The position numbers were made by a program, and so were the translations under genes. Below are positions 1 through 57,715 of a stretch of 57,715 bases of DNA, piece by piece; within the stretch, counting starts at the first letter, position 1; the number at the start of each line of letters is the position of its first letter. The notes below the pieces were generated by a model. The model did not search any database and was not told where the DNA came from. It saw nothing but the letters and a program-made list of their open reading frames with translations. Location of the stretch: contig CANPHV010000001.1 in the NCBI GenBank assembly GCA_947573965.1, forward strand, positions 1 to 57,715, written 5' to 3'. The stretch comes from an uncultured Clostridium sp. GTDB taxonomy: Bacteria; Bacillota; Clostridia; TANB77; CAG-508.

Positions 1-63
1 AATAGGTTTATAGGTAAATCCTCTAACTAAAAACCTAAATACATTATACAAGGAGGAAGAAGA

Positions 64-603
64 ATGGAACAAGCAGTGGAATTATTAATAGATAAAGTAA
101 CGCAAATTTCTAATACACAAGAAAAAATACTAGAAATAGTAGATGGAATGCAAGAGAAGTTAATCAAAACAGAAAAGATAGTAATTGAAATGCAAAAGAA
201 GCAAAACGAGATGGAAAAGACAATAATTGAAATGCAAAAGAAGCAAGACGAGATGGAAAAGACAGTAATTGAAATACAAAAGAAGCAAGACGAGATGGAA
301 AAAGTGCAAGATGGAATGCTAAAAACACAAGAAGAAATGAGAAGAGATTTCCGAGAAATGGTAAAAAGACAGGACCGAATGGAAGAAACACAAAAAGAAA
401 TGCAAGAAGAACTAACCAGAATAGGAAACACAGTAACCATAATGGAAAACGAACATAGCCAAAAAATAGACCTAATATTAGAAGTTATAGTAGGACATAC
501 GGAAAAGCTAGAAGAAGCAGACAAAAAGCACGAAAGAAACAAAAAAGTAATTGATATACATGGACACAGAATATATGCATTAGAACAACAAAAAGAAAAG
601 TAA
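64..603 (+). CDS. coiled-coil repeat protein, function unknown
   Basis: ATG 64 preceded by AGGAGGAAG RBS; 179-aa E/K/Q/M-rich ORF with three tandem 14-aa units IEMQKKQxEMEKTx; no catalytic motif recognised. Confidence 0.6.
   Translation: MEQAVELLIDKVTQISNTQEKILEIVDGMQEKLIKTEKIVIEMQKKQNEMEKTIIEMQKKQDEMEKTVIEIQKKQDEMEKVQDGMLKTQEEMRRDFREMVKRQDRMEETQKEMQEELTRIGNTVTIMENEHSQKIDLILEVIVGHTEKLEEADKKHERNKKVIDIHGHRIYALEQQKEK
184..309 (+). repeat. 3 x 42-nt in-frame tandem repeat inside the coiled-coil gene
   Basis: units 184-225, 226-267, 268-309 differ by a few substitutions only. Confidence 0.85.
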
Positions 604-641
604 AAAAGCCTATTAAAGGGAAATACAATAGGCTTTGAAAA

Positions 642-3009
642 TTATTTCAATTGGGCAATCGTAACACCCATTTCACCCTCACCAAAAGAACCTAAGCGAA
701 AAGAATTTATGTGAGGATGTTTTTTCAAAAATTCATGAATACCGAGTTCTCAATTTTCCAGTACCTTTACCATGAACAATACGAACATTTTCTAATCTAG
801 CCAAACTACAATCATCTAAAAACTTATCAATCACAAAAATAGCTTCTTCAACATTTAAGCCAATCACATTAATTTCAGACTTTACACTTTTCGTTTTTGA
901 AATGTGAGGTAAACTAGTACTACTAGAACGAGGAGAGGACTTTGAAGTAGTTTTCGAAGCGCTTAAATACTTAACATTTACACTCATTTTTAAACTTCCA
1001 ATTTGAACTTGCACTTCATTTGATTTAGAAATATGAGAAAGCACAATACCATTTTGTCCAAGAGAGGTTACAAAAACTTCTTTGTTTGGTTTAATTTCTT
1101 GTATTGGAAGAATATCTTTTTTAACTTCAAAAGAATTCGTATCCTCTATTATATCCATAGAATTGATATTTCTAATTTTAGTATTTAATGTATTTCTAGC
1201 ATTTTCCAAATCTTTACGATGGCTGAAAGAAGACATATTTTTAATAATTTCAGTAGCATCTTCTTTAGCTTCTAGTAAAATATTTCTGGCTTTTATCTTA
1301 GCATTATGAATTAATTCTTGTTCTTGACGCTTAATATCGTCATTTTCCTTATCTAAGGAACTTCTTAATTTAGTGATACGCTCTAATTCTTGGGAAATTT
1401 CAATTTTTTCTTTTTCAATAGAAGCTTTATTATCATAAATACTTTTTAACAAATTTTCAATATCAATTTGACTAGAAGTCATCATCGATTTTGCTTTCTC
1501 AATAATAGCATCATGCAAACCCAATTTTTGACTAATTTCAAAAGCATTGCTTTTGCCAGGAATGCCAACTAATAATTTGTAAGTAGGGGTTAGCGTAGAA
1601 ATATCAAATTCTACAGAAGCATTTTCAAAACCATTGCTTACAAGGGCGTATTGCTTTAATTCTTGATAATGAGTAGTAGCAATGGTTAAACTACCAATTG
1701 CTTGAAAATAATCTAAAATACTGATGGCTAAATTAGCACCTTCTAAAGGGTCAGTACCAGAGCCTAACTCATCTACTAAAATCAAAGAATTTTCTGTGGC
1801 CTGTTTTGTGATTTCTACAATATTGGACATATGGGAAGAAAAGGTACTCAAAGAATTGCTAATGCTTTGATTATCTCCAATATCAGCAAAAATATTGTCA
1901 AAAACATAGATACTAGAATTTTCATCACAAGGAATATTAAGTCCACTACAAGCCATACAAGTTAAAAGTCCCACTGTTTTTAAAGTAACAGTTTTTCCAC
2001 CTGTATTAGGACCAGTAATAACTAGCGTATTAAAATTACTACCTAAATCCAAAGAGATAGGGACTATCTTTTCTGGGGCAATTAAAGGATGTCTAGCATT
2101 TTTTAAGTGCAATTCTTTTTTACAATTAATAAGTGGCGTCGTTGCTTGCAGTGATTTAGAAAATTTTGCTTTGGCAAAGATAAAATCTAATTCACCAATA
2201 AGACGAATATCTAAGGATAATTCCTCTACATAAGGAAAAAAAAGCTTAGTTAATTCTTGTAGGATTCTTTCAATTTCTAATTCTTCTTCTTTTTTTAGAC
2301 GATTTAGTTCGTTATTCTTTTCGAAAACAGAAATAGGTTCGATAAAAACTGTAGAACCAGCATTAGAAATATCGTGAATAAACCCCTTTATTTGAGAACG
2401 GTATTCTTCTTTGATAGGAATAACAAACCTTTCATTTCGTATGGTAACAAGGCTTTCTTGTACATATTTAGCATAAGTAGAAGAATGAAGCATATCATTT
2501 AATTTTGCTCTAATTTCTTGTTCTAATTTTCTTTTTTGGTTACGAAGGGATTGTAATGTTTTAGAAGCTCTATCATCTAGGGTATTTTCATCTATAATAC
2601 AGCGAAATATTTTTTCAATAATATTTGTATTGCTGTATAATTGCGAAAATAAGCTAGAGAGAATAGGATATTCGGAAATATCGATAAAATCTTTATTAAA
2701 ATAATCTTTTAAATCTTGTGATAATTTAAAAATGTGAGCAAGATTTAACAGACTTTTTGCGGATAAAGAATGATTACTTTCTAATTTTTTTAGTTCGATA
2801 GCAAAGCTATCTGCTATCTTAAAAAAAGGTGGAAATCCATTACGATAAGATAGATTAACAGCTTCTGCTGTCTGGGCTAAAAGCTTAGTTACGGTTTCTT
2901 TTTGATGATTTGGTAACAAATGAATGGAAAGTTCTTTTCCTTGCGATGTCAAGCAAAAGTGACTTAGCATTTCTAATATTTTACTAAATTCTAATTTTTC
3001 TAAATACAT
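642..3009 (-). CDS. mutS2: endonuclease MutS2 (MutS domain V ATPase + C-terminal Smr); needs +1 at CGG 742-744
   Basis: GPNTGGKT Walker A, DELGSGTDP, C-terminal HGKGTGKL Smr motif. Track ORF 733..3009 stops 2 codons after an in-frame CGG. Skipping the C gives GIHEFLKKHPHINSFRLGSFGEGEMGVTIAQLK ending at TAA 642-644. Confidence 0.9.
742..744 (-). other. in-frame CGG / +1 frame-break site (mutS2)
   Basis: coding strand ACT CGG TAT TCA TGA; +1 reading ACT (C) GGT ATT CAT GAA restores the Smr tail. Confidence 0.85.
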
Positions 3010-3147
3010 AGTTGGTCTCCTAAAACTTTAATATTTGTTATTATTATAGCACAAATGGGGAGGATAAAACAAATCTATTGCAAAAAATACAAACTTGTGA
3101 TATAAAATAAAAAGAGAAAATAGAGCACAAGAAAAAGAGGTGAAAAA

Positions 3148-3883
3148 ATGATAAAGGCTTATGCAAAATCAGATATTGGAAAAGTAAGAGAAATCAATCA
3201 AGATGATTACTATATATCTGAATCATTAGATGAAGTGCAATTATATATGTTAGCAGATGGAATGGGAGGCTATAATGGCGGCGAAATAGCCAGTAAGTTA
3301 GCTATCCAGACAGCCAAAAGTTATATCGAAAATAATTTCCAAGAGGTCAACAAAGATAAAGATAGCATTATTCAATTAGTAGGTAGTGCCATGGAATATG
3401 CTAATATGGTAGTATATGAAAAATCCAAAGAGAGCAAAGAATTAGAAGGAATGGGTACTACTTTAGAAATTTGCTTAATATATAATAATAAGGCATTTAT
3501 TGGACATGTTGGAGACAGCCGAATTTATCGAATTCGAAAAGCATTTATGAGAAAATTAACCCAAGACCATAGTTATGTCCAAAAATTAGTAAAGGACGGA
3601 ACCATTACCCAAGAAGAAGCCATCCACCATCCACAAAAAAATATGTTAATGAAAGCACTTCGGATGCAATGCATTTGTTGAGCCAGATGTCATGGTAAGA
3701 GGATTTTTAAAAGAGGATATTTTTGTGATGAGTTCAGATGGACTAACCAATTTAGTGCCACAAGAAGAGATATATAGAATTGCTAAAAAAGATATAGAAC
3801 AAGCACCAAAAGAATTAATTAAAATTGCCAATGAAAATGGAGGATATGACAATATAACGGTTGTTGTTATCAAAAATATATAA
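3148..3883 (+). CDS. prpC: PP2C-family Ser/Thr phosphatase; needs +1 at CGG 3661-3663
   Basis: LADGMGGYNGGE, GDSRIY and SSDGLTN motifs; split into track ORFs 3148..3681 and 3692..3883; +1 restores KALG-CNAFVEPDVMV. Confidence 0.9.
3661..3663 (+). other. in-frame CGG / +1 frame-break site (prpC)
   Basis: CTT CGG ATG ... TGA in frame 0; CTT (C) GGA TGC AAT GCA in +1 continues the PP2C domain. Confidence 0.85.
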
Positions 3884-3902
3884 ACGCCTTTAAGGGGAAG
3901 GA

Positions 3903-5882
3903 ATGAAAAATATGAATTTAGAAGGAAAGCTATTAGGAAATCGATATGAAATGGTCGAAAAAGTAGGAAATGGCGGGATGTCTACGGTTTATAAAGCAGT
4001 TGACAAGGTTTTAAAAAGAAATGTAGCAGTTAAAATATTAAGAGATGAATTTACGACAGATGAAGAGTTTATCAAAAGATTTGAAGCAGAAGCACAATCA
4101 GCGGCAAGGTTAACTCATGCTAATATTGTTTCTATTTATGATGTAGGAGTAGAAGGAAATTTGCACTACATTGTAATGGAATTGATACAAGGAAAAACGT
4201 TAAAAGAAATCATTATTAAAGAAAGAGGACCACTGCCATGGAAATGGTCTGTTAATGTTGCCATTCAAATTGCATCTGCACTAGATATGGCGCATAAGAA
4301 CAATATTGTACATAGAGATATTAAACCACATAATATCATAATTACGGAAGATGGAATTGCTAAAGTAACCGACTTTGGTATTGCGAAAGCAGTGTCGAAT
4401 TCGACAATTACAGCATTTGGAACTACTATTGGTTCAGTTCATTATTTTTCACCAGAGCATGCTAGAGGTGGCTTTACAGATGCTAAATCAGATTTATATT
4501 CTTTAGGTGTTGTTATGTATGAAATGCTAACTGGAAGAGTGCCATTTGATGCGGATACACCAGTTTCAGTTGCCTTAAAGCATATGCAAGAAGAACCAGA
4601 AGAACCAATTGAAATCAATCCACATATACCAGTAGCTATTAACAAGATTATTATGAAAGCCTTGCAAAAAGATGCAACTTTGAGGTATCAATCAGCTTCT
4701 GAAATGCTAAGCGATTTGAAAAAATCATTGAAAAATCCCGATGGCGATTTTGTAGAAGAATTAGAATATGATAATACTGCGAGAACACAAAAAATTGATA
4801 TGGATGAATATGGAGAAATAGAAGAACCATATTCTAAAAACAAAAAAGGTAAAAAAGAAGGTAAATTTAAAAAGTTTATTAAAAATCATAAAGTGCTTAG
4901 TGTTTTTGTTGGTCTTATTCTATTATTTTCACTAAGCTTGGGAGGAACTTTAGCAGTACTAAATATGACAAATCCAGCAGAGGTAGAAATGCCAAATGTA
5001 GTGGGCATGTCAAAAGAGGAGGCGCAAAAAGAAGTAGAGGCTGCCAAGCTAGTATTTGAAGTGGAAAAGGAAGAATACCACAAGGAAGTTCCAGAAGGTT
5101 TTGTTATTTCACAAGACCCAACTTATATGGAGAGATTTAATAAAGTAAAAGAAGGTAGCATTGTTAAAGTTGTTATCAGTAAAGGACAGGAAAAAGCGAC
5201 AGTTCCAAATGTAAAAGGAAAAGAAAAAGACGAAGCGATTAAATTAATAGAAGAAGCAAAACTAAAGGCAGAAATTATAGAAGAAACGAGCAAAACGGTA
5301 AAAGAAGGATTTGTTATTAGTCAAGAAACAGACCCAGATACGGAGGTTTTAGCAGGAGATACTGTGAAGCTTCATGTAAGTACTGGTACAGGGATTAAAG
5401 AGGTTTCAGTAGTTAGTGTAATTGGTCAATCAGAAGCCAATGCAAAGAAAACATTAGAAGGCTTAGGACTAAAGGTTAATGTGGCTTATGAGGAAGATAG
5501 TTCAAAAGATAATGGGGTTGTATTAAAACAAAGTCTGGATACTGGAAAAGTAGTTGATGAAGGAACTACCATTACGATTACTGTTAATAAGTTAGCAGAA
5601 AAGAAAAATGCTACGATATATGTTAATGTAAAATCATTGACAGGTGGCTATACAGAAACGGAAAATACAACAACAACGAAGAAAAAGGTAAAATTAAGAG
5701 TAGAAGCAAATGGAGAAACCATCTATAATCAAGAGGTAGATAAAAATGAAACACAAGTTAACACTGGAAATGGAAAAGTAGTAGCAACTGGAAATGTTAC
5801 TGTAAAAGTTTTTATAGATGAGGTTAAAGAAAGAGAAAAAGATATAGATGTAAGAACAACAACTAATTATACATTTGATTAA
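3903..5882 (+). CDS. prkC: Ser/Thr protein kinase with extracellular PASTA repeats
   Basis: Hanks motifs GNGGMSTVYKA, VAVK, HRDIKPHN, DFG, SPE; one TM segment; three PASTA-like repeats; start may be the ATG at 3912. Confidence 0.9.
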   Translation: MKNMNLEGKLLGNRYEMVEKVGNGGMSTVYKAVDKVLKRNVAVKILRDEFTTDEEFIKRFEAEAQSAARLTHANIVSIYDVGVEGNLHYIVMELIQGKTLKEIIIKERGPLPWKWSVNVAIQIASALDMAHKNNIVHRDIKPHNIIITEDGIAKVTDFGIAKAVSNSTITAFGTTIGSVHYFSPEHARGGFTDAKSDLYSLGVVMYEMLTGRVPFDADTPVSVALKHMQEEPEEPIEINPHIPVAINKIIMKALQKDATLRYQSASEMLSDLKKSLKNPDGDFVEELEYDNTARTQKIDMDEYGEIEEPYSKNKKGKKEGKFKKFIKNHKVLSVFVGLILLFSLSLGGTLAVLNMTNPAEVEMPNVVGMSKEEAQKEVEAAKLVFEVEKEEYHKEVPEGFVISQDPTYMERFNKVKEGSIVKVVISKGQEKATVPNVKGKEKDEAIKLIEEAKLKAEIIEETSKTVKEGFVISQETDPDTEVLAGDTVKLHVSTGTGIKEVSVVSVIGQSEANAKKTLEGLGLKVNVAYEEDSSKDNGVVLKQSLDTGKVVDEGTTITITVNKLAEKKNATIYVNVKSLTGGYTETENTTTTKKKVKLRVEANGETIYNQEVDKNETQVNTGNGKVVATGNVTVKVFIDEVKEREKDIDVRTTTNYTFD

Positions 5883-5967
5883 AATAAATAATAAAAATTC
5901 AATTAGACAATTGCTAATTGGATTTTTTTTCTATATAATAAGAATATCAGAAATTAAAGGAGGAACC

Positions 5968-6878
5968 ATGCAAGGAATAATCATAGAAAACATTGCAAAC
6001 TTATATAAAGTAGCAGTCAAAATCCCCAATCAAACCCGGAACCAGTGGGGAAATTTACGAAGCAACAGCAAGAGGAAGGTTTAAGAAAGAAGAAATTACA
6101 CCAGTTGTAGGAGATTTTGTTGAGGTGGAGATAACGGAGGAAGAAAAGAAAAAGGCAGTTATTAATGAAATATTGGAAAGGAAGGTATATGTAAAAAGAC
6201 CGAAACTTGCTAATATTACACAAATCGTTTTTGTGGTTTCAAGTCAAAATCCGAAACCAGATTTGTTGTTATTGGATAAACAGTTGGCTTTTGCAGAATT
6301 TTTGGGGATAAAAAGTTTGATTGTGCTAAATAAGACGGATTTAGATGATAAGGAAGCCTTTAAGGAAATTAAAAAGATATATGAAGAAATAGGCTATAAG
6401 GTAATGGAAACAGAAGCGAAAAATCAAAAAGGAATTGAAGGGTTGAAGCGATTGTTAAAAAATAATATCAATGCTTTTTCAGGAAATTCAGGGGTAGGAA
6501 AGTCAACCTTGATTAATGGGATTTTTGAGCAAGATATGACGCAAGAGGGAGAGATTAGCCAAAGGAACAAAAGAGGGAAAAATACAACAACGGCTATTAA
6601 GTTATATGAAATAGATGAAAATACTTATATAGCAGATACACCACGGATTTTCAACGTTTTCGATTGAGGAGATTGAAAGTAACGATTTGACTAATTATTT
6701 TGTGGAATTTACGGACAAAATAAAAGGATGTGAATTTGTGGGGTGTACACATATTAAAGAGGAGAATTGTGGGATTAAAAAGGCAATGGATAAGGGAGAA
6801 ATTTCACAAGATAGATATGAAAGATTTAAAAAAATATATATGCAATTAAAAGAAAGAGAGGAGAAAAAGAAATGGTAG
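5968..6878 (+). CDS. rsgA: ribosome small-subunit biogenesis GTPase RsgA; needs two +1 events (CGG 6037-6039 and 6644-6646)
   Basis: OB-fold N-terminus (RGRFKKEEITPVVGDFVEVE), permuted GTPase motifs NKTD, GNSGVGKST, DTP(G)F, C-terminal Cys/His cluster GCEFVGCTHIKEENC; pieces lie in track ORFs 5875..6084, 6125..6667, 6687..6878. Confidence 0.85.
6037..6039 (+). other. in-frame CGG / +1 frame-break site (rsgA site 1)
   Basis: ACC CGG AAC in the ATG frame; ACC (C) GGA ACC AGT GGG GAA ATT TAC GAA joins to the OB-fold frame. Confidence 0.8.
6644..6646 (+). other. in-frame CGG / +1 frame-break site (rsgA site 2)
   Basis: CCA CGG ATT ... TGA; CCA (C) GGA TTT TCA restores the conserved DTPGF motif and the C-terminal Zn-finger frame. 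Confidence 0.85.
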
Positions 6879-7537
6879 AAGTGTCAACATCTATATTATC
6901 CATTAAAGAAGGAGAGGAGGCAAATGCTTTTTTAGCGTTAGAGGTAGCAAAAACAGATTATTTCCATATTGACGTTATGGATGGGAAGTTTGTAGAGAAA
7001 GATACGTATGAAAAAATGTTTCAGAATGCTTCGTATATTAAAAGAATATCTAATTTGCCATTAGACGTTCATTTAATGGTAGAAGATATTAAGGGGGCCA
7101 TTGATGATTTTCTAGCAGTAGAGCCTAATATCATTACATTCCATTTAGAGGCTTGCAAAGACAAAGAAGAAGTGTGGGAAATGATACAATATATTAAAGA
7201 GAATGGATGCAAAGTTGGAATTTCAGTAAAACCAGATACGAAAATAGAGGAAGTATATGAGTTTTTACCTTATCTTCATATGTGTTTAGTTATGACTGTG
7301 GAACCGGGAAAAGGAGGACAAACTTTTTTAACGGATATGGTACATAAAATAAAAAAATTGAAAAAACAAGCAGAGGAACAAAAATTAGAACTAGATATAG
7401 AAGTAGATGGTGGAATTAATTTAAGAACGGCTCCAGAGGTAAAGAAAGCAGGGGCTAATGTGTTAGTGGCAGGAACAGCAATTGTACTTGCAAAGGATTT
7501 TAAAGTGATTATTGATGAATTAAAAAAAGAAGGTTAA
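6872..7537 (+). CDS. rpe: ribulose-phosphate 3-epimerase
   Basis: DVMDGKFV, HLMV and VEPGKGGQTF motifs; 221 aa; overlaps the rsgA stop by 7 nt. Confidence 0.9.
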   Translation: MVEVSTSILSIKEGEEANAFLALEVAKTDYFHIDVMDGKFVEKDTYEKMFQNASYIKRISNLPLDVHLMVEDIKGAIDDFLAVEPNIITFHLEACKDKEEVWEMIQYIKENGCKVGISVKPDTKIEEVYEFLPYLHMCLVMTVEPGKGGQTFLTDMVHKIKKLKKQAEEQKLELDIEVDGGINLRTAPEVKKAGANVLVAGTAIVLAKDFKVIIDELKKEG

Positions 7538-7558
7538 TCTTGAGACTAACCTTCTTTT
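7529..7558. terminator. bidirectional intrinsic terminator between rpe and the convergent membrane-protein gene
   Basis: 8-bp stem GAAGGTTA/TAACCTTC, 10-nt loop, A-run upstream and TTTT downstream. Confidence 0.7.
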
Positions 7559-7571
7559 GGTTTCTAAAATT

Positions 7572-8750
7572 TTATTCTTTTACTTCTTTTTCTTTTAAAA
7601 CTAAACTAGAAACTACAATTCCCATTCCTAATATAGAAACGATAAGTCCTAAAACAAATCCAACATAAGGAATTAAACCAACTAGCCATAAAACAACAGC
7701 TGTTGCAATTAACATACCAAAAGTTCCCATTGTTTTTTCGATTTTTAATTTGTTACAAAGAATCTTGTTAAATGTAATAATAAATATTGCATTGCTTATC
7801 ATAATTAATCCAAATAAAACTAACAATAAGACAAATCCTAAGGTAACAGTAATGTCTAAAACAAAGAATAGGATAGCTAGTGCAAATAGGATAATTGGTG
7901 TTAAAGCTCCTAATCCGATAACTGGTAAGATTTTCTTTGTGGTTAAAAGTGAAGTATTGTTCTTTAAGAATTTTGGTGCAAGCCATAAGCATAATAACCA
8001 AATAACAACAACAGTAATAACATAAGTTCCTAAGTTCATAATAGTATCTTGGATTGAGTTTTCTTTAAAAGAATTTTGTTGTTCAAAAGTGGTTTCTCCA
8101 CTAACAATACCTTCTGGAATTGAAACTTCTTCTTTGGCAGAGTAGTTTAAGTTACCGTTAATAGCTGCGCCAGAAGTTCCTTCTTCTGCATTTTCTTTGG
8201 TGAAGTTTAAGGTATTACAATCAATAGAAGCATTTCTTCCAACAGTTCCAAAAATATTAACGGTATCAGAACCTACGTGAATGTCACGATAAACATATCC
8301 ATTAATTGTTGTATTTTGAGAAGCTGCATATAAATCATATACAACACCATTGATGGTAACATCTTTAGATGCGGTAAATAGGTTACTAAATACATAGCCT
8401 TGTTCTCCAATAGTAACGCTACCAGCACAAATGAAAGCGTCTCCACCAATTTGTGAGTTAATGGTAACATTGTTTGCGAAAACAAATAAGTTTCCATCTA
8501 CAATATAGTCGATAGTAACGTTATCACCAGCAAGGTAAACGTCATTTTTTTTGAAATTTTCGTCTGATGTTCCAGGTGTATTAGTTGTTTGAGGCATATC
8601 TGTTGAAATATTTTCAGCAGTTGCTTCTGGACTTGTTACTTCGGTATTAGCAACAGGTTCGTCGTCTGCTCTTACGATAGGCAAGGTAAGGGCTAAAATA
8701 AGCATAGCGATAAGAGCGATAATTTTAAGTTTGTTTTTGTTTTTTAACAT
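7572..8750 (-). CDS. secreted/membrane protein with beta-helix-like (bactofilin-like) repeat region and C-terminal multi-TM domain
   Basis: N-terminal signal peptide (KLKIIALIAMLILALTLPIV), repetitive V/I-x-I-N-G segments (DVTINGVVYDLYA, NTTINGYVYRDIH, TVNIFGTVGRN), then 4-5 hydrophobic helices; GGAGG RBS. Confidence 0.6.
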   Translation of the reverse strand: MLKNKNKLKIIALIAMLILALTLPIVRADDEPVANTEVTSPEATAENISTDMPQTTNTPGTSDENFKKNDVYLAGDNVTIDYIVDGNLFVFANNVTINSQIGGDAFICAGSVTIGEQGYVFSNLFTASKDVTINGVVYDLYAASQNTTINGYVYRDIHVGSDTVNIFGTVGRNASIDCNTLNFTKENAEEGTSGAAINGNLNYSAKEEVSIPEGIVSGETTFEQQNSFKENSIQDTIMNLGTYVITVVVIWLLCLWLAPKFLKNNTSLLTTKKILPVIGLGALTPIILFALAILFFVLDITVTLGFVLLLVLFGLIMISNAIFIITFNKILCNKLKIEKTMGTFGMLIATAVVLWLVGLIPYVGFVLGLIVSILGMGIVVSSLVLKEKEVKE

Positions 8751-8842
8751 GTGAATTCCTCCTAAATTTTTAATAATATATATATGTAAAAAATATATAA
8801 CTTTATTGGTATTTTGTCAATAATAAAATGAATTTTTTTGTG

Positions 8843-9487
8843 CTATTTTTGGTCTGTTTGTGAGTGATAAAATTGACAATAAGCGTTAACAACACAAGTA
8901 TCACATTTTGGTTTTCGGGCAATACAAGTATTTCTTCCATGCCAAACGAAAAGGTGGTTAATATCTTTTAGAACTTCTTTGGGAAAGAATTTTATTAAGT
9001 CTTGTTCTATTTTTTCAGGTTCTTTTTGTTTGGATAGTCCCATTAAATTTGAAATTCTTTTGGCATGTGTATCTACGGCAATTCCTTCTGCAATGCCAAA
9101 GACTTCTAATAAAATAACATTTGCACTTTTTCTGCCAACACCTGCTAAAGTAGTTAGTTCCTCCATAGTATGTGGTACTTCGCCACCAAAGTTTTCGATA
9201 ACTTGTTTCGCACATAATTTAATGTTTTTGGCTTTATTTTTATAAAAGCCACAAGGATGAATTAAATTTTCTAATGTGGCTAAATCGATATTGGCAAAGT
9301 CTTGAATGGTTGGGCAATGTGAGAAAAGAGCAGGGGTTGTCTTGTTGACTCTTTCGTCAGTGCATTGGGCAGATAACATGACAGCCACAACTAATTCAAA
9401 TGGCGTGGTAAAGTCTAAACTGCAAGTTGCGTCAGGATATCTTTTTTTTAAGGCTTCGACAAGGACAATGGTTTCTTGCTTTTTCAT
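8843..9487 (-). CDS. nth: endonuclease III
   Basis: HhH-GPD core (LAGVGRKSANVIL, VDTH) and C-terminal 4Fe-4S cluster CIARKPKCDTCVVNAYC. Confidence 0.9.
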   Translation of the reverse strand: MKKQETIVLVEALKKRYPDATCSLDFTTPFELVVAVMLSAQCTDERVNKTTPALFSHCPTIQDFANIDLATLENLIHPCGFYKNKAKNIKLCAKQVIENFGGEVPHTMEELTTLAGVGRKSANVILLEVFGIAEGIAVDTHAKRISNLMGLSKQKEPEKIEQDLIKFFPKEVLKDINHLFVWHGRNTCIARKPKCDTCVVNAYCQFYHSQTDQK

Positions 9488-9662
9488 AAAATTACCTCCA
9501 CTTTCTATTTTACAGGAAAATGGGGGGATTTGTCAATATTCATAGAATAATATCAGTATGAATGACTAGTTTTAACAATATATCGAATACGTTTAACATA
9601 AAAAGGAACCAATAATAAGTATCAATAATATAATATACAAAAACAGTGGAGGTAATAGTAGT

Positions 9663-9812
9663 ATGTTAAAATTATTTAGAAAAACATTGGCGATTTGTTT
9701 AATTGGCTTTGGCTTAGGGATTTTGTTAGTATTATTACTTCCCATAACAGGTTGGCTATTTATCATTGGCGTAGTAGTTGTTTGTGTTGGTTTTATGTGG
9801 CTTGCTTGTTAG
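9663..9812 (+). CDS. 49-aa two-helix membrane peptide (not in ORF track)
   Basis: ATG 9663 preceded by GTGGAGGT RBS; MLKLFRKTLAICLIGFGLGILLVLLLPITGWLFIIGVVVVCVGFMWLAC; TAG at 9810-9812. Confidence 0.5.
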   Translation: MLKLFRKTLAICLIGFGLGILLVLLLPITGWLFIIGVVVVCVGFMWLAC

Positions 9813-9834
9813 AATATAAAGGAGGGAGATACAT

Positions 9835-9909
9835 ATGACAGTCGTCGTAAAAAAAGTACCGAAATTTTTGAGGGGATTTGTAAAATTAATATTTGGCATT
9901 AAAGACTAA
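9835..9909 (+). CDS. spoVM: stage V sporulation protein M (24-aa amphipathic peptide; not in ORF track)
   Basis: AAGGAGGGAG RBS 7 nt before ATG; MTVVVKKVPKFLRGFVKLIFGIKD resembles B. subtilis SpoVM MKFYTIKLPKFLGGIVRAMLGSFRKD; lies between rpe and rpmB, as in Bacillus. Confidence 0.75.
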   Translation: MTVVVKKVPKFLRGFVKLIFGIKD

Positions 9910-9930
9910 TAAGTCTAATAATGAAAGTCA

Positions 9931-9973
9931 AAAAATCGTGATTGAAAGAAAGAATCAATCATGATTTTTTTTT
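9931..9973 (+). terminator. intrinsic terminator after spoVM
   Basis: stem ATCGTGATTGA/TCAATCATGAT (one mismatch) followed by a T9 run. Confidence 0.75.
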
Positions 9974-10025
9974 ATAATTGTAGAAATAAGATTACGTAAT
10001 TGTAAAATAATTTTGTCTAATTTTA

Positions 10026-10054
10026 TTGATTTAATTAATAAGGAATGATAAAAT
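10026..10054 (+). promoter_or_regulatory. sigma-A-like promoter for the 780-aa surface protein gene
   Basis: TTGATT, 17 nt, TAAAAT. Confidence 0.45.
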
Positions 10055-10133
10055 GTAGCAAAAACGACAAAGAATGTCATACGAGCATTGAAAGATAAAA
10101 AGGAATTAATAAACAAAAGAGAGGAAGATTTTA

Positions 10134-12476
10134 ATGAGAAAGAATAGAGGAATTACCTTAACAGCACTAGTAATAACAATTATTGTATTACTGATTTTAG
10201 TAGGAGTAAGTGTTGCTAGTTTAACAGGAGAAAATGGACTACTTGAGAAATCAGGTAAAGCAGCAAATGAATATAAAAGACAAGCAGCAGAAGAAAAAAT
10301 AAAATTAGCCATAATAGCTTATCAAATAAATAAAGAGAATACAACAGTTTATGATGAATTAATAAAAATAGAAGGTTTAACTTTCATTACGCCAAATGAT
10401 AAAACAGAAGGACCTCCTTATACTGTGATTGTAGATGGATATGAATTTTTTATTAAAGAAGATTTAAAAATTGAATATAAAGGAGAAAAAGACGAGAAAG
10501 GAAATCAACCAGAAATTATAAAAGTAGAATATGAAACAGAAGAAGTAGATAAACTGGAGATAACTATAACTGCTATAACAGAAGATATAGAAGGGTTACA
10601 AGAAATTAGAGTGAATTATAAAAAAGTAGAAGGCGAAGAGATAAAATATGAACTTGTAAAGGTAGAAGAAGTTGGTGGAAAAGAAGCGAGCATAACAGTA
10701 GAAATACCAATAAATGGAGATTATTGTTTACAAGCAATTGGAAAAAATAAGAAAATAGGAAAAAAAGAAATTACCATCAACAATATACGAGAAGGAAGTG
10801 TACTAGTAAGTGTAACAGCAGGAGAAGTAGATGATGAAGCAAAATCAATGTTAACAATAATGGCAGAAAGTCAAGGAAAAGCGATTCAAAAAATGGAGTT
10901 ATTTGTGGCTGGAAAGAGTACAAAGACATATGAATATGAAAGTTTAGAACAAAACAGACAAGAAAATTATAGAATAGAAAATTTAGAGTTTTATAAAAGT
11001 ACAGAGTGCTATGTAAAAGTGTGGGATAATAAGGGAAAAGAAATCATTTCAGAAATAGAAGTTGCAAAAAATACAAAAATAATAAAGACAGCAACAGATT
11101 TAAGAAATTTAGCGATACAAGTAAATGAAGAAGATAATACTTTTGAAGGAAGGACAATTCAAGTAATTGAGGATATAATAGTAGGAAGTAATTGGATACC
11201 AATTGGTTATTGGGATGCAATTGGTCTATTTACAGGAAAAAGTTTTGCTGGAACTTTTGAAGGAAACAACCATACAGTAACAATTCCTTCTTTAAGCAAA
11301 GAGGAAAGATATAAAACTAGTGGACTGTTTGGTATGGTAATAGGGGGAAATATCAGTAATGTAATCGTAAAGGGAACGATGGATGCAAAATGTGAATATG
11401 TGGGAGGTATTGTAGGAGGAATTAAGAATGGAAAAGTAATAAATTGCATAAATAATAGCGAAATTACAGATACTACTTTGAATGGACATGGAGGAATTGT
11501 AGGAATATTAAGTGATAAGAGTCAAATAATCAATTGTATAAACAATGGCACAATATATGGAAATTCAATTGTTGGTGGAATCAGTGGAATCATTGATGAT
11601 GATGGACAAGGAGAATGCAAAATTTTTAATTGTACTAATTCTGGACGTATAAAGTGTTTTGGGACTTCAGAAATGATTTGGGGTACAGCAAAACAAAATT
11701 ATGGTATAGCAGGAGGAATTTGTGGAGAAGCATATGGAGAAAGGCACGTTCCTATTATTGAAAAATGTACAAATACAGGGGAAGTTACAGGAAATGCTTC
11801 TACTATTTTTCCAAATGGAATTGTAACAGGAGGAATTGTAGGATTTAGCCATCAATCTATTATTACGAAATCCAAAAATACAGGAAAAATCCATTATGAT
11901 ATTAATTCAGGAATTACTAATAACGGTGGTGCTTTAGGAGGAATTGTAGGAGCTAGTGTTGTCAATACAATAGTAGAACAATGCTTTAATACAGGTACTG
12001 TTACATCAAAATATAATAATAACTATGGAATGTATAATTCAGGAGGAATTGCTGGATATATGGCTTCTGCCACCATTAAAAATAGTTATAATAGGGGTTC
12101 GATTTATGGTTATGGAAACATTGGAGGAATTATAGGAACGACCGAAGCTATACAAGGAATTCAAGGAAAGAATTATTTTAATAATAATTATAATGCAAGT
12201 GAAATAGTTATGGGACAAACAATAGTAGGAAATTATGGCGGCGAAATCAGTAATGGTGAAGGCTCTTATAATGCGGCAATTATAAATCAAACAGGAGTAG
12301 CGGGAGGAACGAATAATAATTTTGGTGCTTATGAAGAATACACGCTACAACAAATGAAAACGATTGGTTCAGGTTTGCTAACTTTATTGAATAATGGAGA
12401 GGGAAATGGGATTTGGGAACAAAGTCTGAATATCAATGATGGATTTCCTTTTTTAAAAAATAATAGACCAGAATAA
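10134..12476 (+). CDS. large surface protein with pilin-like N-terminus and GLUG-like repeat C-terminal half
   Basis: MRKNRG-ITLTALVITIIVLLILVG (short basic leader ending in G, then a hydrophobic helix; position 5 is A, not E); more than 10 degenerate repeats containing GGIVG/GGIAG/GGICG. Confidence 0.7.
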   Translation: MRKNRGITLTALVITIIVLLILVGVSVASLTGENGLLEKSGKAANEYKRQAAEEKIKLAIIAYQINKENTTVYDELIKIEGLTFITPNDKTEGPPYTVIVDGYEFFIKEDLKIEYKGEKDEKGNQPEIIKVEYETEEVDKLEITITAITEDIEGLQEIRVNYKKVEGEEIKYELVKVEEVGGKEASITVEIPINGDYCLQAIGKNKKIGKKEITINNIREGSVLVSVTAGEVDDEAKSMLTIMAESQGKAIQKMELFVAGKSTKTYEYESLEQNRQENYRIENLEFYKSTECYVKVWDNKGKEIISEIEVAKNTKIIKTATDLRNLAIQVNEEDNTFEGRTIQVIEDIIVGSNWIPIGYWDAIGLFTGKSFAGTFEGNNHTVTIPSLSKEERYKTSGLFGMVIGGNISNVIVKGTMDAKCEYVGGIVGGIKNGKVINCINNSEITDTTLNGHGGIVGILSDKSQIINCINNGTIYGNSIVGGISGIIDDDGQGECKIFNCTNSGRIKCFGTSEMIWGTAKQNYGIAGGICGEAYGERHVPIIEKCTNTGEVTGNASTIFPNGIVTGGIVGFSHQSIITKSKNTGKIHYDINSGITNNGGALGGIVGASVVNTIVEQCFNTGTVTSKYNNNYGMYNSGGIAGYMASATIKNSYNRGSIYGYGNIGGIIGTTEAIQGIQGKNYFNNNYNASEIVMGQTIVGNYGGEISNGEGSYNAAIINQTGVAGGTNNNFGAYEEYTLQQMKTIGSGLLTLLNNGEGNGIWEQSLNINDGFPFLKNNRPE

Positions 12477-12493
12477 AAAAGAAATGATTATAA

Positions 12494-12525
12494 CAAAAAA
12501 AAGAGCTGTTCTTAGGCTCTTTTTA
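12494..12525. terminator. bidirectional terminator shared by the 780-aa gene and rpmB
   Basis: A8, stem AAGAGC/GCTCTT, T5; the right arm overlaps the last codons of rpmB. Confidence 0.6.
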
Positions 12526-12709
12526 CTTTACCATCTTTTAAACATTTTGCACACACATAAATTCTTTTAGTTTCTCCGTTCATATCAACTTTAACTCTTC
12601 TTAAGTTAGGTCTCCAAGTACGAGCAGCCCTGTTACTGATATGAGAACGAGTAATACTAAGTTTATTTCCGTGACTTGCTTTTTTTTGACAAATTTCACA
12701 TACAGCCAT
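12512..12709 (-). CDS. rpmB: 50S ribosomal protein L28
   Basis: 65 aa, MAVCEICQKK...SHGNKLS..RTWRPNL typical of L28. Confidence 0.9.
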   Translation of the reverse strand: MAVCEICQKKASHGNKLSITRSHISNRAARTWRPNLRRVKVDMNGETKRIYVCAKCLKDGKVKRA

Positions 12710-12816
12710 TTCTTAATAGCACCTCCTAAATCTTGATAAATAAATTGACTGATAACAAGTTTAACACAAAAAAATAAAAAAAACAAGTATTTTTCGAAAA
12801 ATATTAAAAAAATTCC

Positions 12817-12844
12817 TTGCAAAATAGGAAAAATGTGGTATAAT
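12817..12844 (+). promoter_or_regulatory. sigma-A promoter upstream of tig
   Basis: TTGCAA, 16 nt, TGgTATAAT (extended -10). Confidence 0.55.
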
Positions 12845-12901
12845 AAAAAAGCTATCGTTTAAATACAAAAACGAGGTTACTTAGGAAAGGATGAAAAAAC
12901 A

Positions 12902-14188
12902 ATGAAATGTAAAGTAGAAGAAACCAAAAATGCAAATGAAGTAAAATTAGAAATAACCATTGAGGCAGAAAAATTTGAAGAAGCCATCAAAAAAGTCTAT
13001 TTTAGAAGTGCAAAATACTTCAATATACCAGGCTTTCGAAAAGGAAAAGCACCAATGCAAATTGTAGAAAAATATTATGGAAAAGAAATCTTTTTCGAAG
13101 ATGCTTTCAACGAAGTAGCAGGAGATGCTTTAGAAGAAGCAGTAGAAGAAAATAAATTAGAAGTTGTAAGTAGACCAGACATCGACGTAACACAAATTGA
13201 AAAAGGAAAAGATGTAATCTTTACAGCAGTAATGCAAACCAAACCAGAAGCAGAACTTGGAAAATATAAAGGTATAGAAATCGAAAAAATTGAGTATAAT
13301 GTAACCGATGAAGATATCGAGCATGAATTAGGACACATGCAAGAACATAACTCAAGATTAATCTCTATCGAAGATAGACCAGTAGAAAGTGGAGACATTG
13401 CAACCATCGATTTTGAAGGATTTGTAGATGGAAAAGCCTTTGAAGGTGGAAAAGCAGAAGGACATGACCTAGAAATAGGAAGCAATACCTTTATTCCAGG
13501 ATTTGAAGACCAAATAATTGGAATGAAAATTGACGAAGAAAAGGACATCCAAGTAAAATTCCCAGACGAATATTTTTCAAAAGACTTAGCTGGAAAAGAT
13601 GCTACTTTTAAAGTAAAAGTTCATGAAATCAAGAAAAAAGAACTTCCAAAATTAGATGACGAATTTGCAAAAGATGTTAGTGAATTTGACACCTTAAAAG
13701 AATTAAAAGAAGATATTAAACAAAAACAACAAAAACAAAATGATGAAAAAGCAAAATACGAAACACAAGAAGCAGTAATGAAGGCTGTTTGTGAAAATGT
13801 AAAAGTAGAAATTCCATCTGGAATGGTAGAAATGGAAGTAGAAAATGCATTAAAAGATATGGAACAAAGATTATCTTATCAAGGACTAAAATTAGAACAA
13901 TATCTTCAAATGATGGGAAAAACCCAAGAAGATTTGAAAAAAGAATATGAGCCTCAAGCAATCGAAGGAATAAAATCAAGATTAGCTTTAGAAGCAGTCA
14001 TTAAAGCAGAAAAAATCGAAGCAACAAACGAAGATATCGATGAAAAATTAAAAGAAATGGCTAAGAACTATGGCAAAGAAAATGATGAAGAATTTATGAA
14101 AAACGAAAACGTTAGAAAATACATAAAAGAAGGATTAGCATCTGAAAAAGCACTAGAATTCTTAGTAAAAAATGCAAAAATGAAATAG
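12902..14188 (+). CDS. tig: trigger factor
   Basis: 428 aa, GFRKGKAP ribosome-binding motif, central FKBP-type PPIase segment, immediately upstream of clpP-clpX. Confidence 0.9.
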   Translation: MKCKVEETKNANEVKLEITIEAEKFEEAIKKVYFRSAKYFNIPGFRKGKAPMQIVEKYYGKEIFFEDAFNEVAGDALEEAVEENKLEVVSRPDIDVTQIEKGKDVIFTAVMQTKPEAELGKYKGIEIEKIEYNVTDEDIEHELGHMQEHNSRLISIEDRPVESGDIATIDFEGFVDGKAFEGGKAEGHDLEIGSNTFIPGFEDQIIGMKIDEEKDIQVKFPDEYFSKDLAGKDATFKVKVHEIKKKELPKLDDEFAKDVSEFDTLKELKEDIKQKQQKQNDEKAKYETQEAVMKAVCENVKVEIPSGMVEMEVENALKDMEQRLSYQGLKLEQYLQMMGKTQEDLKKEYEPQAIEGIKSRLALEAVIKAEKIEATNEDIDEKLKEMAKNYGKENDEEFMKNENVRKYIKEGLASEKALEFLVKNAKMK

Positions 14189-14306
14189 AAAGAAAACAAG
14201 AGAGGTTGGGGAATAAAACGAAAAAGTTTAAATTTATCTCCAACTTTTTGGATTTTAGAAAAACTTCTATATAAAATAGAAGAAACAAATAATGAGGAGG
14301 AAAAGT

Positions 14307-14912
14307 ATGTTAGAGAGAAATAGTTTAGTACCTTATGTTGTAGAACAAACAAGCAAAGGAGAAAGGTCGTATGACATTTTTTCAAGATTATTAAAGGATA
14401 GAATTATATTTTTAGGAGAGGACGTAAATCCAACTACTTCTAGTTTAATTATAGCACAATTATTATTTTTAGAATCAGAAGACCCAGATAAAGATATCAA
14501 TTTATATATCAATTCACCAGGAGGGTCAATTACGGATGGAATGGGAATTATTGATACTATGAATTACATTAAATGTCCGGTATCTACCATATGTGTAGGA
14601 ATGGCAGCAAGTATGGGAGCAGCTCTTTTAGCAGCTGGTGAAAAAGGAAAAAGATTTGCTACGCCAAATGCAGAAATATTAATTCATCAACCATTAATCG
14701 GTGGTGGAGGAATTTCTGGGCAAGCAACAGAAGTAAAAATTCATGCGGACCATTTAGTAAAAACAAGAGAGAAATTAAATAAATTCTTGAGTGATAGAAC
14801 AGGCCAAAGCATTGAAACCATTCAAAATGATACAGAAAGAGATAATTATATGACAGCAGAAGAAGCTTTGAAGTATGGGTTAATCGATGGTATTATGGAT
14901 AAAAGAAAATAA
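14307..14912 (+). CDS. clpP: ATP-dependent Clp protease proteolytic subunit
   Basis: GMAASMGA (active-site Ser), HQP (His); the track start at 14292 lies inside the GAGGAGG RBS, so ATG 14307 is preferred. Confidence 0.9.
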
Positions 14913-14949
14913 ATTTGAAAAAGAAGATGATAAAGGGAGAAAATAGAAG

Positions 14950-16275
14950 ATGGCAAAAAATGATATACCGAAAAGTGTAAGATGTTCCTTTTGTGGAAAA
15001 GCACAAGAAAATGTTAAGAAAATAGTAGCAGGACCAGGGGTATATATTTGTGATGAGTGTGTAGAACTTTGTAATAGCATTATTGAAACAGAAGTTTATG
15101 AGGATGAAAAAGCAGGATATTCTTTAAATGAATTAAAAGATATACCAAGTCCAAAAGAAATCAGGAAAATATTAGATGACTATGTAATTGGACAGGAAGA
15201 AGCAAAGAAAACCCTATCAGTAGCGGTTTATAATCATTATAAAAGAGTAGCTCATGAAGAAACGGCATCACAAGACGACGTAGAAATTCAAAAAAGTAAT
15301 ATTTTATTATTGGGACCAACTGGTTGTGGGAAGACATTACTAGCAAGAACTCTTGCTAAAATTTTAAATGTACCTTTTGCAATTGCCGATGCCACAACAT
15401 TAACAGAAGCAGGATATGTAGGGGAAGACGTAGAAAATATTTTACTAAAATTAATCCAAGCAGCAGAAGGGGATATCGAAAAAGCAGAAAAAGGAATTAT
15501 CTATATTGACGAAATTGATAAAATAACTAGAAAATCAGAAAATCCTTCTATTACAAGAGACGTAAGTGGAGAAGGTGTACAACAAGCTTTATTAAAAATT
15601 ATTGAAGGAACGGTTGCATCTGTACCACCACAAGGAGGAAGAAAACATCCAAATCAAGAATTACTTCAAATTAATACAGAAAATATATTAATTATTTGTG
15701 GAGGAGCCTTTGAAGGACTAGAAGACATTATTAAAAATAGAACAGGTGAAAAAGCAATCGGGTTTGGTAGCCAAATTAGGAGCAAAAAGGAAATCAAGCA
15801 ATATGAAATATTCCAAGAGTTATTACCACAAGATTTATTGAAATTTGGTTTAATTCCAGAATTTATTGGAAGATTACCAATTATAGCAACTTTAAGAGAA
15901 TTAGATAAAGAGGCTTTGGTGCAAATTTTAGTAGAACCTAAAAATGCATTAGTAAAACAATATGAAAAGTTATTCCAAATGGATGGTGTTGAATTAGTGT
16001 TTGAAAAAGATGCCATTGAAGCTATTGTAGAGAAAGCCATTGAGAGAAAAACTGGGGCAAGAGGACTTCGTTCGATTATTGAAGAAATTATGAGGGATAT
16101 TATGTATGAAATTCCTTCTAATCCTAATATTGAAAAATGTACTGTAACAAAGGATACTGTCTTAAATGGAGCAGAGCCAGAAATTGTTATTAATGAGCAA
16201 AAAACAGTGCGTAAGCCAATGGTAAAGAAAAAAAGACAAATGCCAGAAAAACAAGATAAAAAAGAAACAGCGTAA
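14950..16275 (+). CDS. clpX: ATP-dependent Clp protease ATP-binding subunit ClpX
   Basis: N-terminal Zn-binding CSFCGK..CDEC, Walker A GPTGCGKT, Walker [10 protein letters not shown]. Confidence 0.95.
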
Positions 16276-16367
16276 TGGATTTATGCTGTTTTTCTTGATT
16301 TTTTTCTAATCTTATAGTAGAATACTACTAGAAGAGAATAGACAAACTAAAACAAGGAGGGAAAGAG

Positions 16368-18036
16368 ATGCAAGGAATTGGAATTGGAGAAAGTGATTTC
16401 AAAGGATTAAGAATTAGAGATTACTATTTCATTGATAAGTCTTTATTTGTGAAAGATATTATAGACAATAATAGCAAAGTAGTCTTAATTACCAGGCCAA
16501 GAAGATTTGGAAAGACCTTAAATATGAGTATGCTAAAATACTATTTTGATTGTAAAACAACAGATAACCAAGAATTGTTTAAAGGTTTAAAAATTATGGA
16601 ACAGGGAGAGAAATATACTTCTAAGCAAGGGTATTATCCAGTTATTTATATTACACTAAAAGATGTACAAGATAGAAACTATGAAAATATGCTATTAAAT
16701 ATGAAAACTGCAATTTTAGAGATGTATCAAGAACATAGATACTTGTTGGATAGTGAAAGTGTATATCCAGAAGAAAAAGAAAAAATAAAAGAGATTTTGT
16801 ACGCCAAAGAAAATGAAGTAGATTTGAAAAATAGTGTAAAAGAATTATCAAAATACTTAAATCGCCATTATGGAAAGCCAGCAATGTTACTAGTAGATGA
16901 ATATGATGTACCATTGCAAAATGCTTATATAGAAGGATATTATGAAGAAGCAATTAAATTCTTCAAAACCTTTTATGGGGTGACTTTCAAAGATAATCAA
17001 TACTTAGAAAAAACAGTAATTACAGGGGTATCAAGAGTGGCAAAGGAAAGTATTTTTAGTGGTGCCAATAATTTTAAAGTATTTACTATATTAGATAACG
17101 AATTTAGTAGTGATTTTGGAATAACAACAGAAGAAATGGAAAAAGTAATTAGCGATTTTGAAATAGAAGGAGAAAAAGAAGAAATTAGAGAATGGTATGA
17201 TGGCTATACTATAGGAAATTTAACAGGAATTTACAACCCCTGGAGTATTCTAAATTACTTAACAGACAGAAAATTAGTACCATATTGGGTTAACACAAGT
17301 TCTAATGACCTAATTAAATTGATATTAAAAAATTCAACAACCGTAAAAGAAAAAATAGAAAGACTATTAAAAAATGAAGCTATTGAAGTAATCGTAGATC
17401 AAGAAACGGTTATTGTAGGAATTGAACAAAAGGAAGATAATATATGGGGCTTATTAGTAGGAACTGGATACTTAAAAATAGTAGAAACAGTAAATATTAC
17501 AGAAGGAAGATACAAAGTAAAAATTCCCAATTATGAAATAAAAGCTTTATTTCAAAGTATTGTAAGAGACTGGTTTCGAGATAAAGTAATTGGAAATGAT
17601 TTAAACAGTATATTAAAAGATTTAGTAACTTTAAATTTAAAAGAATTTGAGAAAAAATTTAAGATATTAGTAGAGCAAATGTTTAGTTATATGTATGTTG
17701 GAATTAATACAGCCGAAAACTTTTACCATGCCTTTGTACTTCGGAATGTTAGTGGGATTAAAAGATAGTTACTATGTAAATTCTAACCGAGAATCTGGCA
17801 TGGGAAGATATGATATTATGCTAGAACCGCAAGATAAAAATGCAAATAGTTTTATTATGGAATTTAAAGTGCTAGAAGATACCGAAGAAAAAACAATAGA
17901 AGAAACTGTAGAAAATGCTAAAAAGCAAATAGAAGAAAAAAAGTACGAAGAAAATCTGAGAGAAAGAGGTTTTATCAACATTACCAAAATGGTTTTTGCT
18001 TTTAAGGGGAAAGAAGTAAAAATAGAAGTGTATTAA
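16368..18036 (+). CDS. AAA-ATPase_like + PD-(D/E)XK nuclease family protein; needs +1 at CGG 17742-17744
   Basis: N-terminus YYFIDKSLFVKDII..VLITRPRRFGKTLNMSML, C-terminus SNRESGMGRYDIML..FIMEFK; split into track ORFs 16368..17768 and 17695..18036. Confidence 0.8.
17742..17744 (+). other. in-frame CGG / +1 frame-break site
   Basis: CTT CGG AAT ... TAG; CTT (C) GGA ATG TTA GTG GGA restores YHAFVL-G-MLVGL. Confidence 0.85.
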
Positions 18037-18052
18037 ATGTATAGAACATAAG

Positions 18053-18087
18053 TCGTTTTAGAAGTATTAATCTAAAGCGATTTTTTT
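18053..18087 (+). terminator. intrinsic terminator
   Basis: 10-bp stem TCGTTTTAGA/TCTAAAGCGA (one G-U), 8-nt loop, T7. Confidence 0.8.
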
Positions 18088-18185
18088 ATATTGTAGGAAA
18101 ATTAATAAAGGATTAAAAACATGAGGAACTGAAAGAACATTATTTTTAATACAGAATATAATAATACAATTCAGGAGGAACGTAT

Positions 18186-18680
18186 ATGAAAAATAAACCA
18201 TACAATCGACCAGAAGCAATAAGTTATGCTAAAAAATGGGCATTCAAAAGAAATCCAAACTACTACAACTTTGATACCGTAGGAGGAGACTGCACCAGTT
18301 TTGTATCCCAATGTATCTATGCAGGAAGTAAAGTCATGAACTATCAAAAAGACATAGGGTGGTATTATATAAACGGCAATAACAAATCTCCTTCTTGGAG
18401 TGGTGTAGAATATCTGTACCAGTTTCTAAAAAACAATAAAGGGCTAGGTCCACAAGCAGTCGAAACAACCCAAAGCAAAATAGAAACTGGAGATATTGCA
18501 CAACTATCCTTTGATGGAAAACAATATGGGCATACTTTACTTATCGTAGAAATAGAAAATAAATTTAGCTTAAAAGGTATCAAAATAGCTTCCCATACCT
18601 TTGACAGTTTCGGAAAAGCAATTTCAGAATATGAATTTCAAAAAATCAGATGGTTACATATTGAAAAAATAGGGATTTAA
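18186..18680 (+). CDS. putative amidase-domain protein (papain-like Cys fold)
   Basis: YNRPEAISYAKKWA...GGDCTSFVSQCIYAG...GHTLLIV pattern. Confidence 0.7.
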   Translation: MKNKPYNRPEAISYAKKWAFKRNPNYYNFDTVGGDCTSFVSQCIYAGSKVMNYQKDIGWYYINGNNKSPSWSGVEYLYQFLKNNKGLGPQAVETTQSKIETGDIAQLSFDGKQYGHTLLIVEIENKFSLKGIKIASHTFDSFGKAISEYEFQKIRWLHIEKIGI

Positions 18681-18709
18681 GAGAAAATTAAGTTTTTCTC
18701 TATTTTTTA
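18681..18709 (+). terminator. intrinsic terminator
   Basis: stem GAGAAAA/TTTTCTC followed by TATTTTTT. Confidence 0.65.
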
Positions 18710-18752
18710 TTCAGAAAAGATATGTTATACTAATAACGAAGGGGAAATGAAA

Positions 18753-19448
18753 ATGTATAATATATTAGTAGTTGATGATGATAAAGAAATAGTTGGAGCC
18801 ATTGATATTTATTTGAAAAAAGAAGGCTATCATATCTTAAAAGCTTATAATGGAAAACAAGCTTTAGAAATCATAGCAGAAAACGAAATTCATCTTGTTT
18901 TATTAGATATCATGATGCCAGAAAAAGATGGAATGGAAACCTTAGAGGAACTTAGGAAAACCAAAAGCATACCTGTTATCTTGCTATCTGCTAAATCAGA
19001 AGACTATGACAAAATAGGAGGACTAAATTCAGGAGCCGATGACTATATCACAAAACCCTTTAATCCATTAGAACTAATTGCAAGAGTGAATTCAAATTTA
19101 AGAAGATATGTAAGCTTTGGAGCTTTAGACAATAAAGAAAATAGTAAAATTTATCAAACAGGAGAGCTTGTAATCAATGACGAAACCAAAAAAGTAACAG
19201 TAGATGGAAAAGAAGTTAAACTAACAGCGACCGAATATAATATTTTAAAATTTTTATTAGAAAACAAAGGAAAAGTATATTCCATTCCACAAATTTATGA
19301 AAATGTTTGGAAAGAAGAAGGCTTTGGAGCCGAAAATATAATAGCTGTGCATATAAGACATATTCGAGAAAAAATCGAAATTAATCCCAAAGAGCCAAGA
19401 TATTTAAAAGTTATATGGGGGGTAGGATATAAAATCGAAGCAGAGTAA
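18753..19448 (+). CDS. OmpR-family response regulator
   Basis: receiver domain (VVDDD, LLDIMMP, SAKS) and winged-helix output (LTATEYNILKFL, VWGVGYK); ATG 18753 has better RBS spacing than 18747. Confidence 0.9.
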   Translation: MYNILVVDDDKEIVGAIDIYLKKEGYHILKAYNGKQALEIIAENEIHLVLLDIMMPEKDGMETLEELRKTKSIPVILLSAKSEDYDKIGGLNSGADDYITKPFNPLELIARVNSNLRRYVSFGALDNKENSKIYQTGELVINDETKKVTVDGKEVKLTATEYNILKFLLENKGKVYSIPQIYENVWKEEGFGAENIIAVHIRHIREKIEINPKEPRYLKVIWGVGYKIEAE

Positions 19449-19449
19449 G

Positions 19450-19773
19450 GTGCATTGGGGACGTTTCTTTTTGCACATTTTTGTGCATTTGGGACATATC
19501 TCTGAGGATTAAATAATACATTTCTTAAAGAATTATAAATTATCAAAAATGCTCGTTCAAGCTGATTTTCAGAGAAATTCTAAATTCATAATAGGGTCCC
19601 TTTCCGCGTCAAGCGCGAACACTTTCCCTATTATGAATTAAGAATTTCTAACTTCAATCACTTTCAATGCGCTTTTTTCAAATTTATAATTCTTTAGGAA
19701 ATTGTCTAATTTTAAGAATAGAGATGTGTCCCAAATGCACAAAAATGTGCAAAAAGAAACGTCCCCAATGCAC
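19450..19773. mobile_element. 324-bp foldback (MITE-like) element between response regulator and kinase genes
   Basis: 53-bp terminal inverted repeats 19450-19502 and 19721-19773 (52/53 identical); further matched inverted blocks inward (ATTTCYTAAAGAATTATAAATT, AGAAATTCTWAATTCATAATAGGG); no credible ORF. Confidence 0.7.
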
Positions 19774-19790
19774 AGAGAGGAGAAAAGAAA

Positions 19791-21791
19791 ATGGAAAAGG
19801 TAAGAAATTCAAGTGTTTTAAAAGTTTTATGTTATATTATGATACCAATTTTAGTAGCAATTTTTGGATTAAGTGTATTCCATCTAGCATTTTTAAATGA
19901 ATTTGGAAATAAAAAAGAAGAGGTAAAATACACACAAACAGAGAATTTTGCTAATAATTATTTGTATTTCTTTTTAGGAAAAGTTTATTATTGTGAGCCA
20001 GAGGTAAGGGATAAAAAGTTTAGAAAATTGGAAAATCAAGAAGGAGACTTGTATTGCTATTTTGATGAAGGAAGGAATTATGATAGTAGCCAAGTTGGAA
20101 ATTATATTAAGTACGTTATTGTAGAAAAAGCAACAGGAGACTTATTTACGAATATTAAAAGTGGTGATTACCAACAAGTAATGAGTGATATGCAAAATCA
20201 GAAGATATACTGGAATTTTGTAGATGGAAAAGTGGATACTAATTTAAGTTATATTAATCAAGATAATATTAAATATAGTTATTGTTTTAATGATACACAA
20301 GAAAGTAACGAACATGATTATGATATTTATAGCTTTTTTGATGAAGAAGAAGCCACAATAGCAAGTAATTTTCTATTCGATAAAACGGCCTATGATTTTA
20401 TGTTGCAACATAGGGATTTACCAATTTATGGGTGTATTTTTAGTGTGATAGTATTGCTAATGATTGCTTTTTATCTATTTTGTGCAATTGGCTATAAAAA
20501 AGGAGAAAGTGGAATTTGTTTAAATACCTTAGACAAGATACCTTATGAAATTATTTGTGCAATATGTGTGAATGTAATAGCCATAGCAGCTACTATTCTA
20601 GTTAGTATGACAAATGATATTTTTTCTTCTTATTATATAGTAATTGGTTTTTTCTTAATTTTTTATATTGTTGGGTATATTGCCTGTGCTGTATGGGGGA
20701 TTACAACCATAAAGAGAATTAAGGCAAAAACTTTTTGGAAAAGTTTTTTAACCTACAAGATTATGAATTGGTTAGTAAACAAAAAGATGAAGAAATATGT
20801 CAAAGAGTTTAGTCAAAAAACGTCAAGTGGACAAAAAATCTTCTGGTATTATTGGGGATTTGTTGTAATTAGTGTTGTGCTAGCTTGCTTACTAGGTAGT
20901 GCAACTGCAATTATTGCACTAATTCTATTCTGGCTATGGGTTTTTTATCGAATTAAAAAATATACGAGACAACAAGATGAAATAAAAGAAGCATTAGAAA
21001 AAATATATCAAGGAAATAATGAGATATATTTAAATGATAGCGAATTACAAGGCGTGCAAAAGGAAATGGCAGTTTACATTAATGATATTGCAGGTGGATT
21101 TTCCAATGCAATTGAGGAGAGTTTGAAGTCAGAAAGGTTAAAGACAGAGTTGATTACCAATGTGTCACATGATATCAAAACACCATTAACTTCTATCATT
21201 AACTATGTAGATTTATTGAAAAAAGAAGAACTACAAGACGAAAGAATAAGAGAATATGTTGAAATTTTAGATATGAAGTCACAAAGATTAAAAAAGCTAA
21301 CAGAAGATTTAGTAGAAGCTTCAAAGGTATCTTCTGGAAATGTGAAACTTACCATCGAAGAAATTAATTTAAAAGAATTAATTAACCAAAGTATCGGGGA
21401 ATTCAAAGACCGCTTTGAAGAAAAAGGGCTACAAATTGAAAGTAATATGCCAGAAGGAATAAAAGTAAAAGCCGATAATCGCTATTTATATCGAGTAATA
21501 GAAAATCTTTTTAGTAATATTACCAAATATGCACTAGAGAATTCAAGGGTTTATATTGATATTACAAAAGAGAAAAACAAAATTAGTATCAGTATGAAAA
21601 ATATTTCAAAGGAGAAACTAAATATTAGTAGTGATGAATTAATGCAACGTTTTGTCAGAGGGGATAAAGCAAGATACACCGAAGGAAGTGGCTTGGGATT
21701 ATCCATAGCTAAAAGCTTGACAGAATTACAAGGAGGAACGTTTGACATTTATATTGATGGTGATTTATTTAAGGTAGTAATTGAGTGGTAA
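19791..21791 (+). CDS. sensor histidine kinase with large N-terminal sensor and multi-TM region
   Basis: H-box ITNVSHDIKTPLTSI, N-box ENLFSNITKYA, G-box GSGLGLSIA. Confidence 0.9.
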   Translation: MEKVRNSSVLKVLCYIMIPILVAIFGLSVFHLAFLNEFGNKKEEVKYTQTENFANNYLYFFLGKVYYCEPEVRDKKFRKLENQEGDLYCYFDEGRNYDSSQVGNYIKYVIVEKATGDLFTNIKSGDYQQVMSDMQNQKIYWNFVDGKVDTNLSYINQDNIKYSYCFNDTQESNEHDYDIYSFFDEEEATIASNFLFDKTAYDFMLQHRDLPIYGCIFSVIVLLMIAFYLFCAIGYKKGESGICLNTLDKIPYEIICAICVNVIAIAATILVSMTNDIFSSYYIVIGFFLIFYIVGYIACAVWGITTIKRIKAKTFWKSFLTYKIMNWLVNKKMKKYVKEFSQKTSSGQKIFWYYWGFVVISVVLACLLGSATAIIALILFWLWVFYRIKKYTRQQDEIKEALEKIYQGNNEIYLNDSELQGVQKEMAVYINDIAGGFSNAIEESLKSERLKTELITNVSHDIKTPLTSIINYVDLLKKEELQDERIREYVEILDMKSQRLKKLTEDLVEASKVSSGNVKLTIEEINLKELINQSIGEFKDRFEEKGLQIESNMPEGIKVKADNRYLYRVIENLFSNITKYALENSRVYIDITKEKNKISISMKNISKEKLNISSDELMQRFVRGDKARYTEGSGLGLSIAKSLTELQGGTFDIYIDGDLFKVVIEW

Positions 21792-21857
21792 AAAAATAAG
21801 AAATATGATAGAATAAAAATTAAGAGAAAAACAAAAGCTAAAAATGGAGGAGAGAGA

Positions 21858-22532
21858 ATGAAAAAATTAATTGCTATCATAATTGTATTAGTCATCATTT
21901 TAGTTGGATTTATTGCCTATAAAAAGTTTGCTATTTCATCCCAAGAAATTAAGATAGAAGAAGTTGAAAAAATCGAGAGTTATCTTCAACAAATTTATAT
22001 GTGGCAGGAAATAACCAATGAGGCCTTACCAGCTTTTGAAGATATCAATCAGGCAGATGAAATGTGGCTATGGGAAGTGGTTAAGAAGAACTTAGAAGAG
22101 TATGAATTGACAAGTGAAATGATAGAGACAAAAGCAAAAGAGATTTTTGGAGAAAAATTTGCTAAAAAATTTCCGAAAGAAGGAACTATGTATTTAGTGC
22201 CAGATGAAGAAAATCAGGTTTATTATGCCACAGGAACAGGACTAGACGAAGAAGAAGATTTGTTTTTGCTAAATAAAATTGAAAAAACTAAAACAGGATA
22301 TGAAGTGGAAATTGTAGAATATTTAGAAGATTATTCCCAAATAGATGAACAAGGAATTATTGTGATAAGAAATATAGAAGGCAAAGAAATTGGAAGGGTA
22401 GACTATCAGGAAGAAGAAAAGACGAAGCAACTAGCAAAAGACAATAGCGATAAATTAAGTAAAAAAAGAATTACCCTTCAAGAAGAAAAGGGAAAATTAG
22501 TAGTAGAAAAGGTAGAAAAGGAGCAAGTATGA
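21858..22532 (+). CDS. membrane-anchored hypothetical protein
   Basis: GGAGGAGAG RBS; N-terminal TM helix (LIAIIIVLVIILVGFIAY); acidic extracytoplasmic domain. Confidence 0.6.
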   Translation: MKKLIAIIIVLVIILVGFIAYKKFAISSQEIKIEEVEKIESYLQQIYMWQEITNEALPAFEDINQADEMWLWEVVKKNLEEYELTSEMIETKAKEIFGEKFAKKFPKEGTMYLVPDEENQVYYATGTGLDEEEDLFLLNKIEKTKTGYEVEIVEYLEDYSQIDEQGIIVIRNIEGKEIGRVDYQEEEKTKQLAKDNSDKLSKKRITLQEEKGKLVVEKVEKEQV

Positions 22533-23419
22533 TACAACTAGAAAAATGCAATCTATGTCCACATGAGTGTAATTGTAATCGAAAAGAAGGAAAAATAGGA
22601 AGATGCAAGGCAACCGACAAAGTTCGTGTTGCCTTAGTTAGCACCCATAACTTTGAAGAACCTTGTATCAGTGGAGAAAATGGTTCGGGAACGGTGTTTT
22701 TTTCGAACTGTAACCTAAATTGTATTTATTGCCAAAACTATGAAATTAGTCAATTGGGAAAAGGCAAAGACATAACCACACAAGAGTTAGCAGAAATATT
22801 TTTAAAACAACAAGAAAAAGGCGTAGAAAATATTAATTTGGTAACACCAACAAGTTATGTAATACCTATTATAGAAGCCATAAAAAAAGCCAAACAAAAA
22901 GGGCTATCGCTTCCGATTGTTTATAATACAAATGGCTATGAGAAAATAGAAACTTTGAAGTTGTTAGAAGGACTAATTGATATTTATTTACCTGATTTGA
23001 AATATGCAGAGAATTGCTTAGGAGAACAGTATTCGCATGTACATAACTATTTTGAAATAGCTACACAAGCAATTCAAGAGATGGTAAGACAGGTTGGAGT
23101 GCCTCAATTAGATAATAGAGGGATGATGAAAAAAGGGGTTATGGTAAGACATTTGGTTCTGCCAAATCATATCGAAAATAGCCAAAAAGTACTAAAATGG
23201 TTAAAGGAAAATCTGCCAAAAGAAATTTTTATTAGTATCATGGCACAATATTTTCCAACCTATCAGGCAAAAGAGGTGGAAAATTTAAGTCGAAAGTTGA
23301 CCCAAGAGGAATGGTTGAAAATAGAAAATTATATAGAAGAGTTAGCGTTTGAAAATGGATATTGCCAAGAGCTTGGTAAGCATGAGGAAGAATATGTGCC
23401 AAAATGGGATTGCGATTAA
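22529..23419 (+). CDS. radical SAM protein (activase-like)
   Basis: CNLNCIYCQNYEIS CxxxCxxC cluster motif; 296 aa; 4-nt overlap with the upstream gene. Confidence 0.8.
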   Translation: MIQLEKCNLCPHECNCNRKEGKIGRCKATDKVRVALVSTHNFEEPCISGENGSGTVFFSNCNLNCIYCQNYEISQLGKGKDITTQELAEIFLKQQEKGVENINLVTPTSYVIPIIEAIKKAKQKGLSLPIVYNTNGYEKIETLKLLEGLIDIYLPDLKYAENCLGEQYSHVHNYFEIATQAIQEMVRQVGVPQLDNRGMMKKGVMVRHLVLPNHIENSQKVLKWLKENLPKEIFISIMAQYFPTYQAKEVENLSRKLTQEEWLKIENYIEELAFENGYCQELGKHEEEYVPKWDCD

Positions 23420-23454
23420 TGTCGAAAAATGCGATGAATTTTTGTTGAAAATAC

Positions 23455-23550
23455 TTGAAATATGTTTTGTTAGAGAGTATAATTTTAGAAAAGATTATTT
23501 AAGTCATTGAAGAAGGGGAATATTGAACTAAAAGATATTCCCTAGTTTTG
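23455..23550 (+). ncRNA. orphan promoter plus hairpin: candidate small RNA
   Basis: consensus-like TTGAAA-17-TATAAT (23455-23483), then 8-bp hairpin GGGAATAT/ATATTCCC (23516-23542) and a U-rich tail; no credible ORF or RBS between them. Confidence 0.3.
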
Positions 23551-23589
23551 AAAAATTATTTTTTATCGTAAGAAAATCCAAAATAATAA

Positions 23590-23618
23590 TTGACAATACG
23601 TGCTACACGTAGTAAAAT
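23590..23618 (+). promoter_or_regulatory. promoter with embedded palindromic operator upstream of hicB-like gene
   Basis: TTGACA-17-TAAAAT; the spacer contains the perfect palindrome TACGTG-CTA-CACGTA (23597-23611). Confidence 0.5.
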
Positions 23619-23704
23619 AAGAAAGAAGGCGATAGATTGACATTTAAACAAATGGTGTATTCTATACGAAAGCAAGCAGGATTAAAAGAAGGAGAGAAAG
23701 AAAA

Positions 23705-24118
23705 ATGATGAAATTAGTTTATCCAGCAAAATTCTATTATGAAAAAGAAGGGGGATACAGCGTTGAAGTACCAGACTTAATAGGTTGTGTAACACAGGGA
23801 GAAACCTTAGAAGAAGCAATAGAAATGGCACAAGATGCAGCTTTAGGGTGGCTATTAACAGCCATAGAAGAGGAAGAAGAAATACCAAAACCATCTACCA
23901 TCGAAGAAATAAAAATTGAAAAGGAAGGATTTAAATCTTTACTTTTATTAAATATAGACGAATATACAGAAAAGTATGGTAGTAAAAAATCCATAAAAAA
24001 GACATTAACTATACCACAATGGTTAAACAAAAGAGCCGAGAAACTGGGGATTAATTTTTCACAAGCATTACAAGAAATTTTGCTTAGCAAAATTGTAAAA
24101 ATGGGTCAAAAAAAGTAG
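23705..24118 (+). CDS. HicB-family antitoxin-like protein with C-terminal RHH-like DNA-binding tail
   Basis: YPAKFYYEKEGGYSVEVPDLIGCVTQGETLEEAIEMAQDAL is typical of HicB; the tail LTIPQWLNKRAEKLGINFSQALQEIL is CopG/RHH-like. Confidence 0.75.
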   Translation: MMKLVYPAKFYYEKEGGYSVEVPDLIGCVTQGETLEEAIEMAQDAALGWLLTAIEEEEEIPKPSTIEEIKIEKEGFKSLLLLNIDEYTEKYGSKKSIKKTLTIPQWLNKRAEKLGINFSQALQEILLSKIVKMGQKK

Positions 24119-24172
24119 AAATTTGAAAAATAATATGATATACTTTGAAAAAAACTAGAGGAGGAAACAAAA

Positions 24173-25033
24173 ATGACACAAGCAGACAAACACTTTATCG
24201 AAACTTGCAAAGAAATAATCGAAAATGGAATATCATCAGAAGGAACCAATGTAAGAACGAGATGGGAAGATGGAACAGAAGCAAATTATGTATCTATTGT
24301 AGGGGTATCAAACAAATACGATGTGGGAAAAGAATTTCCAATGATAACCTTAAGAAACAACAGTAAAACCTTTACGAAAGCAATTGATGAAGTTTTGTGG
24401 ATTTGGCAAAAAAAATCCAACAATGTGCATGAATTAAACTCTCACATTTGGGACCAATGGGCAGACAGTGAAGGAAGCATTGGAAAAGCTTATGGATATC
24501 AAATGGGAAAAAAATACCAATTTAAAACCAAAGAAGGTCTAAAAGAAATGGACCAAGTAGATAACGTTCTATATTTATTAAAAAATGACCAATCCAGCCG
24601 TAGAATTATGACAAATATATATAATCATGAAGAATTAAAAGACATGGGATTAGAACCATGCTTATATAGTACGCAGTGGTTAGTAAAACAAGGAAAATTG
24701 CATTTGATTTTAAATCAACGTTCACAAGATATGTTAGCAGCTAACGGATGGAATATCATGCAATATGCTGCATTGCAGTATATGTTTGCACAGGTAACAG
24801 GGTTAGAAGTAGGAACCTTAACACACAACATAGGAGACTGCCATATCTATGACCGACACATACCACTTGTTAAAAAACTAATAATGGAGGGAGAAAGTAA
24901 AGACGTCCATCCAAAACTAATCATAAAAAATCCAACCAAAAACTTCTATGAATTCAAACCAGAAGATTTTGAAATAGAAGGATATGAATATGATAAAACA
25001 ATGAAATTAGGAAAAATACCAGTAGCAGAATAA
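24173..25033 (+). CDS. thyA: thymidylate synthase
   Basis: 286 aa; catalytic LEPCLYSTQW, NQRSQDML; followed by folA. Confidence 0.85.
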   Translation: MTQADKHFIETCKEIIENGISSEGTNVRTRWEDGTEANYVSIVGVSNKYDVGKEFPMITLRNNSKTFTKAIDEVLWIWQKKSNNVHELNSHIWDQWADSEGSIGKAYGYQMGKKYQFKTKEGLKEMDQVDNVLYLLKNDQSSRRIMTNIYNHEELKDMGLEPCLYSTQWLVKQGKLHLILNQRSQDMLAANGWNIMQYAALQYMFAQVTGLEVGTLTHNIGDCHIYDRHIPLVKKLIMEGESKDVHPKLIIKNPTKNFYEFKPEDFEIEGYEYDKTMKLGKIPVAE

Positions 25034-25072
25034 AATATAAGATTGTAAAAGTTAGAGAAGGAGCGTATAAAA

Positions 25073-25558
25073 ATGTTAAGTATTGTAGTAGCAAAAGCAA
25101 AAAATAATATAATAGGAAAAGAAAATAAATTAATATGGAATTTGCCAGCCGACTTAAAACATTTTAAGGAGTTAACGACAGGGCATACCATTATTATGGG
25201 AAGAAAAACCTTTGAATCACTAGGAAGGGTTTTACCAGAGAGAAAGCATATTGTATTTAGTCAAAATCCAGATTTTAAAGTAAAAGATGAAAATGTACAA
25301 GTCGTTCATTCTATGTTAGAAATACAAGAATACATAGAAAATGAAGAAGAAAACTTTGTGATTGGTGGCGCTATGATTTATAATTTATTAATGCCACATG
25401 TAACCAAAATGTATGTAACAGAAATTGAAGAGGAATTTGAAGGGGACAGTTTTTTCCCAAAAATCAATCCAGAAATTTGGAAGGAAACAAGTAGAGAAAA
25501 AGGTCCAAAAGACGAGAAAAATGATTTGGATTATGAGTTTGTTACCTACGAAAAATAA
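25073..25558 (+). CDS. folA: dihydrofolate reductase
   Basis: IVAKAKNNIIGKENKLIW, TIIMGRKTFESL, VIGGAMIY. Confidence 0.9.
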   Translation: MLSIVVAKAKNNIIGKENKLIWNLPADLKHFKELTTGHTIIMGRKTFESLGRVLPERKHIVFSQNPDFKVKDENVQVVHSMLEIQEYIENEEENFVIGGAMIYNLLMPHVTKMYVTEIEEEFEGDSFFPKINPEIWKETSREKGPKDEKNDLDYEFVTYEK

Positions 25559-25578
25559 AGGAAAGTTGAAAAATAATT

Positions 25579-26142
25579 ATGAAAATCATAGGAATAACAG
25601 GAAAATCGGGAAGTGGAAAATCGACCTTAACAGAACTACTAAGTGAAAAGTTAGCGTGTCAAAGTGTTAATGTAGACAAAATAGGGCATCAAGCGACCAA
25701 TGACGAAAAAATTACAGAAAAATTGTGTGAGATTTTTGGACAAGAAATTTTAGATGAAAATAAAAAGGTAGATAGAAAAAAATTGGGAAATCTCGTTTTT
25801 TCGGATACGAAAAAAATGGATCAGCTAACAGAAGTTACTTGGGGATATATGCAAAATGTTTTAGATGATATTTTAAACAAGCAACCAGAAATCATTATAT
25901 TAGAATGGGCTTTGCTTCCTATTGATGAAAAATATTGGAACCAGTGTGATATAAAGATTTTGATGAAGGCAGAGGATGACAAACGAAAAAATAAAGTGAT
26001 GGAGAGAGACAAGATAACAGAGGACTATTTTTTGAAGCGTGAAAAGAATAGTATGAATTATGACCAATATGAATTTGACTATGTTTTTGAAAATGATTAT
26101 CAAATAGAAACAATGGAAAAAATCGTAACTATTTTAAAATAA
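25579..26142 (+). CDS. coaE: dephospho-CoA kinase-like P-loop kinase
   Basis: IGITGKSGSGKST P-loop at the N-terminus; 187 aa. Confidence 0.7.
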   Translation: MKIIGITGKSGSGKSTLTELLSEKLACQSVNVDKIGHQATNDEKITEKLCEIFGQEILDENKKVDRKKLGNLVFSDTKKMDQLTEVTWGYMQNVLDDILNKQPEIIILEWALLPIDEKYWNQCDIKILMKAEDDKRKNKVMERDKITEDYFLKREKNSMNYDQYEFDYVFENDYQIETMEKIVTILK

Positions 26143-26194
26143 GAATACAAAAAAAGCTTTTGGTTAAACTAAGACTACAAGGAAGTGGGAAAAA

Positions 26195-27193
26195 ATGTTT
26201 AAACCAAAAGCTATTTATTTTGAAAAAGAAATTATGAATTATCCATTAGGTAAGGAATTAATGGATAAGTATAAAGAAGTGCCTAAAATAGAGATAGAAA
26301 ACCATAATAATATTGAAGAAATGAGAAAAAAGTCCAATCGAGAATTTGCAGATATGAAGAGAAATTTAATTATTGGGGTTAGAAAAACACATAAATTTGT
26401 AGAAAATCATAAAACTTCAGATTATTTGGTGCCTTATACTTCATCTGGTTGCATAGCAGCTTGTATGTATTGTTACTTGGTATGTAACTATAATAAATGT
26501 GCGTATTTACGCTTGTTTGTCAATCGTGAGGCTATGTTAGAAAAAATAATAAAGACAGCGGAAAAATCGGAAAAAGAGTTAACCTTTGAAATCGGAAGCA
26601 ATAGTGACTTGATTTTAGAAAATACCATTACTAATAATTTAAAGTGGACGATTGAAAATTTTCAAAAGGTAAAACAGGGGAAATTAACTTTTCCTACTAA
26701 ATTTGATATGGTAGATGATATTCTACCACTGAATCATCAAGGGAAAGTGATTATTAGAATGAGTGTTAATCCAGAAGAAATTATTAATCGTGTAGAATTT
26801 GGGACTTCTAGGTTAAAGGGAAGAATTGAGGCTATTAATAAATTAAAAGAGGCGGGCTATTCGATTGGAATTTTGATAGCTCCTGTTATTTTAGTGGAAA
26901 ATTGGAAATTACTTTACCAAGAATTGATACAAAGGTTAGCGGAAGAATTGTCAGAAGCGGTAAAAAAAGAGGCGTTTTTTGAAATTATTTTTATGACGTA
27001 TAGTTATATTCACACGAAAATAAATGAAGAAGCTTTTCCCAATGCGATTTCTTTGTATGATAAGGAGAATATGACAGGTAGAGGTCGTGGGAAATATTGG
27101 TACAAAAATGAAATAAGAGGAGAGGCAGAATTGTTTTTGCGTGAACAGATGAGTCACTATTTTCCGCATAATAAAATTGAATATATTGTTTGA
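26195..27193 (+). CDS. splB: spore photoproduct lyase (radical SAM)
   Basis: 332 aa, cluster motif SSGCIAACMYCYL; size and overall pattern match SplB. Confidence 0.8.
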   Translation: MFKPKAIYFEKEIMNYPLGKELMDKYKEVPKIEIENHNNIEEMRKKSNREFADMKRNLIIGVRKTHKFVENHKTSDYLVPYTSSGCIAACMYCYLVCNYNKCAYLRLFVNREAMLEKIIKTAEKSEKELTFEIGSNSDLILENTITNNLKWTIENFQKVKQGKLTFPTKFDMVDDILPLNHQGKVIIRMSVNPEEIINRVEFGTSRLKGRIEAINKLKEAGYSIGILIAPVILVENWKLLYQELIQRLAEELSEAVKKEAFFEIIFMTYSYIHTKINEEAFPNAISLYDKENMTGRGRGKYWYKNEIRGEAELFLREQMSHYFPHNKIEYIV

Positions 27194-27227
27194 TTCTAAA
27201 ATGCAGTAATTGTGAAGTTACTGTGTT
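27176..27227 (+). repeat. 52-bp direct repeat, copy 1 (last 5 codons + stop of splB + hairpin)
   Basis: identical to 29055-29106; contains hairpin CAGTAA-N8-TTACTG; followed here by an A-run, not a T-run. Confidence 0.9.
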
Positions 27228-27257
27228 AAAAAAAATGAAACCAACTATGTTAATTTG

Positions 27258-27286
27258 TTGACAAGTATCTTTCTATTTGATACAAT
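27258..27286 (+). promoter_or_regulatory. sigma-A promoter inside the cassette
   Basis: TTGACA-17-TACAAT. Confidence 0.6.
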
Positions 27287-27379
27287 GCAACAAAGAAAAT
27301 CTTACGAAAGAATGAGAAAAGCGGAATAAAAAATGAACCAATGGAAAAAACTAAAGAAAATAATGGGAGGAAAAAAGAG

Positions 27380-28972
27380 ATGAACAAACAAAGAGGAATT
27401 ACGCTAATTGCATTAGTGATAACGATTATCGTATTGTTAATTTTAGCGGGAATAAGTATAGCGACTTTAACAGGAGAAAATGGAATATTAAATAAAACGA
27501 ATAAAGCCAAAGAAGAACATCTAATAGAACAATACAAAGAAGAAATTAATTTAATTATTATAGATGAAATAGCAGAAAGAAAAACACAAAGAAAAGAAGA
27601 ACGAATGATAATTAGTTTAGATAAAAAAATAAGAGAAAAAGAATGGGTTAACGAAATTTATAAATGTAACAGTAGTGGAGAAGAACAACCAACTTTTGAA
27701 GAAAGTACCCATTTATTAGTAGAAAGTAAAGAACATTATGAATTTTTAATTGAAGTAGATGAAGCAAAACAAACCGCTAAAATTGTGGATTTTGGAAAAG
27801 ATACAGGAGAAAAATATACAGTAACCTATCATCCAAATGGAGGAGAAGGGCAAGCAGAAACAATAGAAATTAAGCAAGGAACTACTTTAACATTGAAAGA
27901 ATGTAATTATATAAGAAAAGGATATACCTTTTTGGAGTGGAATACCCAAGCAGAAGGGACAGGAAATGGATATGAAAGTGGGGCCAATATCAGTATTAAA
28001 GAAGATATGATTTTATATGCTGTCTGGAAAGCACCAAGCACAGTGGAGGAAGCAAAGGAAGCTGGCGTTATATTAAACTCAGAACAACCAACAACGATTA
28101 CAGACACTTATGGAAATGAAGTGAGAGTGCCAGAAGGATTTAAAATAGCAGAAGATTCTGCAACTAATGCAACAGAAGGAATTGTAATTGAAGATGTAAG
28201 CCATGAAGCTACTGCTGGAAGTCAGTTTGTGTGGATACCAGTAGGCACTGTTTATACCAATGCTCAGAAAACTACAAGTGAAACAATAACACTAAACAGA
28301 TATACATTTGATGATAATGGGAATTCAACGGCGCAAGGAGAAAAAGTAATAGATAGTTATTATCAAGAATTAGCAACTTCTAATAAAGGTAATATAGTTG
28401 CTAAAAATATTCAGGCATTTAAAACAAGTGCAACAACCAATAAAGGATATTATATGGGGAGATATGAAGCAAGAAGTGTAACACAAAGAACTTCTGAAGC
28501 GAATGAGTTAGGACAAGTAACAACAAAACCCAATGACTATGTGTACAATTATGTTACACAACAACAAGCAGCAACATTAGCAAGAGAAATGTATGAAACC
28601 AATAACAAATTCACAAGTGATTTAGTAAATAGTTATGCTTGGGATACGGCAATTGTATTTTTACAAACTTTTGATAATAGAAGCAATAAAACAAAACCCT
28701 ATTCAAAACAAAATAGCTTAAACACTACATTGGCACCTAAAGGAACCAATAACTTAAGTAATACAGCCAGACAAGATAAGATATGCAATGTTTGGGATAT
28801 GGCAAGCAATAACTTTTCTTGGACTACAGAGACATCTTTAATGTCTGGAGCACCAGCTCCAGTTAGAGGCGGAACTGTCTTTCTCGATGCATACTGTACA
28901 TCTTCTCGTGACTATGACAACATTGATTATGCCAATAATTATTGTTCATTTAGAACGATACTTTATTTATAA
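27380..28972 (+). CDS. surface protein with pilin-like N-terminus, Listeria-Bacteroides-type repeat and FGE/sulfatase-modifying-factor-like C-terminal domain
   Basis: GGGAGG RBS before ATG 27380; MNKQRG-ITLIALVITIIVLLILAG; YTVTYHPNGGEG...GYTFLEWN repeat; C-terminus YYMGRYEA...NVWDMASNNFSWTTE...VRGG. Confidence 0.7.
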   Translation: MNKQRGITLIALVITIIVLLILAGISIATLTGENGILNKTNKAKEEHLIEQYKEEINLIIIDEIAERKTQRKEERMIISLDKKIREKEWVNEIYKCNSSGEEQPTFEESTHLLVESKEHYEFLIEVDEAKQTAKIVDFGKDTGEKYTVTYHPNGGEGQAETIEIKQGTTLTLKECNYIRKGYTFLEWNTQAEGTGNGYESGANISIKEDMILYAVWKAPSTVEEAKEAGVILNSEQPTTITDTYGNEVRVPEGFKIAEDSATNATEGIVIEDVSHEATAGSQFVWIPVGTVYTNAQKTTSETITLNRYTFDDNGNSTAQGEKVIDSYYQELATSNKGNIVAKNIQAFKTSATTNKGYYMGRYEARSVTQRTSEANELGQVTTKPNDYVYNYVTQQQAATLAREMYETNNKFTSDLVNSYAWDTAIVFLQTFDNRSNKTKPYSKQNSLNTTLAPKGTNNLSNTARQDKICNVWDMASNNFSWTTETSLMSGAPAPVRGGTVFLDAYCTSSRDYDNIDYANNYCSFRTILYL

Positions 28973-29054
28973 GATAAAACAGAAAAAGCGGAAAAGATAG
29001 TGAAGGAAATTTAATACTACATTGGGGTTCGCGTCGCTTTAATTGTGTAGAATT

Positions 29055-29106
29055 ATTGAATATATTGTTTGATTCTAAAATGCAGTAATTGTGAAGTTAC
29101 TGTGTT
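29055..29106 (+). repeat. 52-bp direct repeat, copy 2 (followed by a T7 run, so a functional terminator)
   Basis: identical to 27176-27227; no upstream ORF is in frame with the duplicated splB codons. Confidence 0.9.
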
Positions 29107-29278
29107 TTTTTCGTTACTATATAGTAAATTTGCAAGAAAAGTAATTGAAAATAAGCATAAAATGTTGCACTATAATTAAAATTTAAATCTTTTTCTGAAT
29201 GTGATTCTTACATTTGGATTTTCCAAAAAAGGTATTGAAAAAAGTAAAAAATGATGATATAGTAAAGGTGGTGATAGA

Positions 29279-29545
29279 TTGCCAGTTATTTTGCAATTTT
29301 ATGGAATTGTTATTCAAATGTTTTTTGATGAAAACGGAAAACATCATGAAAAACATATACATGTTAGGTATAATGAACAAGAAGCGGTATATGATTTAAA
29401 AGGAAATATTTTGGAAGGACAAGTTCCATACAAAAAAAGAAAATTAGTAGAAGCGTGGATTACTATTCATGAAGAAGAATTGAATAGTTTGTGGAATTTA
29501 ATCCATGAGCAAGGCGAATTCTTTAAAATAGAACCTTTAAAGTAA
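29279..29545 (+). CDS. DUF4160-family protein
   Basis: TTG start after an AAGGTGGTGA RBS; LPVILQFYGIVIQMFFDENGKHHEKHIHVRY is a typical DUF4160 N-terminus. Confidence 0.7.
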   Translation: MPVILQFYGIVIQMFFDENGKHHEKHIHVRYNEQEAVYDLKGNILEGQVPYKKRKLVEAWITIHEEELNSLWNLIHEQGEFFKIEPLK

Positions 29546-29563
29546 AAAATGGAGGGGGAAATA

Positions 29564-29815
29564 ATGTATATAGTACCAAAGCCAATAAAAATAAAAATAT
29601 TGGAAAACTATAGAATATGGATAAAATTTGAAAATGAAGAAAAGAAAATTATTGACATGAAGAAATACATAAAAGAAAAATTTTATCAAAAGTTAAGAAA
29701 TGAAGAATATTTTAAAAAAGTAAAAATTTTTGAAAATACAATACAATGGGAAAATGGAGAAGACATAGCACCAGAAAACTTATACTATGATAGCATAGCA
29801 GAAAAAGAGATTTAA
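29564..29815 (+). CDS. DUF2442-family protein
   Basis: GGAGGGGG RBS before ATG 29564; small beta-rich protein ending ..QWENGEDIAPENLY; adjacent to the DUF4160 gene. Confidence 0.65.
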   Translation: MYIVPKPIKIKILENYRIWIKFENEEKKIIDMKKYIKEKFYQKLRNEEYFKKVKIFENTIQWENGEDIAPENLYYDSIAEKEI

Positions 29816-29884
29816 ACAACTTTTCACAAACATCAGGAAAATTTGTAAAAAACACTTGAAAAATATTCCAAAATATAGTACAAT

Positions 29885-29911
29885 AGGTATGTCAAAAAGA
29901 CATACCTTTTA
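29885..29911 (+). terminator. hairpin + T-run upstream of rpsO (terminator of the DUF4160/DUF2442 pair or rpsO leader element)
   Basis: 9-bp stem AGGTATGTC/GACATACCT, A5 loop, TTTT; overlaps the predicted +1 of a TTGAAA-17-TACAAT promoter at 29856-29884. Confidence 0.5.
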
Positions 29912-29982
29912 CTTAGCTATAAGAAAAACACCAAAACTTTAAGCTCAGTTTAAGGTCAATAAAAAATAGGAGGTGTAGCGAA

Positions 29983-30246
29983 ATGACAAAGGAAAGAAAA
30001 CAAGAAGTCATTAATACGCATAAAAGAGAAGAAAACGACACAGGTTCACCAGAAGTACAAATCGCTCTTTTAACAGAAAGAATTAATGAACTAACAGAAC
30101 ATCTAAAAATCCATAAAAAAGACAACCACTCAAGAAGAGGTCTTTTAAAAATGGTAGGAAAAAGAAGAAACTTATTAAACTATTTAGCGAAAAAAGATGT
30201 TAACAGATACAGAGAAATCGTTGAAAAATTAGGATTAAGAAAATAA
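29983..30246 (+). CDS. rpsO: 30S ribosomal protein S15
   Basis: 87 aa, [35 protein letters not shown]. Confidence 0.95.
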
Positions 30247-30253
30247 TTTTAGC

Positions 30254-30286
30254 AAAGCCCATTGCAGATTTGGCATGGGCTTTTTG
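30254..30286 (+). terminator. intrinsic terminator/attenuator between rpsO and pnp
   Basis: 9-bp stem AAAGCCCAT/ATGGGCTTT followed by a T-run. Confidence 0.8.
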
Positions 30287-30448
30287 TTGATTTATTTTAT
30301 GCTTGGGGTCTATTAGGACAAGCAAAAACGAGCAAGCATTAGGTAAGTAGCTTGTATAAAGTGTTGATAGCAAAACATTTTATAGAGGTTACCATCTAAA
30401 CTTGCTTGGAACAAAAGGGATAGGAATGACCCTCTAATCCCTAAAACA

Positions 30449-30477
30449 GGGATTTTAAGGAACGTCCCTCTAATCCC
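30449..30477. repeat. GGGAC-core hairpin repeat copy in the pnp 5' leader
   Basis: GGGATTTTAAGGAACGTCCCTCTAATCCC, near-identical to arm 2 of the 34080-34150 palindrome. Confidence 0.8.
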
Positions 30478-30499
30478 AGTTAAAGAAGGAGGAAAAATT

Positions 30500-32620
30500 A
30501 TGTTTAAAACATATGAAACAGAACTAGCAGGAAGAAAGCTAGTAATCGAAACAGGAAAGATGGCAGGTTTAGCAAATGGAAGTGTATTGGTACGTTATGG
30601 AGATACTTGTGTATTAGTTAATGTAACAGCTTCTAAAGAGCCAAGAGAAGGAATTGATTTCTTCCCATTATCTGTAGATTTTGAAGAAAAATTATATTCC
30701 GTTGGAAAAATTCCAGGAGGTTTCTTAAAAAGAGAAGGAAAACCAAGTGATAAAGCAATTTTGACTTCAAGAGCCATTGATAGACCATTAAGACCACTTT
30801 TTCCAAAAGATTTTAGAAATGATGTAGTAGTAGTAGGAACTGTACTTTGCGTAGAACAAGATAATTCACCAGAAGTAGCAGCCATGATAGGAGCAGCAGC
30901 AGCATTGGCTATTTCTGATATTCCATTTAATGGACCAACAGCAGCCGTTAACGTTGGTTTAGTAGAGGGGAAAATTGTTATCAATCCAACTGTAGAAGAA
31001 AGAGAAAAAAGTGATTTAACTTTAACCGTAGCAGCAACCGAAAAGAAAATTACCATGATTGAAGCAGGAGCCAACGAAGTGCCAGATGCTACTATGTTAA
31101 AGGCGATTAAAGAAGCACACAAAGAAATTAAAAAGATTTGTAAATTTATCAGTAAAATGCAAAAAGAAATAGGAAAACCAAAATTCGAATATAAATCTTT
31201 TGAAGTTGACCATGAAGTTTATGAATTGATAGAAAGTAATTTCCAAGAGGAAATGAAAGAAAAAGTACAAGAACAAGACAAAGAAACCAGAGACAAAAAT
31301 ATCGACGAATTAACCAAAAAAATCGAAGAAGCTTACACCGAAAAAATGGGAGAAGAAGCCTTTGAAGAACACAAAAAAGACATAGCAGAAGCAATCTACA
31401 AGTTAGAGAAAAAATGTGTAAGAGAAATGATTTACTTTGAACATAAAAGGGTGGATGGAAGAAAACTAGATGAAATTAGACCATTATCTTGTGAAGTAGG
31501 ATTACTTCCAAGAACACATGGCAGTAGCTTATTTACAAGAGGACAAACCCAAGTAATGTCCATTGCTACCTTAGGAATGATAAGTGAAGAACAAGTATTA
31601 GATGGAATTGATACCGAAGAGTCTAAAAGATATATGCATCATTATAACTTCCCAAGTTACTCAGTAGGAGAAGCAAGGCCAAGCAGAGGACCAGGAAGAA
31701 GAGAAGTAGGACATGGAGCTTTAGCAGAAAAAGCCTTAGTACCAGTCTTGCCATCAAAAGAAGAATTTCCATATGCCATAAGAGTGGTATCAGAAGTATT
31801 ATCTTCAAATGGTTCAACTTCACAAGCAAGTATTTGTGGAAGTACCTTATCTTTAATGGATGCAGGTGTACCAATCAAAAGACCAGTAGCAGGTATCTCA
31901 ACAGGATTAGTAACCAATCCAGAAAAAGATGACGACTATGTAATGCTAGTAGACATTCAAGGACTAGAAGACTTCTTTGGTGATATGGACTTTAAAGTAG
32001 GTGGAACTTCAGAAGGAATTACAGCCATTCAAGTAGACATTAAATGCGATGGTTTAACCTATGACATTATTAAAGAAGCATTTGAAAAAACGAAAAAAGC
32101 AAGACAACACATTTTAGAGGACATTATGGCACCAGTGATAGAGAAACCAAGAGAAGACGTATCTAAATATGCACCAAGAATAGTAAGTACACAAATTAAA
32201 GTAGATAAAATTAAAGACGTTATCGGACCAGGTGGAAAAATGATTAATAAAATCATTGAAGAAACAGGTGTAAAAATCGATATTGAAGAAGATGGCCAAG
32301 TATTTATCTATTCAAATGACAACGAAAAAGCAATTCAAGCTTTAGAAATGGTAGAAGATATCGTAAGAGAAGTTGAAGTTGGTGGAATTTACTATGGAGA
32401 AGTTGTACGTCTAATGAACTTTGGAGCTTTTGTTGATTTGGGATGTGGTGGAAAAGAAGGATTAGTGCACATTTCTAAAATATCCAAAGAAAGAATTAAA
32501 AATATTGAAGATGTTCTTCATGTAGGCGACATGGTAACAGTTAAGGTTATTGGTATTGATGACCAAGATAGAATTAACTTAAGTATGTTAGACTTTGCTG
32601 AGCCAAAAAGTGAAGAATAA
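30500..32620 (+). CDS. pnp: polyribonucleotide nucleotidyltransferase (PNPase)
   Basis: 706 aa; two RNase PH domains, KH (VIGPGGKMINKI) and S1 (GEVVRLMNFGAFVDL) domains. Confidence 0.95.
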   Translation: MFKTYETELAGRKLVIETGKMAGLANGSVLVRYGDTCVLVNVTASKEPREGIDFFPLSVDFEEKLYSVGKIPGGFLKREGKPSDKAILTSRAIDRPLRPLFPKDFRNDVVVVGTVLCVEQDNSPEVAAMIGAAAALAISDIPFNGPTAAVNVGLVEGKIVINPTVEEREKSDLTLTVAATEKKITMIEAGANEVPDATMLKAIKEAHKEIKKICKFISKMQKEIGKPKFEYKSFEVDHEVYELIESNFQEEMKEKVQEQDKETRDKNIDELTKKIEEAYTEKMGEEAFEEHKKDIAEAIYKLEKKCVREMIYFEHKRVDGRKLDEIRPLSCEVGLLPRTHGSSLFTRGQTQVMSIATLGMISEEQVLDGIDTEESKRYMHHYNFPSYSVGEARPSRGPGRREVGHGALAEKALVPVLPSKEEFPYAIRVVSEVLSSNGSTSQASICGSTLSLMDAGVPIKRPVAGISTGLVTNPEKDDDYVMLVDIQGLEDFFGDMDFKVGGTSEGITAIQVDIKCDGLTYDIIKEAFEKTKKARQHILEDIMAPVIEKPREDVSKYAPRIVSTQIKVDKIKDVIGPGGKMINKIIEETGVKIDIEEDGQVFIYSNDNEKAIQALEMVEDIVREVEVGGIYYGEVVRLMNFGAFVDLGCGGKEGLVHISKISKERIKNIEDVLHVGDMVTVKVIGIDDQDRINLSMLDFAEPKSEE

Positions 32621-32637
32621 ACATATAAAAGAGCAAA

Positions 32638-32666
32638 AATGGTAATGAAAAAGCATTGCCATTTTT
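32638..32666 (+). terminator. intrinsic terminator after pnp
   Basis: 10-bp stem AATGGTAATG/CATTGCCATT (one G-U) followed by T5. Confidence 0.8.
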
Positions 32667-32731
32667 AACATTTTATATAGTTGCTAATTTTAGTAAAATC
32701 ATATATAATAGTTGAGGGGAGGAAAGAGAAA

Positions 32732-34080
32732 ATGGAGCAAAAACAAACCAGAAAAAAGCATAGAATAAGTTATTACCTATCGCTAGCCATTTTATTGGTC
32801 ATATTATTTTTTGCTTACCAATACTACCAACAAAACAACTTCAATGACTTTGTAAGAAGCGAAACAAAGCTATATACCTCTCAATTTACAAGAGACAAAC
32901 AAATCAAATATGAAGGAAAAAGAAGTTACAAAATAGAAAATCCAGAATACAACGATGCTATGTTCTACAAAAAAGTAGCAGTTAAGAAAAATCAACCTTA
33001 TAAAGTAACCTGTATGGTAAAAACAAATAACATACAAGCAAAGGAAGAAACAGCAGGGGTAGGAGCTGGACTTGCTGTGGAAGGAACTACAGAGAGGTCA
33101 GTTTCTATAACTGGAACGCAGGATTGGCAAAAAATAGAATTAATATTTAACAGTAAAGATAGAGAAGAAATAAACATAGGAGCCAGATTAGGTGGAAACT
33201 TAGGTGAAGCGAAAGGCGAAGCTTGGTTCTCAGACTTTAGAATGGAAGAAGGCATTGCAGAACAAAACAACACATGGAAATTTGCTTGTTACATCTTTAA
33301 AAACACAGACGTAACCATCAATAATAAAAGAATTCAATTAGAGGTAACGCGGAAATGACGTAAAAGACATCAATAATACCATCAATTTATTTGAGACCTC
33401 TTGCAGTACCCTATCCAACAGAAAAATGATGGCAGAATGTGATATATACCAAATAGACACACCATTAACACAATTATCCTATGATGAAGAATTTGGTTAC
33501 TTTGTATCAGCAGAAAATGTAGAAAACTATATCAAAGATACAGTATCCACTCATAACTATGACCATATCTTTGTCATCGTAAGACTTCGGAGACGAAGAA
33601 CACCAAAACGATATCGAAGTAAATGACTGGATAGGTTTAGGTTCTATGGATTATTATGGAATAGGATTTTCCAATATCCGATTACCAAACGATTCAAGAA
33701 GTTATATTTACAAATATGATAGAAGAATTAATACCTTTCCAGAAGAAGTGTTTTTACATGAATTTCTACATTCTTTAGAAAGAAATGCAAAAGAATATGG
33801 TTATAGCAGACCAGAACTACACGATTATGAAAAATATGGTTATCAAAACGAAATCATGATAGGACAAAAGAAATGGTACACCGACTACATGAACAAAAAC
33901 ATAAACACCACAAGTGGGAAAATAGGATTACCACCAGAAATTTATAACTTAAAACCAGCCAAAAAAAGCAACTTTGAATATTCTTATACAATGAAAGAAG
34001 TCTTCAAAGAACCAGAAAATATCATAGAAGAAATGCGAGAATTGATGGAGAATATAGTTAGAAAATTCAAAAGGGATTAG
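32732..34080 (+). CDS. membrane-anchored protein with carbohydrate-binding-module-like domain and HExxH motif; needs two +1 events (CGG 33350-33352, 33588-33590)
   Basis: GAGGGGAGG RBS; TM helix YYLSLAILLVILFFAY; CBM-like segment YKVTCMVK..GTQDWQKIELIF..GEAWFSDFRME; C-terminal VFLHEFLHSLE; pieces are track ORFs 32681..33358, 33426..33626, 33646..34080. Confidence 0.7.
33350..33352 (+). other. in-frame CGG / +1 frame-break site
   Basis: ACG CGG AAA TGA; ACG (C) GGA AAT GAC continues into the frame of track ORF 33426. Confidence 0.75.
33588..33590 (+). other. in-frame CGG / +1 frame-break site
   Basis: CTT CGG AGA ...; CTT (C) GGA GAC GAA GAA continues into the frame of track ORF 33646. Confidence 0.75.
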
Positions 34081-34150
34081 GGATTAGGGGACGTTCCTTA
34101 AAATCCCTTATTCCCAGAAACAGGGATTTTAAGGAACGTCCCCTAATCCC
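34080..34150. repeat. perfect 28-bp inverted repeat (GGGAC-core hairpin pair) starting at the stop codon of the HExxH gene
   Basis: arm 34080-34107 GGGATTAGGGGACGTTCCTTAAAATCCC is the exact reverse complement of arm 34123-34150; 15-nt spacer. Confidence 0.9.
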
Positions 34151-34187
34151 TGCTAATCTCTATTGTAGAAAAGGTAGAAGTTAAAAA

Positions 34188-35209
34188 ATGAAGTATAAGA
34201 TTTTAATTATGAGCTACCAGAAGAACTAATTGCACAAACACCAATTGAAAAAAGAGACCAATCAAGACTAATGGTTTTAAATAAAGAAAAACAAACCATA
34301 GAACACAGGACATTCCACAATATTATTGACTATTTAGAACCAGGAGATGTTTTAGTTAGAAATAATACTAAAGTAATACCAGCACGATTATATGGGAAAA
34401 AAGAAACAGGAGCTAATGTTGAATTCTTATTGCTAAATAATATCGAGGGGGACATATGGGAATGTATTGTAAGACCAGGAAATAAGCTTCATGTAGGAAC
34501 GAAGGTTAGTTTTGGAGAAGGGATACTAAAAGCAGAAATATTAGAAATTATGCCAGGAGGAACCAGAAAAGTAGTATTCCAGTATCAAGGGATTTTTAAT
34601 GAAATTTTAGACCAAATAGGACTTATGCCATTACCACCTTATATTCATGAAGAATTAAAACAAAAAGATAGATACCAAACGGTTTATGCTAAATTTAATG
34701 GCTCAGCAGCAGCTCCAACAGCTGGCTTGCACTTTACAGAAGAACTATTAAAACAATTAGAAGAAAAAGGAATTATTATTGCCAATGTTACTTTGCATGT
34801 TGGGATTGGAACTTTTCGACCAGTAAAAGAGGAAACAGTAGAGGCACATGAAATGCATTCCGAACATTATTATCTAAAACAAGAAGATGCCGACAAAATT
34901 AACCAAGCAAAACAAAAAGGAAAAAGAGTCATTGCTGTTGGAACTACTTCTTGTAGGGTACTAGAAACGGTGGCAGAAAAAACAGGAAAAGTAAAAGAAA
35001 CAGAAGGAGATACCGAGATTTTTATTTATCCAGGCTATTCCTTTAAAATATTAGATGGGTTAATTACCAATTTTCATTTGCCACAATCAACGTTATTAAT
35101 GTTAGTATCTGCGTTAGCAGGAAAAGAATATATGATGAAAGCATACCAGGAAGCAGTCAAAGAAAAATATCGTTTCTTTAGTTTTGGCGATGCTATGTTC
35201 ATCCAATAA
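34188..35209 (+). CDS. queA: S-adenosylmethionine:tRNA ribosyltransferase-isomerase; N-terminal frame break of a different (-1) type
   Basis: conserved [24 protein letters not shown] is read in the frame of track ORF 34271..35209, but the only upstream ATG (34188, MKYK) is in another frame and a TAA sits directly before GAT. Confidence 0.8.
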
Positions 35210-36358
<1,149 letters not shown>

Positions 36359-36370
36359 TGGAGGTATAGC

Positions 36371-37963
36371 ATGAATTTAATTGAAGAAAGCTTTCAAACG
36401 AAAGAAGAAAAGAAAAAAAAGAGAACTACAAAAATTGTATTAGCTGCCATCATTGTAGTAGTGCTAATTATTATTGGTATCATAAGTTACTTAATGTATA
36501 TACAAAGTACAGTTATGAGACTATTTATAGATGGACAAGAAAATGAAAAACTAAAAAATATATTAGTATTTGAAGAAGATGGAACGATATATGCACCGAT
36601 TAAAGAAATTGCAACTTATTTGGGATATGAGAGCTTTAATGGGGAATATAGCGAAAAATCAGAACAGCAAAGCAAATGCTATGTGCAAAGTGAAAATGAA
36701 ATAGCTAATTTTGAATTAGGAGAAAATAAAATATACAAATTAGATCTAGCTAAAAAGGATGCAGATTATGAATATGTCTATTTGAAAAAGCCAGTAAAAG
36801 CAATTAATGGAGCGCTATATGTAACTACAGAAGGACTAGAGAAAGCTTTTAACATCAGTTTTGATTATCAACAAGATAATAATCGAATTATTATCTATAC
36901 CTTGCCATATCTATATCAATTTTATGCAAATCAAGTATTAGATTATGGTTATGCAGAATTAAGTAAAGAATTTGTAAATCAAAAAGCAATTTTAAATGAC
37001 CAATTAATTGTAGAAAAAGTAAAAGGACAATATGGTGTAATCAATACAGAAGGAACAGCTATTTTAGAAGCAAAATACAATAATATTACCTATCTTCCAA
37101 CCACGGGGGATTTTCTAGTAGAAGATAATAAAAAAGTTGGGATTATGTCAGCTAAGAGAGAAACAAAAGTGCAAATTATATATGATAGTATTGAACTAAT
37201 GGATAGTGATTCTGGTTTGTATGTTGTAAAAAGAGAAAATCGATATGGTGTAATTGATGTTAGAGGAAACACCAAAATATATATTGAAAATGATGAAATT
37301 GGAATGGATATTTCAAAATTTGCACAAAACAATATTAAAAGTAAATATATCTTAGCAGGTAACTTAATACCAGTTAGAAAAGACAAGCTATGGGCTTTAT
37401 ATGATAAAAGTGGAAATCAACTAACAGAATACAAATATGACAGATTTGGTTATATTGCTTCTAATAATAGAGAAGCACTAAATTTATTGGTGATTCCAAA
37501 TTACAATGTATTGGTTGCTTTAAAAGATGAGAAATATACATTAATTAATTCGTCAGGAGATGAAATTATTGCAACTGTAGCTGATGACATTTATATGACG
37601 ATAGCAGGTGGAGAGAAACACTATTATATTACAGTAAATGACCAAAGAATCGATGCAGAAGAATGGATGAATGTAAATGCACCTTCTATTCATACCGATA
37701 ATACAAACAATCAAGCAGGAAATAATAATACCAATAATCAAGAACAACAAAATGATAACCGCCAAGAAACAAATCCAAACAATAATCAGGAGAATGACAA
37801 CGATAATGAGGGACAACAAGAAACTAATAATAATGACAATGGCGAAGAACAGCCAAATGGTAATGAAAATGAAGAAGAACAACGAGACAATAATGTTGAT
37901 GAGGAAAATCAAAATAATGAAGAGCAACAAAATAATGAGAATCCAGAAGAAAATCAAGAGTAG
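36371..37963 (+). CDS. membrane-anchored protein with stalk-like domain, WG/KWG-type repeats and N/Q/E-rich tail
   Basis: TM helix; repeats GQYGVINTEGTAILEAKYNNI, NRYGVIDVRGNTKIY, KLWALYDKSGNQLTEYKYD; roughly the last 90 aa are almost only N, Q, E and D. Confidence 0.65.
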   Translation: MNLIEESFQTKEEKKKKRTTKIVLAAIIVVVLIIIGIISYLMYIQSTVMRLFIDGQENEKLKNILVFEEDGTIYAPIKEIATYLGYESFNGEYSEKSEQQSKCYVQSENEIANFELGENKIYKLDLAKKDADYEYVYLKKPVKAINGALYVTTEGLEKAFNISFDYQQDNNRIIIYTLPYLYQFYANQVLDYGYAELSKEFVNQKAILNDQLIVEKVKGQYGVINTEGTAILEAKYNNITYLPTTGDFLVEDNKKVGIMSAKRETKVQIIYDSIELMDSDSGLYVVKRENRYGVIDVRGNTKIYIENDEIGMDISKFAQNNIKSKYILAGNLIPVRKDKLWALYDKSGNQLTEYKYDRFGYIASNNREALNLLVIPNYNVLVALKDEKYTLINSSGDEIIATVADDIYMTIAGGEKHYYITVNDQRIDAEEWMNVNAPSIHTDNTNNQAGNNNTNNQEQQNDNRQETNPNNNQENDNDNEGQQETNNNDNGEEQPNGNENEEEQRDNNVDEENQNNEEQQNNENPEENQE

Positions 37964-37969
37964 ATAAAA

Positions 37970-38000
37970 AGGATTTAGGGTAAAACCTAGATTCTTTTTT
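37970..38000 (+). terminator. intrinsic terminator
   Basis: 10-bp stem AGGATTTAGG/CCTAGATTCT (two G-U pairs), 6-nt loop, T6. Confidence 0.7.
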
Positions 38001-38204
38001 ATATTGTAGGTAAGTTCTCCTAGTAGAAGAACTTTCATGACAAGAAATTACAAAATATTTAAGAATAAAGTTTGAAAAAAATAAAAAAAATCGTAAAAAG
38101 CATTTACATTTTTTGAAAAGTTGGATACAATGTAAAAAGATGAAGAAAAAAGTCAAAAAAGAGAAAAACAACAAAAGAAAATAAAAAAGGAAGGAAGTAC
38201 ATCC

Positions 38205-39497
38205 ATGAAAATATTAATGTTAACATGGGAATATCCACCAAGAGTGGTAGGAGGGATTGCAAGAGTTGTCTATGATTTATCAAGAACCCTATTAAAAGAC
38301 GGACATGATGTAACCGTAGTAACTTATCGAGATGGAGACGCTCCCTATTTTGAAGACGATAAAGGAGTAAAAGTATATCGAGTAGACAACTATATGATAA
38401 ATCCAAATAATTTTATCGATTGGGTTATGCAAATGAACTTTAATATGTTAGCTAAAGCCAATGAAATTATAGCAGAGCAAGGAAAATTTGATGTTATCCA
38501 TGCTCATGATTGGCTAGTAGCTTATAGTGCTAAAACCCTAAAAAACTCTTACAATATACCAATTGTATCTACCATTCACGCAACCGAAGCAGGAAGAAAC
38601 AGTGGAATACATGATGAGCAACAAAGATACATTAATGATACAGAATGGATGTTAACATACGAATCAGCAGAAGTAATTGTAAACAGTAATTATATGAAAA
38701 GTGAATTACAAAGACTATTTGGACTGCCTTACGAAAAAATCAATGTAGTACCAAATGGTGTAAACATGAATTTGTTTAATGGAATAGAAAGAGACTATGA
38801 TTTCAGAAGAAAATATGCTATGGACAATGAAAAAATAATCTTGTTTATGGGAAGATTAGTCTATGAAAAAGGAATACAACATTTAATTTCAGCCATGCCT
38901 AAAATCTTAGCAGGATATCATGATGCCAAACTCGTAATTTGTGGAAAAGGTGGCATGATAGATGAATTAAAACAACAAGTAAGTAGTATGGGAATTGGCA
39001 ACAAAGTATATTTTGCAGGATATATGAATGGAAAAGACGTACAGAAAATGTACAAAGCAGCCGATGTAGCAGTCTTTCCAAGTACCTATGAACCATTTGG
39101 AATCGTAGCCTTAGAAGCCATGTTATCCGAAAATCCAATTGTCGTATCAGACATTGGAGGATTAAACGAAATTGTGGAACATAGAGTAAATGGAATGAAA
39201 GCCTATTGTGGAAATGCTAATTCCTTAGCAGATTCCATCCTAGAATTATTATATGACCACAAACTTTGCAGTGAAATTACCAAGAAAGCAAAAAATAAAG
39301 TAAGAAATCAATACAACTGGAGCAAAATTGCACAAGATACCCATTTTACCTATCAAAAAGCAATTTGTCAATCTATGGCAGAAAAACAAAAACGTGAGTT
39401 AGAACAAGAAAGAGCTAGAAAAACCAAAAAAGCAAAAAATACAGAAAACGAAATCACCAACTTACTTAGCTTTAAAAAACGTCAAGCTTATGCTTAG
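38205..39497 (+). CDS. GT4-family glycosyltransferase
   Basis: MKILMLTWEYPPRVVGGI, HAHDW and EPFGIVALEAM motifs; basic C-terminal extension. Confidence 0.8.
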   Translation: MKILMLTWEYPPRVVGGIARVVYDLSRTLLKDGHDVTVVTYRDGDAPYFEDDKGVKVYRVDNYMINPNNFIDWVMQMNFNMLAKANEIIAEQGKFDVIHAHDWLVAYSAKTLKNSYNIPIVSTIHATEAGRNSGIHDEQQRYINDTEWMLTYESAEVIVNSNYMKSELQRLFGLPYEKINVVPNGVNMNLFNGIERDYDFRRKYAMDNEKIILFMGRLVYEKGIQHLISAMPKILAGYHDAKLVICGKGGMIDELKQQVSSMGIGNKVYFAGYMNGKDVQKMYKAADVAVFPSTYEPFGIVALEAMLSENPIVVSDIGGLNEIVEHRVNGMKAYCGNANSLADSILELLYDHKLCSEITKKAKNKVRNQYNWSKIAQDTHFTYQKAICQSMAEKQKRELEQERARKTKKAKNTENEITNLLSFKKRQAYA

Positions 39498-39506
39498 AAT
39501 AGAAAA

Positions 39507-39545
39507 AAGAAGATTAACAATTCAAAATGCTAATCTTCTTTTTTA
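39507..39545 (+). terminator. intrinsic terminator
   Basis: 10-bp stem AAGAAGATTA/TAATCTTCTT followed by T6. Confidence 0.8.
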
Positions 39546-39630
39546 AATTTAATAAAAAAATAAAAAAAATTTCAAATTCTACAAATTTAGCAAAAAAATA
39601 GTGTATAATAGAAATGAAGTGGTCATTTTT

Positions 39631-39695
39631 GGGTCATTCTGGGACAGGCACAACGTGACCATTATGGTCACGTTGTGCCTGTCCCAGAATGACCC
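39631..39695. repeat. perfect 65-bp palindrome (GGGAC-core family) in the era upstream region
   Basis: 32-nt arm GGGTCATTCTGGGACAGGCACAACGTGACCAT, a central T, then the exact reverse complement; a TATAAT box lies at 39604-39609. Confidence 0.9.
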
Positions 39696-39727
39696 ATCCC
39701 AGAATGAACTCAAAAAGGAGAAAAAGT

Positions 39728-40642
39728 ATGAAAAAAGAAGAAAAAGAATTCAAATCAGGATTTGTAACATTAATAGGACGAACAAACGTCGGAAAATCAA
39801 CTTTATTAAACTTGCTAGTGGGAGAAAAAGTAGCGGCCATTGCTAATAAAGTGCAAACAACAAGAACAGCCATTAAGGGAATTGTGAACCGAAAAAAAAG
39901 TCAAATTGTTTTTATTGATACACCAGGTATTCACAAACCAAAAACCAAATTAAATGAAACAATGGTTGAAACCTCATTTTTAAGCATCCCTGATAGTGAT
40001 ATTGTTTTATTCTTAATTGAAGCAACCAGCACTGAAATTGGACGAGGAGATAGCATTATATTAGAGAAAATAAAAGAGGCAAAAAGAAAGACGATTTTAC
40101 TTATCAATAAAATAGATTTAGTAAAAAGAGAAACCCTTTTGAATTTAATTGATATTTATAGGAAAGAATATAACTTTGAAGCAGTAATTCCTATTTCTGC
40201 TACCAATAGCAAATATAAAGAAATTATTTTAGAAGAAATAGAAAAGAACTTAAAACCAGGTCCAGCATATTATGATATAGAAGAATATACAGACCAGACT
40301 TTGCGCCAATTAGCAGAAGAAACGATTCGAGAGAAAGCATTAAAACTGTTACAAGACGAAGTGCCACATGGAATTTATGTTGAAGTAGAAAAAATGAAAC
40401 AACGAAAGAACAAGCAAAAAGAAGAAATTTGTGATATCGAAGCAACTATCTATTGTTTAAGAGAATCGCATAAAGGGATTATCATAGGAAAAAATGGAGA
40501 AATGTTAAAACGAATTGGGAGAGCGGCTCGAATTGACATGGAAGAGAATTTTGGGTTAAAAATTAATTTGAAAACATGGGTTAAAGTAAAAGAAGACTGG
40601 CAATCTAACGATGCAATTGTGAACAAATTCAAATTAAAATAG
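39728..40642 (+). CDS. era: GTPase Era
   Basis: G1 GRTNVGKST, G3 DTPG, G4 NKID, C-terminal KH domain; AAAGGAG RBS before ATG 39728 (track start 39689 lies inside the palindrome). Confidence 0.9.
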   Translation: MKKEEKEFKSGFVTLIGRTNVGKSTLLNLLVGEKVAAIANKVQTTRTAIKGIVNRKKSQIVFIDTPGIHKPKTKLNETMVETSFLSIPDSDIVLFLIEATSTEIGRGDSIILEKIKEAKRKTILLINKIDLVKRETLLNLIDIYRKEYNFEAVIPISATNSKYKEIILEEIEKNLKPGPAYYDIEEYTDQTLRQLAEETIREKALKLLQDEVPHGIYVEVEKMKQRKNKQKEEICDIEATIYCLRESHKGIIIGKNGEMLKRIGRAARIDMEENFGLKINLKTWVKVKEDWQSNDAIVNKFKLK

Positions 40643-40651
40643 GGTGAAATA

Positions 40652-40727
40652 ATGGTCACGTTGTGCCTGTCCCAGAAATGCCCAAATGTCCACTTGGTGC
40701 CTGTCCCAAAAAGTCCCAAAAAGTCTC
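40652..40727. repeat. GGGAC-core repeat cluster downstream of era
   Basis: 40652-40677 is identical to the first 26 nt of the right arm of the 39631-39695 palindrome; followed by GGTGCCTGTCCCAAAAAGTCCCAAAAAGTCT. Confidence 0.85.
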
Positions 40728-40808
40728 TTAAAAATGTATAAAAATGAATGAATTTGCAAATGATAAAGTTAAAGGTAATACTTTAATATAATAAAGGAAG
40801 TGAAGGTT

Positions 40809-41000
40809 ATGATTAAGAAGATAGCATGGCAAACCTTTAAGAATACAGGTGATATTAATACTTTTATGGAATTGAAACAAATTGAAGAAATAGAAAAGGA
40901 AATAGAAAAGGAAGTAGAAGGACATTCTTTGATGTCTTTGGAAGAAGGATACGAAAATGGCAAATGTGAAAATAAATGGAATTGTATTGGCAGAGAGTAA
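40809..41000 (+). CDS. YqzL-like small protein
   Basis: IAWQTFKNTGDINTFMELKQIEE resembles the YqzL W..F..TG.I..Y motif; sits between era and recO, as in Bacillus; its tail overlaps the recO start. Confidence 0.5.
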   Translation: MIKKIAWQTFKNTGDINTFMELKQIEEIEKEIEKEVEGHSLMSLEEGYENGKCENKWNCIGRE

Positions 41001-41686
41001 TATGGGGGATTTTGATAAGATGCTTACGATACTAACACCAAATGTGCGGGAAGATTTCGTGTGTTGCTAAAGGAGCAAGAAGACCAAAAAGTGCTCTTTT
41101 GGCTGGTACGCAAATGTTTTGCTTTGGAGAATATTTGGTGTTTAAGGGCTCTCAGACATATCATATTAATTCGGTAGAACCAATTGAGGTGTTTTACAAC
41201 ATAAGGATTGATTTGGATAAATTAAAATATGCTGTACATATTAATAAAATTGTGCAAGATGTAACACATGAAAATCAAAATTGTTACAAAATTTTGCAAT
41301 TGTTATTAAATACACTTTATACAATATCAGAGACGGATAAAAATTTGGATATGGTATTGGGTGTATTTAAATTGCGTTTATTATGCATTTTAGGATTTAC
41401 GCCACAAGTTATGAAATGTGTGAACTGTGGAGAAGAAGAGAACTTGATAGGCTTTAGTATAAAGGATAATGGCCTAAAGTGCAAAGCTTGTGGAAAACAG
41501 GATACAAGTATGCTTCAAATTAGCGAAAGTACATTGAATGCGATTAAATATACAGTGACGGCGCCACCAAAAAAATTATACTCTTTTAATTTGAAAGATG
41601 ATGCTCTAGAGGAATTTAAGTTAGTGACAAAACTTTATTTTAATGAAAAGCTGGAGAAGGAATATAAATTAGAAGATTTGTTTTAA
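40957..41686 (+). CDS. recO: DNA repair protein RecO; needs +1 at CGG 41047-41049
   Basis: N-terminus MANVKINGIVLAESNMGDFDKMLTILTPNV joins to GKISCVAKGARRPKSALLAG (track ORF 41042..41686); Zn-finger CVNCG..CKACG. Confidence 0.85.
41047..41049 (+). other. in-frame CGG / +1 frame-break site (recO)
   Basis: GTG CGG GAA ... TAA; GTG (C) GGG AAG ATT TCG restores the conserved GKI..AKGA motif. Confidence 0.85.
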
Positions 41687-41902
41687 AAAGTGATGAAAGA
41701 GATGCAAATGAGACAATTTGATAAAATGCTTGACTTTTAAATCATAAACCTATTATTATAAAGAAAATTAATTAACAGCAGAAGATGTAAAATGCCAGAC
41801 TTATCAGCGTATTTAAGTAAAAGACTTAAGAGAGAAAAAATAGAATTTGACAATTCCCAAATTAATGATATAATAAAATCATAAAAGAAGGGAGCGATTA
41901 TT

Positions 41903-42430
41903 ATGAAAATAAAAATAACAGGAAAAGAATTAAAAATAACAGAAGCAATCAATGACTACGTAGAAAAGAAATTGGACAGAATTGATAAATATTTTGAAGA
42001 GGCAGAAGCAGAAGTAACATTAAAAACAGAAAAAAATGAGCAAATAGCAGAAATTTGTGTAAATGCTAATGGAGAAAAATACAGAGCAGTAACAGAAGAC
42101 AAAGATATGTATGCATCGATTGATAAAGATATCGACATCTTAGAAGGACAAATTAGAAAAGCAAAAACAAAAAGAGAAAAGATGATGAAAGAAGGGTCAT
42201 TAAAAACAATGGAAACAGTAGTAGACCCAATAGCAGAAATTGCAGAAGAAATCATCAAAACATCTTATTATGAAATTAAACCAATGTTACCAGAAGATGC
42301 TGTTTTAAAATTAAAAGAAAAACCAAGTCACAATTTCTTAGTATTTATTAACGTAGAAACAGGAAAAGTAAATGCAATTCACAAATTAAAAGATGGAAAA
42401 AACTATGGACTAGTAGAGCCAGAAGCATAA
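41903..42430 (+). CDS. hpf: ribosome hibernation promoting factor (long form)
   Basis: MKIKITGKELKITEAINDYVEKKLDRIDKYF; 175 aa with a C-terminal dimerisation domain. Confidence 0.9.
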   Translation: MKIKITGKELKITEAINDYVEKKLDRIDKYFEEAEAEVTLKTEKNEQIAEICVNANGEKYRAVTEDKDMYASIDKDIDILEGQIRKAKTKREKMMKEGSLKTMETVVDPIAEIAEEIIKTSYYEIKPMLPEDAVLKLKEKPSHNFLVFINVETGKVNAIHKLKDGKNYGLVEPEA

Positions 42431-42449
42431 AAATAATAAAAAAGGAAGA

Positions 42450-42476
42450 AGGCAGGAAATCAAATCCTGCCTTTAT
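42450..42476. terminator. bidirectional terminator between hpf and the SASP gene
   Basis: 8-bp stem AGGCAGGA/TCCTGCCT; A-rich upstream, T-rich downstream. Confidence 0.7.
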
Positions 42477-42553
42477 GTATTTTAAAATAAAATAAATAAA
42501 AACAAAATTTAACTTCCTACCTATGAAAAGATTGTATAAACAATTAAGAAAAA

Positions 42554-42751
42554 CTATTTCATTTGTTGTTCAGCTTGTTGGATCATTTTTCTAACCATGT
42601 TACCACCGATTCTACCAGCATCTTTAGCTGAGATATCTCCATTATATCCGTCTTTTAAATTAACACCAACTTCACTAGCTACTTCATATTTGAACTTATC
42701 TAAAGCAGACATAGCTTCTGGAACTAATTTTTTGTTTGAATTTGTTGCCAT
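42554..42751 (-). CDS. alpha/beta-type small acid-soluble spore protein
   Basis: 65 aa, MATNSNKKLVPEAMSALDKFKYEVASEVGV...GGNMVRKMI; GGAGGTG RBS before ATG 42751 (the longer track ORF start is rejected). Confidence 0.9.
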   Translation of the reverse strand: MATNSNKKLVPEAMSALDKFKYEVASEVGVNLKDGYNGDISAKDAGRIGGNMVRKMIQQAEQQMK

Positions 42752-42930
42752 CGTTTTTTCACCTCCTGTAATATTACATATAGAAAAAACCTTTGCTTTT
42801 TCTAATACTATCATTTGCAAAAAAAGATAAAAATAAACAAACAATTTTTTCCAAAAACAAAACAAGAAATCAGTTGCAAATTAAAAAATAAAAAGTTATA
42901 ATAAAAGTTGAAACTAAGGAGTGAGCAAAT

Positions 42931-43794
42931 ATGTATAAATTAGTAGCAGTTGATTTAGACGGAACGATGTTAAACCCATATGGAATTGTAACGGAAAACA
43001 CAAAAAATATCATTCAACAAACCATTGAAAAAGGAACCGATGTCATCATAGCATCAGGAAGACCAATTGATTCTATCAAAACCATTGCCAAAGAAATTGG
43101 AAGCAAAAATTATTTTATAGCAGGAAATGGTGCTTTAATTTATGATATGAAAAAAGATAAAATTATATACGACAAATTCTTACCGAAACATAAAGTATTA
43201 GAAATTATCAAAATATGTGAAGAAAATAGTATTAGTTACAATGTTTACACAGACCAAACGATATTGGCGACTGCGTTAAAATATAATGTTTTATATTATC
43301 ATAAAGAAAATTTAAAAAAAGAAGAAAATAAGCAAACTAAAATTAGTATAATTGAAAACATGTATGAATATGTAAAAAATAAAAAAGAAGAAAAATATTT
43401 AAAAATAACAATTTGTGATGATAATCAAACGGTTTTTCAATCCATTATTAGAAAATTAAGAAAAATTCAAGGGATTGAAGTATTAGATGTTTCGCATATG
43501 TCCAGAAAAACAATTAAACAAGGAACAGAGGAAATAACGATTGCTTATTATACAGAAATAACCGTACAAAATGTTGACAAATGGAATGCCATAGAATTTT
43601 TAATGCAAAAATTAAAAATTAGCAAAGAGGAAATAGTAGCAATCGGAGACAATGTGAATGATAAGAAAATGATACAAGAGGCAGGATTAGGGGTAGCAAT
43701 GGGAGGAAGTACACCAGAAATAACCCAAATAGCGGATTATGTAACAACCTCCAATAATGAGGAAGGTGTAGCAAAAGTACTACAAAAAATCTAA
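42931..43794 (+). CDS. Cof-type HAD-IIB phosphatase
   Basis: N-terminal VAVDLDGTML, C-terminal IGDNVNDKKMIQEAGLGVAMG. Confidence 0.85.
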   Translation: MYKLVAVDLDGTMLNPYGIVTENTKNIIQQTIEKGTDVIIASGRPIDSIKTIAKEIGSKNYFIAGNGALIYDMKKDKIIYDKFLPKHKVLEIIKICEENSISYNVYTDQTILATALKYNVLYYHKENLKKEENKQTKISIIENMYEYVKNKKEEKYLKITICDDNQTVFQSIIRKLRKIQGIEVLDVSHMSRKTIKQGTEEITIAYYTEITVQNVDKWNAIEFLMQKLKISKEEIVAIGDNVNDKKMIQEAGLGVAMGGSTPEITQIADYVTTSNNEEGVAKVLQKI

Positions 43795-43801
43795 TAAGGG
43801 G

Positions 43802-43833
43802 AAGAGGGTTTTAGAAGAAAAAACCTTCTTTTT
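43802..43833 (+). terminator. intrinsic terminator preceding the Tad-like cluster
   Basis: 10-bp stem AAGAGGGTTT/AAACCTTCTT (one G-U) followed by T5. Confidence 0.7.
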
Positions 43834-44002
43834 AGTATTCATTTTAAAAACAATAGAAATATTACAAATACATTACAAACGTATTAACTTTTAGTAACAA
43901 CGCTTGAATTCATTGCTTTTGAAATTCATTTGCGTTACAATAAAATAGATGAATATTTTGTAAAAAAAGTAAAGAAAAATAAATTTTAAGGAGGAATTTG
44001 TC

Positions 44003-45097
44003 ATGGCAACAAATCCAATGCAAAGAAAAGCAAGAAACTCATTTTTATTAGGAATGTTATTAATGTTATTAATATCAGGAATTGTAATAGCATTATTATT
44101 CATGCAATTAATGAACAAAACAAAGAAAGAGAAAGAAGAGCTACAAGCAAGTGTAAAAGCGTATGTATTAAATCAAGACGTAAGTTCAGGACAAGTTATT
44201 ACAACAGACATGTTAACAATGCAAACCGTCAACAGAAATCTTGTGCCTAGCAATGCAACCAGCGACATTAGCTTGATTGAGAACTATGCTTTGCAAGATA
44301 AAGAAGGAAATGACATTTATACCAAAATAGAAAACAATATACCAGCGTTATATATCAGAAAAGACAATAGAGAATATCAAGTAAAACAAGAAGACGAAAC
44401 AGATAATTACTATATTGAAAAAAATAATGATAAAGAATATTTAGAACTAAATAGTGTACCATTAGTAGCAAAAGTAACCATGAAGAAAAACACATTAATC
44501 ACCACAGAATTACTTAGTAAAAGTGATAATCCAGTGAGAAATGACGTTAGAAAACAAGAATACAATATGTTAGTATTACCAATGGATTTAGCTACAGGAG
44601 ATTATATTGACATTAGACTTATGCTACCATCAGGGCAAGATTATATTATCGTATCTAAAAAAGAAGTAGAAGTACCAAATGTAGGTGGTATAGATTCAGA
44701 AGACACCATTTGGGTCAATCTATCAGAAGATGAAATTCTACATATGAGTTGTGCTATTTACGAAGCTTACAAAATAAAAGGATCTAAAATTTATGCTACA
44801 AAATATACAGAAGCTGGAATGCAAGACGCAGCAACACCAACTTATCCAGTAAACGAAAGCACTTCAAGATTGTTACAAAACAATCCAAACATTGTAGAAA
44901 GAGCTATGAATGAAATTGCAAATCGTTATAATAATACAGATGCATCAAACTTAAGAAACAATTATATCAATCCAGAAGTTAGTAACCAAGGAGACCAAGC
45001 ACAAACCAATGTTGAAACCAATATGCAAGAAAGTACAACAAATTCTAAGAACTCTAGAAAAGAATACCTAGACTCTTTAGCGGGAGTAATAGAATAG
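44003..45097 (+). CDS. CpaB/RcpC-like pilus assembly protein (TM anchor + SAF-like domain)
   Basis: AAGGAGG RBS; TM helix; VKAYVLNQDVSSGQVITTDML (SAF-like) and MDLATGDYIDIRLMLPSG..VNLSEDEILHMSCA (RcpC-like) pattern. Confidence 0.7.
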   Translation: MATNPMQRKARNSFLLGMLLMLLISGIVIALLFMQLMNKTKKEKEELQASVKAYVLNQDVSSGQVITTDMLTMQTVNRNLVPSNATSDISLIENYALQDKEGNDIYTKIENNIPALYIRKDNREYQVKQEDETDNYYIEKNNDKEYLELNSVPLVAKVTMKKNTLITTELLSKSDNPVRNDVRKQEYNMLVLPMDLATGDYIDIRLMLPSGQDYIIVSKKEVEVPNVGGIDSEDTIWVNLSEDEILHMSCAIYEAYKIKGSKIYATKYTEAGMQDAATPTYPVNESTSRLLQNNPNIVERAMNEIANRYNNTDASNLRNNYINPEVSNQGDQAQTNVETNMQESTTNSKNSRKEYLDSLAGVIE

Positions 45098-45116
45098 AAA
45101 AGGGAGAGAAACACAC

Positions 45117-45815
45117 ATGAAGAAAATAGGATTTATAGGAGCCTATGATAAAACCGATTTAATTGTATATGTAGCTAAAATATTGACAACGTTACACAAA
45201 AAAGTACTAGTGGTGGATGCAACGATAAATCAAAAAGCAAGATACATTGTACCAACAATAAGTCCTGCAGCCACCTACGTGACAGACTTTGAAGACATTG
45301 ATATAGCCGTGGGCTTTTCCGACATGGAAGGGATTAGAAACTATTTAGGAATGGCAGAAGAACAAGAATGGGAATATGACATTGTTTTATTTGATACAGA
45401 TAGCATTACAGGACTTAAGCAATTTCAATTAGAAGAAGCCCAAAAAAATTACTTTGTAACTTCTTTTGACAATTATTCATTGAAAAAAGGATTAGAAACC
45501 CTAATTGAACTAAAAGAACCAATGAGCCTAACCAAAGTTCTATTTTCAAAAGAAATGTTAAAAGAAGAAGATGACTACTTAAATTTTCTTTCTTTAGGAC
45601 ATAAAGTGATATGGAGTGAATATAGAATTTATTTTCCAATCGAAAATGGAGATTTAAATGTTATTTACGAAAATCAAAGAGTCGCTAAGATAAAGTTTAA
45701 GAAATTAAGCGTTCAATACAAAGATGGGCTAGCTTATCTAGCAGAAGAGATATTAGCAGATGTAAGTGAAAGCAATATAAGGAAGGCCATCAAAATCATT
45801 GAAAAAGGAGTATAG
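45117..45815 (+). CDS. ParA/MinD-fold protein with degenerate P-loop (TadZ/CpaE-like position)
   Basis: KIGFIGAYDKTDLIVYVAKILTTLHKKVLVVDAT occupies the place of xKGGVGKT...VLLVDxD; YDIVLFDTDS is Walker-B-like; no GK[ST]. Confidence 0.6.
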   Translation: MKKIGFIGAYDKTDLIVYVAKILTTLHKKVLVVDATINQKARYIVPTISPAATYVTDFEDIDIAVGFSDMEGIRNYLGMAEEQEWEYDIVLFDTDSITGLKQFQLEEAQKNYFVTSFDNYSLKKGLETLIELKEPMSLTKVLFSKEMLKEEDDYLNFLSLGHKVIWSEYRIYFPIENGDLNVIYENQRVAKIKFKKLSVQYKDGLAYLAEEILADVSESNIRKAIKIIEKGV

Positions 45816-45817
45816 AA

Positions 45818-46648
45818 ATGTCAATTGTAACTTTTTGGAATAACGGAAAAGAACAAACAGGAAAAACACTATCTTTAGCAGCCATTTCTACCCAATTAGC
45901 AGTAGAACATAACTATCGAATTTTAGTTATTTCAACAGGCTACCAAGATGAAAATTTAGATAATTGTTTTTGGGAAGCCAAAAAAGTAAAAAGAAACTTA
46001 GGATTATTTGGACCCAATACAAATGTTGCTATGCAAGAAGGAATTTCAGGATTAACAAGAATGATGAAAAGTAACAAATTATCGCCAGACCAAATAACAA
46101 ATTATACAAAAATTATCTTAAAAGATAGATTGGAAATTTTGCCAACTTTCAAAGGAGAGAAAAGTGAATACAACGATATTAGAAGATATTATCCAGACAT
46201 TATCAACTTAGCTAACAACTATTATGATTTAGTATTAGTAGACTTAGACAAACAAGTACAAGACGATATTGCAGATTTAATAATGGAAAATTCTAATTTA
46301 ATTGTTGTTAATTTAAGCCAAAGATTGTCAGCTCTTAATTCCTTTATGGAATTAAGAGAAGAAAAACCAATATTAAAATCGAAAAAAACATTATTATTAA
46401 TAGGAAGATATGACAAATATTCAAAATATAACATAAAAAATATATCAAGATATTTAGGTGAAAAAAATAAAGTATCGACACTTCCTTACAATACATTATT
46501 TTTTGAAGCATGTGAAGAAGCCAAAGTGCCAGACCTATTTTTAAGCCTAAGAAAAACAATAGGAGAAGATGACAGAAATGGATTTTTTATAGCAGAAGTA
46601 AAAAGAACAGTAGACAACATTATTTATCGATTAGAAGATTTAAGATAA
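45818..46648 (+). CDS. ParA/MinD-fold ATPase-like protein (second TadZ/CpaE-like paralogue)
   Basis: FWNNGKEQTGKTLSLAAIS keeps GxxxxGKT; YDLVLVDLD is Walker-B-like. Confidence 0.6.
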   Translation: MSIVTFWNNGKEQTGKTLSLAAISTQLAVEHNYRILVISTGYQDENLDNCFWEAKKVKRNLGLFGPNTNVAMQEGISGLTRMMKSNKLSPDQITNYTKIILKDRLEILPTFKGEKSEYNDIRRYYPDIINLANNYYDLVLVDLDKQVQDDIADLIMENSNLIVVNLSQRLSALNSFMELREEKPILKSKKTLLLIGRYDKYSKYNIKNISRYLGEKNKVSTLPYNTLFFEACEEAKVPDLFLSLRKTIGEDDRNGFFIAEVKRTVDNIIYRLEDLR

Positions 46649-46672
46649 CTTATTTTAAGGAGGGAACACTAA

Positions 46673-48640
46673 ATGACAATAACAAACATCATATTAATAC
46701 TAGTCGTTATAGCCATTGCAGGTTATGCCATTTACCATAGTATTAAGAAAAAGCAAACAGCAGAAGTAGAAGTACAAGTTGATGTAGACGATAAAACTTA
46801 TACCATTGAAAAAATGATAGAGTTTGTTAAAAAAAGACTAGACGAAATTACTAAAATCAACTTATATGATATAGGTCTTTCAGAAGAAGAATTAAAAAGA
46901 AGAAAAAACAAGAAATACGAATTGAAAAAAGCTTTAAAAGGATGTACCTATGGTGATGTTAATGATAAAAAATACGTAAAAGAATTGATTTTTGATTTAT
47001 TAGAAAAAGAATATGGTGTAACAGAAAGTAATATATCAAAAGCAATTCCATTTGATATTCCTTCCATTTTAACAGCACAAGATAAATTTGATATACTAAT
47101 TTATAGTTATAAAAAAGAATTTGGTTATGAAGCCCTAACAGAACTAATTAAAAAATACAACTTAGCAACCCTAAAATATGTAGAAGGAGAAACAAAACCT
47201 TCTTATGTAATAACTTGTAACGAAATTGAAGAAATTTACGAAAAAGAAAATATTGTATTAACCTTTTCCGATAAGCTATCTGTCGTTGTACAAAGAATTT
47301 ATCAACATTACAAAGGATATAGCAGTATTGACGAAGTAAGAGACATGAACATCGATGGTATTTCAGGTGGTGTATCTGGACTTCCAGAAAGCTTTTTAAG
47401 CCAAGTAGCGCAAGCAGATGGCGATTACTTAGAACAAGTAGCAGAACACAAAGTACCAAGAGCTTGTGATAGTATTTGGATTTTCTTCCAAGGTAAATCT
47501 ATTCGTTTAGAATTCTTATCTTTTGGAACCGAAGCAGAATTAAAAAGAGTATGCCAAAACATATATAAGTACAATAATCCAGGACAATTATCAGACACCA
47601 ATGGTTATAAAATCAATGAAATGAAAGATGGTTCTCGTGTTGTTGTTGTAAGACCAAGCTTTTCAGAAACCTGGGCATTTTTCGTAAGAAAGTTTGACGT
47701 AAAACGTTCAACATTAGAGCAATGGTTCAAAGGAGAACCAGGTTGTGATGATTCTATTGAATTATTAAAATACTTAGTAAAAGGAGCAAGAATTATTTCC
47801 ATTACTGGTGAGCAAGGTTGTGGTAAAACCACTATGTTAATGGGTATGATAGAAAATATCTATGAAACCATGAACATCCGTGTTCAAGAAACAGCTTTCG
47901 AGCTTCACTTAAGAAAAATCTATCCAACCAGAAATATTTTGACCTTTAGAGAAACTGAAACCATATCAGGACAAGAAGGTTTGGACGTACAAAAGAAAAC
48001 TGACGGTTCTGTAAACATCATCGGAGAGGTTGCAACTGACCCCGTAGCATCTTGGATGATACAAGCAGCCCAAGTTGCTTCTAAGTTTACGTTATTTACA
48101 CACCACGCAAAAACCTTTCCAAACTTAGTAACAGCACTTAGAAACTCAATGCTTCGTGCTGGTGTTTTCAAAAACGAAAAAACAGCAGAAGAGCAAGTTG
48201 TACAAGTATTAAACTTTGACATTCACTTAACCAAAGACTTTAAAGGAAAAAGATTTGTAGAAAGAATTACAGAATGTATTCCAGTAGAAGAAAAAAATGA
48301 ATACACCTTTGACCATAGAAAAGAAAGTACGTTAGAAGGAAAATTCGATAAATTTTTCGATAACGCAACCCGTTATTTTGAAAAAATAACCGATCGACAA
48401 TTATATACATACCGAAACATATTAGAATATGTAGATGGAGAATATATTATAACAAACCCAATTACAGAACAAAACTTAAAAGAAATGAGAGTTAACATGG
48501 ATGAAATCGACTTAGAAAAATTTGACAAATTCATAGAAAAACATTGGGGAAATGAAACAAAGAAAACCATAGCAGTAGCAGCAGGAGAAGAGACAAAAAA
48601 ACGTGGAAGAAAAGCAAAAACTAGCGCAGAAAACCAATAA
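46673..48640 (+). CDS. membrane-anchored secretion ATPase (CpaF/TadA/VirB11-like)
   Basis: N-terminal TM helix ITNIILILVVIAIAGYAIY; Walker A ITGEQGCGKTT; Asp box DGSVNIIGEV; His box LFTHHAKT. Confidence 0.75.
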   Translation: MTITNIILILVVIAIAGYAIYHSIKKKQTAEVEVQVDVDDKTYTIEKMIEFVKKRLDEITKINLYDIGLSEEELKRRKNKKYELKKALKGCTYGDVNDKKYVKELIFDLLEKEYGVTESNISKAIPFDIPSILTAQDKFDILIYSYKKEFGYEALTELIKKYNLATLKYVEGETKPSYVITCNEIEEIYEKENIVLTFSDKLSVVVQRIYQHYKGYSSIDEVRDMNIDGISGGVSGLPESFLSQVAQADGDYLEQVAEHKVPRACDSIWIFFQGKSIRLEFLSFGTEAELKRVCQNIYKYNNPGQLSDTNGYKINEMKDGSRVVVVRPSFSETWAFFVRKFDVKRSTLEQWFKGEPGCDDSIELLKYLVKGARIISITGEQGCGKTTMLMGMIENIYETMNIRVQETAFELHLRKIYPTRNILTFRETETISGQEGLDVQKKTDGSVNIIGEVATDPVASWMIQAAQVASKFTLFTHHAKTFPNLVTALRNSMLRAGVFKNEKTAEEQVVQVLNFDIHLTKDFKGKRFVERITECIPVEEKNEYTFDHRKESTLEGKFDKFFDNATRYFEKITDRQLYTYRNILEYVDGEYIITNPITEQNLKEMRVNMDEIDLEKFDKFIEKHWGNETKKTIAVAAGEETKKRGRKAKTSAENQ

Positions 48641-48668
48641 CGATAAGAAAAAGAGAGGTGAATAACAA

Positions 48669-50744
48669 GTGAGCAACAATATGATATTTTATTTAATGGG
48701 TGGTTCGGCAGCATTGTTTGTAATCATTGTACTGATTTATGTAGTATTATCCAAAAAAATGCAAAAATCAGAATACAAAAGAATACAACAATTGCAACAA
48801 GGAACAAAGCGAAACAATTTTTCAACAGAAGTATTGTTCCAAAAATTATATCTGTTTTACATAAAAGTACCATTTATTAAAAGATATGTCTTAAAAATAA
48901 GAAGAAGATTAGAAATTATTAACATAGATGATGAATACAACACTAGAAAAGGAACAGCTAAAATTTTAACCAAAGCACTTGTTATTATTGTACCAATCAT
49001 AATTCTAACCATTATGATAACCTCTTCTAATTATCTATTAATGGCAATACTATTAATATTCGAAGTATTTATGGTAGATACTTTAATTGATGGTTCTGTT
49101 GACAAAATGGATAATAAAATATTAAAAGAACAAATTGACTTTTTCTCAGAAATTAGACATGCATATCATGAATTCAACATGGTAGAAGAAGCGATTTATC
49201 AAGTTTCACAAGATGACGAAATGAGTGTGTCAAGTCAAGGAGAAAAGATATATGAAATTCTAATTTCCAATGATCCAGAAATGGAATTAGAAAAATATTA
49301 TGACATTGCACCAAATAGCTTCTTAAAAGAATTTGCAGGGGTTTCATACTTAACGAAAGAATTTGGTGATAGAAAAGTAAATGGAGCATCCCTTTACTTA
49401 AAGAATATCAACAACATTACCCAAGAAATGCAATTGGAGATTTTAAAAAGAGACAAATTGAACTATGTATTTCAAAGTTTATCTGTCATTTCGATTGCAC
49501 CAGTCTTGTTGTTAGAACCTTTAAAAAATTGGGCTATTAAAAACTTTACTTTTACTGCTAACTGGTATGAAGGTAAGCCAGGAATGATAGTACAAATTTT
49601 AATTTTGATTATTACCTTTGCTTCTTATGTATTAGTTAGAAAATTAAAAGACAATGGATCTACTACTTCACAAGTAAAAAATACAGAGAATCCATGGCAA
49701 GCTAGATTATACAAGAAAAAACCAATTAAAAAAATAGTTGACTTATTTATACCAAAAGTAGGTTCTAAAGAATATCGAAAAGTGCAACAATATTTGAAAG
49801 ATGCAGCTTCGCATTTGAAAATGGAATGGCTTTACATGAATCGAATTGCTATGGCAATCGTTACTTGTATAGCGTCGATTGTAATTTTTTCACAATTGCA
49901 TGTGATTGCTATTGATTATATTTATACAGAGCCAACTACTGATTATGATATTATGGGTGAGTTATCTGCGAAAGATAAGAAAAAGGCAATGGAACTCACA
50001 GAACAAGATAATAAAGTGTTAGACCAATTCAAAGGAAAAACCAAGACCACGACTGTTCAAATTAGACAAGCAGTGCAAAGATTAAAATATTATCAAGAAG
50101 CAGAAGATGCTGAAATCGAAAAAGCAGTTAAAAGAATTGAAGACAAATTAGCCATTGTCAACAGTGAATATATGCAATGGTTTGAATTATTACTAGCATT
50201 TGTATTTGCCGTAGTTGCTTATATGGCACCAATTTGGTTATTAATTTTCCAAGTAAAAATGAGACAATTGGAAATGGAAGATGAAATCATGCAATTCCAG
50301 ACCATCATATTAATGTTAATGAGAATTGAAAGAGTTAATGTTGAAATTATATTAGAATGGTTAGAAAGATATTCCAATATTTTTAGAGCACCAATCACTA
50401 AGTGTGTGAACAACTATGAAGCAGGAGCTTGGGAAGCCTTAGAAGCGATGAAAGAAGAAGTAAGTTTTACCCAATTTATTCGAATTATCGAAAGTTTGCA
50501 AGCAGCTGTAGAAAAAATACCAATCACCGATGCTTTTGATGAGTTAGACTCAGAAAGAGACTATTATCAAGAAAAAAGAAAAGAAGCTAACGAAAGATTG
50601 ATTAGTAGGAAAGGAATGATTGGAAAAGCAATTGGTTTTGCACCGATGGTGTGTATGTTTGTAGGATACTTAATTATTCCATTGGTATTCATTGGATTAA
50701 CTAGTATGTCATCATCTTTTACCAACATGACAGCATCAAGATAA
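48669..50744 (+). CDS. large polytopic membrane protein, candidate TadB/TadC (GspF-like) platform
   Basis: GTG start after an AGAGAGGTGA RBS; 691 aa with several TM helices separated by helical cytoplasmic segments; sits directly after the ATPase. Confidence 0.55.
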   Translation: MSNNMIFYLMGGSAALFVIIVLIYVVLSKKMQKSEYKRIQQLQQGTKRNNFSTEVLFQKLYLFYIKVPFIKRYVLKIRRRLEIINIDDEYNTRKGTAKILTKALVIIVPIIILTIMITSSNYLLMAILLIFEVFMVDTLIDGSVDKMDNKILKEQIDFFSEIRHAYHEFNMVEEAIYQVSQDDEMSVSSQGEKIYEILISNDPEMELEKYYDIAPNSFLKEFAGVSYLTKEFGDRKVNGASLYLKNINNITQEMQLEILKRDKLNYVFQSLSVISIAPVLLLEPLKNWAIKNFTFTANWYEGKPGMIVQILILIITFASYVLVRKLKDNGSTTSQVKNTENPWQARLYKKKPIKKIVDLFIPKVGSKEYRKVQQYLKDAASHLKMEWLYMNRIAMAIVTCIASIVIFSQLHVIAIDYIYTEPTTDYDIMGELSAKDKKKAMELTEQDNKVLDQFKGKTKTTTVQIRQAVQRLKYYQEAEDAEIEKAVKRIEDKLAIVNSEYMQWFELLLAFVFAVVAYMAPIWLLIFQVKMRQLEMEDEIMQFQTIILMLMRIERVNVEIILEWLERYSNIFRAPITKCVNNYEAGAWEALEAMKEEVSFTQFIRIIESLQAAVEKIPITDAFDELDSERDYYQEKRKEANERLISRKGMIGKAIGFAPMVCMFVGYLIIPLVFIGLTSMSSSFTNMTASR

Positions 50745-50763
50745 ATAAGGGAGGAATGCTTCT

Positions 50764-57715: not shown

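Follow-up and report, generated by a model that had tools for sequence, protein, structure and literature searches.

The 324-bp foldback that separates a response regulator (RR) gene from its histidine kinase (HK) gene in this uncultured Clostridium sp. is, with a probability of about 0.8, a non-autonomous REPIN/BIME-like mobile element of a superfamily of GGGAC-loop hairpins, with RAYT/TIRYT-type Y1 transposases as its partners, and a passenger at the operon where it was found. The element consists of two inverted family-A REP-like hairpin modules enclosing a second palindromic repeat. According to the mechanism proposed here, recognition of a module would require its folding into a hairpin as single-stranded DNA, and the whole doublet would be cut out or copied, and then inserted, by a RAYT that acts in trans. 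At the RR-HK operon the element would be a tolerated passenger. If co-transcribed, it would form a stem of about 160 bp, probably cut by RNase III, and this stem could shield the upstream RR message and leave the kinase ribosome binding site (RBS) free, lowering HK relative to RR. The relevant features of the window (the whole stretch of 57,715 nt that was analysed) are the following:

18747 to 19448, plus strand: OmpR-family response regulator gene (Response_reg and Trans_reg_C), whose stop TAA (19446-19448) ends 1 nt before the element.
19450 to 19773, no strand assigned: the whole foldback element, in which two family-A REP modules form a REPIN-like doublet round an interior palindrome; delimited from its fold and from seven genome copies.
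19450 to 19501, plus strand: left family-A REP module, GTGCA[TTGGGGACGTTTCTTTT]TGCAC-ATTTTT-GTGCA-TTTGGGACATATCT, defined from 16 paired-end and about 12 solo copies, its fold as single-stranded DNA and the RAYT flanks in relatives.
19502 to 19721, no strand assigned: interior, which belongs to another family of palindromic repeats, spread across the genus, with its core at about 19573-19654 and the apex CGCG-TCAAG-CGCG.
19722 to 19773, minus strand: right family-A REP module, an inverted version of the left one (53/54 identical).
19776 to 19783, plus strand: Shine-Dalgarno region of the kinase gene, AGAGGAGA, which begins 3 nt past the element and lies outside the hairpin.
19791 to 21791, plus strand: intact histidine kinase gene (HisKA, HATPase_c) of 666 aa, with its ATG at 19791.

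The preliminary description of this DNA had proposed that a near-complete foldback separates the RR stop from the RBS of HK, and this was borne out, the RBS being GAGGAG (about 19777-19782). An inverted-repeat search delimited the arms at 19450-19567 and 19656-19773, together with inner blocks of 30 nt (87%) and 24 nt (96%), and the outer 54 nt agree with the reverse complement of the opposite end at 53 positions (98.1%). The left module is laid out as a hairpin with a conserved GGGGAC loop, followed by a partial second unit. Folded as RNA, the 324-bp element yields a single long hairpin with a minimum free energy (MFE) of -169.6 kcal/mol, compared with -62.8 +/- 5.1 for shuffled sequences (z = -21; 0 of 100 shuffles as good). 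The element also lacks coding capacity, as had been claimed, in that no ORF of at least 40 aa is entirely contained in 19450-19773. An Rfam scan of the element region gave no match, just sub-threshold miRNA-like noise.

The terminus of 53 bp highlighted in the preliminary description is multi-copy. In the MAG (G000; 1.41 Mb in 108 contigs, 31% G+C, 93% complete) there are seven full-length copies with 85-98% identity (contigs C1, C28, C23, C8, C16, C14 and C86), one internal-deletion form of 201 bp (C35:2119-2319) and about 12 solo end modules of 50 bp. All eight insertions sit between co-directional genes, at junctions that include ftsW-murG, aspS and the gene next to it, and the region upstream of ftsK (names read from the translated flanks). 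The upstream stop codon lies 0-5 nt from one element end, and in seven of the eight cases an RBS is found 1-11 nt beyond the other, the copy on C23 being without one. The internal orientation relative to transcription is alike in 7/8 copies, a weak bias (two-sided binomial p ~0.07). Besides the form on C35, internal-deletion derivatives were detected at C47:2778-2815 and C39:8499-8531, the former retaining GTTCAATGGGGACGTTTCTTTTTGCACATTGAAC, that is, the left hairpin fused to the final 7 nt of the right end; from the derivatives on these three contigs it appears that such foldbacks decay frequently.

The element had been called MITE-like, a label that stands insofar as it is non-autonomous, multi-copy and recently gained, and that fails for a MITE in the usual sense, the termini being REP-like and target-site duplications absent. 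A classical MITE, i.e. an internally deleted DDE insertion sequence (IS) with the same terminal inverted repeats (TIRs), moved by cut-and-paste and generating a target-site duplication, would explain the long and almost perfect terminal inverted repeats, the small size, the absence of an ORF and the multiple copies, and with a MAG in 108 contigs the parental IS could be unassembled. However, inspection of both flanks for direct repeats evidenced no target-site duplication at any of the eight insertions, every family-A terminus in the MAG is accounted for, and no two of them are paired at an IS-like spacing. The autonomous transposase partner that had been envisaged was not found either: as judged from the spacing of the family-A termini, no DDE-transposase IS in the MAG shares the termini of the element, and sibling modules bracket Y1 genes of the RAYT/TIRYT type. 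Modules built in the same way surround Y1/RAYT genes in relatives and, in the form of sibling families, in the MAG itself, and the combination of co-varying stems with a conserved loop speaks for the recognition of hairpins, not of TIRs. Altogether, a classical MITE is considered highly improbable. In a search for a TnpB/Cas12f-like partner one sub-threshold match only was obtained, in a frame of 719 aa. An attC/integron cassette was also considered, given the place of the element between a stop codon and an RBS, and discarded, as the ends misfit the RYYYAAC/GTTRRRY order and the flanking genes are those of housekeeping operons.

The preliminary description had pointed to GGGGAC and GGGAC motifs shared with other repeats of the window, an observation that extends to the whole genome: GGGGACG occurs 103 times in the MAG vs about 13 expected from base composition, and at least 45 GGGAC...GTCCC palindromic pairs are distributed in at least seven families, which have the loop core in common and differ in their stems. 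The end module of family A, GTGCA-[ATGGGGACGTTTCYTTT]-TGCAC-ATTTTT-GTGCA-TTTGGGACAYATCT, is a hairpin with a co-varying stem of 5-7 bp and the conserved loop ..GGGGACGTTTCYTTT. The loop common to all families can be written as W-R-GGGAC-R-K..CYTTT and is closed by a family-specific stem of 5-7 bp, namely GTGCA/TGCAC in family A, GTCG/CGAC in B, GGATT/AATCC in C, TGCCA/TGGCA in D, GTCAC/GTGAC in E and GACAA.. /..TTGTC in F and G. Once the families are set in register, the changes in the inner stem pairs prove compensatory (C-G or G-C at the fifth pair; G-C, C-G or A-T at the sixth); this covariation was read straight from the sequences, and the MAFFT alignment of the modules had family A one column out of register. 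As single-stranded DNA the end module folds via its GTGCA/TGCAC-type stem. A loop that is conserved on a stem that co-varies points to recognition of the folded single strand. No GTAG tag is present at the module ends, the conserved GGGGAC(G/A) being located within the loop. Families E, G and H read GGGGACAG, in agreement with GGGG[AT][CG]A[CG], and families A-D read GGGGACGT or GGGGACGG (GGGGACG(T/G)), one mismatch from it.

The MAG contains about 28 modules of family A and 26 of family B. Solo family-A modules (e.g., C37:1631-1684, C9:22743-22792 and C68:4960-5014) have GTGCAAAAGGGAC in place of GTGCATTTGGGAC, and as single-stranded DNA these favour an alternative 11-bp hairpin, CCTTTTGCAC-ATTTTT-GTGCAAAAGG (-12.6 kcal/mol), which is not preferred by the modules at the ends of full-length elements. 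Two other doublets were observed in the window, one of 73 bp from family C (34079-34151; GGGATT..AATCCC stems) that overlaps the stop TAG of the upstream gene, and one of 67 bp from family E (39630-39696) located 7 nt ahead of the next start.

A profile search of the MAG with PF01797 detected four intact Y1 genes, which encode proteins of 253-272 aa, and one IS200-like fragment. Each of the intact genes is bracketed by inverted modules of a different family: family B for the gene at C31:12219-12998, family E for that on C14, family G for that on C25 and family D for that on C74. The proteins score 40-52 bits with Pfam Y1_Tnp (PF01797), and the best NCBIfam model is NF047646 (REP-associated tyrosine transposase) with 58-69 bits, below its equivalog cut-off of 80 bits; the IS200 model gives 17-21 bits. 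In an alignment of 15 such proteins H60, H62, Y119, N123 and P124, which make up the HUH and Y...NP motifs, are invariant. The sole PDB match of a profile of these transposases is E. coli TnpA-REP (4ER8; E = 5.6e-6), with the HUH and Y...NP motifs aligned, and a single-sequence PDB search with the RAYT gave no match. All four proteins carry a C-terminal tail of about 120 aa, which in one of them produces weak, sub-threshold HTH_7/HTH_23 matches (E = 0.003-0.006). The IS200-like fragment is the N-terminal part of an IS200-type TnpA (C71:2-115), located at a contig end beside a tRNA gene; no other classical IS200-like Y1 sequence was seen in the MAG.

The genomic context of these genes was compared across the genus. 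Group-1 RAYT genes lie directly upstream of radA in five genomes (G000, G006, G007, G010 and G021), with closely similar upstream sequence, and group-2 RAYT genes lie upstream of gap in three. There is one RAYT gene per repeat family, single-copy and, as judged by synteny, vertically inherited. Across the five genomes the modules that bracket the group-1 gene share the architecture and loop of family A and have species-specific stems (GTCG/CGAC, GTCC/GGAC and GTGAA/TTCAC); in G006, G007, G010 and G021 they are A-like. In the MAG, the flanks of the group-1 gene (C31) correspond to family B, whose loop differs from that of family A by two or three bases, and a B/A hybrid module was found at C20:2176. 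At the group-1 locus of the five species the right REP module abuts the start codon of radA (..GTCCCCAATACGACAA-ATG; about 12100-12130 on C31 in G000) and no Shine-Dalgarno sequence lies between them.

Based on the near-identical loops of families A and B and on the hybrid module, we infer that the family-A element is most likely mobilised in trans by the group-1 RAYT encoded on C31. Alternatively, a RAYT flanked by family-A modules may be missing from the MAG. None of the RAYT genes detected in this MAG, which is 93% complete, has exact family-A flanks, and mobilisation of family A by the family-B RAYT is proposed here from the similarity of the modules.

The interior of the element has a distribution of its own. 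Its core (about 19573-19654) recurs inside a family-D doublet (C85:1296-1377) and inside a family-E doublet (C30:7604-7685), and a third copy is located at C75:7189-7266; as single-stranded DNA, the interior folds with z = -9.3. Within the genus, the wider interior family is present in 36 of 200 genomes (70-88% identity). Some of the copies in relatives stand alone and have copy-specific palindromic outer arms, and others are nested in GGGAC doublets of several families; copies in relatives were seen, for example, in G100 (C7), G107 (C19) and G153 (C31). This pattern suggests either insertion into hairpin apexes or the outward growth of palindromes. Symmetric nesting would be most economically explained by insertion into the single-stranded apex of another hairpin, and the 324-bp element is a layered composite that was multiplied later as one unit.

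Outward growth is also the basis of an explanation without mobility, in which the palindrome arose in place by replication template-switching, as an inverted duplication round a small hairpin. The stand-alone interior copies with their copy-specific outer arms look as if they were growing outward, and internal-deletion derivatives are common, both of which are in line with such an origin. Yet the seven copies at unrelated loci have the same 324-bp sequence and the same ends, with 85-98% identity, and therefore contradict in-place growth for the whole element. Template-switching may contribute to the building of the layers; as the source of the element itself it is the least probable of the explanations examined.

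The RR-HK junction provides evidence on how the element comes and goes. In other species of the genus the orthologous junction is often a plain spacer of 10-37 nt (TAA-GAGGAGGAAAAGAAGA-ATG in G120), from which it follows that the element is an insertion. Several other species have different GGGAC palindromes at this place, with lengths of 305 nt (G059), 261 nt (G121), 150 nt (G014), 133 nt (G098) and 124 nt (G001). The ftsW-murG junction likewise shows, across the genus, empty sites mixed with family-diverse occupants, some of them nested. Both spacers have thus been colonised recurrently by different families of GGGAC palindromes in different species and are empty in many.

Within the species, ten metagenome contigs that encode an identical RR protein were compared. 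Two of them carry the element (342/342 and 341/342 nt across the full stop-to-start interval), and the other eight have a 32-nt spacer, TAA-ACGTCCCAATGGCAC-AGAGAGGAGAAAAGAAA-ATG, without it. The spacer AGAGAGGAGAAAAGAAA-ATG is common to both alleles, and the 15 extra nt of the short one (ACGTCCCAATGGCAC) are a remnant of the right tip of a family-A module, with two 1-nt indels relative to the present tip. In the short alleles gene callers lengthen HK by eight codons, starting from an ATG within this 15-nt remnant. Haplotype groups are about 1-1.5% divergent in their flanks, and two of them include the filled allele. The short allele is most readily interpreted as what a deletion left of an earlier occupant; given that it keeps a 15-nt tip with two 1-nt indels and does not represent a pristine empty site, the order of gain and loss cannot be fixed. 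On this comparison of alleles the element is dispensable, was recently gained or lost and turns over within the species. Its mobility is indicated indirectly, by near-identical copies at unrelated loci and by its presence or absence among conspecific contigs. In agreement with the mobility put forward in the preliminary description, the element is neither single-copy nor conserved at this junction, its presence varying among relatives, and the polymorphism within the species argues against any required role.

This polymorphism bears on another explanation, according to which the foldback is a dedicated intercistronic RNA structure (an RNase III site, an mRNA stabiliser or a translational uncoupler), selected for setting the RR:HK ratio and a repeat only secondarily. 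The position of the element exactly between the stop codon and a free RBS, the similar orientation of 7/8 copies relative to transcription, and a very stable hairpin in a genome that encodes RNase III (rnc) are consistent with such a role. The REP elements of E. coli are also known to stabilise upstream cistrons. Against it, 8/10 conspecific contigs with the identical RR protein are devoid of the element, as is the junction of most other species, and the same element is present in unrelated housekeeping operons (ftsW-murG, aspS, ftsK). In addition, the RNA folding energies of the copies, compared for a strand that gains stability from G-U pairs as a mark of selection on the RNA, showed small and inconsistent differences between strands, with no consistent strand asymmetry, the orientation bias is weak, and Rfam contains no match. 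A dedicated RNA structure is therefore held to be unlikely. A consensus scan in and around the element found promoter-like sites to be no commoner than in shuffled sequences, and no intrinsic-terminator-like site. With the mobile REPIN-like element as the preferred reading, RNase III processing of the transcript or uncoupling of the kinase is plausible, and such an effect on the RNA, which is predicted from folding, would likely be a by-product and not a function under selection.

The placement of GGGAC palindromes in the genome follows a pattern. Of 41 outermost palindromes, 31 are in tandem spacers, 7 in convergent and none in divergent ones, although divergent spacers represent about 20% of the intergenic length. 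In 15 of 24 tandem cases the first paired base lies no more than 5 nt from the upstream stop, vs 10.6 expected under uniform placement with the RBS protected (P ~0.014), and abutment to the stop persists where about 90-120 nt of free spacer lie beyond (C1:34079, C29:10986 and C74:5775). A similar location pattern has been reported for REPs in general (PMC3733652). It could be speculated that RAYTs insert repeats into exposed single-stranded DNA, such as hairpin apexes and sites just 3' of stop codons, that nested foldbacks are in this way built in layers, and that the host co-opts them as intercistronic mRNA modules which tune product ratios. This extended scenario is regarded as unlikely; if it were true, the recurrent occupation of the RR-HK and ftsW-murG junctions would reflect targeting or selection, not chance. 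As a separate observation at the second of these loci, the 3' part of ftsW in the MAG (C16, about 10080-10110) reads ..TTTAGTTAC-C-GGAGGAACAGCC.., the zero-frame translation breaks there, and the conserved FSY-GGTA of ftsW is obtained only when the C of CGG is skipped.

Among the systems described so far, the closest is that of the TIRtrons/TIRYT, RAYT-like genes that have GGGG[AT][CG]A[CG] (GGGGWSAS) inverted repeats on both sides and are accompanied by moderately abundant repeat families (Di Nocera, De Gregorio & Rocco, 2013; PMC3733652). TnpA-Y1 subclass 2.1, which probably corresponds to the TIRYTs, takes in 291 of the 292 sequences of Bertels RAYT group 1; its members have a C-terminal HTH-like extension (Bac_DnaA_C, HTH_23 or HTH_28), and no REP-like secondary structures were found beside the genes (Quentin et al.; PMC6006769). 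RAYT group 1 was also reported in Clostridia, with flanking 16-mers at low frequency only (Bertels et al.). The system described here resembles the TIRYTs in its Y1/HUH proteins, which are longer than the RAYT of E. coli and have a C-terminal extension, in the low copy number of the genes, in their bracketing by inverted repeats with a motif equal or close to GGGG[AT][CG]A[CG] (fitted here by families E, G and H) and in dispersed repeats that are moderately abundant and often dimeric. It differs from TIRYT/subclass 2.1 in that its GGGGAC is presented by a hairpin loop on a co-varying stem, and from the TIRYTs in the deviation of families A-D by one position from the published consensus, in the coexistence of four or five paralogous systems in a 1.4-Mb genome and in doublets that reach 324 bp and have a second repeat family nested in them.

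With the REPIN-RAYT systems of Pseudomonas and enterobacteria (RAYT groups 2 and 3; Bertels & Rainey, 2011; PMC3116915), the present one shares the arrangement of two inverted REP units in a long hairpin, the many extragenic copies, the single-copy and vertically inherited RAYT with the same REP flanks and the occurrence of several RAYT/REPIN pairs per genome. Unlike those systems (PMC3116915), it lacks a GTAG tag and is conserved in the loop instead of the 5' foot; its two units are set apart by an unusually long spacer of 220 bp, which is a repeat of another family, its RAYT falls in a different subgroup and the copies number tens, not hundreds. As in the REP/BIME elements of E. coli and their TnpA-REP (4ER8), the repeats are placed after stop codons, between co-directional or convergent genes, whereas the similarity to 4ER8 is distant, being detected at the profile level, and both the sequence and the architecture of the REP differ.

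Foldback repeats within operons that give long hairpins in the transcript, as predicted here from sequence, also recall the Correia (NEMIS) repeats of Neisseria and the ERIC repeats of enterobacteria, which are MITE-like, are co-transcribed with genes and are cut by RNase III. Correia and ERIC are bounded by TIRs, duplicate their target (TA for Correia) and have no RAYT, and their RNA processing has been shown experimentally. Judged by these comparisons, the system appears to fit the TIRYT/subclass 2.1 class and is neither a GTAG-type REP nor a classical MITE.

The conspicuous structure at the RR-HK junction would thus be explained without a new mechanism, as a REP/RAYT repeat of the TIRYT type in an uncultured, small-genome lineage of gut Clostridia. 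The placement of GGGGAC in a hairpin loop, on a stem that co-varies between families and species, offers a concrete recognition model for the transposases of subclass 2.1, which have been described in the literature as lacking REP-like structures. For the annotation of such genomes, these elements should not be mistaken for regulatory RNAs or assembly artefacts. Finally, the presence/absence polymorphism at the RR-HK junction constitutes a natural comparison for the effect that an intercistronic hairpin of 160 bp may exert on operon expression.

What the first reader, a model, noticed from the sequence alone, without database searches (positions are those of the whole stretch)
27176..29106. 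1.8-kb cassette bounded by perfect 52-bp direct repeats that duplicate the 3' end and terminator hairpin of splB
Segments 27176-27227 and 29055-29106 are identical. The repeat contains the last five codons and stop of splB plus the hairpin CAGTAA-N8-TTACTG. Only the second copy is followed by the T7 run that makes it a functional terminator; the first is followed by A8. Between the repeats lie a consensus promoter (TTGACA-17-TACAAT), one pilin-like-anchored surface protein gene and a GGGG-core hairpin (29017-29050). A 52-bp duplication is too long for a transposase target-site duplication. It resembles an attL/attR core left by site-specific integration, but no recombinase is present.
Basis: seen in the sequence. 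Interest (0 to 1): 0.6.

Follow-up and report, generated by a model that had tools for sequence, protein, structure and literature searches.

The report
Strain-specific surface-protein gene insertion behind splB
A 1.8-kb piece of DNA carrying one surface-protein gene was inserted behind the splB gene in some strains of an uncultured gut Clostridia species, copying 52 bases of the target in the process; it is a real gain/loss difference between strains but shows no sign of being a self-mobile element.

Summary
Window 27176-27227 and 29055-29106 are identical 52-mers, each holding the last five splB codons, the stop and a 12-bp hairpin. They are the only two copies in the 1.41-Mb genome.

It is not an assembly artefact. 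At least five other separately assembled samples, including a JGI contig, show the same structure.

The predicted empty site exists. Conspecific contigs 99.2-99.5% identical in the flanks carry splB, one 52-mer, the T7 run and then DUF4160.

- **Cargo:** a family-specific promoter, a pilin-like protein with a Flg_new domain and an FGE/C-type-lectin-like domain, and an in-frame relic of another paralogue's 3' end.
- **Missing from the insert:** a recombinase, terminal inverted repeats and a terminator of its own.
- **Not found elsewhere:** the 52-mer at any other site, other cargo at this site, or repeats flanking other family members.

Flank SNPs indicate a single origin followed by homologous exchange between strains.

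Best reading (about 0.4): single-crossover integration of a circularised conspecific DNA fragment that kept a 52-bp stub of splB homology.

Interest is modest.

The parts
26195..27193 (+). splB (spore photoproduct lyase), 332 aa. Its last 5 codons and stop lie inside repeat copy 1.
   Evidence: Pfam PF20903, E 7.7e-72. The C-terminus IEYIV* is conserved in relatives.
27176..27227 (+). Direct repeat copy 1 (52 bp): the splB tail plus the hairpin 27200-27227. It is followed by A8, so the terminator has lost its U-tract.
27228..29054 (+). Inserted DNA (1827 bp), absent from the empty-site strains.
   Evidence: Alignment with Type A contigs L045-L048 and L050. G+C is 0.321 against 0.31-0.32 in the flanks.
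27241..27286 (+). Promoter of the pilin-like gene family: the motif AACTATGTTAATTTG fused to TTGACA, a 17-nt spacer, then (TG)aTACAAT.
   Evidence: The same motif lies upstream of at least 8 paralogues in the genome. Promoter scan scores 11 of 12.
27380..28972 (+). Cargo gene, 530 aa (543 aa if it starts at 27341). It has a pilin-like N-terminal helix, a Listeria-Bacteroides repeat (InlB B-repeat-like) and a C-terminal FGE/C-type-lectin-like domain.
   Evidence: Pfam Flg_new E 4.6e-15; N_methyl 21.1 bits against a cut-off of 21.2. AF2 model pLDDT 86.6. Foldseek hits to InlB, PorK, TvpA, CarF and PvdO. Paralogues are 61-69% identical over the C-terminal domain.
29015..29050 (+). In-frame relic of another paralogue's 3' end (YYIGVRVALIV*).
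   Evidence: Compare C11 ...YANDYIGVRAALW*: 16 identical bases, ACTACATTGGGGTTCG. The fold is not significant.
29055..29106 (+). Direct repeat copy 2 (52 bp). Its hairpin 29079-29106 plus T7 (29105-29111) now terminates the cargo gene.
29279..29815 (+). DUF4160-DUF2442 gene pair. It is itself an older strain-variable insert (present in Type A, absent in Type B), joined with only a 2-bp AT overlap and no long repeat.

Best explanation
The 1.83-kb segment is ordinary chromosomal DNA from a close relative. It carries a pilin-like surface-protein gene with the family's own promoter. It entered the chromosome once, in a sub-lineage of this species, at the splB terminator.

**Most likely route.**
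1. A DNA fragment came from a conspecific donor in which this gene already lay directly behind the splB hairpin.
2. The fragment was trimmed at both ends and closed into a circle. The closure joint is at 29054|29055.
3. The circle recombined by a single (Campbell-type) homologous crossover through its remaining 52-bp stub of splB homology.

The stub therefore now stands on both sides of the insert.

**Consequences.**
- Copy 1 keeps splB intact, but its hairpin is now followed by A8, so read-through into the new gene is likely.
- Copy 2, with the original T7 run, terminates the new gene.
- The allele has since been passed between strains, or its flanks exchanged, by homologous recombination.
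- The two identical 52-mers allow precise loss of the insert.

**Shown:** the insert, the duplication, the empty site, the variation between strains, the chromosomal character of the cargo, and mosaic flanks.

**Inferred:** the circular intermediate, the donor arrangement and dependence on RecA.
For: - **Empty site.** It is exact, carries one 52-mer, and lies in strains 99.2-99.5% identical in the flanks.
- **Shape of the repeat.** Identity is perfect and falls to random at both ends. The left end lies in the middle of the splB codons and the right end between the hairpin and its U-tract. These look like arbitrary breakpoints, not functional ones.
- **Shape of the insert.** It has no terminator of its own, ends 4 nt after a relic of another paralogue's stop codon, and has no inverted ends.
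- **Provenance.** The promoter motif is shared with at least 8 paralogues, and G+C equals that of the flanks. This indicates origin within the lineage.
- **One-off event.** There are no other copies of the 52-mer, and no repeats around 8 paralogues here or in about 40 loci fetched from relatives, roughly half of them pilin-like gene loci.
- **Single origin.** Filled strains share G27133 and GC27166-67 just outside the repeat. Beyond about 95-250 bp on the left and at most 113 bp on the right, one filled strain (L061) is identical to an empty strain (L046). This shows short-arm homologous exchange at this locus.
- **Direction of change.** The shared 126-bp hicA deletion places the filled strains inside a Type A sub-lineage, so gain is the most parsimonious reading.
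- **Experimental precedent.** In E. coli, trimmed and re-circularised fragments integrated by single crossover and gave foreign DNA flanked by a duplication of the remaining homology, 109-950 bp long (PMC3240628).
- **Related arrangement.** In the closest other species searched, a pilin-like gene directly follows splB.
Against: - The postulated donor arrangement (splB hairpin, then A8, then the cassette, then a different right flank) was not found. The next-best homologue of the cargo among 5.8 billion proteins is 69% identical. The genus scan of 338 species found no match to the 3' flank.
- 52 bp is close to the lower limit for RecA-dependent exchange. The limit in this organism is unknown.
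- A circle was neither seen nor searchable.
- The sequence alone cannot tell a homologous crossover from a site-specific one, or from a template-switch duplication.
Confidence: 0.4

Rival explanations
1. Site-specific integration. The cassette is a recombinase-less integrative element, CIME-like. Its attP is the 52-mer, and it is integrated and excised in trans by a tyrosine recombinase that uses the hairpin's inverted arms as a core site.
For: - Exact direct repeats match a single-copy empty site.
- The target is the 3' end of a conserved gene, and the gene is kept intact.
- The repeat contains an inverted repeat around a short spacer.
- The genome encodes 3-4 tyrosine and 2 serine recombinases elsewhere.
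- CIMEs, which are att-flanked elements lacking an integrase, are documented (PMC5704250).
Against: - No recombinase lies in or near the insert.
- The genome's phage-type integrase belongs to a tRNA-Thr island with its own 18-bp core and an imperfect extended duplication. That anatomy differs from this one.
- The 52-mer occurs nowhere else.
- No alternative cargo lies at this site in Types A, B, C or E.
- The cargo is one chromosomal-family gene with arbitrary ends and no remnant of element genes.
- Shared SNPs 9-43 bp outside the repeat in filled strains of different backgrounds fit homologous transfer, not independent integrations.
Confidence: 0.2
2. One-step duplicative insertion during replication or break repair. 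The fork stalls at the terminator hairpin, the nascent strand switches to foreign or ectopic DNA, copies 1.83 kb, and returns 52 nt behind its point of departure. Alternatively, a staggered break is filled in. Either way a target duplication arises de novo.
For: - It is a one-off event with arbitrary, sharp boundaries.
- A stable hairpin lies inside the duplicated segment.
- There are no element features.
- No pre-existing adjacency of the cassette and splB is needed.
- Another stray direct repeat of a gene segment lies about 1.86 kb from its source in the same genome: 35 bp of the uvrB P-loop on contig C34.
Against: - The template is not in this genome, so foreign DNA would have had to be present at the fork.
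- No microhomology is visible at either junction, though the donor is unknown.
- I retrieved no bacterial precedent for kilobase insertions of this kind.
Confidence: 0.25
3. Transposition by a transposase acting in trans that makes unusually long target duplications, as IS1634 and IS1549 do.
For: IS1634-family elements give duplications of 8-514 bp (PMC2266710).
Against: There are no terminal inverted repeats and no transposase. There is a single copy of the insert, and no other insertion of the family has flanking repeats.
Confidence: 0.03
4. Assembly artefact: a mis-join or a collapsed strain mixture.
For: The genome is a fragmented metagenome-assembled genome. Some Logan contigs break inside the 52-mer (L037, L049).
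Against: - The same structure appears in at least 5 other separately assembled samples from two sources (ENA and JGI), including single contigs that span both repeats (L038, L061).
- Breaks in the k=31 Logan contigs are expected at a 52-bp repeat.
- The cassette has diverged by 0.33% between lineages, like its flanks.
Confidence: 0.01

Closest known systems
Single-crossover (Campbell-type) integration of a re-circularised DNA fragment, giving an insert flanked by a duplication of the residual homology (E. coli conjugation experiments, PMC3240628)
   Same: Foreign DNA lies between two direct copies of a chromosomal segment. The boundaries are arbitrary, no dedicated recombinase is involved, and one illegitimate joint (the circle closure) is present.
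   Different: The duplications there were 109-950 bp and arose in a laboratory plasmid system. Here the duplication is 52 bp in a natural population, and the donor and the circle are inferred.
CIMEs (cis-mobilizable elements): att-flanked remnants of ICEs or IMEs at the 3' ends of genes in streptococci (PMC5704250)
   Same: No integrase inside, direct repeats that include the 3' end of the target gene, and a precise empty site.
   Different: CIMEs are decayed ICEs or IMEs. They sit at sites used by known integrases and often form tandem accretions. Here there is no element remnant, no known cognate integrase and no second user of the site.
Homology-facilitated illegitimate recombination in naturally transformable bacteria
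   Same: One homologous and one illegitimate joint capture foreign DNA beside a conserved gene.
   Different: It typically gives an insertion coupled with a deletion, not a duplication (PMC3240628 introduction).
Long, variable target duplications of IS1634 and IS1549 (PMC2266710)
   Same: Direct repeats of tens to hundreds of bp flank an insertion.
   Different: Those elements carry a transposase and terminal inverted repeats. This insert has neither.

Membership tests
Site-specific integrative element (attL/attR island, CIME) | Direct repeats flank the insert, and one copy stands at the empty site. | tested here: met
Site-specific integrative element (attL/attR island, CIME) | A recombinase is encoded in the element or adjacent to it, or element gene remnants are present. 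| tested here: not met
   The insert holds only a promoter, one surface-protein gene and a paralogue relic. The recombinases lie on other contigs.
Site-specific integrative element (attL/attR island, CIME) | The same att core is used by other elements or cargo, or is present on a circular form or phage. | tested here: not met
   The 52-mer occurs only at splB. There were 0 hits in IMG/VR and in the JGI contig scan; that JGI scan evidently omits near-identical records. Types A, B, C and E show no other repeat-flanked cargo.
Transposon or insertion sequence | Terminal inverted repeats and a transposase. | tested here: not met
   No inverted repeat joins the insert ends. No transposase ORF is present.
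Diversity-generating retroelement repeat pair (TR/VR) | Repeats differ at adenines of the template, a reverse transcriptase lies nearby, and VR sits at the 3' end of the variable gene. | tested here: not met
   The repeats are 100% identical, lie at splB and in intergenic DNA, and no reverse transcriptase is in the window. Genuine DGR pairs exist elsewhere in the genome, on C42 and C5.
Intrinsic terminator (for the hairpin in the repeat) | A stable stem-loop followed directly by a U-tract. | tested here: met
   Copy 2: -13.3 kcal/mol followed by U7. Copy 1 keeps the stem (-11.5 kcal/mol) but is followed by A8. The simple scan missed it because the stem has fewer than 3 G-C pairs.
Type IV pilin-like (prepilin-type N-terminus) proteins (for the cargo) | An N-terminal methylation/cleavage motif with a hydrophobic helix. 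| tested here: inconclusive
   N_methyl scores 21.1 bits against a cut-off of 21.2. The sequence is G|ITLIALV with Ala, not Glu, at position +5. The AF2 model has a long N-terminal helix.

The most novel reading that the evidence does not exclude
The 52-mer is a true recombination site. A host recombinase acting in trans, of the Xer type or otherwise, uses the terminator hairpin to insert and excise single-gene surface-protein cassettes.
Probability: 0.1. Interest if true: 0.7.

Novelty: new member of a known kind. Interest (0 to 1): 0.3.

Why it matters
The locus is a clean natural example of how a new surface-protein gene is added to a bacterial chromosome without any mobile-element machinery. 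The filled and empty alleles, the mosaic flanks and the history of the site can all be read from public metagenomes. The inferred order is Type B, then Type A, then Type A with the hicA deletion, then the filled allele.

The gene family concerned makes up about 3% of the genes in these uncultured gut Clostridia and probably shapes their cell surface. Knowing how family members are gained and lost is therefore useful.

The 52-bp repeats make the insert precisely deletable, so the gene can act as a strain-level presence/absence switch.

If the minority reading were true, with a recombinase acting on the hairpin in trans, this would be a new cassette system. Nothing found here requires that.

Tried and rejected
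- **Collection scans.**
  - The JGI metagenome scan returned 0 hits for a 36-mer of the repeat and for the cassette's right end. Records close to this genome are evidently left out, because one search shows that a JGI contig carries both.
  - The GTDB contig scan for the cassette's right end returned 0 hits.
  - The IMG/VR scan for the hairpin part returned 0 hits.
- **Donor search.** The closest homologue outside the cassette's own cluster is 69% identical. It lies upstream of a nifS-like gene in another conspecific strain. A scan of 338 species of the genus matched only the coding part, at 82% or less.
- **A general 'cassette with long repeats' rule.** Rejected. Eight paralogues with the same promoter have upstream/downstream matches of only 5-10 bp, against 7-15 bp in controls. 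About 40 loci from relatives show only tandem-paralogue repeats.
- **Xer/dif (IMEX-like) idea.** No dif-like site could be found in this genome by similarity to the B. subtilis dif site, and the 52-mer does not resemble dif. The idea was left untested.
- **Within-species tree.** The flank tree is an unresolved star, so direction of change rests on shared indels instead.
- **Contig L044.** Its apparent 2% divergence is a cluster of transversions and an 18-bp gap in a contig of about 3x coverage. I treated it as noise.
- **Shared 8-mer.** TAATTGTG occurs both in the hairpin loop and at the cassette's right end. I judged this a chance match, with an expected count of about 0.1-0.2.
Full report
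**1. The observation**

The two segments 27176-27227 and 29055-29106 are identical over 52 bp, and identity stops abruptly at both ends. BLAST of the whole 1.41-Mb, 108-contig genome finds only these two copies. The window is the whole of contig C1.

The repeat starts with the last five codons and the stop of splB (IEYIV*; Pfam SPL, E 7.7e-72). It ends with a hairpin of 12 pairs and a 4-nt loop at 27200-27227. The hairpin's free energy is -11.5 kcal/mol, with z -4.3 against shuffles.

Copy 1 is followed by A8. Copy 2 runs into T7 and then folds at -13.3 kcal/mol, which is a normal intrinsic terminator. The promoter TTGACA-17-TACAAT, with an extended -10 box, lies at 27258-27286.

**2. Not an artefact**

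Contigs assembled separately from other samples reproduce the structure at 99.6-100% identity.
- ERZ14651001 has one contig across both repeats (L038/L043).
- ERZ14651014 and ERZ14651018 each carry both junctions.
- ERZ14651009 carries the cassette and the right junction.
- JGI metagenome 3300038382 has a 53-kb contig (L061). It is 99.57% identical over 9.6 kb, both 52-mers are perfect, and it has A7 in place of A8.

Between L061 and the window, the cassette differs at 6 of 1827 positions. The flanks differ to a similar degree. The insert has therefore been inherited for some time.

**3. The empty site and the history of the locus**

The SplB cluster at 90% identity or more has 38 members. Contigs encoding variants 2-4 residues away show several arrangements.

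| Type | Contigs | Arrangement after splB |
|---|---|---|
| A | L045-L048, L050 | one 52-mer, TTTTTCGTTACTATATAGTAAAT, then DUF4160, DUF2442, rpsO, pnp |
| B | L051-L056, L065-L070 | one 52-mer, then rpsO, pnp |
| C | L057-L060 | 52-mer with two loop changes, then unrelated genes |
| E | L062-L064 | a partly different terminator, then an ABC transporter |

- Type A is exactly the predicted empty site. Its flanks are 99.2-99.5% identical to the window.
- In Type B the 0.7-kb DUF4160/DUF2442 pair is missing. Its junctions share only 'AT'.
- Type E is a more distant lineage, 88% identical at the nucleotide level.

Another species of the genus (G014) also has splB, rpsO, pnp, so Type B is probably ancestral.

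An identical 126-bp deletion inside hicA is shared by the filled strains and the Type A strains L046-48. hicA is intact in L045 (Type A) and in the Type B contigs that reach hicA (L051, L052, L065, L066). The most parsimonious order is Type B, then Type A, then Type A with the hicA deletion, then the filled allele. The cassette is a recent gain in one sub-lineage. The flank tree itself is an unresolved star.

**4. What the insert is**

It spans 27228-29054 and holds three things.

- **A promoter.** Its -35 region is fused to the motif AACTATGTTAATTTG. The same motif precedes at least 8 other genes of the family in this genome.
- **One gene of 530-543 aa.**
  - It has a pilin-like N-terminus, with N_methyl scoring 21.1 bits, just under the cut-off.
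  - It has a Flg_new repeat.
  - It has a C-terminal domain of about 300 aa.
  - In an AF2 model (pLDDT 86.6) that C-terminal domain resembles FGE/C-type-lectin-fold proteins (PorK, TvpA, CarF, PvdO).
  - The middle domain resembles the InlB B-repeat.
- **A relic.** At 29015-29050, in frame and 14 codons after the stop, lies YYIGVRVALIV*. This is the relic of another paralogue's C-terminus (compare ...YANDYIGVRAALW* on C11).

The insert has no terminator of its own, no inverted ends and no recombinase or transposase. Its G+C content equals that of the flanks.

The family is very large, with at least 35 matches in this genome, and it varies between strains. The nearest homologue, at 69% identity, sits upstream of a nifS-like gene in another conspecific strain, where this genome has a different neighbour. 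All of this marks the insert as chromosomal DNA of the same lineage. It does not look like a dedicated mobile element.

**5. Tests of mobility**

- The 52-mer occurs nowhere else. This holds for the own genome and for IMG/VR. The JGI contig scan was also empty, though it evidently omits near-identical records.
- No other cargo is flanked by it in any of the other four arrangements.
- None of 8 paralogues with the same promoter has flanking repeats beyond chance. Nor do about 40 loci fetched from relatives, roughly half of them pilin-like gene loci.
- A genuine integrase island in the same genome looks different. Its integrase lies next to tRNA-Thr, with an 18-bp identical core inside a longer, imperfect duplicate of the tRNA 3' half.
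- The filled strains share G27133 and GC27166-67 just left of copy 1. Beyond about 95-250 bp on the left, L061 is identical to the empty strain L046. The same holds from the first informative site 61 nt after copy 2 on the right. The allele therefore has one origin. It has since been moved, or its flanks replaced, by homologous recombination with short arms.

**6. Mechanism**

The structure (target segment, insert, same target segment) can arise in three main ways.

(a) *A circle carrying the 52-mer recombines once with the chromosome.* I favour the homologous version of this. A fragment comes from a conspecific donor in which the gene already followed the splB hairpin. The fragment is trimmed, closed into a circle at 29054|29055, and integrated through the 52-bp stub. 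This needs only one illegitimate joint. It explains the arbitrary ends and the perfect, sharply bounded repeat. It also has an experimental precedent with duplications of 109-950 bp (PMC3240628). Its weakness is that the donor arrangement has not been seen.

It is not excluded, but no specific evidence supports it.

(c) *A duplication created de novo by template switching or break repair at the hairpin.* This also fits a one-off event.

A transposase that makes long duplications is known (IS1634, PMC2266710), but the insert lacks every other transposon feature.

My odds are: (a) 0.4, (c) 0.25, (b) 0.2, other routes not modelled about 0.1, transposition 0.03, artefact 0.01.

**7. Consequences** (inferred)

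- splB stays intact but loses the U-tract of its terminator, so read-through into the new gene is likely.
- The new gene uses the original splB terminator.
- The two 52-mers allow precise deletion back to Type A.

**8. Verdict**

The locus is an ordinary though well-documented gain of a strain-variable surface-protein gene, flanked by an unusually long target duplication. Interest is modest.

Noticed in passing
G000 contig C34: 3989-4023 and 5844-5878: A second stray direct repeat of 35 bp (39 bp with one mismatch), 1855 bp apart. It is the uvrB P-loop segment, including a CGGA four-base glycine site. It recurs upstream of an AlbA_2/Schlafen-like gene that precedes uvrB. This is not a simple target duplication, because the uvrB 5' end lies next to the second copy. 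It remains unexplained.
   Followed up: partly
G000 contig C42 (TR 10468-10587, VR 11369-11485) and contig C5 (TR 20302-20396, VR 21005-21099): Two diversity-generating retroelements. The repeat pairs are 78% and 89% identical. All mismatches in the C5 pair, and nearly all in the C42 pair, fall at template adenines, and reverse transcriptases lie adjacent. The variable repeats sit at the 3' ends of lectin-fold genes. On C42 this is a pilin-like family member.
   Followed up: partly
window 27241-27263, and at least 8 other loci in G000 (C11, C12, C47, C48, C49, C50, C64, C75): The motif AACTATGTTAATTTG is conserved and fused to the -35 box of many pilin-like family genes. It is a candidate common operator or activator site for the whole family.
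   Followed up: partly
window 23653-23655: hicA is removed by an in-frame 126-bp deletion with a 3-bp TGG overlap. This explains the orphan hicB. Intact hicA-hicB is present in other conspecific strains (L045, L051, L052, L065, L066).
   Followed up: yes
window 29107-29831: The DUF4160-DUF2442 pair is itself a strain-variable 0.7-kb insert, 24 nt after the splB terminator. It is present in Type A and absent in Type B, with only a 2-bp junction overlap. The splB terminator region has been hit at least twice.
   Followed up: yes
G000 contig C25: 15507-15585 and 18054-18132: A 79-bp perfect direct repeat containing a hairpin lies in two intergenic spacers of the ribosomal-protein operon, before rplF and before rplX. 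It may be a dispersed intergenic element.
   Followed up: no
L071 (ENA ERZ14864659), compared with G000 C24:10526-10724: In another conspecific strain, the closest homologue of the cargo gene (69% identical) lies directly upstream of a nifS-like gene. That gene's aligned 199 bp, about 160 bp of it coding, are 99.5% identical to G000, where a patatin-like gene lies upstream instead. Family members occupy different sites in different strains.
   Followed up: partly
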